A DNA stretch of 45,355 nt from Rikenellaceae bacterium (GTDB lineage Bacteria; Bacteroidota; Bacteroidia; Bacteroidales; Rikenellaceae). The translations under genes were made by a program, and so were the position numbers. Where the stretch lies: positions 1 to 45,355 of the forward strand of contig JAVVUK010000004.1 of NCBI GenBank assembly GCA_036653215.1, written 5' to 3'. The notes under the pieces are model-generated. The model worked only from the letters and a program-made list of their open reading frames with translations. It was not told the DNA's origin and searched no databases. Below, one piece after another: positions 1-45,355 of this stretch (position 1 is its first letter; every line of letters begins with the position of its first letter).

Positions 1-10
1 TTCCTAACCA

Positions 11-340
11 TTATTTTGTATTTCGGTAACCTAATTCTACTAAAATTGCACGTGTCTTATCACGAAAATCGCCTTGAATGAGTATCTCTCCGTCTTTTGC
101 CGATCCGCCCACGCCACAACGTGTCTTGAGAAGCTTACCGAGATCTTTGAGATCGCTTTCCGTGCCTATAAAACCCGTTACCAGCGTCACTTGCTTGCCA
201 CGACGTTGCTTCTTGTCGAGCGTCACACGTAACACCTGTTTTGTAGGCTCAAGAGTCGATTGTTCTTCTTGGGTTCCATTTTGATATTCAAATGTGTTAC
301 TTGTAGAATAAACAATATTCAATCTATCTTTCCAATCCAA
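11..340 (-). CDS. translation initiation factor SUI1/YciH family
   Basis: 109-aa ORF. The central and C-terminal segment (RRGKQVTLVTGF...RCGVGGSAKDGEILIQGDFRDK) is typical of bacterial SUI1/eIF1-like YciH proteins. Confidence 0.85.
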   Translation of the reverse strand: MDWKDRLNIVYSTSNTFEYQNGTQEEQSTLEPTKQVLRVTLDKKQRRGKQVTLVTGFIGTESDLKDLGKLLKTRCGVGGSAKDGEILIQGDFRDKTRAILVELGYRNTK

Positions 341-361
341 TGTAATTTATTTAAAATTTTC

Positions 362-369
362 TAACTTTG
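362..369 (+). promoter_or_regulatory. putative Bacteroidota sigma-A -7 box (TAACTTTG) for pepC
   Basis: Matches the TAnnTTTG consensus, about 35 nt upstream of the ATG at 404. Motif match only. Confidence 0.45.
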
Positions 370-377
370 CAAAGATA
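370..377 (-). promoter_or_regulatory. putative -7 box (TATCTTTG on minus strand) for the SUI1 gene
   Basis: Plus-strand caaagata is TATCTTTG on the minus strand, about 30 nt upstream of the start at 340. It abuts the pepC box back to back. Confidence 0.4.
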
Positions 378-403
378 GAAAATAAACCTAAAATTATATA
401 AAA

Positions 404-1798
404 ATGAAGCGAATACTTATCGTTGCCTTATGCCTAATCCCTTTCGGAGCATTAGCACAGAAAAAAGCAGACAACGGAGCAATAACCTCGAAAGAGCTGA
501 TGTCAATAAAAGAGTCTATGAACAAAGATGATGCTACAACAGCTCTTGGAAATGTGATCTCTAACAATAACAACCTAAAGTCGTTATCCCTAAATCGTGA
601 TATGCAGGGAGATTTAGATCACTTTTTCAAATATAGTGTCGATGTGAAAGGAATAACAAACCAACATAGCTCTGGTCGTTGTTGGATGTTCGCCTCCATG
701 AACGCCATGCGTCCTGCCGTGATGCAACGCTATAACCTTGAAGGGTTCGACTTTTCTCATAACTACAATTACTTTTGGGATATGTTTGAGAAGTCAAATA
801 GCTTCTTAGAATCCATAATAGCAACAGCCTCTTTGCCGATGGATAATCGTGAGGTGACTCAATATTTTGTAAATGTAGTAGACGACGGTGGCGTGTGGAA
901 TAACTTCTATAATGTGGCTCAGAAATACGGAGTGGTGCCACAAAGTGTGATGCCCGAAACGGCACATTCCGACAACACCTCACAGCTTGATGCCCGTCTC
1001 GACGAGCGTCTGCGTAAAGGCGGATACGACTTACGTCAACTTTATGCCTCTGGTGTTAAAATAGAGGATTTGCGTAAAGCAAAACTGACAATTATGAATG
1101 ATATATACCGCATCCTTGCCCTATCTTTAGGCAATCCTCCTACTACTTTTTCATGGAGATATAAAACTAAAGATGGAGAGGTGAAAGAACTTGTTGAATA
1201 TACCCCTTTGAAGTTCTACAACGAGATAAAACCGACTAACTATAACCCTGAAAATTATATCATGATAATGAACGACCCTACACGTGACTACTACAAACTT
1301 TATGACATAAAAGGTTATCGTAACATGGTGGAGGGGCATGACTGGCTATATCTAAATCTTCCTAACGATGTGATAAAAGCTGCGGCTTTGGCTTCGATAA
1401 AAGATGGAGAGGCCATGTATTCATCTTGTGATGTGGGCAAACAAGCAAACTACAACAGTGGAATTAACGCAATAGAGATGTACGACTTCAACAAGCTTTT
1501 TGGTGTCGATTTTAATATGGACAAAAAGGCTCGTATCCTTACTCGTCAAAGTGGCTCGGCACACGCCATGCTCCTTATGGCTTGCGACACAGATGACAAT
1601 GATAAACCTATAAAATGGGAGTTCGAGAATAGCTGGGGTGCTGATAGCGGAAACAACGGATACCTCACATTTACAGATCGTTGGTTCGATGAATATATGT
1701 TTAGAATAGTGATAAACAAGAAGTATCTTGATATTAAATCTGTCGAGGCTCTGAAGGGGGATGTTGTTATGTTACCCCCATGGGACTATATGTTCTAA
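404..1798 (+). CDS. pepC: aminopeptidase C / bleomycin-hydrolase-type cysteine peptidase (C1B family), secreted
   Basis: 464 aa. N-terminal signal peptide (MKRILIVALCLIPFGALAQ). Catalytic-Cys motif QHSSGRCWMFAS and C-terminal SAHAMLL...ENSWG motifs are typical of peptidase C1B. Confidence 0.9.
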   Translation: MKRILIVALCLIPFGALAQKKADNGAITSKELMSIKESMNKDDATTALGNVISNNNNLKSLSLNRDMQGDLDHFFKYSVDVKGITNQHSSGRCWMFASMNAMRPAVMQRYNLEGFDFSHNYNYFWDMFEKSNSFLESIIATASLPMDNREVTQYFVNVVDDGGVWNNFYNVAQKYGVVPQSVMPETAHSDNTSQLDARLDERLRKGGYDLRQLYASGVKIEDLRKAKLTIMNDIYRILALSLGNPPTTFSWRYKTKDGEVKELVEYTPLKFYNEIKPTNYNPENYIMIMNDPTRDYYKLYDIKGYRNMVEGHDWLYLNLPNDVIKAAALASIKDGEAMYSSCDVGKQANYNSGINAIEMYDFNKLFGVDFNMDKKARILTRQSGSAHAMLLMACDTDDNDKPIKWEFENSWGADSGNNGYLTFTDRWFDEYMFRIVINKKYLDIKSVEALKGDVVMLPPWDYMF

Positions 1799-1811
1799 AA
1801 AGCTTGAAATA

Positions 1812-2160
1812 GTGCTAACTGCTGCGTTACGCAATAATGATTTTTCGATCACGTACTATTCGTACGCTCACTAAAAATAATTATTCCAAGCCTTGCATTT
1901 AACACTATTTGAAGCTTTTACGACACTTTAAAAAGTGTGGGTGCTAACTGCTGCGTTACGCAATAATGATTTTTCGATCACGTACTGTCTGTACGCTCAC
2001 TAAAAATAATTATTCCAAGCCTTGCATTTAACACTATTTGAAGCTTTTACGACACTTTAAAAAGTGTGGGTGCTAACTGCTGCGTTACGCAATAATGATT
2101 TTTCGATCACGTACTATTGTACGCTCACTAAAAAAGCTGTACGCTCACTAAAAATAATTA
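1812..2160. repeat. 129-bp tandem repeat, two full units plus a rearranged partial third
   Basis: Units at 1812-1940 and 1941-2069 differ at only 3 positions (cgtacTATTCgtacg vs cgtacTGTCTgtacg). The third copy (2070 to about 2160) is truncated and carries an internal duplication of gtacgctcactaaaaa. Each unit contains a roughly 95-nt imperfect palindrome. Confidence 0.95.
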
Positions 2161-2165
2161 CAAAA

Positions 2166-2200
2166 GATAGGAGAAAGATGCTTAGCGTCTTTCTCCTATC
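2166..2200. terminator. hairpin terminator between convergent pepC/repeat region and the CDGSH gene
   Basis: Perfect 13-bp stem gataggagaaaga / tctttctcctatc with a 9-nt loop. It lies 3 nt beyond the stop of the minus-strand CDS that ends at 2204. Confidence 0.6.
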
Positions 2201-2203
2201 TCG

Positions 2204-2932
2204 TTAATATAGATGGTCTTCAAAGCGGATGGTGGCGTGTGTGCCGTCGCAAAATGGCTTGTTTGCCGACTGACCACAACGACATAATGTTATGCGATTG
2301 CGAATTTCATATTCTTCACCATCTTCCTTAGCAATGGGGATGCCTCCACGCACCCACAGAGGACCACTAACGCCAATAGAAGGGTCTTCGATGAGAGCAA
2401 GAGAGGGCTCAAGAGAGGGTTCCTGAGGCTCTTTAAGGCTTTTATCCCATGCGGAGAGCCTTCCCGAAGGACACGTATTAGCTTCTCTAATGGCAATGTC
2501 ACAAGAGTTTTCGTCTTCGTTTTCCACTAAGTTCCATGTGCGACCCTCTGCATCGCAAAAGCGTGAGAAGGCGCAATAACTCTCGTTGTCGCTTAATGAG
2601 ATGATAGCTCCTTCAATAAATTCAGCATCTTCAAGCAGAGGCTTGTTGGGTGCTGTAAGTTCGGGCGACCATTCTGTTTTTATGTGAGACCCGTCACAAT
2701 AAGGCTTTTTCTTAGAGGCTCCGCACCTACATAGTGCAGTAGGTTGGTGCTCGGTATTAAAAGTTGCCCCCTCTTTAAAATTCCAACATTCTCCCTCTTT
2801 GTTAGTCTCGATAGATTGTATTGAGAGTTTGGGTGATCCGAAAATGAGATATGGACCATCATGCGAGATTGTAATGTGAAATTTTTCGGGTGCACGAAAG
2901 CTACCCTCTTGAATAGATGTTTTCTTTGTCAT
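2204..2932 (-). CDS. CDGSH iron-sulfur domain protein (two CDGSH motifs plus a central Cys-rich segment)
   Basis: Two complete CDGSH signatures (CRCGASKKKPYCDGSH and CRCGQSANKPFCDGTH) flank a segment with four further Cys (CAFSRFC...SCDIAIREANTCPSG). The start is set at MTKKTS (2932). The longest ORF starts at 2977 and would overlap queG by 17 nt. Confidence 0.85.
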   Translation of the reverse strand: MTKKTSIQEGSFRAPEKFHITISHDGPYLIFGSPKLSIQSIETNKEGECWNFKEGATFNTEHQPTALCRCGASKKKPYCDGSHIKTEWSPELTAPNKPLLEDAEFIEGAIISLSDNESYCAFSRFCDAEGRTWNLVENEDENSCDIAIREANTCPSGRLSAWDKSLKEPQEPSLEPSLALIEDPSIGVSGPLWVRGGIPIAKEDGEEYEIRNRITLCRCGQSANKPFCDGTHATIRFEDHLY

Positions 2933-2960
2933 AATGGTAAGTGTCTGTTTAAAAATAGTG

Positions 2961-3893
2961 TTATGACTTATTCTCAACTATTATGCAAATGTTACGTTCT
3001 ATGTTTTTTTTACCGCTATGGAAGAGTGGTGTTTCTCCAAATAGTCGTTTAAAAGCACTGTTGCTAATGTCTTTTATCTTTAGCAACTCTTCCCTTGTGT
3101 ATGGTGGAGGCGTGGGATTTGCCCTTTCATGTTTCTTCTCGGCGGCAATGCTCCATGGACATACTTCGGTACAACAGTCGCATCCATACATCCATTCGGA
3201 AGATTTTATAAGATCTAAAGCCTCTCCTTCAAAATCGCCCCTATGTTCAACGGTGAGGTAAGAGAGGCAACGACGAGAGTCGACTGTTTTATTTTCTGTT
3301 AATGCCTTTGTGGGACAACTATCTAAGCAGTTGCTACATTTGCCACATCCGTTAAAGGCAGATGGAGAGTCATAGCTGTCGCATTCCTGATCTATAAGAA
3401 TTACACCTAAAGTTAAGAAACCCCCATATTCACGATTTATCAACATCCCACTTTTGCCGATCCATCCGAGTCCTGCTTTTACAGCCCAATATCTCTCGGC
3501 AATAGGTGTCGAGTCGACACAACATCTGCTATGAACGCCAAATTCTTCTTCCATAGATGTTGCCATTTTCTCCATATCGCAACGCATGGTAATATGGTAA
3601 TCTCTATTTTGGGCATAGCGAGCTACACGTGGTGGCGTGGGGTCGTAAATTTTATTATTATAATATTTTGCTACTACGATTAATGTTTTTGCGCCCTCAA
3701 AAAGCAAAGATGGGTCTTGACGTATGTCGTTGTTTCTCTCTATCCACGCCATTTTTGCATGAAAGCCTTTTCCTATCCACGCCCCTATATTTTCCTTAAA
3801 ATTATCAATAGAAACACAGGGTGTGATGCCACAAAGCTCAAACCCATTGTTTATTGCAAGATTTTTGATATATTTGTACATCATACCCAACAA
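2961..3893 (-). CDS. queG: tRNA epoxyqueuosine(34) reductase
   Basis: 310 aa. Motifs CVDSTPIAERYWAVKAGLGWIGKSGMLI and ferredoxin-type CGKCSNCLDSCP, plus a second Cys cluster (CDCCTEVCP), are typical of QueG. Alternative starts lie at 3884 and 3881. Confidence 0.85.
   Translation of the reverse strand: MLGMMYKYIKNLAINNGFELCGITPCVSIDNFKENIGAWIGKGFHAKMAWIERNNDIRQDPSLLFEGAKTLIVVAKYYNNKIYDPTPPRVARYAQNRDYHITMRCDMEKMATSMEEEFGVHSRCCVDSTPIAERYWAVKAGLGWIGKSGMLINREYGGFLTLGVILIDQECDSYDSPSAFNGCGKCSNCLDSCPTKALTENKTVDSRRCLSYLTVEHRGDFEGEALDLIKSSEWMYGCDCCTEVCPWSIAAEKKHERANPTPPPYTREELLKIKDISNSAFKRLFGETPLFHSGKKNIERNICIIVENKS
3869..3876 (+). promoter_or_regulatory. putative -7 box (TATATTTG) for the 3903 gene, embedded in the queG 5' coding region
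   Basis: TAnnTTTG match 27 nt upstream of the ATG at 3903. The divergent start codons are only 9 nt apart, so this promoter must lie inside the neighbouring CDS. Confidence 0.4.
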
Positions 3894-3902
3894 AGATAAT
3901 CA

Positions 3903-4949
3903 ATGTCAGACGATTCACAAAGGAAACACTTATCCAAAATAAAACTATCCAACATAACATACCCTATCTTAATTGGTTTAGGGGTTGTCGGTTATATGGT
4001 ATATCAAGATTTCGATAGGGAAGCCCTCTCTGTGCTTACCTTTAGCTTTCACACAGTAGTATGGATCATTATAGCTCTTCTCTTCATGGTAGGTAGAGAT
4101 GTGGGTTACATAATACGTATTAAGATATTATCGGGTCGTGAGATGTCGTGGTATGAGGCGTTTCGAGTAATTATGTTATGGGAATTTACATCTGCAATTA
4201 CGCCGTCTGCTGTTGGGGGAACAAGTTTCGCAATAATATATGTCCATAAGGCAGGGATAAGTGTTGGACGAAGTTCGGCAATAGTGTTGCTAACTTCATT
4301 TTTCGATGAGTTATTTTTTATAGTCATGTTTCCTCTGCTTGTCATTATTGTCGGAGGAGAAGCCCTTTTTAGTGCTCAAGGTGTGGATGGTGGCTTTTTT
4401 GGTGGTGTTTTAGCCTTAGTGCTTACAGGGTACTTCTTAAAATTAACATATCTTCTTTTTGTGACATATGGTCTGTTTTTTAATCCTAAAGGGTTAAAGT
4501 GGCTGATGATTAAGATCTTTAGTTTTAAGCCTCTAAGACGTTGGCGTGAGGCGGCAGCACGTGCAGGGGACGATCTTATAGTCAGTGCTATCGAAATACG
4601 AAAACACCGTTGGGGCTATTGGGTGAAGCTCCTTGCTGCGACATTCGTGTCGTGGAGCTCTCGTTATTTAGTCGTTAACGCACTCATCATGGCGTTTATC
4701 CCCTTCAACAATCACGTTTTGCTTTTTGCTCGACAACTTGTCATGTGGGTCATGATGCTTGTAATGCCAACGCCGGGAGGTAGTGGCTTTTCTGAATATT
4801 TCTTTGCCGAATATTTAGGTGACTTTATCCCTATTGCTGGGCTTGCCATTTTGCTATCTCTATTTTGGCGTATGATAACATATTATCTTTATCTTTTCAT
4901 CGGGATATTTGTGTTTCCGAGATGGTTAAAAGAGAAATTTGGGAAATAG
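3903..4949 (+). CDS. UPF0104 / lysylphosphatidylglycerol-synthase-TM-region (flippase-like) membrane protein
   Basis: 348 aa, about 8 hydrophobic helices. The C-terminal PTPGGSGFSEYFF motif is characteristic of the LPG_synthase_TM family. No aminoacyl-transferase domain is present. Confidence 0.7.
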   Translation: MSDDSQRKHLSKIKLSNITYPILIGLGVVGYMVYQDFDREALSVLTFSFHTVVWIIIALLFMVGRDVGYIIRIKILSGREMSWYEAFRVIMLWEFTSAITPSAVGGTSFAIIYVHKAGISVGRSSAIVLLTSFFDELFFIVMFPLLVIIVGGEALFSAQGVDGGFFGGVLALVLTGYFLKLTYLLFVTYGLFFNPKGLKWLMIKIFSFKPLRRWREAAARAGDDLIVSAIEIRKHRWGYWVKLLAATFVSWSSRYLVVNALIMAFIPFNNHVLLFARQLVMWVMMLVMPTPGGSGFSEYFFAEYLGDFIPIAGLAILLSLFWRMITYYLYLFIGIFVFPRWLKEKFGK

Positions 4950-4980
4950 AAAAATTAATATTTTTCATTACCTTTGTAGA

Positions 4981-6057
4981 ATGAAGTTTTTTAATTTTAT
5001 ATTAAAAATAGTGACATCAGTATCCCTGGTGCTATTTTTTATTATAACTATAAATCAATTTATAAACCCCAATTTCTTTGGGCTTTTTGCTGTTGTGTCT
5101 TTAGGTGCTCCTATCATCATTATCGTAAACATAATACTTCTTGCTTACTGGATCATAGTGTGGGATAAAATGGCTATATTATTGGCTGTGTGTTTCATCC
5201 TATTTAGTGGGCAGGTATCACGTCATCTTCAGATAAAGATAAAAAAAGATAAACCTTATGAGAAGTGCGATCTTCGTGTTATGACTTATAACGTCGGAGT
5301 CTTTAATTTATGGGCTAATACTAAAAAAAATAGTGCTGACTCTATTCTCACTTTTATAAATAAACAAAATCCCGATATTCTATGTATGCAGGAGTTCCGC
5401 ACCACATCAAAGCGTGATTTGAACTACATAAGTGATGCTCTTATAAAAATGCCATATCGATATGTGAGTTATCTTAGTGTCACAAACCGCAACAGCCGCA
5501 ATCATGGCAGTGGATTGGCTATTTATAGTAAATATAGGCTTATTCACGGACATAGAGTGAAATTTAAAAATAGCACCAATGGACTTATATATGCCGATAT
5601 GGTAAGAGGTAGAGACACCTTACGTATCATAAACATACACCTTCAGCTCTCTTCTGTTAAGACGCACGAGGTATATGAACTTGATGGTAGTGAGGATAAG
5701 GAACTTGCAAAAAGCATAATCCGTAAGTTGATTAACAACAACTCCAAACGTGCAGATCAAGCAAAAGAGGTTGCTGAGCTTATCGCCAATTCCCCATATA
5801 AAGTTCTGTTATGTGGTGACTTTAACGACACACCGGCCTCATATACATATCACAAAATAAAAAAAGGATTTAAAGATGCTTTTGTGCTTAAGGGAGAGGG
5901 CTTAGGGTATACATATAACACCATGTTCCACGTGCTACGTATAGACAATATCTTTGTAGACGACGACTATTACGATATTTTAAGTTATAATTCTCCGGCA
6001 CTTCCTTTTTCCGATCACAACCCTATTATTGTCGACTTAAACAAAGTAGAAGAATAA
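4981..6057 (+). CDS. membrane-anchored endonuclease/exonuclease/phosphatase (EEP) family protein
   Basis: N-terminal TM helices followed by EEP motifs (VMTYNV, LCMQEF, LLCGDFNDTP, FSDHNPI). The start is set at MKFFNF (4981). A TACCTTTG box at 4969-4976 lies only 4 nt before this ATG, so the mRNA may be near-leaderless. The ORF-track start is 4939. Confidence 0.75.
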   Translation: MKFFNFILKIVTSVSLVLFFIITINQFINPNFFGLFAVVSLGAPIIIIVNIILLAYWIIVWDKMAILLAVCFILFSGQVSRHLQIKIKKDKPYEKCDLRVMTYNVGVFNLWANTKKNSADSILTFINKQNPDILCMQEFRTTSKRDLNYISDALIKMPYRYVSYLSVTNRNSRNHGSGLAIYSKYRLIHGHRVKFKNSTNGLIYADMVRGRDTLRIINIHLQLSSVKTHEVYELDGSEDKELAKSIIRKLINNNSKRADQAKEVAELIANSPYKVLLCGDFNDTPASYTYHKIKKGFKDAFVLKGEGLGYTYNTMFHVLRIDNIFVDDDYYDILSYNSPALPFSDHNPIIVDLNKVEE

Positions 6058-6097
6058 AAAAAGGCTTAGCAAAACTATGGTTTTGCTAAGCCTTTTT
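6058..6097. terminator. bidirectional rho-independent terminator
   Basis: Perfect 18-bp stem aaaaaggcttagcaaaac / gttttgctaagccttttt with loop tatg. A/T runs on both sides. It sits between the convergent EEP gene and ribE. Confidence 0.8.
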
Positions 6098-6111
6098 TTA
6101 TGCCTCTGAAT

Positions 6112-6696
6112 TTAGATATAGCGTTGCATAAGTTTGGTTATGTATTTGCCTATGATGTCAAATTCTATGTTGATGATGCTTCCTCTTTTTATATTATGGA
6201 AATTTGTGTTTTCGTAAGTGTAAGGGATTATCGCTACTTGGAAAGCATTTTCCATTGAGTTGCAGACGGTAAGGCTTACTCCGTTTACGCTAATAGAGCC
6301 TTTCTCAACAGTGATGTCGTCTCCTCCGTATTCAAAAGTGTAATACCAACTGCCTTCAGCCTCTTCAACGGCAGTACATTTGGCTGTCGTGTCGACGTGT
6401 CCTTGTACTATATGTCCGTCAAGTAATGCGTCTGGACGCATACTCCTTTCTACATTTACCTCATCACCTATGGCAAGAAGCCCAAGGTTGCTCCTAAGCA
6501 AAGTCTCTTGAATTGCAGTAACGGTATATCTGTTGCCATCGATATTTACCACCGTTAAACACACTCCATTGTGAGATATGCTTTGGTCTATCTTTAGTTC
6601 GTTTGTGAAGGGGCACTCCATTGTTATATGCAGATTTTCCTTCTCCTTTTTTAGATCTACCACTTTAGCGGTAGCTTCAACAATTCCTGAAAACAT
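6112..6696 (-). CDS. ribE: riboflavin synthase (alpha chain)
   Basis: 194 aa. Canonical MFSGIVE N-terminus and two lumazine-binding repeats (SHNGVCLTV / SVNGVSLTV). Confidence 0.9.
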   Translation of the reverse strand: MFSGIVEATAKVVDLKKEKENLHITMECPFTNELKIDQSISHNGVCLTVVNIDGNRYTVTAIQETLLRSNLGLLAIGDEVNVERSMRPDALLDGHIVQGHVDTTAKCTAVEEAEGSWYYTFEYGGDDITVEKGSISVNGVSLTVCNSMENAFQVAIIPYTYENTNFHNIKRGSIINIEFDIIGKYITKLMQRYI

Positions 6697-6700
6697 GAGT

Positions 6701-8293
6701 TTAGATTTTTTTTGAATTTAATTTGTTTTTCATCTTTTGGGCTATTAGAAAAAGAAGCGTCAACACGAGAATTAACGTTGAGATGCGTCCTAACCAATCC
6801 CCATATATAGTATAAAAAGTCATTTTATCGTTTAGGTTTATCTTGTCTGTTATTGTCCCACGCACATCCCAACCCAACCTTTCTAAAACATCGCCTCGTT
6901 GGTTTATGAATGCTGATATGCCAGTGTTAGCACTTCGGGCTATGCTACGACGAGTCTCTATGGCACGGATACGTGCAAAGTTGAAATGTTGTTTATATCC
7001 GAATGTGTCTTTCCACCAACCGTCGTTTGTCACAATAAACATCACTTGGGCTCCCTCACGTACAAAACCCCCAAAATGCTCGCCATATATAGACTCAAAA
7101 CATATTGCAGGTCCTACTTTATTGCCTTTGTTTGAAAAAACTTCTCTTCTTTCTTGTGAGAGCAACCCTCCCACGCTGCCGCCAAGGTCGACGGTGAAGA
7201 ATGGTATATGTTTTAGGATGTTAGGATAAGGGATCATCTCAACACCAATCACGAGTTTCGATTTTATATATAAAGGGATGGTGTCAGCCTCACTTATGCA
7301 CACCGCTCCGTTTATCACATCGTAGTAGCCTTGAGGACTCTTTCGGGCACTTGCCGTAGGAGCTTCTGCTATGTTAAATGGATACATGCGATATGCAGTA
7401 ACCCCTGTTACAATAGAGGCTTGTGGATGTGTCGAGATGACTGATGTCTTAAGACGATTTAGTTCGGAGCTGCTTGTGAGATCGTCTTCTATGATGTTTC
7501 CCTCAACGGCAGTCTCTGGAGCTATTATAAAATCGACATCGTGAGGAGCTTCATTGGCAAGCGTTTCGATGATTGATAGCTGTTCATATTTTGTCATAGA
7601 ACCGAACTTCTCGGTATATGGGTCTATGTTAGGTTGAACGATGGTCACTTGTAGTGGACGTATCTCCTCTTTATAATTTATATATATCAAAAATGATATT
7701 ATAATAGGAATTACAATAACAGAGCCCGCCACGATGCCATATTTTTTGCTTCGTCTCTCTATCGCCTCAAAGATGAGGATGTTAGACAACAACATCCATA
7801 TCGTGCCACCGAGACTACCTGTATATTCATACCATTGTACAATCTTAGCATCTAAAGAAAATCCGTTTCCTAACATGATCCAAGGAAACGATATTTCACC
7901 GTTTAGATATAGATATTCTGCTGCTGTCCATGAAGAGATAAGCAGGACGTATGAGATTATAGGAGTGCTTTTTCGACTTGAGAGGCTAAAGAAGATAAGT
8001 GGGATGATAAAAAGGGTAACTCCAGCTACCGTTGCCGCTACAGGACCTATCCATGTTGCATTTGCAACCCATATTAAAGTTATGAGATGCCATGCTATGA
8101 GTATAAAGATGCTAAAGGCAATAAAAGCCCCATGCGTAGATCTTTTGTTGATCATAAGCAGAGGGACAAAGGCTATAAATAGAGTTAAAGAGGTTATCTC
8201 CACCCATGGCAGAGAGAGTAATGCTATCGAAAGTAGAGCAAGCAGCAGATTTTGTATATTGTAACCTCTATTTTTTAAGCCTTGACAACTCAT
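6701..8293 (-). CDS. lnt: apolipoprotein N-acyltransferase family (multi-TM + CN-hydrolase domain)
   Basis: 530 aa. Polytopic N-terminal half. The CN-hydrolase half has candidate Glu-Lys-Cys triad contexts (IIAPETA, KSKLVIGVE, AICFESIY) and a VQPNIDPYTEKF motif. It overlaps the upstream HAD gene by 26 nt. Confidence 0.8.
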   Translation of the reverse strand: MSCQGLKNRGYNIQNLLLALLSIALLSLPWVEITSLTLFIAFVPLLMINKRSTHGAFIAFSIFILIAWHLITLIWVANATWIGPVAATVAGVTLFIIPLIFFSLSSRKSTPIISYVLLISSWTAAEYLYLNGEISFPWIMLGNGFSLDAKIVQWYEYTGSLGGTIWMLLSNILIFEAIERRSKKYGIVAGSVIVIPIIISFLIYINYKEEIRPLQVTIVQPNIDPYTEKFGSMTKYEQLSIIETLANEAPHDVDFIIAPETAVEGNIIEDDLTSSSELNRLKTSVISTHPQASIVTGVTAYRMYPFNIAEAPTASARKSPQGYYDVINGAVCISEADTIPLYIKSKLVIGVEMIPYPNILKHIPFFTVDLGGSVGGLLSQERREVFSNKGNKVGPAICFESIYGEHFGGFVREGAQVMFIVTNDGWWKDTFGYKQHFNFARIRAIETRRSIARSANTGISAFINQRGDVLERLGWDVRGTITDKINLNDKMTFYTIYGDWLGRISTLILVLTLLFLIAQKMKNKLNSKKI

Positions 8294-9092
8294 AGTCGGT
8301 CTTTATTTTTGTAATTATGTTTTTAACTATTAGATCTACTTTGCTGCCTTCGCTATAATCTGACGGTACTATATAATCGGCACGATTTTCCTTAACGAGC
8401 TTTTGGCATTTGTCTTTGGTCTTTTCTTCGCTATATACGGCAATGGAATGCCCTCCAAGCTGTTTCACAAGACGCATACAAGGGATGTCTGTTGTTCCGT
8501 CACCAAAATATATCATTCGGCTAAAGGGAACATCACGTTGTTCGGTAGGTGTGTATTCGTTTACTTGGGTATGATCGTAAACGCTTGTTATACCTTTGTT
8601 TATCTTAAACAGAAATTGTGTTTTTGTGGTGTAGTTTACAACTACTGAAGGCCAATAGGCAACCCCATCGACATCGTAAAAGAAAGAACAAGCAAATATG
8701 TTCTTAAATTCATGAGCTATCTCTGTCCCCTCGATAATTTCTTTTATGCCAGAGGAGTTTATGTGGTGTTCTATGATAATATTGTTCTCAGCGGCATATT
8801 TGTTTATGCGAGAAAACCACTCTTTCACTCCTTTAAAAAACGTTATATCTTTACCCGAATTGCGAAAGGCATCACGACGAAGAGAGTGTTCTTTGTTCTT
8901 GGCGGTATGTATCATATAATACATATATGCCAAAATAGCATCTCCATCTTGCTCTTTGGCAAGACGATTGCTGTTAGACCAGAAGACATCATTGTTTTCA
9001 CCTACGGCAGGGATGAAGTTATACTCTTGCATATTGCCCGGAGATAAAGTCCCGTCAAAGTCGTAAATCATAGCAATTTTTATCTTGTTCAT
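8268..9092 (-). CDS. HAD-superfamily hydrolase
   Basis: 274 aa. HAD motif I (YDFDGTL) and motif IV (FGDGTTD). Confidence 0.7.
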   Translation of the reverse strand: MNKIKIAMIYDFDGTLSPGNMQEYNFIPAVGENNDVFWSNSNRLAKEQDGDAILAYMYYMIHTAKNKEHSLRRDAFRNSGKDITFFKGVKEWFSRINKYAAENNIIIEHHINSSGIKEIIEGTEIAHEFKNIFACSFFYDVDGVAYWPSVVVNYTTKTQFLFKINKGITSVYDHTQVNEYTPTEQRDVPFSRMIYFGDGTTDIPCMRLVKQLGGHSIAVYSEEKTKDKCQKLVKENRADYIVPSDYSEGSKVDLIVKNIITKIKTDYELSRLKK

Positions 9093-9118
9093 TCTCTTTA
9101 AATGTCAATGGTGAACCG

Positions 9119-9126
9119 CAAATATA
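9119..9126 (-). promoter_or_regulatory. putative -7 box (TATATTTG on minus strand) for the HAD-lnt-ribE operon
   Basis: TAnnTTTG match 27 nt upstream of the start at 9092. Confidence 0.4.
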
Positions 9127-9158
9127 TGAATAATTTCCAAAAATCGGAATATATTTTT

Positions 9159-9166
9159 TATCTTTG
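9159..9166 (+). promoter_or_regulatory. putative -7 box (TATCTTTG) for the DUF2723 gene
   Basis: TAnnTTTG match about 33 nt upstream of the ATG at 9199. Confidence 0.45.
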
Positions 9167-9198
9167 TCGCAAAATGAATAAATACTTAATTACTTCTA

Positions 9199-12100
9199 AT
9201 GAGCCATTTTAAGAAACTAAATCTATCTCTTGGTTGGGTTGCCTTCTTTATTTCAGCACTTGTATACTCCCTTACCGTAGAGCCGTCAGCAAGTCTTTGG
9301 GACTGTGGTGAATTTATAGCAACGTCATATAAGTTGGAGGTGGGACACCCTCCAGGAGCTCCTTTGTTTATGATAATAAACCGCTTCTTTACGTTCTTTG
9401 CTCCCAATACCTCTTATGTGGCATTGATGGTGAATATGGCTTCTGTCGTGGCGAGTGCTTTGACAATATCGTTTCTTTTTTGGACTATTGTCCACCTTGG
9501 ACAACGTCTTATTAAAAAAAGCATTGAGGAACTTTCAAAAAGTGATCTTCTCCTTATCTTCGGCTCTGCCTTTGTGGGGGCTTTAGGTTATGCGTTTACC
9601 GATACGTTTTGGTTTTCGGCTGTTGAGGGTGAGGTTTATGCCCAATCATCTCTTTTTACGGCTGTTGTCTTTTGGGCTATGCTTCGTTGGGAGGAAGAGG
9701 CTGATAGTCCTACTTCAGACAGATGGCTGATCCTTATTGCCTATATGATAGGTCTTTCAATAGGTGTCCATCTACTTAACCTCTTGGCTATTCCTGCTCT
9801 TGTATTCATATATTACAACAAAAAAATCAAAAGCCGTAGTCGTATTAGTTGGTGGGGTGCGCTCCTTGTCTCTATTGTGATTATAGCTATAATTTTATTT
9901 ATCATTGTTCCTAAAACTGTTTCTTTGGGTGCTTGGTTAGACAAGGTGTTTGTGAACAACCTAAATCTTCCTGTAAATAGTGGGCTTCTTACCTTTGTAG
10001 TTATACTATTAGCAGGCTTGACATATCTGGTCTATTATACACATACTCATAAAAAACGTTTATGGCACGTGGTGTCGCTCTCTTTGGCTGTCATGGTGTT
10101 TGGCTATTGCAGCTATGCCTCTGTTGTGGTACGTGCGATAGCAAACCCTCCTATGAACAGCAATGCTCCGTCCGATCCTTATTCTCTGCTTTCGGTGTTA
10201 AATCGTGAGCAATATGGTTATACTCCTCTTCTGTTTGGTCAATATTATAGTTCTCCAATAACATCTGTGGAATATAAAGAAGAGTTTTATCTTAACGATA
10301 AAACCAAAAAATACGAGAAGTACAAGGCTCTTGACCATTACGAATATGACGAGGCTACAACAACCTTCTTCCCACGTATGCACAGTGATAGACACGCCGA
10401 TTTATATAAAGACTGGGTTGACATAAAAGGACGCAATATTAACGTAGGAGATGGGAGAATGGTCACAGTGCCTACTTTTGCCGAAAATCTGGATTTCTTC
10501 TTTAAATATCAAGTCAACTATATGTATTGGCGATATTTTATGTGGAATTTTGTAGGTCGTCAAAACGATATTCAAGGTGATGGTGGCATCATGTATGGCA
10601 ACTGGTTGTCGGGGATCGATTTTATAGATAACATATATCTTGGTAATCAAACTTTTGTGCCAACGGAGCTTAAGGAAAACAGTGGACGTAACACTTATTT
10701 CTTCTTGCCTTTCTTGCTTGGCTTATGCGGTATCTTCTTCCAATTACGTCGTGATAAAGACAACTTCACTGTTGTGATGTTACTATTCCTTATGACGGGG
10801 CTTGCTATCATTTTATATCTTAACCAAACGCCAAGTGAGCCTCGTGAGCGTGACTATGCTTATGCAGGGTCGTTCTATGCTTTCTCTATTTGGATAGGGT
10901 TAGGCGTGTTGTTCATAAAGTCGCTTATCGATAAGATTAAAGTTCTTAAATTTTCAGATACCGCTAAAGCAGGTGTTGCTGTTGCTCTATCTTTAAGTGT
11001 CCCTATTGTCTTATTGGCGGAAAACTATGATGACCACGATCGTTCAAACAGATATGTAGCTAAAGATTTTGGATATAACTACCTGGAGTCTACACTTCCG
11101 GGTTCTATAATACTCCCTTATGGTGACAACGACACCTTCCCTCTTTGGAACACACAAGAGGTTTTGGGTGAGCGTACAGATGTTAAAATAGCCAACTTAA
11201 GTTATTTGTCGAGTGACTGGTATACTCATCAGATGGAACAACGCACAAACGATGCTATGGGCATAGATCTGACAATTCCTTACGATGTTTATTATCGTAA
11301 AAACGACTATATCCATGTTGTGAACCTCTATAATGAGTATATCCCTATAAAAATGGTGCTTAAGTTTGTTGCCGACAATAGCGAAAAGAAAAGCCAACTC
11401 ATAAAACAAATTGCTGCCGACATAGAACAGATAATCCCTACTTCTAAAATATCGATACCTGTAAATAAAGACAATGTCTTAAAAAGCGGTATTGTTAAGC
11501 CGGAAGATATGCACCTTGTTGTCGACACCATATTTATGGATATAAAAACCGATGTCCTAACACGTGCTGACTATGTGTTGCTTGATATGATAGGTAGTGC
11601 CGATTGGAAACGACCTATATATTTCACACAACCATATGCGGAGTCTATAAGCAAATTAGGACTTGTGGAATATCTTCAATACGATGGTTTCGCTTATCGA
11701 TTAGTGCCGATCAAAACAAAATTTTCACAACTTAACGTGGGGCGTGTAGATGTAGAATACCTATACGATAAGTTGATGAATAAATTCAGATATGGTAATC
11801 TTTGGGATGCCAACATCAATGTAGATGAGTTTATACGTACTACGGTGCGTGCATCGAGGGTGCGTGGTGGATTTTCAAGGTTGGCTCTTGAGCTTATAAA
11901 TCAAGGCGATACTGTGCGTGCTGTTAAGGTGCTTAAGAAAGGACTTACAGAGATACCTCTTAAAAATATATCGTTCGACTATCTGACATACGACTTTTTA
12001 GAGGCTCTATATAGGGCTGGGATGGTGAAAGAGGCAAATTCTATTGTTGCTGCTGAAGGTAACAACCTATTGGAATATATCGAATATTATGGTTCTCTTC

Positions 12101-12240
12101 CCGATGCTCAAGTTAAACTTATGGCAAGTGAGGTAAATGGAAAACTCTCTGAGATATACAACCTTTATGCGGTGGCTATAAACAACGGGCAGGCCGATAT
12201 TGTTAAGGAGCTCAAAGAATTTGCAGATCTATATAACTAA
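9199..12240 (+). CDS. DUF2723 (TMEM260-like, GT-C-type glycosyltransferase-like) membrane protein
   Basis: 1013 aa. Polytopic N-terminal half whose first loop (SLWDCGEFIATSYKLEVGHPPGAPLF) is typical of DUF2723. Long soluble helical C-terminal half. Confidence 0.7.
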   Translation: MSHFKKLNLSLGWVAFFISALVYSLTVEPSASLWDCGEFIATSYKLEVGHPPGAPLFMIINRFFTFFAPNTSYVALMVNMASVVASALTISFLFWTIVHLGQRLIKKSIEELSKSDLLLIFGSAFVGALGYAFTDTFWFSAVEGEVYAQSSLFTAVVFWAMLRWEEEADSPTSDRWLILIAYMIGLSIGVHLLNLLAIPALVFIYYNKKIKSRSRISWWGALLVSIVIIAIILFIIVPKTVSLGAWLDKVFVNNLNLPVNSGLLTFVVILLAGLTYLVYYTHTHKKRLWHVVSLSLAVMVFGYCSYASVVVRAIANPPMNSNAPSDPYSLLSVLNREQYGYTPLLFGQYYSSPITSVEYKEEFYLNDKTKKYEKYKALDHYEYDEATTTFFPRMHSDRHADLYKDWVDIKGRNINVGDGRMVTVPTFAENLDFFFKYQVNYMYWRYFMWNFVGRQNDIQGDGGIMYGNWLSGIDFIDNIYLGNQTFVPTELKENSGRNTYFFLPFLLGLCGIFFQLRRDKDNFTVVMLLFLMTGLAIILYLNQTPSEPRERDYAYAGSFYAFSIWIGLGVLFIKSLIDKIKVLKFSDTAKAGVAVALSLSVPIVLLAENYDDHDRSNRYVAKDFGYNYLESTLPGSIILPYGDNDTFPLWNTQEVLGERTDVKIANLSYLSSDWYTHQMEQRTNDAMGIDLTIPYDVYYRKNDYIHVVNLYNEYIPIKMVLKFVADNSEKKSQLIKQIAADIEQIIPTSKISIPVNKDNVLKSGIVKPEDMHLVVDTIFMDIKTDVLTRADYVLLDMIGSADWKRPIYFTQPYAESISKLGLVEYLQYDGFAYRLVPIKTKFSQLNVGRVDVEYLYDKLMNKFRYGNLWDANINVDEFIRTTVRASRVRGGFSRLALELINQGDTVRAVKVLKKGLTEIPLKNISFDYLTYDFLEALYRAGMVKEANSIVAAEGNNLLEYIEYYGSLPDAQVKLMASEVNGKLSEIYNLYAVAINNGQADIVKELKEFADLYN

Positions 12241-12815
12241 ATTTCAGATAACTTAAATGTTTTACGATGTAGGGGGGTGATGCCATATTGGGCGATCGCC
12301 TCCCTATGTTGTTTCGTTGGATATGCCTTGTTTTTACTCCATCCATATTCGGGGTATTGCTCGGCACAAAGTGTTATATAGTTGTCACGTTCGGTCTTAG
12401 CAAGGACAGAGGCTGCAGCGATAGAAGCATATAGGTCATCGCCTTTGATGATACATTGATGTGGCGTTGTTAGTTCGCTCTTCCATCTATTTCCGTCTAT
12501 CAATAAAAGTTCTGGGCTTACAGACAATCCTTTTACAGCTCTTGTCATTCCTAAAAAAGAGGCGTTGAGGATGTTTATCTCGTCTATTTCCTCAGCCGAC
12601 ACTTCTGCTATGCTCCATGCAATAGCCTCTTTCATGATGACTTCTCGAACGGCAAGGCGTTGCTTATGTGTCATCTTCTTAGAGTCACGAAGCAAAGGAT
12701 GCGAAAAATCTTTTGGGAGGATGACGGCGGCGGCAAAGAGCGAGCCTGCCAAACATCCACGACCCACCTCGTCACACCCTGCCTCAATAAGATTTTCGGT
12801 ATAATAACTATTCAT
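12237..12815 (-). CDS. rnhB: ribonuclease HII
   Basis: 192 aa. AGCDEVGRGCLAG catalytic motif and DSKKMT motif. Confidence 0.9.
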   Translation of the reverse strand: MNSYYTENLIEAGCDEVGRGCLAGSLFAAAVILPKDFSHPLLRDSKKMTHKQRLAVREVIMKEAIAWSIAEVSAEEIDEINILNASFLGMTRAVKGLSVSPELLLIDGNRWKSELTTPHQCIIKGDDLYASIAAASVLAKTERDNYITLCAEQYPEYGWSKNKAYPTKQHREAIAQYGITPLHRKTFKLSEI

Positions 12816-12820
12816 TGTTC

Positions 12821-14524
12821 TTATCGTTTTTGTTCACGGCAATAACTACATTTTCCACATGGAACAACGTCTGTTTCTCCAAAATATTCTTGCATTATTT
12901 TACTAAGACACCCCTTATTATTCTCTAAATATCCGAGCATCACAGAGGTGCGTTTCTCGTTTTTTTCACGTCTTAGGACATAGCTCTCATGCGTTATAAG
13001 GAGGCTTTCTATCGGCAGTCGTTCCACGTGGAGTGTGAGGCGTGGAGTCCTGTTTTTAGGGATGTAGCTTATCACTCGTTGTTCTCCAAGTTGTTTGAAG
13101 AATTTATTTATCTGTATCATGGTATATCCTGAAATACGAGCTAAATATTCTTCATCAATAGTTACAAATTCGGAGAATATGCCGGTGTGTATCCGAAGTA
13201 GAAAATTGATGAAATTATCGAGATCTTTACGACGTATTTGTAGACGATACATCTCGTCACGGCTGACGTTGAACATAACCCTTGTCGGATTTTCAAACTC
13301 CTCTGTGAGGGTCATATATCCGTTATAGTTTAATATGTCGATAGCGTTTATTATCGTCGAAGAGAAAAGCCCATACCTCTTACAAAAATCAAAGATGTTG
13401 AAGTCGAAGCTGCAATCTTCACCATCTCCATAAGCCACAGATAGATAGCTGTGTATGAGGTCGTAATATTTTTTTATGTCGTTTATGGGTGGAAATTGAG
13501 CCTTAAGAGTCGCCTTTATCGATTGTATGTCTCGTTTATTATATAGCAAAACGGCAAACGCTGGTTTCCCATCTCTTCCGGCACGTCCTGCCTCTTGGTA
13601 ATAGCTTTCAAGAGAGTCAGAGGGTGAATAATGCACCACAAAACGAACATCTGCCTTGTCTATACCCATTCCAAAGGCGTTTGTGGCAACCATAATACGG
13701 CAAGAGCCTTTCATAAACTTCTCTTGCTTGTCGCTTCTCATTTGGTAGCTCATGCCTCCGTTGTAGCTCTCGGCAGATATGCCTTCTCCGTTAAGAAAAG
13801 CGGCTATACTCTCTGTGTCTTCACGATAGCGTACATAGACTATACCACAGCCTTCAATGTTATTAATGACTTTTAGGATATGTTCTCTCTTATCCTCTAC
13901 CTCACGTTTTATGTATGATAAGTTTTTACGTTCGAAACTCATCTTTATGACGTTTTCTTTTTCGAAGAGGAGCTTTTGACATATATCACTCACAACAATA
14001 GGGGTTGCTGTTGCTGTTACGGCAAGTATAGGAGCATCGGGTTGTAATCGTCGTAACTCAGCAATGTTGATATATGAAGGTCTAAAGTCGTACCCCCATT
14101 GAGATATGCAATGAGCCTCGTCAACGGCAATCATAGAGATATTCATCCGTGCAAAACGGTGTTGAAACGTGGGGCTTGAGATGCGCTCTGGAGAGATATA
14201 CAGGAATTTATAATCGCCATATACACAGTTGTCTAACACTATATCTATCTCTCTTTGTGTCATGCCTGAGTGTATAGATAGGGCTGCTATTTTCTTCTTG
14301 TGAAGAGCGTCTATCTGGTCTTTCATGAGAGATATTAATGGGGTCACAACAACACACAAACCCTCCATTGAGAGAGCTGACACTTGGTATGTGATCGACT
14401 TACCTCCCCCCGTAGGCATTAAGGCAAGCGTATCTTTACCGCTACAAACACTCTCGATTATCTCCTTTTGCAGAGGTCTAAAAGTGGTGAAGCCCCAATA
14501 CTTATTTAATATTTCTTCAAGCAT
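12821..14524 (-). CDS. RecQ-family ATP-dependent DNA helicase (short form, no HRDC)
   Basis: 567 aa. Motif I MPTGGGKS, DEAH box VDEAHCISQWGYDFRP, and QEAGRAGRDG. A RecQ-type Zn motif sits at the extreme C-terminus (CLSKIMQEYFGE...CGKCSYC). Confidence 0.85.
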   Translation of the reverse strand: MLEEILNKYWGFTTFRPLQKEIIESVCSGKDTLALMPTGGGKSITYQVSALSMEGLCVVVTPLISLMKDQIDALHKKKIAALSIHSGMTQREIDIVLDNCVYGDYKFLYISPERISSPTFQHRFARMNISMIAVDEAHCISQWGYDFRPSYINIAELRRLQPDAPILAVTATATPIVVSDICQKLLFEKENVIKMSFERKNLSYIKREVEDKREHILKVINNIEGCGIVYVRYREDTESIAAFLNGEGISAESYNGGMSYQMRSDKQEKFMKGSCRIMVATNAFGMGIDKADVRFVVHYSPSDSLESYYQEAGRAGRDGKPAFAVLLYNKRDIQSIKATLKAQFPPINDIKKYYDLIHSYLSVAYGDGEDCSFDFNIFDFCKRYGLFSSTIINAIDILNYNGYMTLTEEFENPTRVMFNVSRDEMYRLQIRRKDLDNFINFLLRIHTGIFSEFVTIDEEYLARISGYTMIQINKFFKQLGEQRVISYIPKNRTPRLTLHVERLPIESLLITHESYVLRREKNEKRTSVMLGYLENNKGCLSKIMQEYFGETDVVPCGKCSYCREQKR

Positions 14525-14527
14525 TTT

Positions 14528-16516
14528 TTATTGTTGCACTCGTGACATACGTTCTAAAAACTCGTCTGCCAAAGCACTTTTCTTTTCCATGTGTTGAAGC
14601 ACCTCTATCACAAAGTCGTTTTTGTCGAAGTCTCCACGCACAGCTTCAAAATCACGTTTTTTAGTACGTGGACCCCCGTCGATGCCAAACCCTGTACTTG
14701 TCGTTAGGGTAAATTCTTTATGAGCATCTTGATATAGGGCTTTGTCAAGCTCAAGAACGCAGAATTTCCAGCTTTTTATATAGTCGACTATGTCTTGAAC
14801 TTGTATGTCGTCTATGCTTTTGCAGATGCGTGTCGTTAAGTGTTCGATGACCCATGTCCATTCGAAGTCGTAATAGTTTTTATTAAGTGCCACAAACTCA
14901 TGATGTATTGCCTCCAACGTCGCAATCTCTCCCGATGATATGCCGTCAATAATACGGTTCACCTCACTTTTGGGTGCTATAAGCCCAGAGACATCTGTCC
15001 ATCCACCACTGCCAGTACATTGTGTAGGACGTAGACGGTCTCGTATCTCTTCAATACTTTTCCATTCCACACCCTCAAGACGCTTGATGAGCGAGTTTCC
15101 TAAGAATTTCGTTATTCCCCAGTTGTATAATCTAAGTCCGTTTTTTAGGGATGAATTTTTTATGACGCAACTTTGGAAGGAGTATGATTTAGAGTCTTCA
15201 CCCGAAATTTCCACCATTTCTTTAAGGAGAGCCTCTCCCTTAAGCATTTTATTTATAGTGTATGGGCTAAGAAGATTAAAGTTGATCTGGTCAAATTTGC
15301 AGTCGCATTTACGTTTATCACGCTTTGGCCATTTTTTTGCGTCACGAATTGTGCCGACGCTTCTTAAGTTTACTCCAGGAACGAGGACAGACTCGTTGTC
15401 TCCCTCTATAAGATAAGAAAACGGCATAGATGAGGTGTCAGCGTTGTTGTAGTGACGTCCCATAACTAAAGAAAAAGCTCCGATTTTAAGAGGCCATAAG
15501 ATATATGAGTCGCTTGTTGTCTTTGAGCCTCTCTCGACGATGCCTTGATGTATAGGTCCTAACTTGTACATATGGTTACTTTGGTTCGAGCCGCTTCCTG
15601 CATTTAAGAACGAATACATCCCTGCTATAAGCAAGGTAGATTTGTGATGAGTGACGGTATAAGGACCTGCAAAGATAGAACATGACTCTCCGTGCATCCC
15701 GACACAGTTAGAAAAGAAAAGAGAGTTCTCAGCCGAATATTGTTTCCCTATTTCTGTTCCTTGTCCAATGAAGCATTTTTCTAATATAACACCATCGGTA
15801 ATTTTTGTAGAGTTACATATTATGAAATGCTCAGCCATAACGCCACGTCCTATTATGGAAGGGGCTTCAGCGGTGCTATTTATCGATCCATCAATCAACC
15901 TTGCGGCACCGTCAATTTGCGTTGACACTCCCATTTTAACATTTACTATCTCTCCACAATTTAAAATAACGGAGTCTGCTCCGACAGATGCCTTTAGATC
16001 TCTTATGTGTTCTGTATATTCGGCAATCAGCTTTTTTATGGCTTCTATGGTGTCTGTGCGGTGACGATATAGCGCAATGACATATGCTAAATGAGACGAT
16101 AGGTAGTCGAAAATAGGAACTTCACGTCCTCCAGTCTCGTTGAGTACAGCGACTTCGGTGCCATTTCCAAAAGTAGAGCCGTCTTCGGCTATTAGACATT
16201 CTATGTTATTTATCCTTACCCTATCTCCGATGTTATAGTTTGCTATATATTGGTTTACATTGTTTATATATACATTATCACCAATGATACAGTTGTGTAA
16301 AAGCACATTTTTTATGCCCGTTAACGTCCTCACTCCGCCACGAAGTGCTACATTCCCATTTTGAAGACCTATCTTTACAGAGCCTGAAAAACGGACGCTC
16401 ATAAATCGAGCGAAATCCAATTTCTCGTCTTTTACTTCTATTAAAGACCAATCCTTAGCATAACAATCCCTATCTTTAAATTTATTTATCTCCTCTTGTG
16501 TTAGTTTTCTATACAT
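14528..16516 (-). CDS. DUF4954-like protein (beta-helix-like repeats, function unknown)
   Basis: 662 aa, no signal peptide. The N-terminal two thirds have hexapeptide-like periodicity (e.g. IGDNVYINNVNQYIANYNIGDRVRINNIE). The C-terminal third looks helical. The family name is from memory. Confidence 0.55.
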   Translation of the reverse strand: MYRKLTQEEINKFKDRDCYAKDWSLIEVKDEKLDFARFMSVRFSGSVKIGLQNGNVALRGGVRTLTGIKNVLLHNCIIGDNVYINNVNQYIANYNIGDRVRINNIECLIAEDGSTFGNGTEVAVLNETGGREVPIFDYLSSHLAYVIALYRHRTDTIEAIKKLIAEYTEHIRDLKASVGADSVILNCGEIVNVKMGVSTQIDGAARLIDGSINSTAEAPSIIGRGVMAEHFIICNSTKITDGVILEKCFIGQGTEIGKQYSAENSLFFSNCVGMHGESCSIFAGPYTVTHHKSTLLIAGMYSFLNAGSGSNQSNHMYKLGPIHQGIVERGSKTTSDSYILWPLKIGAFSLVMGRHYNNADTSSMPFSYLIEGDNESVLVPGVNLRSVGTIRDAKKWPKRDKRKCDCKFDQINFNLLSPYTINKMLKGEALLKEMVEISGEDSKSYSFQSCVIKNSSLKNGLRLYNWGITKFLGNSLIKRLEGVEWKSIEEIRDRLRPTQCTGSGGWTDVSGLIAPKSEVNRIIDGISSGEIATLEAIHHEFVALNKNYYDFEWTWVIEHLTTRICKSIDDIQVQDIVDYIKSWKFCVLELDKALYQDAHKEFTLTTSTGFGIDGGPRTKKRDFEAVRGDFDKNDFVIEVLQHMEKKSALADEFLERMSRVQQ

Positions 16517-16533
16517 ATAGTTTAAGTTTGTTT

Positions 16534-16965
16534 TTATTCCCGGTACGTTATAACAAGAAGTTTATTATAACGCCAAAACATATGTTTGTTTTTTATAATT
16601 ACGATATTCCCATTTATGGTGTACGATTGTTTTGGAATAACGCCAAGCACTCTTATCTTCGAGCCTCCGACATATATGCAGTCGGTGTGTATGGCATCTA
16701 TTTCCTTCATTGCCTTTTTCTGTACAACAGGGTTTATGTCATATTGTCGTGTAAAGCCTTTTATGCGTCTTATGATTTTGTCTTCCCAAAGTTTACGTTC
16801 GTTTCCAATTATGAAATAACGTTTTTCTTTAAGCATACAATCTTCATTGTCGCACAAATCATCGCTTAGAGCAATGTAATAATCTATATCGCTTGTTGGG
16901 CTATCTATGTCGTGATAACAACTGCAAAATAGCAGTGGCACCATTGTTAAGTATCGTATTAGCAT
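16534..16965 (-). CDS. hypothetical small lipoprotein
   Basis: AT-rich ORF. Candidate lipoprotein signal MLIRYLTMVPLLFCSC. I recognise no family. The longest ORF starts at 16995. Coding status is uncertain. Confidence 0.35.
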   Translation of the reverse strand: MLIRYLTMVPLLFCSCYHDIDSPTSDIDYYIALSDDLCDNEDCMLKEKRYFIIGNERKLWEDKIIRRIKGFTRQYDINPVVQKKAMKEIDAIHTDCIYVGGSKIRVLGVIPKQSYTINGNIVIIKNKHMFWRYNKLLVITYRE

Positions 16966-16999
16966 CCCTTTACGGTGCAAATATGGTACAAACATGGTA

Positions 17000-17007
17000 C
17001 AAAAATA
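17000..17007 (-). promoter_or_regulatory. putative -7 box (TATTTTTG on minus strand) upstream of the hypothetical/DUF4954/recQ/rnhB gene string
   Basis: TAnnTTTG match about 35 nt upstream of the 16965 start, just beyond the bioA stop. Confidence 0.3.
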
Positions 17008-17011
17008 TAAA

Positions 17012-18283
17012 TTATTTTGTCGCTTCTACCAAAACAGATGTCAAATGTGATAGCTCCTCATTAGAAATAATGTATTGTGGCATTATGTAAACCAACTTTC
17101 CGAAAGGACGAACCCACACTCCATTTTTGACAAAGAAGCTTTGTAGGGTTTCCATATCTACATAATCTTTCATCTCAATAACCCCAATAGCCCCTAAAAC
17201 CCTCACGTCAGCCACTTTAGGAGAAAGACGAGCAGGCTCTAAGCCCTCTTTTAGAAGCTCTTCGATCTCTTTTATTCGAGGAAGAGGCGACTTTTCGGTA
17301 ATCATCTTTAAGCTCTCTATTGCCACGCTGCAAGCAAGCGCATTTCCCATAAATGTAGGTCCGTGCATAAATGAATAAGGCTCACACATAGAGATTGTAT
17401 TTGCTACTACGTCTGTTGCTAAGGTTGCTGCAAAACTCATATATCCACCAGTCAACGCCTTGCCAACACACATAATGTCTGGTATTATGTCTGCCCACTC
17501 ACAGGCGAACATCTTACCGGTACGTCCAAACCCTGTTGCTATCTCGTCAGCAATAAGAAGTACATCATATTTGTTACAAAGAGCTCTTACTCCTTTTAGA
17601 TAATTAACATGGTAAAACCACATCCCTCCCGCTCCTTGAACGATAGGTTCGAGGATGAAAGCCGCCATATTACGATGATTTTCTTCAAAAAAATGTTCTA
17701 ATGCTTCTAAAGAGGTGTTATCCCATTTTTTGCCAAAAGCGATTGTTGGTCTTGGCGTGAAAAGCTGTTCTGTAAGGCGATTGTTATAGATTGTGTGCAT
17801 TCCACCCACAGGGTCGCAAACGCTCATTGCGTGCCATGTGTCGCCGTGATAACCGCCGTTGAAAGTAGCTATGTATTTCTTACTTGGCGTGCCTTTAGCT
17901 CGTTGATATTGAAGAGCCATTTTCAGAGCCACCTCCACAGCCACCGAGCCAGAGTCTGAGTAAAAAATCTTATTGAGCCCATTTGGTGTAATATCCACTA
18001 AACGACGACCCAACTCTATTGCCGGAGAGTGTGTCAATCCTCCAAACATGACGTGTGAAAATTTATGTATTTGATTTTCAAGGGCAGCATTGAGCCTCTT
18101 GTTGTTATATCCGTGAATTGCAGCCCACCACGATGACATACCGTCAATGAGTTTTGTTCCGTCTTTAAGGATTATGTTTGTTCCCTCACATCGGTCTACT
18201 TCATAGACTTTAAGAGGATTAGACATAGATGTATAAGGGTGCCAGAGGTGTTCTCTGTCAAAATCAAGATCTGAATTTGTCAT
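17012..18283 (-). CDS. bioA: adenosylmethionine-8-amino-7-oxononanoate aminotransferase
   Basis: Collinear with E. coli BioA from the N-terminus (MTNSDLDFDREHLWHPYTSM vs MTTDDLAFDQRHIWHPYTSM, from memory) through LIADEIATGFGRTGK and VRVLGAIGV. The start is set at 18283, not 18307, because a -7 box overlaps the longer start. Confidence 0.9.
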   Translation of the reverse strand: MTNSDLDFDREHLWHPYTSMSNPLKVYEVDRCEGTNIILKDGTKLIDGMSSWWAAIHGYNNKRLNAALENQIHKFSHVMFGGLTHSPAIELGRRLVDITPNGLNKIFYSDSGSVAVEVALKMALQYQRAKGTPSKKYIATFNGGYHGDTWHAMSVCDPVGGMHTIYNNRLTEQLFTPRPTIAFGKKWDNTSLEALEHFFEENHRNMAAFILEPIVQGAGGMWFYHVNYLKGVRALCNKYDVLLIADEIATGFGRTGKMFACEWADIIPDIMCVGKALTGGYMSFAATLATDVVANTISMCEPYSFMHGPTFMGNALACSVAIESLKMITEKSPLPRIKEIEELLKEGLEPARLSPKVADVRVLGAIGVIEMKDYVDMETLQSFFVKNGVWVRPFGKLVYIMPQYIISNEELSHLTSVLVEATK

Positions 18284-18304
18284 AATATGCTTTTTATGTT
18301 CCAA

Positions 18305-18312
18305 CAAATATA
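18305..18312 (-). promoter_or_regulatory. putative -7 box (TATATTTG on minus strand) for bioA
   Basis: TAnnTTTG match about 22 nt upstream of the MTNSD start at 18283. Confidence 0.4.
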
Positions 18313-18387
18313 ATAATTAAATTCGTCTTATGGAAAATAGATCAATAAAAATATTGGTAAACGAGATTATGTAAGATATCCATAATA

Positions 18388-18426
18388 ATACAACGCCTAC
18401 AAATTTAAGATTTGTGGGCGTTGTAT
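18388..18426 (-). terminator. hairpin terminator downstream of the DUF2059 gene
   Basis: 17-bp stem atacaacgcctacaaat / atttgtgggcgttgtat with one mismatch and a 5-nt loop, 44 nt beyond the stop at 18470. Confidence 0.55.
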
Positions 18427-18469
18427 TGTTTCCTTTCTATAAAAATTAATGGTTATCTATGTCTCAATG

Positions 18470-18901
18470 CTATTTCAAAGCGTTTGTAATGAGCTCTTGT
18501 AGCCCCAACGCCCATTGTTGACCTACTTGCATAGATTCGATGGCCATAGGTTTTTGTGCTTTGGCAATTTCCTTGCCTGCTGGGGTGTTATAAAACTTAA
18601 CAGACTCCTCCAATGTTGATAAAGATAAGTTTTTCTCATATACAGGAGATAAAATATCTATAAGGCTATTTATTGCTTGTGGTTGTATCTTGGCTTTTAT
18701 TTCGGCTGCCTTTTCTGGGGTTGCGGATGGAGCCAACATTTGAATTAGCTGGTCCATAACCGCATCGAATGCTATGTTAGAACCAGATACTTCCATATAA
18801 GTCTTAAGAACCTCTTTATATTTACTATTGTTGCTTTGTGCATTTACCTCAGATGTCATAAGACATAGGGTTGCGATTGTTACAATAAATATTCTTTTCA
18901 T
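18470..18901 (-). CDS. DUF2059-like secreted protein
   Basis: 143 aa. Signal peptide (MKRIFIVTIATLCLMTSEVNAQ). Helical protein whose FYNTPAGKEI motif is typical of DUF2059. Confidence 0.55.
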   Translation of the reverse strand: MKRIFIVTIATLCLMTSEVNAQSNNSKYKEVLKTYMEVSGSNIAFDAVMDQLIQMLAPSATPEKAAEIKAKIQPQAINSLIDILSPVYEKNLSLSTLEESVKFYNTPAGKEIAKAQKPMAIESMQVGQQWALGLQELITNALK

Positions 18902-18929
18902 CTTAATTTTTTAATGAATGGTGCTATTA

Positions 18930-18937
18930 CAAAGATA
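18930..18937 (-). promoter_or_regulatory. putative -7 box (TATCTTTG on minus strand) for the DUF2059 gene
   Basis: TAnnTTTG match about 29 nt upstream of the start at 18901. Confidence 0.4.
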
Positions 18938-19083
18938 TAGTTTTATTTATTGTCGGCAAAATTAATGATAATAAATAAAGTTAAAGATGAGGTTTTTGAA
19001 ATCCTTACGCTGAAAAAAAAAGAGGTTTGGTAGAATAGGTTGGTTGTTGGTTGAAAAATAAATATTTATACATATATATATTA

Positions 19084-19091
19084 TATGTTTG
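19084..19091 (+). promoter_or_regulatory. putative -7 box (TATGTTTG) for the Hdr-like operon
   Basis: TAnnTTTG match 20 nt upstream of the ATG at 19111. Confidence 0.4.
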
Positions 19092-19110
19092 TATAGATAA
19101 AAATCATATA

Positions 19111-19809
19111 ATGGGAAAATATTACGATGCACTAATGCAGGATGTCCGTTTCGTGGAGGGGCTTAACGCTTGCATGGGGTGTGGGGTCTGTACGGCGATC
19201 TGTCCGGCGGCCGAATTTTATCTTTACGATCCTCGTCAGGTCGTCCTTCAAGTGGAGAGCAAAGACGATGAGACAATAGAAAAACTTCTTAAAGGCGATA
19301 TGATATGGTATTGTGGTCAATGTATGTCATGCAAACCACGTTGTCCACGTGGGAATACGCCTGGTTACATAATACAAGCTTTACGTACTTTATCTCAAAA
19401 TTTAGGCTTTTTTGTGTGTTCCGAAAAGGGTCGTCAGCAGCTTGCCATAAAACGTACCGTTGGTGAAAATATAGCGACAGTGGGATATTGTATAACTCCA
19501 CGTAGGGTCGATCCTGCACTTCATTTAGAGCAAGGTCCTGTTTGGAAATGGGTTTATGAGAATGACCAGAAGGTCTTCGATAGGCTTTCTGAAAATTATA
19601 ACAAAAAAGGAGCTGGCAACTTCCGTGTCTTAGACGATGATGTCCTTAAAGATATAGAAAACATATTTGAGGTTACCGGAGGAAAGGCTTTTTTTGATAA
19701 TATAGAGAAATGCTCGGATGAATATGCACGTAAAGAGGGATTTAACGGTGCAGACGACGAATATTTCAAAATGGTATGTACTGCAAATAACGGAAAACAT
19801 AATGGCTAA
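19111..19809 (+). CDS. HdrC-like 2x[4Fe-4S] protein
   Basis: 232 aa from MGKYYD. Two ferredoxin motifs, CMGCGVCTAICP and CGQCMSCKPRCP, in HdrC-like spacing. The ORF-track TTG start at 19051 adds an AT-rich, implausible leader. Confidence 0.75.
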   Translation: MGKYYDALMQDVRFVEGLNACMGCGVCTAICPAAEFYLYDPRQVVLQVESKDDETIEKLLKGDMIWYCGQCMSCKPRCPRGNTPGYIIQALRTLSQNLGFFVCSEKGRQQLAIKRTVGENIATVGYCITPRRVDPALHLEQGPVWKWVYENDQKVFDRLSENYNKKGAGNFRVLDDDVLKDIENIFEVTGGKAFFDNIEKCSDEYARKEGFNGADDEYFKMVCTANNGKHNG

Positions 19810-20878
19810 AATATTTAATTCATGGACTGACTATCAAAAAGAGATAGCAGACGACAACTACTATTATGTACGAAGTTGCATAAGACAAAATTTCTTTCCG
19901 GGATCGGAGACAATGTTTTTAAAGATAATAGGAGATGATCTGGGTAAAAACGTATTTGACGATCCAAAACACACTTCTTGTTCGGGTATAGCATATCATG
20001 CAGACATAGTCCCTATGGAGACTACAATGACCATAGTGGCACGTCAATTTGCAACAATGACAGAGGCAGGATATGAAAATCTGGTCCCTTCGTGTATCAC
20101 CTCTTTTGGGATATATGCCGAGATTATAGATACGTGGAAACATTTCCCTAAAAAGGAAGAGCAGATCCGTGAGATGCTTTATAAGGCGACAAAAAAAGAG
20201 TTTGTGGTTCCTAAAAACTTAGCTCACACTTCCGATATAATGTTTAAATATCGTGATGAGATATTTAAAAAAAGGAAATATTCGCTTGTAAATAAAAAGA
20301 CAGGCGAGCCTTTGCGTGTGGTTGACCACATAGGATGTCACTATGCTAAGGTGTTTCCTACAAAAGGGGTTGGTGGGTCTGAGTTTCCTTATGTCCTTGC
20401 CGGTATGGTTGAGGCGTGGGGTGGCATTTCTGTGGACTACCCAGAGCGTCGTCACTGCTGTGGCTTTGGCTTTCGCAACTATCTTGTTCAAGCAAACAGA
20501 GGCTATTCTGTGTCAAATTCAAAACGTAAATTTGAGTCTATGCAACCATACAAACCAGATTTTATTGTTGCTAATTGTCCGGGTTGTACCATGTTTTTAG
20601 ATAAGTGGCAATATACAATTTACGAGATGGAAAAGGTGTTTTATGGCGATAACGGAGGGATCCCTGTCCTCACTTACGAGGAGATGGCGGCTCTTATTAT
20701 GGGTTATGACCCTTGGGAGATAGGTCTTCAGATGCACCAAGTGGACGTGGAGCCTCTTTTAGATAAGATGGGCATTGAATATGACCCTGAAAAAAAATAC
20801 CTCGATAAAGATGGGAATAAGATGGTACGTCCAGAACTTGCAGGGATAAATATTTGTGGCAGTTGTAATATAATATAG
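19802..20878 (+). CDS. HdrB-like CCG-domain protein (N-terminal CCG domain degenerate, C-terminal intact)
   Basis: 358 aa from MAKIFNSW. The C-terminal domain has the full CXnCCGXmCXXC pattern (GCHYAKV...HCCGFGF...NCPGCTMF). The N-terminal domain reads C...SCSG...SCITS. The start overlaps the upstream stop by 8 nt. Confidence 0.75.
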   Translation: MAKIFNSWTDYQKEIADDNYYYVRSCIRQNFFPGSETMFLKIIGDDLGKNVFDDPKHTSCSGIAYHADIVPMETTMTIVARQFATMTEAGYENLVPSCITSFGIYAEIIDTWKHFPKKEEQIREMLYKATKKEFVVPKNLAHTSDIMFKYRDEIFKKRKYSLVNKKTGEPLRVVDHIGCHYAKVFPTKGVGGSEFPYVLAGMVEAWGGISVDYPERRHCCGFGFRNYLVQANRGYSVSNSKRKFESMQPYKPDFIVANCPGCTMFLDKWQYTIYEMEKVFYGDNGGIPVLTYEEMAALIMGYDPWEIGLQMHQVDVEPLLDKMGIEYDPEKKYLDKDGNKMVRPELAGINICGSCNII

Positions 20879-20879
20879 G

Positions 20880-21884
20880 ATGAATAATGTAATTATAGTA
20901 GGCGGTGGTTTTGCAGGTATGCAAACAGCATTAACGCTCAATCAGCTTGGCATTGGTGTAACGCTTTTTGAAAGGGAAGAGACGCTTGGTGGACACGTCA
21001 GAAATTGGCATACTCTTTTTCCAGATATGTCATTGGCGGAAGACACGTTGCAACATATGATAGATGCCGTTACCTCAAAAAATATAGATATTCGCTTTAA
21101 TACAGAAGTGGTAGATATATCTAAAAATAGTGTAACTCTTAAAGGTGGTGAGGTTGTTGCAGCAGCTGCCGTAGTGATATGTTCTGGCTATAAACTCTTT
21201 GATGCTAAGCTAAAACAAGAATATGGATATGGAATTTACGATAAAGTTATCACTTCTGCCGATTTTGAGAAGGCTTTTAAGGAAAATAAAGTAGAAGAGA
21301 TATGTGGAGGCACTCCTAAGACTATCGCTTTTGTCCATTGTGTAGGTTCTCGAGACCAACAGGTTCAACAAGAACATTGTTCGAGAGTATGTTGTGTCAC
21401 AGGAGTTAAGCAGGCAATCAAGGTGCGTAAGTTATATCCCGATTGTGAAGTTTATAATTTCTATATGGATATTCGTATGTTTGGTGCAGGCTATGAAGAG
21501 ATGTATCGCACTGCTCAACAACAATATCACATCCACTTTATTCGTGGTCGTGTGTCTGAGGTAACTCCTAAGTTGAGTGGGGAGGTGCTTATAAAAACAG
21601 AAGATACCCTACTTGCACGTCCTATGCGTATCAGTGTCGATCTTTTAGTGTTGATGATAGGTATGTGTGCTGGCGATGACACCAAAACGTTCGCCGCCTC
21701 AACAGGAATTACGCTTCGTCCAAGTGGTTTTATAAAACCATTAAACTCATTTGAAGGGAATGGACTAACAGGTGTCGATGGCATATTTATGGCAGGTTGT
21801 GCGGCGGCTCCTCATAATATACAAGAGACTATAAATAGTGGGTCTAACGTCGCCCTTGAGGTTGCTAAATATTTGAAGAAATGA
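20880..21884 (+). CDS. short HdrA-like FAD/[4Fe-4S] flavoprotein
   Basis: 334 aa. Rossmann motif IIVGGGFAGMQTA and the HdrA-type cluster motif HCVGSRD...HCSRVCC. No ferredoxin insert or extension domains. Confidence 0.75.
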   Translation: MNNVIIVGGGFAGMQTALTLNQLGIGVTLFEREETLGGHVRNWHTLFPDMSLAEDTLQHMIDAVTSKNIDIRFNTEVVDISKNSVTLKGGEVVAAAAVVICSGYKLFDAKLKQEYGYGIYDKVITSADFEKAFKENKVEEICGGTPKTIAFVHCVGSRDQQVQQEHCSRVCCVTGVKQAIKVRKLYPDCEVYNFYMDIRMFGAGYEEMYRTAQQQYHIHFIRGRVSEVTPKLSGEVLIKTEDTLLARPMRISVDLLVLMIGMCAGDDTKTFAASTGITLRPSGFIKPLNSFEGNGLTGVDGIFMAGCAAAPHNIQETINSGSNVALEVAKYLKK

Positions 21885-22207
21885 CAAATTGGGGATATGA
21901 CTTGATGGCTACACGTAGCATCAATCTTGATACTGCTGATTTTAAACCCTCAGACAAGCTATTTGCGTGTGAGGAGGCTTTGAGGGCTTGTATAGGGTGT
22001 GGTGCTTGTTCGGCAGCTTGTACAGCAGGGCTCATAAGTTCGTTTAACTTTCGTAAGATGCACACATATATTCGTCGTGGCGAGTTAGGAAGTATCAAAG
22101 AAGAGGTACAAAAGTGTATGCTGTGTGGTAAATGCAGTATGTTATGTCCAAGAGGCATAAATACACGAAATGTGATAGTATCAATAAAACGTATATTTGC
22201 AGATTAA
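21881..22207 (+). CDS. small 2x[4Fe-4S] ferredoxin-like (HdrC-like) protein
   Basis: 108 aa. Motifs CIGCGACSAAC and CMLCGKCSMLCP. ATGA start/stop overlap with the upstream gene. Confidence 0.7.
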   Translation: MTNWGYDLMATRSINLDTADFKPSDKLFACEEALRACIGCGACSAACTAGLISSFNFRKMHTYIRRGELGSIKEEVQKCMLCGKCSMLCPRGINTRNVIVSIKRIFAD

Positions 22208-22209
22208 CT

Positions 22210-23991
22210 ATGGGACACTATTTTCACCTCTTTACAATTCCTTTCACAGTAGGTATGCTGTTCCTTTTCACTGTTCTTATCGTGAAATATACTACATGGA
22301 TAAAAAATTTGTCTGCTTCCGATAAATGCCTTGTAAAGAAAGGTATATGTACGATATCCACCTTTAAAGCCACGTGGAACACGATCAAAGAATCGCTTCT
22401 ACACGTATCTATATTTAAGAGAAATAGGCTGTTGGGATTTATGCACGCCTCTCTTGCTTTCGGGTGGTTCCTTCTTATCGTCGTTGGGGCTATGGAGTCG
22501 TCAAATGCTCTTCGTGGCTCGTTAGAGATGCCTTATGTTCATATATTTCTAAAGTTTTTTGTCCCTACCGAGAGCAATGCTTTGGCCGATATATATGCCC
22601 ATATCATGGACGCTCTTCTTCTTATAATATTGATAGGTGTTGCTTTAGCTTGGTATAAGAGGTTTAACTCAAAACGTATGGGGATGCGTAAAACAACAAA
22701 GCATACGTTGGGGGATAGGGTCGCTATTGCTTCTTTATGGGCAATCTTCCCTGCTCGACTTTTGGCAGAGAGCGTTACGTGTGGATTGAATGGTTCTGGT
22801 GGGTTTATGACGCACACTATTGGAGAATGGCTTGTCAATCTTTTACCTTTTGAGGTATTGGCTTTTGCGGAACTTCCTATGTGGTGGATCTACTCTTTGG
22901 CGTTAGGCGTATTTTTTGTCGCCCTTCCGTTTTCTCGTTATATGCACATCTTTACCGAAATACCTCACATCTTTTTAAAAGAATATGGCGTGCGTCCCTC
23001 TAATGAGGCATCTTCAATAGATAATTTCCAAATTCAAGCGTGTTCTCGTTGTGGGTTATGTATCGATAATTGTCAGCTTCAAAGCGATCTAAATATCACA
23101 AAACAACTTCCAGTCTATTTCTTGCGAGATAGACGTTATGGCAAAGATTGTGGCTCTTCGGCCGATGAATGCCTTATGTGTGGGCGTTGTAGCGTTGCTT
23201 GTCCTGTGGGTATAGACATAAATATGTTACGTCAAAATAGCCGTAACACGCTACATAAAAAGACAGACATCAACAGCTATTCATATCTTCAAGAACAGAG
23301 TGTTGGTAGTGGCAAGGTGGGCTATTTCTCAGGTTGCATGACCAAGCTAACTCCTGCTACGATAACATCTATGTTAAAGATTTTCGCTGCTGCGGGGGAC
23401 GATGCTGTTTACTTGGATGAGGAGGGTGGCGTATGTTGTGGTCGTCCTTTGATGTTGTCCGGAGAGATAGAGTCGGCACGTAAACTCATGGATTTTAATA
23501 AAGCATTGATAGCAAAAAGTGGTATCACGACGCTTGTTACCTCATGTCCGATATGTCTAAAAGTATTTAAGGAAGAATACGATTTGAAGGGTGTAGAAAT
23601 AATCCATCATACTCAATATATAGATCGTCTTATTTCTCAAGGTCGCATAAAGGTAAATCCAACTAATTTAAAATACACATATCATGATCCTTGTGAGTTG
23701 GGACGTGGCTCTAAGATATACGATGAGCCAAGACGTGTCATAAGTGTTGTAGGTGAGCTTGTTGAGGCTGCTTCTAACAGAGAAAATTCACGCTGCTGTG
23801 GTTCGAGCCTTGCACATACCTCGCTTTTAACGGCTCAAAAACAGCAGATTAGAGATATCACATTATCCGAATTTGTAGCAACGGGAGCTGAAGTCCTTGT
23901 CACCTCATGTCCTTTATGTATGAGTTCTTTTAATACTAAAGAGTTGACTGTGAAAGATATATCCGAGATCGTGGTTGGGAATATACGGTAA
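22210..23991 (+). CDS. fusion of NarI/DsrM/HdrE-type membrane cytochrome b with HdrD/DsrK-type Fe-S/CCG protein
   Basis: 593 aa from MGHYFHLF. About 5 TM helices with conserved-looking His residues and an LPFSRYMHIF motif (NarI-family PFSRxxH). These are followed by CSRCGLCIDNC and CLMCGRCSVACP, then two intact CCG domains (C...VCCGRP...SCPIC and C...RCCGSS...SCPLC). The ORF-track start at 22132 overlaps the previous gene. Confidence 0.75.
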   Translation: MGHYFHLFTIPFTVGMLFLFTVLIVKYTTWIKNLSASDKCLVKKGICTISTFKATWNTIKESLLHVSIFKRNRLLGFMHASLAFGWFLLIVVGAMESSNALRGSLEMPYVHIFLKFFVPTESNALADIYAHIMDALLLIILIGVALAWYKRFNSKRMGMRKTTKHTLGDRVAIASLWAIFPARLLAESVTCGLNGSGGFMTHTIGEWLVNLLPFEVLAFAELPMWWIYSLALGVFFVALPFSRYMHIFTEIPHIFLKEYGVRPSNEASSIDNFQIQACSRCGLCIDNCQLQSDLNITKQLPVYFLRDRRYGKDCGSSADECLMCGRCSVACPVGIDINMLRQNSRNTLHKKTDINSYSYLQEQSVGSGKVGYFSGCMTKLTPATITSMLKIFAAAGDDAVYLDEEGGVCCGRPLMLSGEIESARKLMDFNKALIAKSGITTLVTSCPICLKVFKEEYDLKGVEIIHHTQYIDRLISQGRIKVNPTNLKYTYHDPCELGRGSKIYDEPRRVISVVGELVEAASNRENSRCCGSSLAHTSLLTAQKQQIRDITLSEFVATGAEVLVTSCPLCMSSFNTKELTVKDISEIVVGNIR

Positions 23992-24016
23992 TATAGTTGA
24001 TTTTAGAATAGATAAG

Positions 24017-24062
24017 AAAAGAACATGGTATCAAAGTCATAACTTTGATACCATGTTCTTTT
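24017..24062. terminator. bidirectional rho-independent terminator
   Basis: Perfect 21-bp stem aaaagaacatggtatcaaagt / actttgataccatgttctttt with loop cata. It sits between the convergent Hdr-like operon and the patatin gene, and its right arm overlaps the patatin stop codon. Confidence 0.85.
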
Positions 24063-26397
24063 AATATATAATACCGTGTTTGTTGAAGAACATAATACCC
24101 ACGTTTAGCAACAAGTAATTTCGCTTTATGCTATTTACAGAGAAGTAGTTGTATGAGATGCTTATAGGACCTATTGGCGATTGGAACACAGCCGATGCAG
24201 CGACGATATATCGTAAGTTGCGAGCGAAGTTGTCATAGTTAAATATGTCTCCATGATATACATAAGCCTCTGTTTTAAGATATAACTTATCGTTTAACAT
24301 GGCAGTAGGCTTTATCCCCACAGCCCATGCAGAACGGTTTTGAAACTCCGATATGAAGAGGGTTTTCGAAAACTCGGTAGGTGAAAAATAAGGTGCTGTC
24401 CATCTAAAAGAGAGCTCATTGTGCATATCGGAGATAGATGTTAGTGATCCCCATAGTTCATATCCAAAAGAGAAATGTTTCCCAATATGGAAATACTCAT
24501 CACGTGAGTAGGTAAGACCGCCCCACAGACGATTTGTGTTTATCCTATAATCGGCTCCATTATGTGGAGGTGCTGTCCCTGCCTTAAACGACTCACGAGC
24601 CATAGTACCACTTACAGATATCTCTTGTCTTATCCCATTTGTTGGGTAGTATCGATAGTCGAGGTTGTCTCTCATCAAAGAGACAGAGAGGTTTCCAAAG
24701 AGGAGGTTTGTTTTGTCGGGCGTGTCTTTAGAGGTGAATTTGTCGGAGAAGAAGTAGCTAAGCCAGTCGTTACCAATAGACAAGCGAGTTTCTAACTTCT
24801 GTGTTCTACTAACGGAAATTCCTAATGTGGAACTTAGGTAAAAATCGTTTGCTATATATCGATATAAGTTTTCATCATTTCTATAAGATATCTTTTGGTT
24901 ATTCGCCTTTCCCATGTCGTTATAGTTGTATGTGGCTGTGGAATAAAGATATAGCTTATGCTTACGATTATAGAAGTTGCTACGTGTGCTTAGCTGTCCT
25001 GAGCTGTAAAAAGAACCCACATATCCGTCAGCCTCAAGCATCGTGCTCCCTTTCATACGATATGTAAGCCCAAGATATGCTTGGTTGATTGTTGTGGATG
25101 AGATATTTAGCCCTCCACGTATATAAAACATAGACTTAGGTGTGATTTTGACGTTTATGTCATATAGTCCTGTTGTGTCATCGTAATTCATAATAGGAAA
25201 ATCGGGCGATTCGTCATCTTGTGCAAGCATGAGATAGAAAGCCCTTTTAAATTCGCTATAATTATAAATTTCTTTTACCGCTTCTTCCTCCTTTTCTCTC
25301 TCTAAATATGCCTTTGTTGTGTCTTTGTGTGGCGTTTTTATAAGAGAGTTGATCGTTTTTTCTGAAAATGAGAGAACAGGAGAGTCTTTGCGGAAATGAA
25401 GACGGCGATTATATACTTCAACAGGATCAGTACGTTCTTTTATGCGTTTTTTTATCTCATCCATCTTTTTCATAGTGTCGTCATATCCTAATTTTGCAGT
25501 CTCAACAACCTTTTCAAAATCAAGGATCCCCACGCCTACGTCACGTCCAATCATTATGCCTTTATCTTCGGGAATAGCATAGTCTGTGGGTTGTGTCATG
25601 AGCATCATAACCTGTCCCACAACATTAGATATGTCGGGGGCTTTGCCTGATACGCAACGAGACCCGATTAATATATCTGGAGAGTAGATGGAATCGACAG
25701 CTTGCCAAGGGAAGTTGTTATATACGCCTCCATCTACCATTATCATGCTGTCTACAATAATGGGGCTATATACGACAGGTATCGCCATAGATGCACGAGC
25801 TGCCATAGGGAGACTCCCATTGCGCCACAAATATTGTTGACGATTTGTTATGTCGGCAGACACACAAAGGAAAGGAACAAAGAGACTATCAAAGTTGTTT
25901 TTAGCTTTCGCACTTGCTGAGGCGAGATATTCGTTAAGCCCTATGTTTAGTTGTGAGGATGATATTAGAGAAGAGACGATGTTTTTTGTTTTGCTAAGTG
26001 CTGTATAGTCAAGAGCACTATCATTAGAGCCTTTGTTACCTCCTTTTTTAAGATTTATGGTTAGGCGAAACATCTCTGGACGATATGCTGGTGCTGTAAA
26101 ATAATATTTATATTGAGGGTCCATTTTTCCCATTACCCAATACATAACATCTTTTTGCATGAAAATGTTCTCTATTTCTTCGGGTGAATATCCAGCAGCA
26201 TACATCCCTCCAATTATTGAGCCTATTGATGTTCCGGCAATGTAGTCTATTGGGATGTTATTCTCTTCAAGAGCCTTCAGAACGCCAATGTGATACATCC
26301 CTTTTGCTCCGCCTCCACTAAGCACAACGCCTACACTTTGCCCAAAAGAGAGAGTGGTGGTTATTGCTAATATTAGTGAAAAGAGAATTTTTTTCAT
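24061..26397 (-). CDS. patatin-like phospholipase fused to an Omp85/surface-antigen-type beta-barrel (PlpD-like)
   Basis: 778 aa. Signal peptide. Patatin motifs GGGAKG, GTSIGS (GxSxG) and VDGGV. The C-terminal half is rich in alternating aromatic beta-strand patterns. Confidence 0.8.
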   Translation of the reverse strand: MKKILFSLILAITTTLSFGQSVGVVLSGGGAKGMYHIGVLKALEENNIPIDYIAGTSIGSIIGGMYAAGYSPEEIENIFMQKDVMYWVMGKMDPQYKYYFTAPAYRPEMFRLTINLKKGGNKGSNDSALDYTALSKTKNIVSSLISSSQLNIGLNEYLASASAKAKNNFDSLFVPFLCVSADITNRQQYLWRNGSLPMAARASMAIPVVYSPIIVDSMIMVDGGVYNNFPWQAVDSIYSPDILIGSRCVSGKAPDISNVVGQVMMLMTQPTDYAIPEDKGIMIGRDVGVGILDFEKVVETAKLGYDDTMKKMDEIKKRIKERTDPVEVYNRRLHFRKDSPVLSFSEKTINSLIKTPHKDTTKAYLEREKEEEAVKEIYNYSEFKRAFYLMLAQDDESPDFPIMNYDDTTGLYDINVKITPKSMFYIRGGLNISSTTINQAYLGLTYRMKGSTMLEADGYVGSFYSSGQLSTRSNFYNRKHKLYLYSTATYNYNDMGKANNQKISYRNDENLYRYIANDFYLSSTLGISVSRTQKLETRLSIGNDWLSYFFSDKFTSKDTPDKTNLLFGNLSVSLMRDNLDYRYYPTNGIRQEISVSGTMARESFKAGTAPPHNGADYRINTNRLWGGLTYSRDEYFHIGKHFSFGYELWGSLTSISDMHNELSFRWTAPYFSPTEFSKTLFISEFQNRSAWAVGIKPTAMLNDKLYLKTEAYVYHGDIFNYDNFARNLRYIVAASAVFQSPIGPISISYNYFSVNSIKRNYLLLNVGIMFFNKHGIIY

Positions 26398-26426
26398 TTT
26401 TAAATGAGTTTCTTATAAAAAATGCC

Positions 26427-26434
26427 TATTTTTG
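26427..26434 (+). promoter_or_regulatory. putative -7 box (TATTTTTG) for the PPIase-pheS-envC-like operon
   Basis: TAnnTTTG match 30 nt upstream of the ATG at 26464. Confidence 0.4.
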
Positions 26435-26463
26435 CTCTAATTAAACCAGTATAATTTTTACTT

Positions 26464-27159
26464 ATGAGAAGCACAAAAATCATACTACTATTACTGTTAA
26501 TGGCAATGTTAGGGCAAATTTCTTATGCCAAAGATAGTAAAAAGGATAGTAAAAAACAAAAACAATATATAGCAATAATTACCACAGATAAGGGCGATAT
26601 TACATTTTCATTGCTTAATGAGACCCCAAACCATAGAGACAACTTCATAAAACTTGCTAAAAAAGGGTTTTATAATGGTATAAACTTTCATCGTGTGGTA
26701 AACGATTTTGTTATTCAGGCAGGCGATCCAACGACCATATTTGCGCAGGATCCGTATAATGCCGGAGCATCTTCAATAGGTTATACCTTAGAACCTGAAA
26801 TTGTAGAGGGGCTTCATCACTTCTGTGGTGCAGTGGGTATGGCTCGTGATGATGACGATATAAACCCTGAGAGATACTCTTCGGGCTCTCAGTTTTATAT
26901 TATAGAGGGCAAGAAAAACCTTAAAGAAAGCGATTTCCAAAAGGCTGAAAAGCGTAATGGGATTGTTATAGATGAGAAAACAAAAGAAGAATATATGCAA
27001 AAGGGTGGTTCTGTGCATCTTGACGGTGCATATACCATTTTTGGATATGTAACGGCAGGTATGGATGTGGTAGAGAGCATCGCTAAAAGTAAGGTTAACG
27101 AAATTAGTATGCCTGTTGATCCGATAAAAATAAAGAAGATAGTAATAGAAAAGAGATGA
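26464..27159 (+). CDS. cyclophilin-type peptidylprolyl isomerase, secreted
   Basis: 231 aa. Signal peptide and the FHRVVNDFVIQAGDP cyclophilin motif. Confidence 0.85.
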   Translation: MRSTKIILLLLLMAMLGQISYAKDSKKDSKKQKQYIAIITTDKGDITFSLLNETPNHRDNFIKLAKKGFYNGINFHRVVNDFVIQAGDPTTIFAQDPYNAGASSIGYTLEPEIVEGLHHFCGAVGMARDDDDINPERYSSGSQFYIIEGKKNLKESDFQKAEKRNGIVIDEKTKEEYMQKGGSVHLDGAYTIFGYVTAGMDVVESIAKSKVNEISMPVDPIKIKKIVIEKR

Positions 27160-28178
27160 GAATAAAAATTGAGGATTTAAGTAAAAGAGTTGGGGAGTTT
27201 GCTTCAACGGAGCTTCAAGAGATTGAGAAGTTTAGGGTTGCCATGCTTGGCAAAAAAGGTGAGATAACGCTTCTTTTTGAGGAGTTTAAGGGCTTGGCTG
27301 CTGAAGAGAAAAAGGCTTTGGGATCTTCTATAAATACGCTAAAAACTACTGCTTTAGATAAGATAAATGAGCTTAAGCAGATCGTTGAGGAGGCTGTTGT
27401 TGAGGGAGATGAATTGCTCGATATGACACGTCCTGCCGATGATGATAATATAGGCACTCGTCATCCTATATCTCTTGTGAAAAATGAGGTCCAAGAGATA
27501 TTTAAAAGACTTGGATATACAACTGCCACAGGTCCTGAAATAGAAGATGACTGGCACGTATTCTCGGCTCTTAATTTCCCTCCAGAGCATCCTGCACGTG
27601 ATATGCAAGATACTTTCTTTGTTGAGAAAAATCCAGATATATTGTTACGTACACACACCAGTTCTATTCAAGTGCGTACTATGGAAACTCAAAAACCTCC
27701 TATTCGAGTCATCTGTCCGGGTCGTGTATTCCGTAATGAAGCGATCTCTTATCGTGCACACTGCATCTTTCATCAAGTGGAAGGTCTTTATATCGATAAA
27801 AACGTGTCTTTTGCCGATCTTAAACAGACAATTTTATATTTTGCTAAAGAGATGTTTGGCGAGAAGACACAAATACGTATGCGTCCCTCATATTTCCCTT
27901 TTACTGAGCCTTCGGCAGAGGTAGATGTCTCTTGTAACTTGTGTGGACAAAAGGGGTGTAACGTGTGTAAATACACTGGATGGCTTGAGATTATGGGTTG
28001 TGGAATGGTAGACCCTAATGTCCTTGAAGCTTCAGGGATAGATAGCAAAGAATATAGCGGTTTTGCCTTTGGTATGGGTTTGGAACGTATGGCGATGTTG
28101 AAATATAGGGTTAAAGATTTGCGCTTATATTTTGAAAATGACATTCGCTTCCTTCAACAATTTGAAGCAATATATTAG
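27156..28178 (+). CDS. pheS: phenylalanine--tRNA ligase alpha subunit
   Basis: 340 aa. Class II motifs (HPARDMQDTF, FRNEAISYRAHCIFHQVEG, GFAFGMGLERMAML). ATGA overlap with the upstream stop. Confidence 0.95.
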   Translation: MRIKIEDLSKRVGEFASTELQEIEKFRVAMLGKKGEITLLFEEFKGLAAEEKKALGSSINTLKTTALDKINELKQIVEEAVVEGDELLDMTRPADDDNIGTRHPISLVKNEVQEIFKRLGYTTATGPEIEDDWHVFSALNFPPEHPARDMQDTFFVEKNPDILLRTHTSSIQVRTMETQKPPIRVICPGRVFRNEAISYRAHCIFHQVEGLYIDKNVSFADLKQTILYFAKEMFGEKTQIRMRPSYFPFTEPSAEVDVSCNLCGQKGCNVCKYTGWLEIMGCGMVDPNVLEASGIDSKEYSGFAFGMGLERMAMLKYRVKDLRLYFENDIRFLQQFEAIY

Positions 28179-28179
28179 A

Positions 28180-29358
28180 ATGAAACATCTTCTTATAATA
28201 CTATTTACCTTATTTTCGCTCGTGGCCTCTTCGCAGACCATCGAGTCGCTTCAGCGTAACATAGATAAGTCACGGCAAGAGATAAATGAGGCTAATAGGC
28301 TGCTTGCTACAAATAAAGATAAACAGTTTGATAGTAAAAAGAAGATTTCTCTTACTGCTTCTAAGATAGACAATAGACGCAGCATAATACGTGACCTTGA
28401 AAGGCAAAATGAGTTGCTTGGTCAAGAGATAAGGACAAATAAAGATCGTATCATAGAACTAAATAACGAGCTTGGCTCTTTAAAGGGTGAATATGGTAAG
28501 ATCATGTGTTTCGTATATAAAAACTATCTTCATAACAATATTCTCTATTACATCTTCTCCTCACGTTCTTTTGAGGATCTGCATAGACGACTATATTATC
28601 TAAAATGCTATTCTAACATCCGCACGAAAACAGCAAAGGAGATTAAAGCAACGTCTGCCGAGATAACACGTCAGGTCGCCTCGCTGCAAGAAAAAGAAGT
28701 CGAGTTGGCGAAGTTGAAGAATGCAACTACCGTTGAGGTGAACGCTTTAAACAAAGAACTACGCAACTATAACTCTATGCTTGGGACTCTTGTTAAGCAA
28801 AACAAAAACCTCAAAACCACAATTGCACAAGAGAGGAAGAAGATAAAGAATTATGAGTCTCGCATTAGGCGTATCATGGCGGAAGAGGCTCGTAAGTTAG
28901 CGGCGGCTAAGAAGACTAACACAAAAGCACAAACAGCAGAGGTGGTGAGGTTGTCAAGTGTCTTTGCTCAAAATAAAGGGAGGTTGCCTTCTCCAGTGAG
29001 AAACGGAACGATAACAGAACGTTGGGGCGTGCATCCACACCCGATATATAGCAAAATACAGGTTAATAACCTTGGTATAAATTATCGAATACCTAACGGA
29101 GAGCCTATTAGGGCTGTCTTTGATGGTGTCGTTTCTAATATCCATATTTCACAAGGGCTTGATAACAGTATCATTATACGTCATGGTGAGTATTTTACAG
29201 TATATACAGGTCTTAATATTGTGAATGTGAAACGTGGTGATCTTGTGAAAACAGGTGAGGTGATTGGTGTCATAAGAACAGGTGATAGCTACAACACCTT
29301 TAACTTTGCAGTGTGGAAAAATAGCACCAACCTAAACCCTTCTTTGTGGCTAAGGTAA
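28180..29358 (+). CDS. EnvC-like murein hydrolase activator (coiled coil + degenerate M23/LytM domain)
   Basis: Signal peptide from MKHLLIILF (start 28180, 1 nt after the pheS stop). Long coiled-coil region. The C-terminal LytM fold lacks the metal ligands. Confidence 0.7.
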   Translation: MKHLLIILFTLFSLVASSQTIESLQRNIDKSRQEINEANRLLATNKDKQFDSKKKISLTASKIDNRRSIIRDLERQNELLGQEIRTNKDRIIELNNELGSLKGEYGKIMCFVYKNYLHNNILYYIFSSRSFEDLHRRLYYLKCYSNIRTKTAKEIKATSAEITRQVASLQEKEVELAKLKNATTVEVNALNKELRNYNSMLGTLVKQNKNLKTTIAQERKKIKNYESRIRRIMAEEARKLAAAKKTNTKAQTAEVVRLSSVFAQNKGRLPSPVRNGTITERWGVHPHPIYSKIQVNNLGINYRIPNGEPIRAVFDGVVSNIHISQGLDNSIIIRHGEYFTVYTGLNIVNVKRGDLVKTGEVIGVIRTGDSYNTFNFAVWKNSTNLNPSLWLR

Positions 29359-29374
29359 ATATGAGGGTGTGATA

Positions 29375-29414
29375 AAAAAGAGATTAGAAAAATGTGTTTT
29401 TCTAATCTCTTTTT
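29375..29414. terminator. bidirectional rho-independent terminator
   Basis: Perfect 18-bp stem aaaaagagattagaaaaa / tttttctaatctcttttt with loop tgtg, between the convergent envC-like gene and radA. Confidence 0.8.
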
Positions 29415-29432
29415 ATTTTATATCTACTGGTG

Positions 29433-30800
29433 CTAAGCCCCCTTTACTGTTTTTATTAATTCTTCGACTTTGGAAATGTAGATAATCCTGATTTTATAAC
29501 GATCAAGAAGCGGTGCTTTGGCATATTTCGAGATCACGATGCTCTTAAAACCGAGTCTTGCAGCTTCACTGACACGTTGCTCTGTGCGAGAAGCAGGACG
29601 CACCTCACCCGAAAGTCCTACCTCTCCGGCAAAGGTCATGCCCTTAGAAATCTCAACATCAAAGGCTGACGACAATATAGCGGCCATTACTGCAAGGTCG
29701 AGACCGGGATCGCTGACCTTAAACCCTCCAGCTATGTTTAGAAATACATCTTTGGTAATCATCTTATAACCCATCCTTTTTTCAATTACCGCAAGGAGCA
29801 TATTTAATCTTTTAGTGTCAAATCCTGTCGTTGAACGTTGTGGCATACCAAAGGCTGTGGCACTTACTAATGCTTGTGCCTCAATAAGGTATGGGCGTAC
29901 TCCGTCTATCGTTGCTCCAACAGCGATGCCTGAAAGAGGTTCATCGAAGTGTGTCAGCAATATCTCGGAAGGGTTAGTAACCTCACGTAGTCCGCTGCTG
30001 AGCATCTCGAAAACACCTATTTCGGAAGTGGCTCCAAATCTGTTTTTTATACCTCTTAATATACGATAAACGCTATTGCTATCTCCCTCAAATTGAAGCA
30101 CCACGTCTACTATATGTTCCAAAATTTTAGGACCTGCAATAGATCCGTCTTTGGTGATGTGTCCTATAATAAAAATGGGTGTGTTGTGTTCTTTGGCATA
30201 ACGCATAAGTAGTGCCGCACATTCTCTAATTTGCGACACCCCTCCAGTGGAGCTTTCTATGCTCTCGGTGTAAAGAGTTTGTATGGAGTCTATAACTACC
30301 ATGTCTGGTGTCGTGACCTCTATTTGAGAAATTATAGCTTCCACAGAGGTCTCGGCAAGTATGAGACATTGAGAATGGTCGCCCCCGATCCTGTCGGCAC
30401 GCATTTTTATCTGTTGAGGGCTCTCCTCTCCCGATACGTAAAGGGTCTTCACCCCTTTTGCGTTTAGCGCAATTTGAAGACTTAGGGTGGATTTACCTAT
30501 GCCGGGCTCTCCTCCTAAGAGAATTAACGAGCCTTGCACCAATCCGCCTCCTAACACTCTATTTACCTCCTCGTTACAAAGATCTATGCGTGTTTCTTGG
30601 TCGTTAGATATGTTACCAATGGCTTGAGGTTTATTTGTCGTTGTCGAACCCCCATTTTTACTATTGCTTTTTTTAGCTCCTGTGGCAACACGCTCTTCCA
30701 CATAGGTGTTCCATTGTGAGCAAGCAGGGCACTTACCCAGCCATTTAGGCGATTCGTTGCCGCAATTGGTGCAGAAAAAGACATTCTTCTCTTTTGCCAT
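29433..30800 (-). CDS. radA: DNA repair protein RadA/Sms
   Basis: 455 aa. N-terminal zinc finger (CTNCGNESPKWLGKCPAC), Walker A GEPGIGKST, KNRFG motif, and a Lon-like C-terminal domain. Confidence 0.95.
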   Translation of the reverse strand: MAKEKNVFFCTNCGNESPKWLGKCPACSQWNTYVEERVATGAKKSNSKNGGSTTTNKPQAIGNISNDQETRIDLCNEEVNRVLGGGLVQGSLILLGGEPGIGKSTLSLQIALNAKGVKTLYVSGEESPQQIKMRADRIGGDHSQCLILAETSVEAIISQIEVTTPDMVVIDSIQTLYTESIESSTGGVSQIRECAALLMRYAKEHNTPIFIIGHITKDGSIAGPKILEHIVDVVLQFEGDSNSVYRILRGIKNRFGATSEIGVFEMLSSGLREVTNPSEILLTHFDEPLSGIAVGATIDGVRPYLIEAQALVSATAFGMPQRSTTGFDTKRLNMLLAVIEKRMGYKMITKDVFLNIAGGFKVSDPGLDLAVMAAILSSAFDVEISKGMTFAGEVGLSGEVRPASRTEQRVSEAARLGFKSIVISKYAKAPLLDRYKIRIIYISKVEELIKTVKGA

Positions 30801-32581
30801 TATTCTATTGTAATAAGATAAGGCATCATAGCTTGAGGAACATTGCTATTTACGGCTTGTGTCATGTGGCTAAATTGTGATACCATAGAGTTGCCGAATG
30901 TCTTAGTTAAGTCTTTGTTTGTGAGCCATTTATAACTTATATTTGCCGTGCCGAGCAGCTCATAGAAGAAGCTCTTCTCGGAGGTTAATGTTGTGAGTTC
31001 AAAGTTGTTGCCAAGTCCAGCACGTTCTGCAGCAATGGCAATAGCATTGTCTATGCCTCCCATGCCGTCTACTAAGCCGACTTTCATGGCATCACTGCCG
31101 CTCCACACACGTCCGCCAGCTATTGCATCTACCTTTTCCATAGAAAGATTACGCCCTTTAGAGACCCTTGTTATAAAAGCAGTATATATCTTATCGACTT
31201 TCTTTTGTAAGAAAGCCTCTTCTGTCTTGTTTATCGCTCTGAAAGGCATCCCTAAGTCGCTATATGTGTTTGTGTTGATTGTCTCTACGTCTATTCCTAA
31301 TTTGTCCTTTAATGTCTTTTCAGCGTTTATAGAGAGCCCAAAAACGCCTATTGATCCTGTTATTGTAGTTGGGGAGGCGACAATAACATCTGCCGCTGTG
31401 GATATGTAATATCCGCCCGATGCGGCCATGTTACCAAAAGAGGCGATTACGGGTTTCTCCTTTTGTAGGAGTTCCACCTCACGAGCTATAAGTTCAGCTG
31501 CTAAGGCACTACCACCAGGGCTATTGACCCTTATAACAACGGCTTTTATATCGTCGTCTTTACGTGCTTTGGCAAGTAGATCTCTTATGTTTCTATCGCC
31601 AACGGTCCCTTGTCCACTCTCTCCGTCTATTATTTCCCCTTCAGCGTATATTATAGCTATCGATCCTTTGCTCTTGCCTGTGCTCTTATGTCCTGTTGAA
31701 GGGGCGTAAGAACATAATGTTACTTTTTTATAATTGTCGCCATAGCTTTCTTTTAACATAGCTTCAAACTGGTCGTTATATAAAAGCGCATCTACAAGAG
31801 AACACCTTTGAGCCATAGAATCGGAGCTTATCGTTAAGTTATTGGCATAAGAGGTAAGTTCTTCTGGCGATACTCCACGTGAAAGAGATACTTCCTTGAG
31901 TATATCGCCCCATACCGAATTTAGAAGGGCTGTATTTTGTTCTCTTGAGGCATCGCTCATGCCGCTTAGGGTGAAAGGCTCAATGGCACTCTTATATTTG
32001 CCGTGTTTTATGGCAGTTACCTCTATGCCTACTTTCTCTAATAGATTTTTGAAAAAGGGAACTTGTGAGGTTAGACCATTCCAAATAAAATCACCCTCAG
32101 GACATAGGATAACCTTGTCTGCCACAGAGGCGAGGTAATAGTCGGTGTTGGTGTACATCTTGCCATAGCTATATACTTTTTTGCCGCTCTTTTTGAAGTC
32201 GGCAAGCGCATCTCTCACCTCCTGTGCTTGAGCCATGCCTAATGGCATCATCATAGGATCGTTGATTATTACTATTGCTTTTATGTTATCATCACTTGCT
32301 GCTGACTTTATTGCTGACAATGCAGATAATGTAGATACGGGCTTTTTTATCTCCATAGTGTTGAAGTCCATATATTCAAAAGCGGCACCATTGATTTGGT
32401 CGCCTCCGATCTCAGAAGTTGATATTGTGAGTATGGAGTTATTATCAACTTTTACTTGCGACTCTTTTACAGCCGACATGGTTAGTGCGACAATGCTGCC
32501 TATAAAGACAAACGAGAGTATCATTATAGATACAATAATCGCAGTCAGAGATGCGAAAAACATCTTAAAAAATTCTTTCAT
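30800..32581 (-). CDS. sppA: signal peptide peptidase SppA, 67K (two-domain) type
   Basis: 593 aa. N-terminal TM helix. Duplicated S49 domains with GNMAASGGYY around the Ser nucleophile. The stop overlaps the radA ATG by 1 nt (TAATG). Confidence 0.85.
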   Translation of the reverse strand: MKEFFKMFFASLTAIIVSIMILSFVFIGSIVALTMSAVKESQVKVDNNSILTISTSEIGGDQINGAAFEYMDFNTMEIKKPVSTLSALSAIKSAASDDNIKAIVIINDPMMMPLGMAQAQEVRDALADFKKSGKKVYSYGKMYTNTDYYLASVADKVILCPEGDFIWNGLTSQVPFFKNLLEKVGIEVTAIKHGKYKSAIEPFTLSGMSDASREQNTALLNSVWGDILKEVSLSRGVSPEELTSYANNLTISSDSMAQRCSLVDALLYNDQFEAMLKESYGDNYKKVTLCSYAPSTGHKSTGKSKGSIAIIYAEGEIIDGESGQGTVGDRNIRDLLAKARKDDDIKAVVIRVNSPGGSALAAELIAREVELLQKEKPVIASFGNMAASGGYYISTAADVIVASPTTITGSIGVFGLSINAEKTLKDKLGIDVETINTNTYSDLGMPFRAINKTEEAFLQKKVDKIYTAFITRVSKGRNLSMEKVDAIAGGRVWSGSDAMKVGLVDGMGGIDNAIAIAAERAGLGNNFELTTLTSEKSFFYELLGTANISYKWLTNKDLTKTFGNSMVSQFSHMTQAVNSNVPQAMMPYLITIE

Positions 32582-32612
32582 AACGGTATGAATAATAATT
32601 GTTTTTAATATT

Positions 32613-32620
32613 CAAAGATA
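32613..32620 (-). promoter_or_regulatory. putative -7 box (TATCTTTG on minus strand) for sppA-radA
   Basis: TAnnTTTG match about 32 nt upstream of the start at 32581. Confidence 0.4.
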
Positions 32621-32626
32621 AAACAA

Positions 32627-32634
32627 TATCTTTG
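32627..32634 (+). promoter_or_regulatory. putative -7 box (TATCTTTG) for mrp-waaA
   Basis: TAnnTTTG match 27 nt upstream of the TTG start at 32661. Confidence 0.4.
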
Positions 32635-32660
32635 CGTAACAAAACAAATACTATTACATT

Positions 32661-33686
32661 TTGGAAAGTGAAATTAACAAAATACTGAAAACAGTAATAC
32701 ATCCGGCCGAAAGCTCTGACATAGTGTCTCTTGGCATGGTAGACAAGGTGAAAGTAACCCCTGACGAGGTGCTTATTATTTTGCAAATGAAGAGGGTGAA
32801 AGACCCTTTTGCTGCTAAAATCAAAAGACGTGTTGAAGATGCGATAATTGCTTTTTATCCTCAATATGCCGGTAAGGTGAGCATAATTGTCAAAGAGGCT
32901 GCTCCAAAGGAGGTTAAGCCTCAGCCAAAAACGCCAGAGACAAATATAATTAAAAAGGTTATAGCCGTCTCTTCATGTAAGGGTGGTGTGGGCAAAAGCA
33001 CTGTAACAGCGTTTCTTGCACGCACACTTGCTGAAAGAGGCTATAAAGTAGGTCTTGTAGATACGGACATATATGGTCCTTCTATACCTCAGATGTTTGG
33101 TGTTGAGGGTTATATGCCTTCTTCTGTTGAGGTTGACGGCAAAGATCTTATCGAGCCTTGTGTTGTTGACAACATCAAAATAATGTCGATAGGCTTTTTC
33201 ATAAAACCGACCGATGCTTTGGTGTGGCGTGGTCCTATGGCTACTAATGCTCTGAAACAACTAATCCACCAAACAAAGTGGGATACCTTAGACTACCTAT
33301 TAATCGATCTTCCTCCGGGAACAGGTGATGTACATCTTACTGTGCTTAGTGAGTTAAAGGTGAATGGTGCAATTATTGTTACCACACCCCAAAAGATAGC
33401 TCTTGCCGATGTGGTAAGGGGTATAGAGATGTTTGGTAAGGAGGGTATTAAAGTTCCGATCTTAGGATTAGTGGAAAATATGTCTTGGTTTACTCCTGCT
33501 GAGGCCTTAGATAAAAAATACTATATCTTTGGTAAAGGTGGTGGTAAGGAACTTGCAGCGGAAAGAGGTATTCCTCTTATAGCTCAAATTCCTATTATCT
33601 TGGCAGAGGGAGAAGATGTCTCTTTGAGTTTAAATAACAAGGAGCTGAAAGAGTGTTACGATAAAATTGCCGCCTATGTTATATGA
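32661..33686 (+). CDS. Mrp/NBP35-family P-loop ATPase (ApbC-like) lacking the CXXC motif
   Basis: 341 aa. N-terminal DUF59-like segment (ILKTVIHPAESSDIVSLGMV), deviant Walker A SCKGGVGKST, and DLPPGTGD. The start is apparently TTG. The first in-frame ATG would truncate the N-terminal domain. Confidence 0.8.
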   Translation: MESEINKILKTVIHPAESSDIVSLGMVDKVKVTPDEVLIILQMKRVKDPFAAKIKRRVEDAIIAFYPQYAGKVSIIVKEAAPKEVKPQPKTPETNIIKKVIAVSSCKGGVGKSTVTAFLARTLAERGYKVGLVDTDIYGPSIPQMFGVEGYMPSSVEVDGKDLIEPCVVDNIKIMSIGFFIKPTDALVWRGPMATNALKQLIHQTKWDTLDYLLIDLPPGTGDVHLTVLSELKVNGAIIVTTPQKIALADVVRGIEMFGKEGIKVPILGLVENMSWFTPAEALDKKYYIFGKGGGKELAAERGIPLIAQIPIILAEGEDVSLSLNNKELKECYDKIAAYVI

Positions 33687-34905
33687 TTTACTTCTTATAC
33701 TTGGTAAATTTGGCGTTACAGTAGCTTCTGTTTTTAATAAGAAGGCTGCCCTTTGGTGTAAAGGTCAAAAGGGACTTCTTGAAAACGTGGAGAGTTCTAT
33801 GAGAGGTGTTGAGGGTAATGTCGTTTGGTTTCACTGTGCCTCTTTAGGCGAATTTGAACAGGGAAGACCTCTTATAGAGGATTGGAAAGATAAAAACCCG
33901 GCAGACTCAATAGTTCTTACCTTTTTCTCTCCTTCGGGATATGAGGTGCGTAAAAACTATAAAGGTGCAGACCATGTTTTCTATTTGCCTTTGGATATAA
34001 GCTATAACGCAAGGGCTTTTGTGAGGGCTATAAATCCCAAATGTGCCATATTTATAAAATATGAATATTGGAATAATTATACCAAAGAACTTCAGAAAAT
34101 AGGAGCTAAGAGTTATGTGGTGTCTGCTATTTTCCGAGAGAACGATACTTTCTTCCGTCCTTGGGGGGGCTTATATGCAAATATATTACGTCGATATGAT
34201 CGTCTGTTTCTTCAAAATGAGAGTTCTCGTGAGTTGCTTCATAAAATAGGTATCGATAACACTACCGTCTGTGGAGATACTCGTTTCGATAGGGTTGCGA
34301 ACTTAGAGAAAAGTATTAAAATAATTCCTAAGGTTGAGGCGTTTACTGCAAATGAAGATGTCTTTATTGTGGGCAGTTCGTGGCCTAAAGATGATGAGAT
34401 TACAATAGACCTTATTGGGCTGTTCCCAAAGATGAAATTTATTATTGTTCCACATGAAATAGATGAGGCTAAGATAGTTTCTATTGTCGATAGATGCGAG
34501 GCTTTAGGTCGTAAGACAGTGAGATATAGCAAAGATGAAGATTTAGGAGTTTGTGCCGATGCTTCGGTCATGGTTATCGATGTTATAGGCGTTCTTTCTT
34601 CTACATATCACTATTGTAAATATGCTTATATTGGAGGAGGATTTGGTGTGGGGATCCACAACACCTTAGAGGCTGCTACTTTTGGTCTTCCTATTATTTT
34701 TGGACCAAACTATAAACGTTTTGACGAGGCGATAGGACTTGTTGATAACCAAATAGCAACTCCAATTGCCTCTGTTGAAGAGGCGCACAAGTGGCTTGCC
34801 GAGATGAGCGAAGATGGTGAATTATATAAAAAGACATCTGCGGCGGCAAAGATGTTCGTTTCGCAAAATAGTGGTGCTACAAAGGAAATTTTAAGACATA
34901 TATAG
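33676..34905 (+). CDS. waaA: 3-deoxy-D-manno-octulosonic acid (Kdo) transferase
   Basis: About 409 aa from MLYDLL. WFHCASLGEFEQGRPLIE is typical of WaaA/KdtA. The start overlaps the mrp stop by 11 nt. Confidence 0.85.
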   Translation: MLYDLLLILGKFGVTVASVFNKKAALWCKGQKGLLENVESSMRGVEGNVVWFHCASLGEFEQGRPLIEDWKDKNPADSIVLTFFSPSGYEVRKNYKGADHVFYLPLDISYNARAFVRAINPKCAIFIKYEYWNNYTKELQKIGAKSYVVSAIFRENDTFFRPWGGLYANILRRYDRLFLQNESSRELLHKIGIDNTTVCGDTRFDRVANLEKSIKIIPKVEAFTANEDVFIVGSSWPKDDEITIDLIGLFPKMKFIIVPHEIDEAKIVSIVDRCEALGRKTVRYSKDEDLGVCADASVMVIDVIGVLSSTYHYCKYAYIGGGFGVGIHNTLEAATFGLPIIFGPNYKRFDEAIGLVDNQIATPIASVEEAHKWLAEMSEDGELYKKTSAAAKMFVSQNSGATKEILRHI

Positions 34906-34934
34906 AAGGGTAAAATTATATTATTCTAATTGCT

Positions 34935-35558
34935 ATGAAAAAGGTATTTGTGTTATTATGTGTGTTGCTTTCTCTTCCGTCAATGGCTCAAGTTGTTGAA
35001 GACGGAGGATTTAAAGATGTTGTGAGAAATAGAGATAAAGAGCGAACCATTGAGCCTACATATTATAATGCAGTTATCCTTCAAGCGGGTTACTCTTTGT
35101 TTAACAACGACATAGGGAAATATGGTTATAACATAAGTTTGGAATATGACTACTACTTCTCGCATAACATATACGCCATAGGGACATATTACTATGCCTA
35201 TTCGAGTAATAGTGTTCAATATAAAGAGACTAAAGAAGACCTTCATGGTGGTATGCAAGAGCATATTTTAGCTGTTGGATTTGGCTATGATGTATTGAAA
35301 GTCAATGGTCACCGCATATACGGATCGTTGTCTGTGGGTGTGGGACATCAAGATTACACATACGACATTGCCGCTTCGGAGTTTCCTTTTAAAAAGCAAG
35401 AGATAAAAGAGGGTGGTTGGGATGTTGCTTATTTCCCAAGTGCAGGATATGGATATTCTTTTGTTCCAAATCTTGAAATAGGACTAAACTGGGGAGGTTA
35501 CTTCCTAAAACGTTATTGGGCTAATAGTTTTAATATACGTGTAGCATACCGCTTTTAG
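34935..35558 (+). CDS. small outer-membrane beta-barrel protein (hypothetical)
   Basis: 207 aa. Signal peptide (LSLPSMAQ). Alternating aromatic/Gly-rich strands. C-terminal ...RVAYRF ends in Phe, as is typical of OMPs. Confidence 0.55.
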   Translation: MKKVFVLLCVLLSLPSMAQVVEDGGFKDVVRNRDKERTIEPTYYNAVILQAGYSLFNNDIGKYGYNISLEYDYYFSHNIYAIGTYYYAYSSNSVQYKETKEDLHGGMQEHILAVGFGYDVLKVNGHRIYGSLSVGVGHQDYTYDIAASEFPFKKQEIKEGGWDVAYFPSAGYGYSFVPNLEIGLNWGGYFLKRYWANSFNIRVAYRF

Positions 35559-35585
35559 AGGATGCGTAAAAATGTTAATAGATAA

Positions 35586-37379
35586 ATGATAAGAAAATAC
35601 CTTTTGTTATGTGTGGCGATCTCTTTCGCCTTTGTGGTTTATGGTCAAGAAGAGCAAGGCACAAGAAATAGCTTTCTGACGCATTCCGCTTTTTACAGTT
35701 ATCCAACAGAGAGTGCGGCACTTGGTGATGTAAGAAAGACAAATCCCAAATATATAGAAGTCACTACTTGGAGTTACCTCACGCTAAAAGATAAATCCAA
35801 ATTTACTAAATCATTGCTATATGGCAGTATAGACACTCTTGTTTGGAAAAGTGTTCCACGTGTAAACAAGGCTTCGATAGCTTCTGATGATAAGATTGTG
35901 GTATATAGGGCTGAGATTACTCTTAAAAAATATGCTGTCTTTCGTGAGGTCTATATGAGTGTTGGTGCGGCGGCTTCAAGCAGCACCATCTATGTAAACG
36001 GGCGTGAAGTAGGAGGGTCTTACGACTCTAAAGCCACAATAGAATATGACATTACAGAATATCTCAATGAGGGACTTAACAATGTGGCTGTCGTATGCTC
36101 GGCAGATGCTTCTTCGATAGAGGCAAGCAGCCGTTTAGGAATTGCTTCAGAGATAGATATCTACTCTAAAAATAAGGTACATATCTTAAATATATCTTAT
36201 GTTCCGACTTTCCCATCAAGTGGAGATAAAGCTCTTTTAGAGGTGCAGATGACCCTTAAGAGTCATCTATTAAATAAAAAGGCATTTCGCATTGAGTATA
36301 AACTCTTGTCTCAAGATGGTGAAGTTATCTCTCGTAGTTTCATAGATTCAGATATAGATATGCGTTCATCACGCAATTTCCCTTTTCTCTCTACCATAAA
36401 AGATCCTAAATTATGGAGTCCTTCTTCGCCATACCTATATACTATGTTGTTTACCTTAACACAAGAAGGTCGTGTGACAGAGGTGGTGCGTCAAGATGTC
36501 GGGTTGCGTGATTACGCCTCAAATAAAGACCATATAGTTGCTGTTACTTTAACTCCAAATATCTCATATAACAAAGAAGAGGCACAGGCAGAGGCAGACC
36601 TAATTAGAAGTGTTGGCATAAATACGATAATATCAAAATCACCGATGAATGACACTTATCTTACCGCTTGTGATAAGGCTGGTTTATATGTGGTAGATAT
36701 GGTAAATATAGACAATTCTAAAAGTGGAAATTCTCTTCTTGTTGGAGGTTCGTTTGCCAATGATCCACGATGGTTGGAGAACCATAAAGAAAGGGTTGAA
36801 CATCAACTTCTGCAACACGCCAATCATACTTCTCTTGCTGCTTGGCAACTTGTGGGTGGTGGTGCAAACGGATATAATATATACGAGTCTTATCTCCATG
36901 CTAAAGATCTTGAAAAAAGAGTTCCTATACTGAATAGCTCTGCTGCTGGAGAATGGAACAGCGATAGTGCAGCGTCTCTCTTCGGAGGTGTTGTAGGTGC
37001 TTGGGTGAAGGGTGATATGTTAAATATGGAGGGTGCTTTATCTGAAAAGTCATATAAAATGATGGATACCCAATCTTCTGTATATGTAAGGGCGGAAGAC
37101 CTTACGAAAGGAAGTTTTAGAATTACAAACAACAACGCCGAGCCTTTGGGGGTCGGCGAGGTGACATATAAGATGTCGGTAAATGATATCCTTATTCGTG
37201 AGGGCGTTGTGGAAGACCTTGTGAAGGCAAATAGCTTTATAATCTATACCATAGCTCACTACAAAGATATCCCTCTTCCTATTCAGATAAAGCATTCACA
37301 GCAATTACGCTTTGGAAAGACCTTTAAAATAGAGATCTTCTATAAAGGAGCATTAGTGTATAGCGTTAAGGTACAGTAA
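35586..37379 (+). CDS. secreted glycoside hydrolase family 2 (LacZ-like) homologue with degenerate catalytic centre
   Basis: 597 aa. Signal peptide. Collinear with LacZ motifs as I remember them (PKLWSPSSPYLY, CDKAGLYVVDMVNID, NDPRWL, NHTSLAAWQLVGGGANG). The catalytic positions are substituted and the barrel is shortened. Confidence 0.65.
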   Translation: MIRKYLLLCVAISFAFVVYGQEEQGTRNSFLTHSAFYSYPTESAALGDVRKTNPKYIEVTTWSYLTLKDKSKFTKSLLYGSIDTLVWKSVPRVNKASIASDDKIVVYRAEITLKKYAVFREVYMSVGAAASSSTIYVNGREVGGSYDSKATIEYDITEYLNEGLNNVAVVCSADASSIEASSRLGIASEIDIYSKNKVHILNISYVPTFPSSGDKALLEVQMTLKSHLLNKKAFRIEYKLLSQDGEVISRSFIDSDIDMRSSRNFPFLSTIKDPKLWSPSSPYLYTMLFTLTQEGRVTEVVRQDVGLRDYASNKDHIVAVTLTPNISYNKEEAQAEADLIRSVGINTIISKSPMNDTYLTACDKAGLYVVDMVNIDNSKSGNSLLVGGSFANDPRWLENHKERVEHQLLQHANHTSLAAWQLVGGGANGYNIYESYLHAKDLEKRVPILNSSAAGEWNSDSAASLFGGVVGAWVKGDMLNMEGALSEKSYKMMDTQSSVYVRAEDLTKGSFRITNNNAEPLGVGEVTYKMSVNDILIREGVVEDLVKANSFIIYTIAHYKDIPLPIQIKHSQQLRFGKTFKIEIFYKGALVYSVKVQ

Positions 37380-38961
37380 CCGATTGGTTAGGCATATTAT
37401 AATTTTCGGGGATCTCAATCCAGAATTTTGATCCTTTACCAAACTCTGACACGACCCCTATCTCACCGCCTAAACGTGAGGCGATAGTCTCACATATAGA
37501 AAGCCCTAAGCCTGTGCCTTGTATAAAATCGTTAAGCTTAACAAAACGATCAAATATCTTAGTTATATTTTCTTCTTTGATGCCGATGCCTGTGTCTTGA
37601 ACATATAGACATACATTCCCATTGTCTTGTCTTTTACAACCGAGACTTATCGATCCTTTTGATGTAAATTTAACAGCGTTATTTAGGAAATTAGAAAGTA
37701 CCTGCGATATTCTGTTTATGTCGGAGGTTAGTGTTATATCGGGATCTATCTTATCTACTAATATCTCAACACCTTCGTGCGCCTTTAGTGCGGTAGACAT
37801 AGAAAGACCTTTTAACAAGTTCGGAATGTCTATCTCTGTAAAGGTAAAGTTGATCTTGTCAGCTTCAATTTTAGATAAGTCAAGTATGTCGTTTATTATA
37901 TTGAGCAGTAGATTGTTATTTTGTTCTATGAGCTTGATGTATTCTGCCGCTTCTTCTTTGTCGTCAGTGGAGGCAACGAGTCCTGAAAAGCCGACAATTG
38001 CATTAAGTGGAGTGCGTATTTCATGGCTCATGTTCGATATGAACGCCGATTTTAAGATGTTAGATTCTTCGGCCTTCTTACGCAACCTTATCAGCTCATT
38101 CATGGCGTTAACCTCTTTGGTGATGTTCTTTTGCGATCCTATGATGGTTTTTACATTGCCTTCACTGTCATATTCATTTGGCACAGCGTGAATGTTAGCC
38201 CATATCTTCTCGTTATACTTCGTTGTTGATCGAACGGTAAATTCGCAATGAGAAGACTCTTTATTGATGATTTTGTTAAAGGCGTATAAAACTTTATTTC
38301 GGTCTTCCTTGTCAACAAGTTTGTTTAGTAATTCATCGTAATATGTAGATCCATAGATAACATCATTGTCAATCATAGAGTTGAATAGCTTTGTCTCAAC
38401 GTCATAAGACCATGAAGTTAGTCCTCCGGCATTAAGGGCTACCTCAATTTCGTTTTGTTTCTTTTTCATCATTCCGTGTATCTTTTCGGTAGACTTTGTA
38501 ATATCACGAACTATACACAAGATGTAACTATTGTCTAAAGGTTTAGTTGTCGCTTCTAAATATGCGTCACCTATCATATAACGAAATGTCTCGGTTTGTT
38601 TGTTAACGATTATGCGGTCAAGAACATCGTTCAATATCGAGCAGGCTTGTTGGAACGGAGAGTTGATATCATTGGTAAAAACGGTTATGTTTTTACCAAT
38701 GATATCATTCTTCGAAAAACCAAACATCGCCGCAGGAGTAATGTTTATTATGTCTATTATATATTTGTCATTGTTAAGCACAAATATAGAACCAGGAAGA
38801 GCAGAAATTAGTTTGTCGTCAAATTTGAGGTGTGCGATATCCTTCTTGTGTTTTAGAATAAGATATACACATATGACAATTGAAAGGCAAAGTAATATAA
38901 TAATGGTTATCATGATTTTTGCACTATTTCTAAGTATCTCATGGATGGCGATTTTTGCCAT
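37366..38961 (-). CDS. PAS-domain sensor histidine kinase (no receiver domain, no adjacent response regulator)
   Basis: 531 aa. N-terminal TM helix and two PAS-like segments. H-box SHEIRTPLNAI plus N, G1 and G2 boxes (NAVKFT, DTGIGI, GTGLGLS). The 3' end overlaps the convergent GH2-like CDS by 14 nt. Confidence 0.85.
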   Translation of the reverse strand: MAKIAIHEILRNSAKIMITIIILLCLSIVICVYLILKHKKDIAHLKFDDKLISALPGSIFVLNNDKYIIDIINITPAAMFGFSKNDIIGKNITVFTNDINSPFQQACSILNDVLDRIIVNKQTETFRYMIGDAYLEATTKPLDNSYILCIVRDITKSTEKIHGMMKKKQNEIEVALNAGGLTSWSYDVETKLFNSMIDNDVIYGSTYYDELLNKLVDKEDRNKVLYAFNKIINKESSHCEFTVRSTTKYNEKIWANIHAVPNEYDSEGNVKTIIGSQKNITKEVNAMNELIRLRKKAEESNILKSAFISNMSHEIRTPLNAIVGFSGLVASTDDKEEAAEYIKLIEQNNNLLLNIINDILDLSKIEADKINFTFTEIDIPNLLKGLSMSTALKAHEGVEILVDKIDPDITLTSDINRISQVLSNFLNNAVKFTSKGSISLGCKRQDNGNVCLYVQDTGIGIKEENITKIFDRFVKLNDFIQGTGLGLSICETIASRLGGEIGVVSEFGKGSKFWIEIPENYNMPNQSVTVP

Positions 38962-38978
38962 CCATGAGTCTTATGTAT

Positions 38979-40364
38979 TTAAAATTGACGCAATTTCTCA
39001 ACATCTTCAACCGACTTAGGAATAGGCTTTCCAAGTAGGCGAGATCCTTCGGGAGTGATAAGAAAATCTTCTTCGTTACGACATCCGCTAAAGCCTTTAT
39101 ATTTCTCTATGGCATCGTAATTTAAAAATTCGGTGAATTTCTTTTCGGCTCTCCATTTGTCGATAAGCTCAGGGATAAAATAGATACCAGGTTCTATGGT
39201 AAGGACAAAACCAGGTTCCAACTCACGAGCAAGACGAAGCGATTTGTATCCAAATACAGTGCTCTTTGGTTTACCGTCATATCCTACCCATACCTCACCT
39301 AAGTTTTCCATGTCGTGAACGTCCATACCCATCATATGTCCAAGTCCGCAAGGGAAAAATAGAGCGTGAGCCCCTTGTTCTACTGCCTCGTGGGTGTCTC
39401 CTTTTGTTAATCCTAAAGCTTTAAGTCCGTCGAAAATTGTGCTGCAAGCGTGTTTATGAACATCGACAAACTTAGTGCCCGGACGCAACATATCAATAGC
39501 GTTGTTGTGTGCTGCAAGAGCAATTTCATAGATTTCTCTCTGGCGAGTAGTGAATTTGTGTCCGACAGGGAAAGTAGAAGACATATCTCCTGAATATCCG
39601 TTTTTGTTAAGTGCTCCACAGTCTATAAGGAGCATCTGACCTTCTTTTATGACGTTGCTATGATTGTGGTTATGAAGTGTTTGTCCGTTTATTGTTGCAA
39701 TGATAGGGAAAGAAAGTTCTCCGTCTGCGGCAATGGCAACTCTATGTGCTGCTGCTGCAACTTCTGCTTCTATCATTCCTGGACGAGCCGCTTTCATAGC
39801 AGCAATGTGCATATCAGCGGTTATGTTACAAGCATCTTCGATCTCAAGTATCTCTTCTGCACTCTTATGGTTACGTTGTGCTACAACAGCCTTAATAAAA
39901 TCAAGAGACACTGCCTTTTCTTGATCTTGAGGTGCTATGCCAAGAAGATTTAAAAGGGTTACGTTATGCTCTGCACGATATGGAGGTAAGAAATGGATCT
40001 TGCGACCTTGTTTTTGTGCTTTTTTTAGATATTCGGCAAGTTTTTCTGTCGGAGCAGTCTCTTTAACACCAACTAAAGAAGCGTTATGGTCTATAGTAGG
40101 GAGTGTTCCCATCCATACGATGTCATCAATGGTAAGTTCATTGCCAAAGATGATCTCACGATCTTCGTCTATATCTATAATAGAGGTGAGATTAGCTTGT
40201 TTTAATCCGAAAAAATAATTGAATGAAGCGTCTTGATAATAAGGAAAAGTATTGTCAAGGTAGTTCATGCCGACCTCATTGTTACCTAAAAATAATAGTA
40301 TGCCACTTCCGACATCCTTTTTTAGACGTGCACGTCTGTTTACGTAAGTCTCTTTTTTAAACAT
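38979..40364 (-). CDS. pepP: Xaa-Pro aminopeptidase (M24B, aminopeptidase P family)
   Basis: 461 aa. N-terminal AMP_N-like domain. Pita-bread fold motifs (LLIDCGA...GYSGDMSSTFP, HGLGHMMGMDVHD, VLTIEPGIY, GCRNEEDF). Confidence 0.85.
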   Translation of the reverse strand: MFKKETYVNRRARLKKDVGSGILLFLGNNEVGMNYLDNTFPYYQDASFNYFFGLKQANLTSIIDIDEDREIIFGNELTIDDIVWMGTLPTIDHNASLVGVKETAPTEKLAEYLKKAQKQGRKIHFLPPYRAEHNVTLLNLLGIAPQDQEKAVSLDFIKAVVAQRNHKSAEEILEIEDACNITADMHIAAMKAARPGMIEAEVAAAAHRVAIAADGELSFPIIATINGQTLHNHNHSNVIKEGQMLLIDCGALNKNGYSGDMSSTFPVGHKFTTRQREIYEIALAAHNNAIDMLRPGTKFVDVHKHACSTIFDGLKALGLTKGDTHEAVEQGAHALFFPCGLGHMMGMDVHDMENLGEVWVGYDGKPKSTVFGYKSLRLARELEPGFVLTIEPGIYFIPELIDKWRAEKKFTEFLNYDAIEKYKGFSGCRNEEDFLITPEGSRLLGKPIPKSVEDVEKLRQF

Positions 40365-40402
40365 AACATTGTTTTTTTAGTTTCTATACAAGAAACGGGT
40401 TC

Positions 40403-40933
40403 TTATTTTCTGTCAAAATATGGGCTCTTGCCACTACAGCTAAGAGGTATTGCCAATATATTTCTACAATTACTAAGTAAGTCTAAATCTCGTGCTGCCA
40501 CTCCAGCGGAATACATAACACGACAATCGACTCTGTTATCTGCTGCCACAGACACTGCCGATCCTACTGCTATGCCTTGATTTATGAAGATAAACGAACA
40601 TGGCGTTGTGGGATGTGTGTTTTCTCTTTCTTGACAGGTCGGATAGCCACATTGTCCACAATTTAGTTTCTGGTCTATCTGTTTTGCTCCGACAAGCACT
40701 ACGCAAGCAGAATTTTCTATATTTTCAGCGTCACGTAGAAAAAAAGAAAGCCCCTGTTCTTTGCCAATATCCCTCATTCGTGCGGCTAATCGGCGAACTG
40801 TGATGCCGCTAATTACGCCAGTTTCGATGTTGTCTACTCCTTTTGCTTTCGGAGCAGTACGTATTGCCGTCATCATGGCTTTTGCTACACAAAGAATTTG
40901 TTCTTCTCTGGTATTTTCTTCAAAAAGTATCAT
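40403..40933 (-). CDS. DUF2148-like ferredoxin-domain protein
   Basis: 176 aa. N-terminal AIRTAPKAKGVDNI motif and a CGQCGYPTC Cys cluster. The family name is from memory. Confidence 0.5.
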   Translation of the reverse strand: MILFEENTREEQILCVAKAMMTAIRTAPKAKGVDNIETGVISGITVRRLAARMRDIGKEQGLSFFLRDAENIENSACVVLVGAKQIDQKLNCGQCGYPTCQERENTHPTTPCSFIFINQGIAVGSAVSVAADNRVDCRVMYSAGVAARDLDLLSNCRNILAIPLSCSGKSPYFDRK

Positions 40934-40943
40934 AATTTATTAC

Positions 40944-43673
40944 TTAATATCTATTACCCCTACTCTCTTGTCTGTCAAGGTCTATCATATGTATCTCAAG
41001 AGAAGTGAGGTCTGTAATTATAACGTTACGTGGTTTGCTGCCGTGTTGAGGACCGACAATGCCCGCTTTTTCAAGTTGGTCCATTATGCGTCCTGCACGG
41101 TTAAAGCCTATGGAGAAGTTACGTTGTATTGTCGATGCCGACCCTTGTTGGTTCTGCACCACATAACGAGCGATTTCGTCAAAGCGTACATCTCGTCGTT
41201 GGGTGATGCTTTCACCATATCCGCCATTGTTATTATTTTCTTTCGTGTCTTTTGTCTCAGGCACAAATTCTGGTAATTCGTAAGGCGTAGGATACCCTTG
41301 TTGGCTTCCTATAAATTCGGTGATCTTCTCAACTTCGGGCGTATCCACAAAGGCGCATTGAACACGTGTAAGCTCATTGCTATTTGAGACAAGCATATCT
41401 CCACACCCGATAAGTTGGTTTGCTCCTACATGGTCGAGGATGGTCTTGGAGTCGATAGACGAGGTTACACGGAACGCAATACGTGTTGGGAAGTTCGCCT
41501 TTATGACACCAGTAATAATGTTTACCGTTGGTCTTTGTGTGGCAATGACAAGGTGTATACCGACGGCACGAGCAAGTTGTGCTATACGTGAAATAGGCGT
41601 TTCTATCTCTTTGCCGGCAGTCATAATAAGGTCTGCAAACTCATCTATTATAACTACAAAATAAGGCAAGAAACGGTGTCCTTTATTTGGGTTTAAACGT
41701 CTATTTTTAAACTTCTCGTTATAGTCTTTTATGCGCACCACCTTCGCCATCTTAAGAAGTGAGTAACGTTCGTCCATCTCTATACACAACGAATTTAGGG
41801 TGTGGATGACTTTGTCTGTGTCTGTAATTATCGCCTCGTCAGCATCTGGAAGCTTTGCTAAATAGTGCTTTTCTATATTTTTATAAAGGGCAAGTTCTAC
41901 CTTTTTAGGGTCTACAAGGATAAATTTAAGTTCAGCAGGGTGTTTCTTATATAATAAGGATGTCATGATTACATTTAACCCAACCGACTTGCCTTGACCT
42001 GTTGCTCCGGCAACTAAAAGGTGAGGTGCTTTGGCAAGGTCAAATACATAATCTTCATTTTGTATGGTACGTCCCATGACAATCGGTAATTCTGCCGTAC
42101 TCTCTTGAAACGGTTTTGATTTAAGGACAGAATACATAGATACTATCTCTGTGTTTTTATTAGGCACCTCAATTCCTATTGTTCCCTTGCCTGGCATGGG
42201 AGCAATTATACGGATCCCTAATGCAGAAAGGCTTAGAGCTATGTTGTCCTCAAGGTTTTTAATCTTTGAGATACGAACCCCTGATGCCGGCACAATTTCA
42301 TATAAGGTGACTGTTGGTCCTGCAGTAACACGTATGCTCTCTATGTTGATCCCAAAATCCTTGAGTGTGCTTACTATTCGACGTTTATTTTCGGCCTTCT
42401 CCTCTGCTGAGACGTTTATGAGGACTGCTCTATCGTTAAGCAGGCTTATAGGAGGCAGTTTATAGTTAGACAACTCACGTGTAGGGTCATAGACCTCTTG
42501 TGTTATGTCACTCTCCTCCATCTCGTCGGGGATGTTGTATTTTATCTTAACCCCATCACCATCGGTGACAACGCTGTTTCCTGTTACGGCGATCTCAAAG
42601 TCTACCCCGTCGTCTTCTAAAAGTATAGGTTTTATTATGTCCTCTTCCTTCACCTCATCCTCTTCTCTTGTGGGTACTTCTATCATAGGAATATCGTCTT
42701 CAACCTCTGCTTCGCCTATAATGTCGTTGCTACTGTTGCTAAAAGCACGTATATGCTCTTCCACATCGACATACATATTACGACCTTTGGCTGTCGTCTC
42801 ATTCATAAGTTTCTCTCTTAGGCTTTGGCGTAGCTCTTCCTCTTGGTCATCCTCTTCTTCTTCTTCTATTTCTTCCTCTTCTTCTTTGTTGTCGTCAATA
42901 AACGGATCGTCATCGTCCATAGAGTCTTTGATGATAGGTTTGACTTCTGGCTTTTCCTCCGATGGTTTAAATACTTTGTCAGTCACCGCTTTTGACGATT
43001 TCATAAACAAACCCTCACTTTTAGGAATGCTGTAAAGTATCCAAAGTAGGGTAAGCACGATTGAGGTTATAACAAGTCCTCCAGTGCCAATTGTTTCACG
43101 TCCATATAATAAAAGTGTCGAGCCATAGCCTCCGCCAACGCCTACACCACCGCAAAAAGAATCTTCAAAATAAGAGGCTATAAAGGCGGTTATCACAGGA
43201 AATACGGCAAGGGCAAAGAGGGTTGAAGCACATATCTTACGCACTCCCGGCAGTTTCTTGTTCATGACAAGGATTGTAGAGAACAAAATCAAGAAAGGCA
43301 ATAAAAAGCCCCATATTCCAAACCATTGTCCTATAATAATATCGGCAAGCTTATAGCCCAAAGGACCACAAATGTTGTCTTGAGTTTCCCATGTAAAAAT
43401 ATGAGATGTGGTAGATATTAACGAGAAAACAGATATGGCAAATATGATAAGGAATATTGTTATTTTCCTTGCAGGACTCATCTCTTTTTTCTCTTTTCTC
43501 TTTCGTCCTTTTGTTATTGGAGTTACAGGTTTGCTCTTAGGACTCTCATTCTTTGAGGCAAATAGAAAACTAAAGACCTTGCTTGGAGGGCTCTGTGGCT
43601 TCTTTTTCTTTATGATTTTTTTATGACGTTTCGGCTTGTGGCTTAACGAGATGTCACTCTTTTGTTGGGGCAT
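40944..43673 (-). CDS. ftsK: DNA translocase FtsK
   Basis: 909 aa. Basic N-terminus, TM helices, and an acidic low-complexity linker. Motor domain with Walker A AGATGQGKSV. C-terminal gamma winged helix (ASTIQRNFSIGFNRAGRIMDQLEKAGIVG). Confidence 0.95.
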   Translation of the reverse strand: MPQQKSDISLSHKPKRHKKIIKKKKPQSPPSKVFSFLFASKNESPKSKPVTPITKGRKRKEKKEMSPARKITIFLIIFAISVFSLISTTSHIFTWETQDNICGPLGYKLADIIIGQWFGIWGFLLPFLILFSTILVMNKKLPGVRKICASTLFALAVFPVITAFIASYFEDSFCGGVGVGGGYGSTLLLYGRETIGTGGLVITSIVLTLLWILYSIPKSEGLFMKSSKAVTDKVFKPSEEKPEVKPIIKDSMDDDDPFIDDNKEEEEEIEEEEEDDQEEELRQSLREKLMNETTAKGRNMYVDVEEHIRAFSNSSNDIIGEAEVEDDIPMIEVPTREEDEVKEEDIIKPILLEDDGVDFEIAVTGNSVVTDGDGVKIKYNIPDEMEESDITQEVYDPTRELSNYKLPPISLLNDRAVLINVSAEEKAENKRRIVSTLKDFGINIESIRVTAGPTVTLYEIVPASGVRISKIKNLEDNIALSLSALGIRIIAPMPGKGTIGIEVPNKNTEIVSMYSVLKSKPFQESTAELPIVMGRTIQNEDYVFDLAKAPHLLVAGATGQGKSVGLNVIMTSLLYKKHPAELKFILVDPKKVELALYKNIEKHYLAKLPDADEAIITDTDKVIHTLNSLCIEMDERYSLLKMAKVVRIKDYNEKFKNRRLNPNKGHRFLPYFVVIIDEFADLIMTAGKEIETPISRIAQLARAVGIHLVIATQRPTVNIITGVIKANFPTRIAFRVTSSIDSKTILDHVGANQLIGCGDMLVSNSNELTRVQCAFVDTPEVEKITEFIGSQQGYPTPYELPEFVPETKDTKENNNNGGYGESITQRRDVRFDEIARYVVQNQQGSASTIQRNFSIGFNRAGRIMDQLEKAGIVGPQHGSKPRNVIITDLTSLEIHMIDLDRQESRGNRY

Positions 43674-43675
43674 AT

Positions 43676-44464
43676 TTATCTATTTATCGTATTAAAGATC
43701 GCTTGCAGCTGCTCTCCACTTTGTGAGGCAGAGCTGCTGATGAAAGTGGTGGTGCCGTCGTCTAAGCGGTCGGTCGTTAGGTCATTATCTTGTAAAACAG
43801 ACCTCACCCTTTTAGCGACAGGCTCGGCAGTATCTATAACTTTTATATCGTCTTTCCCTTTGTCTTTTAGTATGGAAAAGATGGTGCTTTTTAAAAAAGG
43901 GTAATGTGTGCACCCTAAAACAATATGGTCACATCCCAACTCTACCATGGGGCTTATGTAACTCTCTAAAAGCTCCTTTGCTTGTGGAGAAGTTGTCTTT
44001 CCACCCTCTACTATGTCGACTAAGGAATGTCCTATTTGCTTAATCACCTTAACGTCTTTACCATACATCAAGGCAAGACGATCTATCTGTCCGCTTTCGA
44101 TGGTAGAACGTGTGGCGAGGACTCCTATTATTCCACTTTTCGTGTTTTCAACAGCAGGTTTTACGGCAGGTTCGGTAGCGATTATGGGTATCGAAAATTC
44201 GTGTCGTAATACAGCAGACGAGGTTGTGGAAGCGGTGTTGCAGGCAATGACAATAACCTTAACTCCTTTTTCGATTAGTAACCTTATCGCCTTGCGTGAG
44301 AGCTCTATTATCTCCTCACGGCTCCTCTCCCCATAAGGGCAGGAGGCTGTGTCTGCAAAATATATTATATCCTCATGCTTCATGAGGGTTCTTATTTTTT
44401 TAAGTATCGTAAGTCCCCCTATTCCAGAGTCGAAAACTCCTATGGGACTGTTTTTGTCAGCCAT
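43676..44464 (-). CDS. murI: glutamate racemase
   Basis: 262 aa. VFDSGIGGLT, and the catalytic Cys contexts IACNTAS and LGCTHYP. Confidence 0.95.
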   Translation of the reverse strand: MADKNSPIGVFDSGIGGLTILKKIRTLMKHEDIIYFADTASCPYGERSREEIIELSRKAIRLLIEKGVKVIVIACNTASTTSSAVLRHEFSIPIIATEPAVKPAVENTKSGIIGVLATRSTIESGQIDRLALMYGKDVKVIKQIGHSLVDIVEGGKTTSPQAKELLESYISPMVELGCDHIVLGCTHYPFLKSTIFSILKDKGKDDIKVIDTAEPVAKRVRSVLQDNDLTTDRLDDGTTTFISSSASQSGEQLQAIFNTINR

Positions 44465-44489
44465 CTATAAACATTCTTTCACTCTTTTG

Positions 44490-44497
44490 CAAAGATA
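44490..44497 (-). promoter_or_regulatory. putative -7 box (TATCTTTG on minus strand) for murI-ftsK string
   Basis: TAnnTTTG match about 26 nt upstream of the start at 44464. Confidence 0.45.
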
Positions 44498-44508
44498 GAA
44501 AAAATATG

Positions 44509-44516
44509 TATCTTTG
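44509..44516 (+). promoter_or_regulatory. putative -7 box (TATCTTTG) for purL
   Basis: TAnnTTTG match about 32 nt upstream of the ATG at 44548. Confidence 0.45.
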
Positions 44517-44547
44517 CGAAAATGTTTTAAATAAAAAATAAATACGG

Positions 44548-45355
44548 ATGATACTATTATTTAAAAACGAAAGTGTCGTATATGCAACGCAAGTACGTTC
44601 AACACTCTCTTCCGAAGATGTTGACAAACTAAAATGGCTCTATGGCAATGCCGAAATTATTAATGCTGAAAGTGTTAAAGGGTTTTTCATAGGACCACGA
44701 CGAGAGATGATCACACCATGGAGTACAAATGCCGTTGAGATAACGCAAAATATGGGTATATCTGGTATTGAGCGTATTGAGGAGTTTATCCCTGTCCCTA
44801 CAAAGGCAGTGGAGTACGACAAGATGCTATATCGCTTTTATGACGGTATCGGTCAAGATGTATACAACATCACCGCTAAGGTAGAACCTATAATATATAT
44901 AGAAGATATTCGTGCTTACAACAAAGAGCAAGGTTTAGCTCTTAATGAGCAAGAGGTGATTTATCTTGAAGGAATAGCTAAAAAAGTAGGTCGTCGTCTT
45001 ACAGACTCTGAGGTGTTTGGCTTTTCTCAAGTAAACTCGGAGCATTGTCGTCACAAAATATTTAACGGTAAATTTATTATAGACGGAGTAGAAAAAGAAA
45101 CCTCTCTTTTCGGTCTTATAAAAAATACAACTAAGGCAAATCATAACGGAGTCGTTTCGGCATATAAAGACAATTGCGCTTTCCTTAAGGGTCCTGTGGT
45201 AGAGCAATTTGCTCCTGCATCGCACGACAAACCCGACTTCTTTAAAGTTACCGATTTCGAATCTGTAATATCTATAAAAGCGGAAACACATAACTTCCCA
45301 ACTACCGTAGAGCCTTTTAATGGGGCTGCAACAGGTGCTGGTGGTGAGATACGTG
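44548..45355 (+). CDS. purL: phosphoribosylformylglycinamidine synthase (large single-chain PurL), 5' partial, runs off the window
   Basis: My own translation from ATG 44548, which is preceded by an in-frame TAA. It gives MILLFKNESVVY...FGFSQVNSEHCRHKIFNG...ETHNFPTTVEPFNGAATGAGGEIR. It is absent from the ORF track because no stop codon lies in the window. Confidence 0.9.
   Translation, partial: MILLFKNESVVYATQVRSTLSSEDVDKLKWLYGNAEIINAESVKGFFIGPRREMITPWSTNAVEITQNMGISGIERIEEFIPVPTKAVEYDKMLYRFYDGIGQDVYNITAKVEPIIYIEDIRAYNKEQGLALNEQEVIYLEGIAKKVGRRLTDSEVFGFSQVNSEHCRHKIFNGKFIIDGVEKETSLFGLIKNTTKANHNGVVSAYKDNCAFLKGPVVEQFAPASHDKPDFFKVTDFESVISIKAETHNFPTTVEPFNGAATGAGGEIR

Follow-up and report, generated by a model that had tools for sequence, protein, structure and literature searches.

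A conserved five-gene Hdr-like operon of Rikenellaceae that may couple a sulfur-type reaction to menaquinone

Introduction

The 45,355-nt stretch of DNA analyzed here (the window) is part of a Rikenellaceae MAG, a Bacteroidales genome as its background had suggested, and it carries five consecutive genes (P1 to P5) for Hdr-like redox proteins. What reaction might these proteins catalyze, and where would the electrons go? A preliminary description proposed a menaquinone-linked complex, possibly bifurcating or confurcating, with a disulfide or other substrate; we found no published description of the operon. Two known systems bear on the question. In type II sHdr (gene layout shdrC1B1AHB3-etfAB-emo) electrons are routed to menaquinone through EMO, and sHdrH, LbpA, DsrE, and TusA are reported as constant companions of sHdr (PMC11094781). 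The function and architecture of EMO have also been described: the enzyme delivers ETF electrons to the (methyl)menaquinone pool, and its non-cubane clusters are electron relays only, not catalytic sites (bioRxiv 10.64898/2026.08.18.745454).

Results

Gene organization and distribution

The five plus-strand genes span 19111-23991 (Table 1), and the ORF coordinates show that all of them overlap or abut exactly as first described: P1 and P2 overlap by 8 nt, P2 and P3 are spaced by 1 nt, P3 and P4 are joined by an ATGA overlap, and P4 and P5 are spaced by 2 nt. The start codons chosen fit the N-termini of homologues. Judged from the sequence, P1 to P5 are a real, tightly packed five-gene operon. 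It had been described as bounded by a -7 box and a terminator. Both TATGTTTG and the hairpin are present, but TAnnTTTG, with 61 occurrences across the window where 47.8 are expected, is marginally enriched, so that the motif alone is weak promoter evidence. The hairpin lies between convergent genes and overlaps the patatin gene, encoded on the minus strand, at its stop codon, and it is therefore probably a bidirectional intrinsic terminator; Rfam gave only spurious generic hairpin matches at this position.

Table 1. Features of the operon and its flanks, in window coordinates
Feature	Position	Strand	Description	Basis
Candidate Bacteroidetes-type -7 box TATGTTTG	19084..19091	+	20 nt 5' of P1 start codon	Position-based inference only
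P1	19111..19809	+	HdrC1-like, 232 aa, 2x[4Fe-4S], C-terminal extension	Pfam Fer4_8
P2	19802..20878	+	HdrB1-like, 358 aa	Pfam, one CCG domain called
P3	20880..21884	+	Short sHdrA-type flavoprotein, 334 aa, FAD + one [4Fe-4S]	Pfam/NCBIfam Pyr_redox_2
P4	21881..22207	+	Ferredoxin-like, 108 aa, 2x[4Fe-4S]; like HdrC2 and the QmoC N-terminal domain	Pfam Fer4_8/9/7
P5	22210..23991	+	Fusion of 593 aa, EMO/EtfD/HdrDE architecture	Pfam + NCBIfam
Hairpin	24017..24062		Perfect, stem ~20-21 bp (at least 20 bp), between convergent P5 and patatin genes	

The operon is not unique to this window but a widespread conserved module. The identical five genes in identical order were found in about 80 Rikenellaceae species genomes, that of the cultured Alistipes putredinis among them, and on about 45 environmental contigs with GC contents of 0.26-0.60; the operon is thus present in a common gut genus and in many environmental Bacteroidota. 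No neighboring gene is conserved alongside the five at the Rikenellaceae or environmental loci. Because the order is invariant and no other gene is co-conserved, the functional unit is this set of five. The reported lack of a carrier gene nearby also held: no dsrC, tusA, lbpA, dsrE, or etf gene was detected in the window (all ORFs of 120 aa or more screened with Pfam; tblastn), no carrier gene lies near the operon here or in 83 related loci, and no linked substrate, carrier, or sulfur-transferase gene was seen in about 130 loci. Within the roughly 20 kb covered per genome, sHdrH, LbpA, DsrE, TusA, DsrC, and EtfAB were not found in the operon neighborhood, and sHdrH is absent from inside the operon at every locus.

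The P1-P2-P3 core

Pfam and NCBIfam bear out the domain content and Hdr-like nature first proposed for the five proteins. The suggested parallel with the sHdr gene order (C-B-A, then a second C/B-like unit) is borne out as well: P1 to P3 form an sHdrC1/B1/A-type core, the best matches of P1 to P4 being C1, B1, A, and C2, and P4, with two cubane clusters, and P5 occupy the place of C2-B2.

P2 is the best-conserved subunit (about 70% identity within Rikenellaceae vs. about 50% for the others). Its C-terminal CCG domain is intact and its N-terminal CCG domain is down to 3/5 Cys, a detail overlooked in the preliminary description. Across 54 homologues there is no variation at C26, C60, C98, C179, C219, C220, C259, and C262, and invariant histidines as well as cysteines surround the CCG sites; such conservation is typical of a catalytic site, and P2 is the probable catalytic subunit. 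Relatives are rare, 678 among 1.84 billion representative proteins. In an NJ tree with bootstrap, P2 falls into a clade (100%) alongside the QmoC-linked HdrCBA operons found in Acidobacteriota/Actinobacteriota and one soluble C1-B1-A-C2-B2 operon. This clade is sister to sHdrB1 of sulfur oxidisers (94%), with sHdrB2 and methanogen HdrB branching outside the grouping. P2 and sHdrB1 share the atypical N-terminal CCG signature 'C...[S/T/C]C...C-x-T-S'; their identity is only 26%, and sHdrB1 matches better than sHdrB2. Such sequence comparisons set the C-B-A core apart from the methanogen type. The closest relatives of P2 outside Bacteroidota (41-45% identity) are membrane-quinone linked via QmoC (254-295 bits), and sulfur genes adjoin these QmoC-linked operons in 3/4 loci: dsrC with a dsrK-like gene and a cysteine desulfurase; a CoA-disulfide-reductase-rhodanese with a CsoR-family regulator; and an NrfD-anchored molybdoenzyme of Psr/Phs/Soe-like type, encoded in the same operon. 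This sulfur link, drawn from four neighborhoods, is circumstantial.

P1 scores 84.8 bits against NCBIfam HdrC, under the cut-off, and each of its eight cluster cysteines is kept in 0.98-1.00 of homologues (n=53). It is 42% identical to C1 of the soluble C1B1AC2B2 operon, 35% to the QmoC-linked HdrC, and 29% to sHdrC1, which scores above sHdrC2. P3 carries GGGFAG and CVGSRD...CSRVCC motifs, the CVGSRD standing at the position of the second dinucleotide-binding motif, and C154, C167, C171, and C172 are invariant among homologues. Its top PDB match is sHdrA of Hyphomicrobium denitrificans (6TJR; full length, E 9e-56). Only the core of methanogen HdrA aligns (residues 146-223 and 321-562 of 658), P3 being without the N-terminal domain and both ferredoxin domains of bifurcating HdrA.

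The P4 and P5 membrane branch

Eight cysteines of P4 are invariant among homologues. It matches the sHdrC2 core and the ferredoxin domain of the QmoC-like protein best (36% each), and it is closer to sHdrC2 than to sHdrC1; P4 and sHdrH are not homologous.

P5 joins in one chain a membrane domain resembling cytochrome b, two cubane [4Fe-4S] sites, and a pair of complete CCG (non-cubane) sites, with two CCG domains and Fer4_8 called by Pfam/NCBIfam. The NarI-type match is weak (21.7 bits vs. a gathering cut-off of 22.9) and is backed by the fold: the AF2 model (pLDDT 81.6) has M. smegmatis EtfD (9OJN) as its top Foldseek match along its full length (TMq 0.66, E 5.6e-18), with a profile match to 9OJN at E 3.8e-25, and the expectation of a membrane-anchored, quinone-interacting last unit is thereby upheld. 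About five transmembrane helices are predicted, some four as strong hydrophobic segments by score and the fifth by eye. All 18 of the 18 cluster cysteines are conserved, as are H65, H79, H111, H165, and H246; in the profile alignment to 9OJN, H79 is aligned with an EtfD histidine, that segment alone not being significant. From the fold and the conserved histidines, we infer that P5 binds heme and interacts with menaquinone. P5 is closer to EMO (E 4e-24) than to sHdrB2 (E 3e-4).

Discussion

Proposed function

We give about an even chance to the view that the five genes specify a self-contained complex, Hdr-like and bound to the membrane, a menaquinone-coupled variant of the family that contains sHdr, acting on a sulfur species. 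The Fe-S/flavin complex probably links a cytoplasmic sulfur-type reaction to the membrane quinone pool, and sulfur in sulfane, persulfide, or disulfide form would be its probable substrate. Electrons would pass between the substrate at the non-cubane site of P2, P1, P3 (FAD; probably a dimer in this path), P4, P5, and menaquinone, the P5 leg comprising non-cubane clusters, cubane clusters, and one proximal heme b. Candidates are sulfane sulfur, persulfide sulfur, and a thiol/disulfide borne by a ubiquitous carrier. Bacteroidota that respire fumarate would likely oxidise the substrate and reduce menaquinone, following the type II sHdr proposal minus EtfAB; electron flow the other way is possible. 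Against this view stand the lack of linked substrate, carrier, or sulfur-transferase genes in about 130 loci, the local absence of the usual sHdr companions, and the low identity of P2 to sHdrB1. We found no physiological precedent for sulfane-to-sulfite oxidation in strict gut anaerobes.

Alternative explanations

The CCG domains had been taken to point to a disulfide substrate. This step is not supported: in EMO the non-cubane clusters serve for electron relay alone (bioRxiv 10.64898/2026.08.18.745454), so that thiol binding is not required of the CCG sites in P5 and, conceivably, in P2. It is thus possible, though on balance rather unlikely, that all such clusters are relays and that the complex couples the menaquinone pool to ferredoxin, flavodoxin, or some other soluble one-electron redox carrier, with no thiol or sulfur substrate. 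The some 130 loci free of linked substrate or carrier genes agree with this. Were the partner as ubiquitous as ferredoxin, the self-contained nature of the operon would be accounted for, and Bacteroidota fermenters have to reoxidise PFOR-reduced ferredoxin. However, P2 is the most conserved subunit, with invariant His/Cys at its CCG sites, and is sister to sHdrB1, which is proposed to be catalytic; five subunits with some nine or more Fe-S clusters and a flavin are elaborate for a Fd:MK wire; and the related QmoC-HdrCBA operons have sulfur-related neighbors.

A reading built on the preliminary description is a flavin-based bifurcating or confurcating, menaquinone/ferredoxin-linked reductase of some heterodisulfide. 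An HdrA-family flavoprotein occurs here together with HdrB/HdrD-type CCG sites, P5 keeps 10/10 CCG cysteines as do HdrD, HdrB, and sHdrB2 and could hold a complete disulfide-reducing site, and on thermodynamic reasoning the reduction of typical disulfides by menaquinol alone is endergonic, which makes confurcation attractive. Yet the HdrA domains absent from P3 are those that carry the low-potential branch, CVGSRD replaces the second dinucleotide motif, and the operon encodes no two-electron donor module (MvhD, FdhB, Flox, and NAD(P)H-binding modules are all missing). A structural study of sHdrA reportedly argued against bifurcation for the short HdrA type. Canonical flavin-based bifurcation is unlikely, and so is this reductase as a whole.

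Canonical sHdr sulfur oxidation, with the LbpA, lipoate-maturation, and sulfur-transferase genes elsewhere in the genome, would suit the homologous C1/B1/A core, the common B1 signature, and the limited span inspected per genome. We consider it distinctly improbable: sHdrH is missing from inside the operon at every locus, P4 and P5 replace C2B2, P2 falls outside the sHdrB1 clade, and described systems cluster lbpA and transferases with shdr (PMC6067878, PMC11094781). A known non-Hdr CCG system (LutABC of lactate utilisation, GlpABC, the type E succinate:quinone reductase SdhE, TfrAB, the glycolate oxidase GlcF) is effectively refuted by scores and gene content, for although P5 and P2 give weak partial NCBIfam matches to TfrB, LdhH, GlpC, SdhE, and GlcF and LutA is a partial fold match, the scores are far under the cut-offs (TfrB 108/385, LdhH 90/800, GlpC 66/278, SdhE 39.5/500), no LutB/LutC, GlpA/GlpB, SdhA/SdhB, or TfrA gene lies in the operon or flanks, and none of these systems includes an HdrA-type flavoprotein.

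Comparison with known systems

The menaquinone-coupled sulfur complex that we favor resembles type II sHdr in its C1-B1-A core, short HdrA, B1-type HdrB, and proposed delivery of electrons to menaquinone via an EMO-type membrane protein (heme b, cubane and non-cubane clusters). It differs in lacking sHdrH, HdrB3, and EtfAB, with P4 appearing to join the flavoprotein directly to the EMO-like P5; in having no lbpA, tusA, or dsrE nearby; in a P2 that is sister to sHdrB1; and in its hosts, strict gut/sediment anaerobes. With type I sHdr (reference Hyphomicrobium denitrificans, locus L090, shdrC1B1A-H-C2B2 plus LbpA) it shares the gene order, the full-length match of P3 to the sHdrA crystal-structure sequence, the degenerate N-terminal CCG motif, and the C2-like core of P4. 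Unlike type I, it has no sHdrH and no linked LbpA/sulfur transferases, a membrane-anchored EMO-related protein replaces B2, the C-terminal CCG of P2 has 5/5 Cys where sHdrB1 has one fewer, and identity is only 26-33%.

P5 has the three-domain single-chain architecture of Syntrophus aciditrophicus EMO and Mycobacterium smegmatis EtfD, but it is shorter (593 aa vs. 706 and 1042 aa), is encoded in an Hdr-like operon with no etfAB nearby, and retains ten CCG cysteines, whereas the distal cluster of EMO/EtfD is variable or degenerate. The nearest relatives of P1 to P3 are in the QmoC-HdrC-HdrB-HdrA(short) operons (L091-L094) and the soluble C1-B1-A-C2-B2 operons (L096 type), with P2 41-45% and P1 and P3 up to 42% identical, the B1 signature, a short HdrA, and, in the QmoC type, a quinone link; gene order differs, and QmoC or no membrane module stands in place of P4 and P5. 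To our knowledge none of these operons has been characterised experimentally. Methanogen HdrABC/HdrDE, QmoABC, and DsrMK share the HdrA-type flavoprotein, HdrC-type ferredoxin, CCG domains, and NarI-type cytochrome b, but every NCBIfam equivalog score here is far under cut-off and CoM/CoB, apr, and dsrC genes are absent. Compared with methanogen Hdr, HdrA is truncated and HdrB has one degenerate CCG domain; Qmo has two HdrA-like proteins instead of one and a different membrane subunit, QmoC; and DsrM and DsrK are separate subunits, unlike the single chain of P5.

Operon organization, signals and flanking genes

The five plus-strand ORFs of the Hdr-like operon, encoding P1 to P5, are present and packed as the preliminary description had proposed, and the terminator-like hairpin that it placed after P5 is also real, with a perfect stem of about 20-21 bp. 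Convergent genes flank the hairpin, which overlaps the patatin stop codon on the minus strand and is therefore probably bidirectional. Another long hairpin of similar appearance, also perfect and with a 20 bp stem, is located between the bioA-like and DUF2059 genes, and the likeness of the two suggests that long bidirectional terminator hairpins may characterise this genome. The proposed -7 box was borne out in part: TATGTTTG is found at the proposed site, and as a -7 box it is plausible but unproven since TAnnTTTG occurs 61 times in the window (47.8 expected). Other TAnnTTTG motifs inside the operon, one of them 11 nt 5' of the P5 start codon, may be chance occurrences or internal promoters. 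A sigma-70 promoter scan gave no matches above the shuffled-sequence level, and Rfam (E-value mode) detected no leader RNA or riboswitch upstream of the operon, with only generic hairpin matches, at the terminator.

The remaining window ORFs of at least 120 aa are housekeeping genes or unrelated to the operon; they include genes for a BioA-like aminotransferase, DUF2059, patatin, PPIase, PheS, RadA, SppA, KdtA, and FtsK. Also encoded in the window are two small Fe-S proteins not linked to the operon, one combining two CDGSH domains with a divergent Fer4_19 domain and the other having a DUF2148 ferredoxin domain, and a large conserved protein with DUF4954 (680 bits) and DUF6819. At 100% identity, P5 matches an NCBI entry that derives from a Rikenellaceae MAG.

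Coordinates of the operon genes, sequence signals and other features in the window and in comparison loci (handles beginning with L)
Feature	Sequence	Position	Strand	Length	Remark
P1 (HdrC-like)	window	19111-19809	+	232 aa	8-nt overlap with P2
P2 (HdrB-like)	window	19802-20878	+	358 aa	1-nt gap to P3
P3 (short HdrA-like)	window	20880-21884	+	334 aa	ATGA overlap with P4
P4 (2x[4Fe-4S])	window	21881-22207	+	108 aa	2-nt gap to P5
P5 (membrane fusion)	window	22210-23991	+	593 aa	hairpin 3' of gene
Putative -7 box	window	19084
TAnnTTTG motif	window	20527-20534
TAnnTTTG motif	window	21476-21483
TAnnTTTG motif	window	22192-22199
Hairpin after P5	window	24017-24062
Second hairpin	window	18384-18430
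CDGSH Fe-S protein	window	2204-2977	-
DUF4954/DUF6819 protein	window	14528-16516	-
DUF2148 protein	window	40403-40933	-
P5 homologue	L003	358-2652		764 aa	C-terminal extension
qmoC-hdrC-hdrB-hdrA with PsrB-NrfD and Mo-bisPGD genes	L091	7705-16573
qmoC-hdrC-hdrB-hdrA operon	L093	7909-16533
Soluble hdrC1-B1-A-C2-B2 operon	L096	9054-13740

Subunit domains and cofactor ligands

By Pfam and NCBIfam, P1 is an HdrC-like protein (Fer4_8), P2 an HdrB-like protein with a CCG domain (the site type of non-cubane clusters), P3 an HdrA-like protein (Pyr_redox_2), and P4 a 2x[4Fe-4S] protein; P5 contains Fer4_8 and a pair of CCG domains, and its NarI-type match is weak. The cubane ([4Fe-4S]) cysteines of P1, P4, and P5 and the four cluster cysteines of P3 are all invariant or nearly so (at least 0.97 of homologues). 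Both CCG domains of P5 are intact, as had been described, with ten of ten CCG cysteines kept. P2 has all five cysteines in its C-terminal CCG and three of five in the N-terminal one (C26, C60, and C98), these three being invariant. A C-terminal CGSC of P2 was considered as a DsrC-like built-in redox arm and rejected, its cysteines being conserved in 35% and 2% of homologues.

About five transmembrane helices are present in P5. Two invariant histidines, H79 in TM2 and H246 following TM5, are close to the cytoplasmic face, and H65, H111, and H165 are likewise conserved. From H79, H246, and the fold, P5 probably binds heme b, and the histidine pattern suggests one proximal heme b, as in mycobacterial EtfD; H79 is aligned to an EtfD histidine in a profile alignment in which the aligned segment alone is not significant.

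The operon could be separated from known systems built of similar modules. It had been described as Hdr-like, and this holds against LutABC, GlpABC, type E SQR, and TfrAB, which scored far below cut-off in NCBIfam and whose partner catalytic subunits (LutABC/GlpABC/SdhE/TfrAB) were found neither in the operon nor in its flanks. Scores were far below the NCBIfam equivalog cut-offs for HdrA/B/C, QmoC, DsrK, TmcB, HmcF, TfrB, LdhH, GlpC, SdhE, and GlcF, and we concluded that the operon is none of these named systems. For the methanogen models the scores were 172 (cut-off 1400) for HdrA, 142 (450) for HdrB, and 85 (350) for HdrC; the qmoC model matches Fer4 parts alone (P1 40.7 and P4 24.5 bits vs 300).

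Distribution and gene neighborhoods

When one genome per GTDB species was scanned with P3, at least 532 relatives were recovered. The best 80 of these are nearly all from Alistipes, Tidjanibacter, and other Rikenellaceae, so that the scan is uninformative on other Bacteroidales families. They include cultured A. putredinis DSM 17216, A. timonensis, and A. montrealensis, and also MAGs assigned to A. senegalensis. Every Rikenellaceae locus of sufficient length has the five genes in identical order, with identity to the window proteins of about 70% for P2, 61% for P1, 53% for P5, and 50% for P3 and P4. The same order was found in a metagenome scan on about 45 more contigs (GC 0.26 to 0.60), where P2 is 60-71% and P5 38-47% identical.

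The Rikenellaceae loci have no flanking genes in common with the window, and the metagenome contigs have no conserved neighbours, only housekeeping genes (RsmE, DUF4159, a T9SS-sorted protein, ValRS, and thioredoxin among them). T9SS-sorted proteins are typical of Bacteroidota. The constant gene order together with the lack of shared neighbours indicates a self-contained, widely distributed module. Conserved neighbours were thus rejected as a functional clue: the ORF clusters recurring upstream in Alistipes are absent from the window, and the environmental neighbours are housekeeping genes. By size, these Alistipes clusters correspond to the upstream thyA, folA, and redoxin genes of one annotated Alistipes locus. 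Locus L003 encodes an apparently solitary P5 homologue (49% identity), with no P4, P3, or P2 homologue in the 357 bp upstream and unrelated genes downstream.

The absence of dsrC, tusA, and lbpA noted earlier for the window was confirmed and extended to related loci. tblastn with LbpA, DsrE, sHdrH, TusA, DsrC, and EtfB gave no match in a total of 1.42 Mb, for which the 45-kb window was taken in full and 83 Rikenellaceae loci with up to 10 kb on each side of the operon. LbpA/DsrE/TusA/DsrC-type Pfam families are not found among the conserved neighbours, and no apr genes are present.

Relationship of P1-P4 to sHdr proteins

The best solved relative of P3 is sHdrA of Hyphomicrobium denitrificans (6TJR), from the Hdr-like system of sulfur oxidisers (sHdr), matched over the full length (E 9e-56). 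Methanogen HdrA aligns to P3 through its core alone, which indicates that the N-terminal and ferredoxin domains present in bifurcating HdrA are missing from P3. We compared the operon with a type I sHdr reference locus (L090: dsrE-C1-B1-A-H-C2-B2-hyp-lbpA, with tusA and sox genes nearby). P1 matches sHdrC1 better than C2, P2 matches sHdrB1 (E 1e-29) more strongly than B2, P3 and sHdrA share 33% identity, and P4 matches sHdrC2 better than C1 (36% over 70 aa with the C2 core). The resemblance to the sHdr order, C-B-A followed by a second C/B pair, thus held up, with best matches to C1, B1, A, and C2 in that order.

An exhaustive search of 1.84 billion representative proteins with P2 returned only 678 relatives, in which P2's own family forms one cluster plus fragments. 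The nearest full-length outgroups (41-45% identity) come from two operon types, qmoC-like - hdrC - hdrB - short hdrA in Acidimicrobiales, Terriglobales, and relatives, and a soluble operon, C1-B1-A-C2-B2, with neither sHdrH nor LbpA (L096 type); the contigs of the single outgroup representatives P0127, P0133, P0150, P0157, and P0176 are too short for gene context. In a neighbor-joining tree (100 bootstraps) P2 and both outgroup types form a clade at 100%, sister to the sHdrB1 clade (94%), with sHdrB2 and methanogen HdrB outside. The last cysteine of the N-terminal CCG is gone in both sister clades (C-x-T-S for C-x-x-C), and one cysteine of the CC pair is also lost in P2 and sHdrB1.

The soluble operon occurs in loci L096, L098, L100, L101, and L085, with products 40-42% identical to P1-P3. 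In L085, hdrC and hdrB are separated by a NifX/Nitro_FeMo-Co-like gene, and a further, partial copy of hdrB lies upstream.

Neighborhoods of the QmoC-HdrCBA outgroup operons

In a 5.2-Mb genome (L093) the operon is directly beside a divergent cluster with a dsrC/tusE family gene (above cut-off), a dsrK-like gene (331 bits vs 400), a cysteine desulfurase gene, and a gene for a 305-aa protein without family match. A second operon (L094) adjoins genes for a CsoR-family regulator, a CoA-disulfide-reductase-rhodanese, and a thioredoxin. In the third (L091, Acidimicrobiales), a qmoC-hdrC fusion (763 aa), hdrB, and short hdrA are tightly packed in one operon with two more genes, for a 511-aa PsrB-NrfD fusion and for a Phs/Psr/Soe-like Mo-bisPGD enzyme of 951 aa in which no Tat signal is evident; this operon appears to encode another membrane-linked Hdr-like system, with a possible role in sulfur metabolism. 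The fourth (L092) is uninformative, with transposases and an EMO-like gene with etfBA 7 kb off. These neighborhoods (n = 4, none of the Bacteroidota type) hint at a link of the wider clade to sulfur metabolism.

Placement of P5

The only PDB sequence match of P5 is 9OJN (profile E 3.8e-25), and its AlphaFold2 model (pLDDT 81.6) matches the same structure, Mycobacterium smegmatis EtfD, over the whole length (TMq 0.66, E 5.6e-18); the next fold matches, LutA and HdrB, are both partial. EMO/EtfD is the membrane protein that passes ETF electrons to (methyl)menaquinone. A 2026 preprint gives the structure of Syntrophus EMO and names 9OJN "MsEMO"; it describes three domains, one of five NarI-like transmembrane helices with heme b, one with two cubane clusters, and a non-cubane one whose clusters act as an electron relay from ETF to (methyl)menaquinone and not in disulfide catalysis (bioRxiv 10.64898/2026.08.18.745454). 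The soluble part of P5 is also 27% identical over 419 aa (E 4e-24) to an EMO-like protein adjoining etfBA on a Terriglobales contig. Derivation of P5 from B2 was rejected, the B2-type match being far weaker (E 3e-4 vs 4e-24), as was the reading of a split QmoC made up of P4 and the transmembrane domain of P5 (hhalign against QmoC-like transmembrane domains, probability 0.6%).

Proposed mechanism and significance

With the subunit inventory, cofactor ligands, homologies, and conservation as observed, electrons would be exchanged along the series P2, P1, P3 (FAD/[4Fe-4S]), P4, P5, and menaquinone, and inside P5 they would run through non-cubane clusters, cubane clusters, and heme b to menaquinone. 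P3 is probably dimeric, like sHdrA. The catalytic site is likely to be in P2, given the high conservation of this subunit, its invariant histidines and cysteines, and its sister position to sHdrB1, for which a catalytic role has been proposed. The substrate would most probably be sulfur in sulfane, persulfide, or disulfide form, carried by a ubiquitous carrier, and the most probable direction in fumarate-respiring anaerobes would be substrate oxidation with reduction of menaquinone. The main rival is a pure relay function, for example ferredoxin:menaquinone, which is consistent with the lack of a linked carrier gene and has a precedent in EMO. As a tentative and rather doubtful proposal, Alistipes, other Rikenellaceae, and many environmental Bacteroidota may possess a minimal LbpA- and EtfAB-independent sHdr-like enzyme for the oxidation of sulfane or persulfide sulfur in the cytoplasm (in the opposite direction it would reduce sulfite or a sulfur carrier), with electrons passing directly to or from menaquinone via a built-in EMO/HdrDE-type subunit. 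Canonical flavin-based bifurcation, which had been suggested earlier, is unlikely because P3, aligning only to the methanogen HdrA core, lacks the low-potential ferredoxin domains and because the operon encodes no two-electron donor module.

No published description of this five-gene operon was found in the literature searched. Alistipes is among the most abundant human gut genera, and the operon marks a gap in function, a conserved five-subunit respiratory-type complex in cultured, abundant gut bacteria. If sulfane, persulfide, or sulfite sulfur is handled, the complex would be relevant to gut H2S homeostasis; an sHdr-like sulfur enzyme would, in anaerobes, tie the turnover of sulfur to the respiration of fumarate and add a route not recognised before to the sulfur and H2S economy of the gut. 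Having no H subunit, LbpA cluster, or Etf, the operon offers a compact genetic model for the poorly understood sHdr-type chemistry, and in it an Hdr-like core is naturally combined with a quinone module of the EMO/HdrDE type. Human gut metagenome studies read changes in hdrA2/B2/C2 KEGG orthologues as "methane metabolism" (PMC9515963, PMC8862142). If this orthologue assignment captures the Alistipes operon genes, part of that signal may not come from methanogens.

Comparison with known systems

Methanogen HdrABC has an HdrA of about 650 aa with N-terminal and ferredoxin domains and an HdrB with two complete CCG domains, whereas P3 is the core only and the N-terminal CCG of P2 is incomplete. 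QmoABC has two HdrA-like subunits, QmoC, and a link to aprBA, whereas the operon has a single HdrA-like gene and no apr; the transmembrane domain of P5 has no significant similarity to that of QmoC-like proteins, in which ferredoxin is fused to cytochrome b. DsrMK(JOP) has a separate DsrM and the substrate DsrC, whereas P5 scores 58 bits as DsrK (cut-off 400) with no DsrC nearby. EMO/EtfD is closer: P5 is also a single chain with a NarI-like 5-TM domain (with putative heme) and two-cubane and CCG domains. However, EMO/EtfD does not have the full set of ten CCG cysteines that P5 retains, and its donor EtfAB is encoded by adjacent genes, whereas P5 has Hdr-like operon partners and no etf nearby.

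The sHdr systems are defined by H plus C2B2, or by H plus B3 and etfAB, each with lbpA and sulfur transferases (PMC11094781). Genes of lipoate maturation are linked as well in both types, and the transferases are of the DsrE/TusA/rhodanese kind. With type I the operon shares the syntenic C1-B1-A core, a short sHdrA-type flavoprotein, and a B1-type HdrB, although P2, despite its B1 CCG signature, sits in a sister clade and not within sHdrB1. Type I has a 282-aa sHdrH between shdrA and shdrC2 where the operon has the 108-aa ferredoxin P4, and soluble sHdrC2 and sHdrB2 where it has P4 and the membrane fusion P5, the latter in the B2 position. Type II clusters contain etfAB together with HdrB3, a fusion of C2 and B2 that has a single non-cubane site; neither is present among the five genes. 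They also contain an EMO-type membrane oxidoreductase, to which P5 corresponds here. P4 and P5 would fill the role of C2B2 in type I and of B3-EtfAB-EMO in type II. With no sHdrH, LbpA, DsrE, TusA, or EtfB found in the window or near the operon in the 83 related loci, the operon falls outside both type definitions (PMC11094781). It is a real and widespread member of the Hdr-like/sHdr family with an EMO-type quinone module, sharing its core with both sHdr types and its EMO-type output module with type II.
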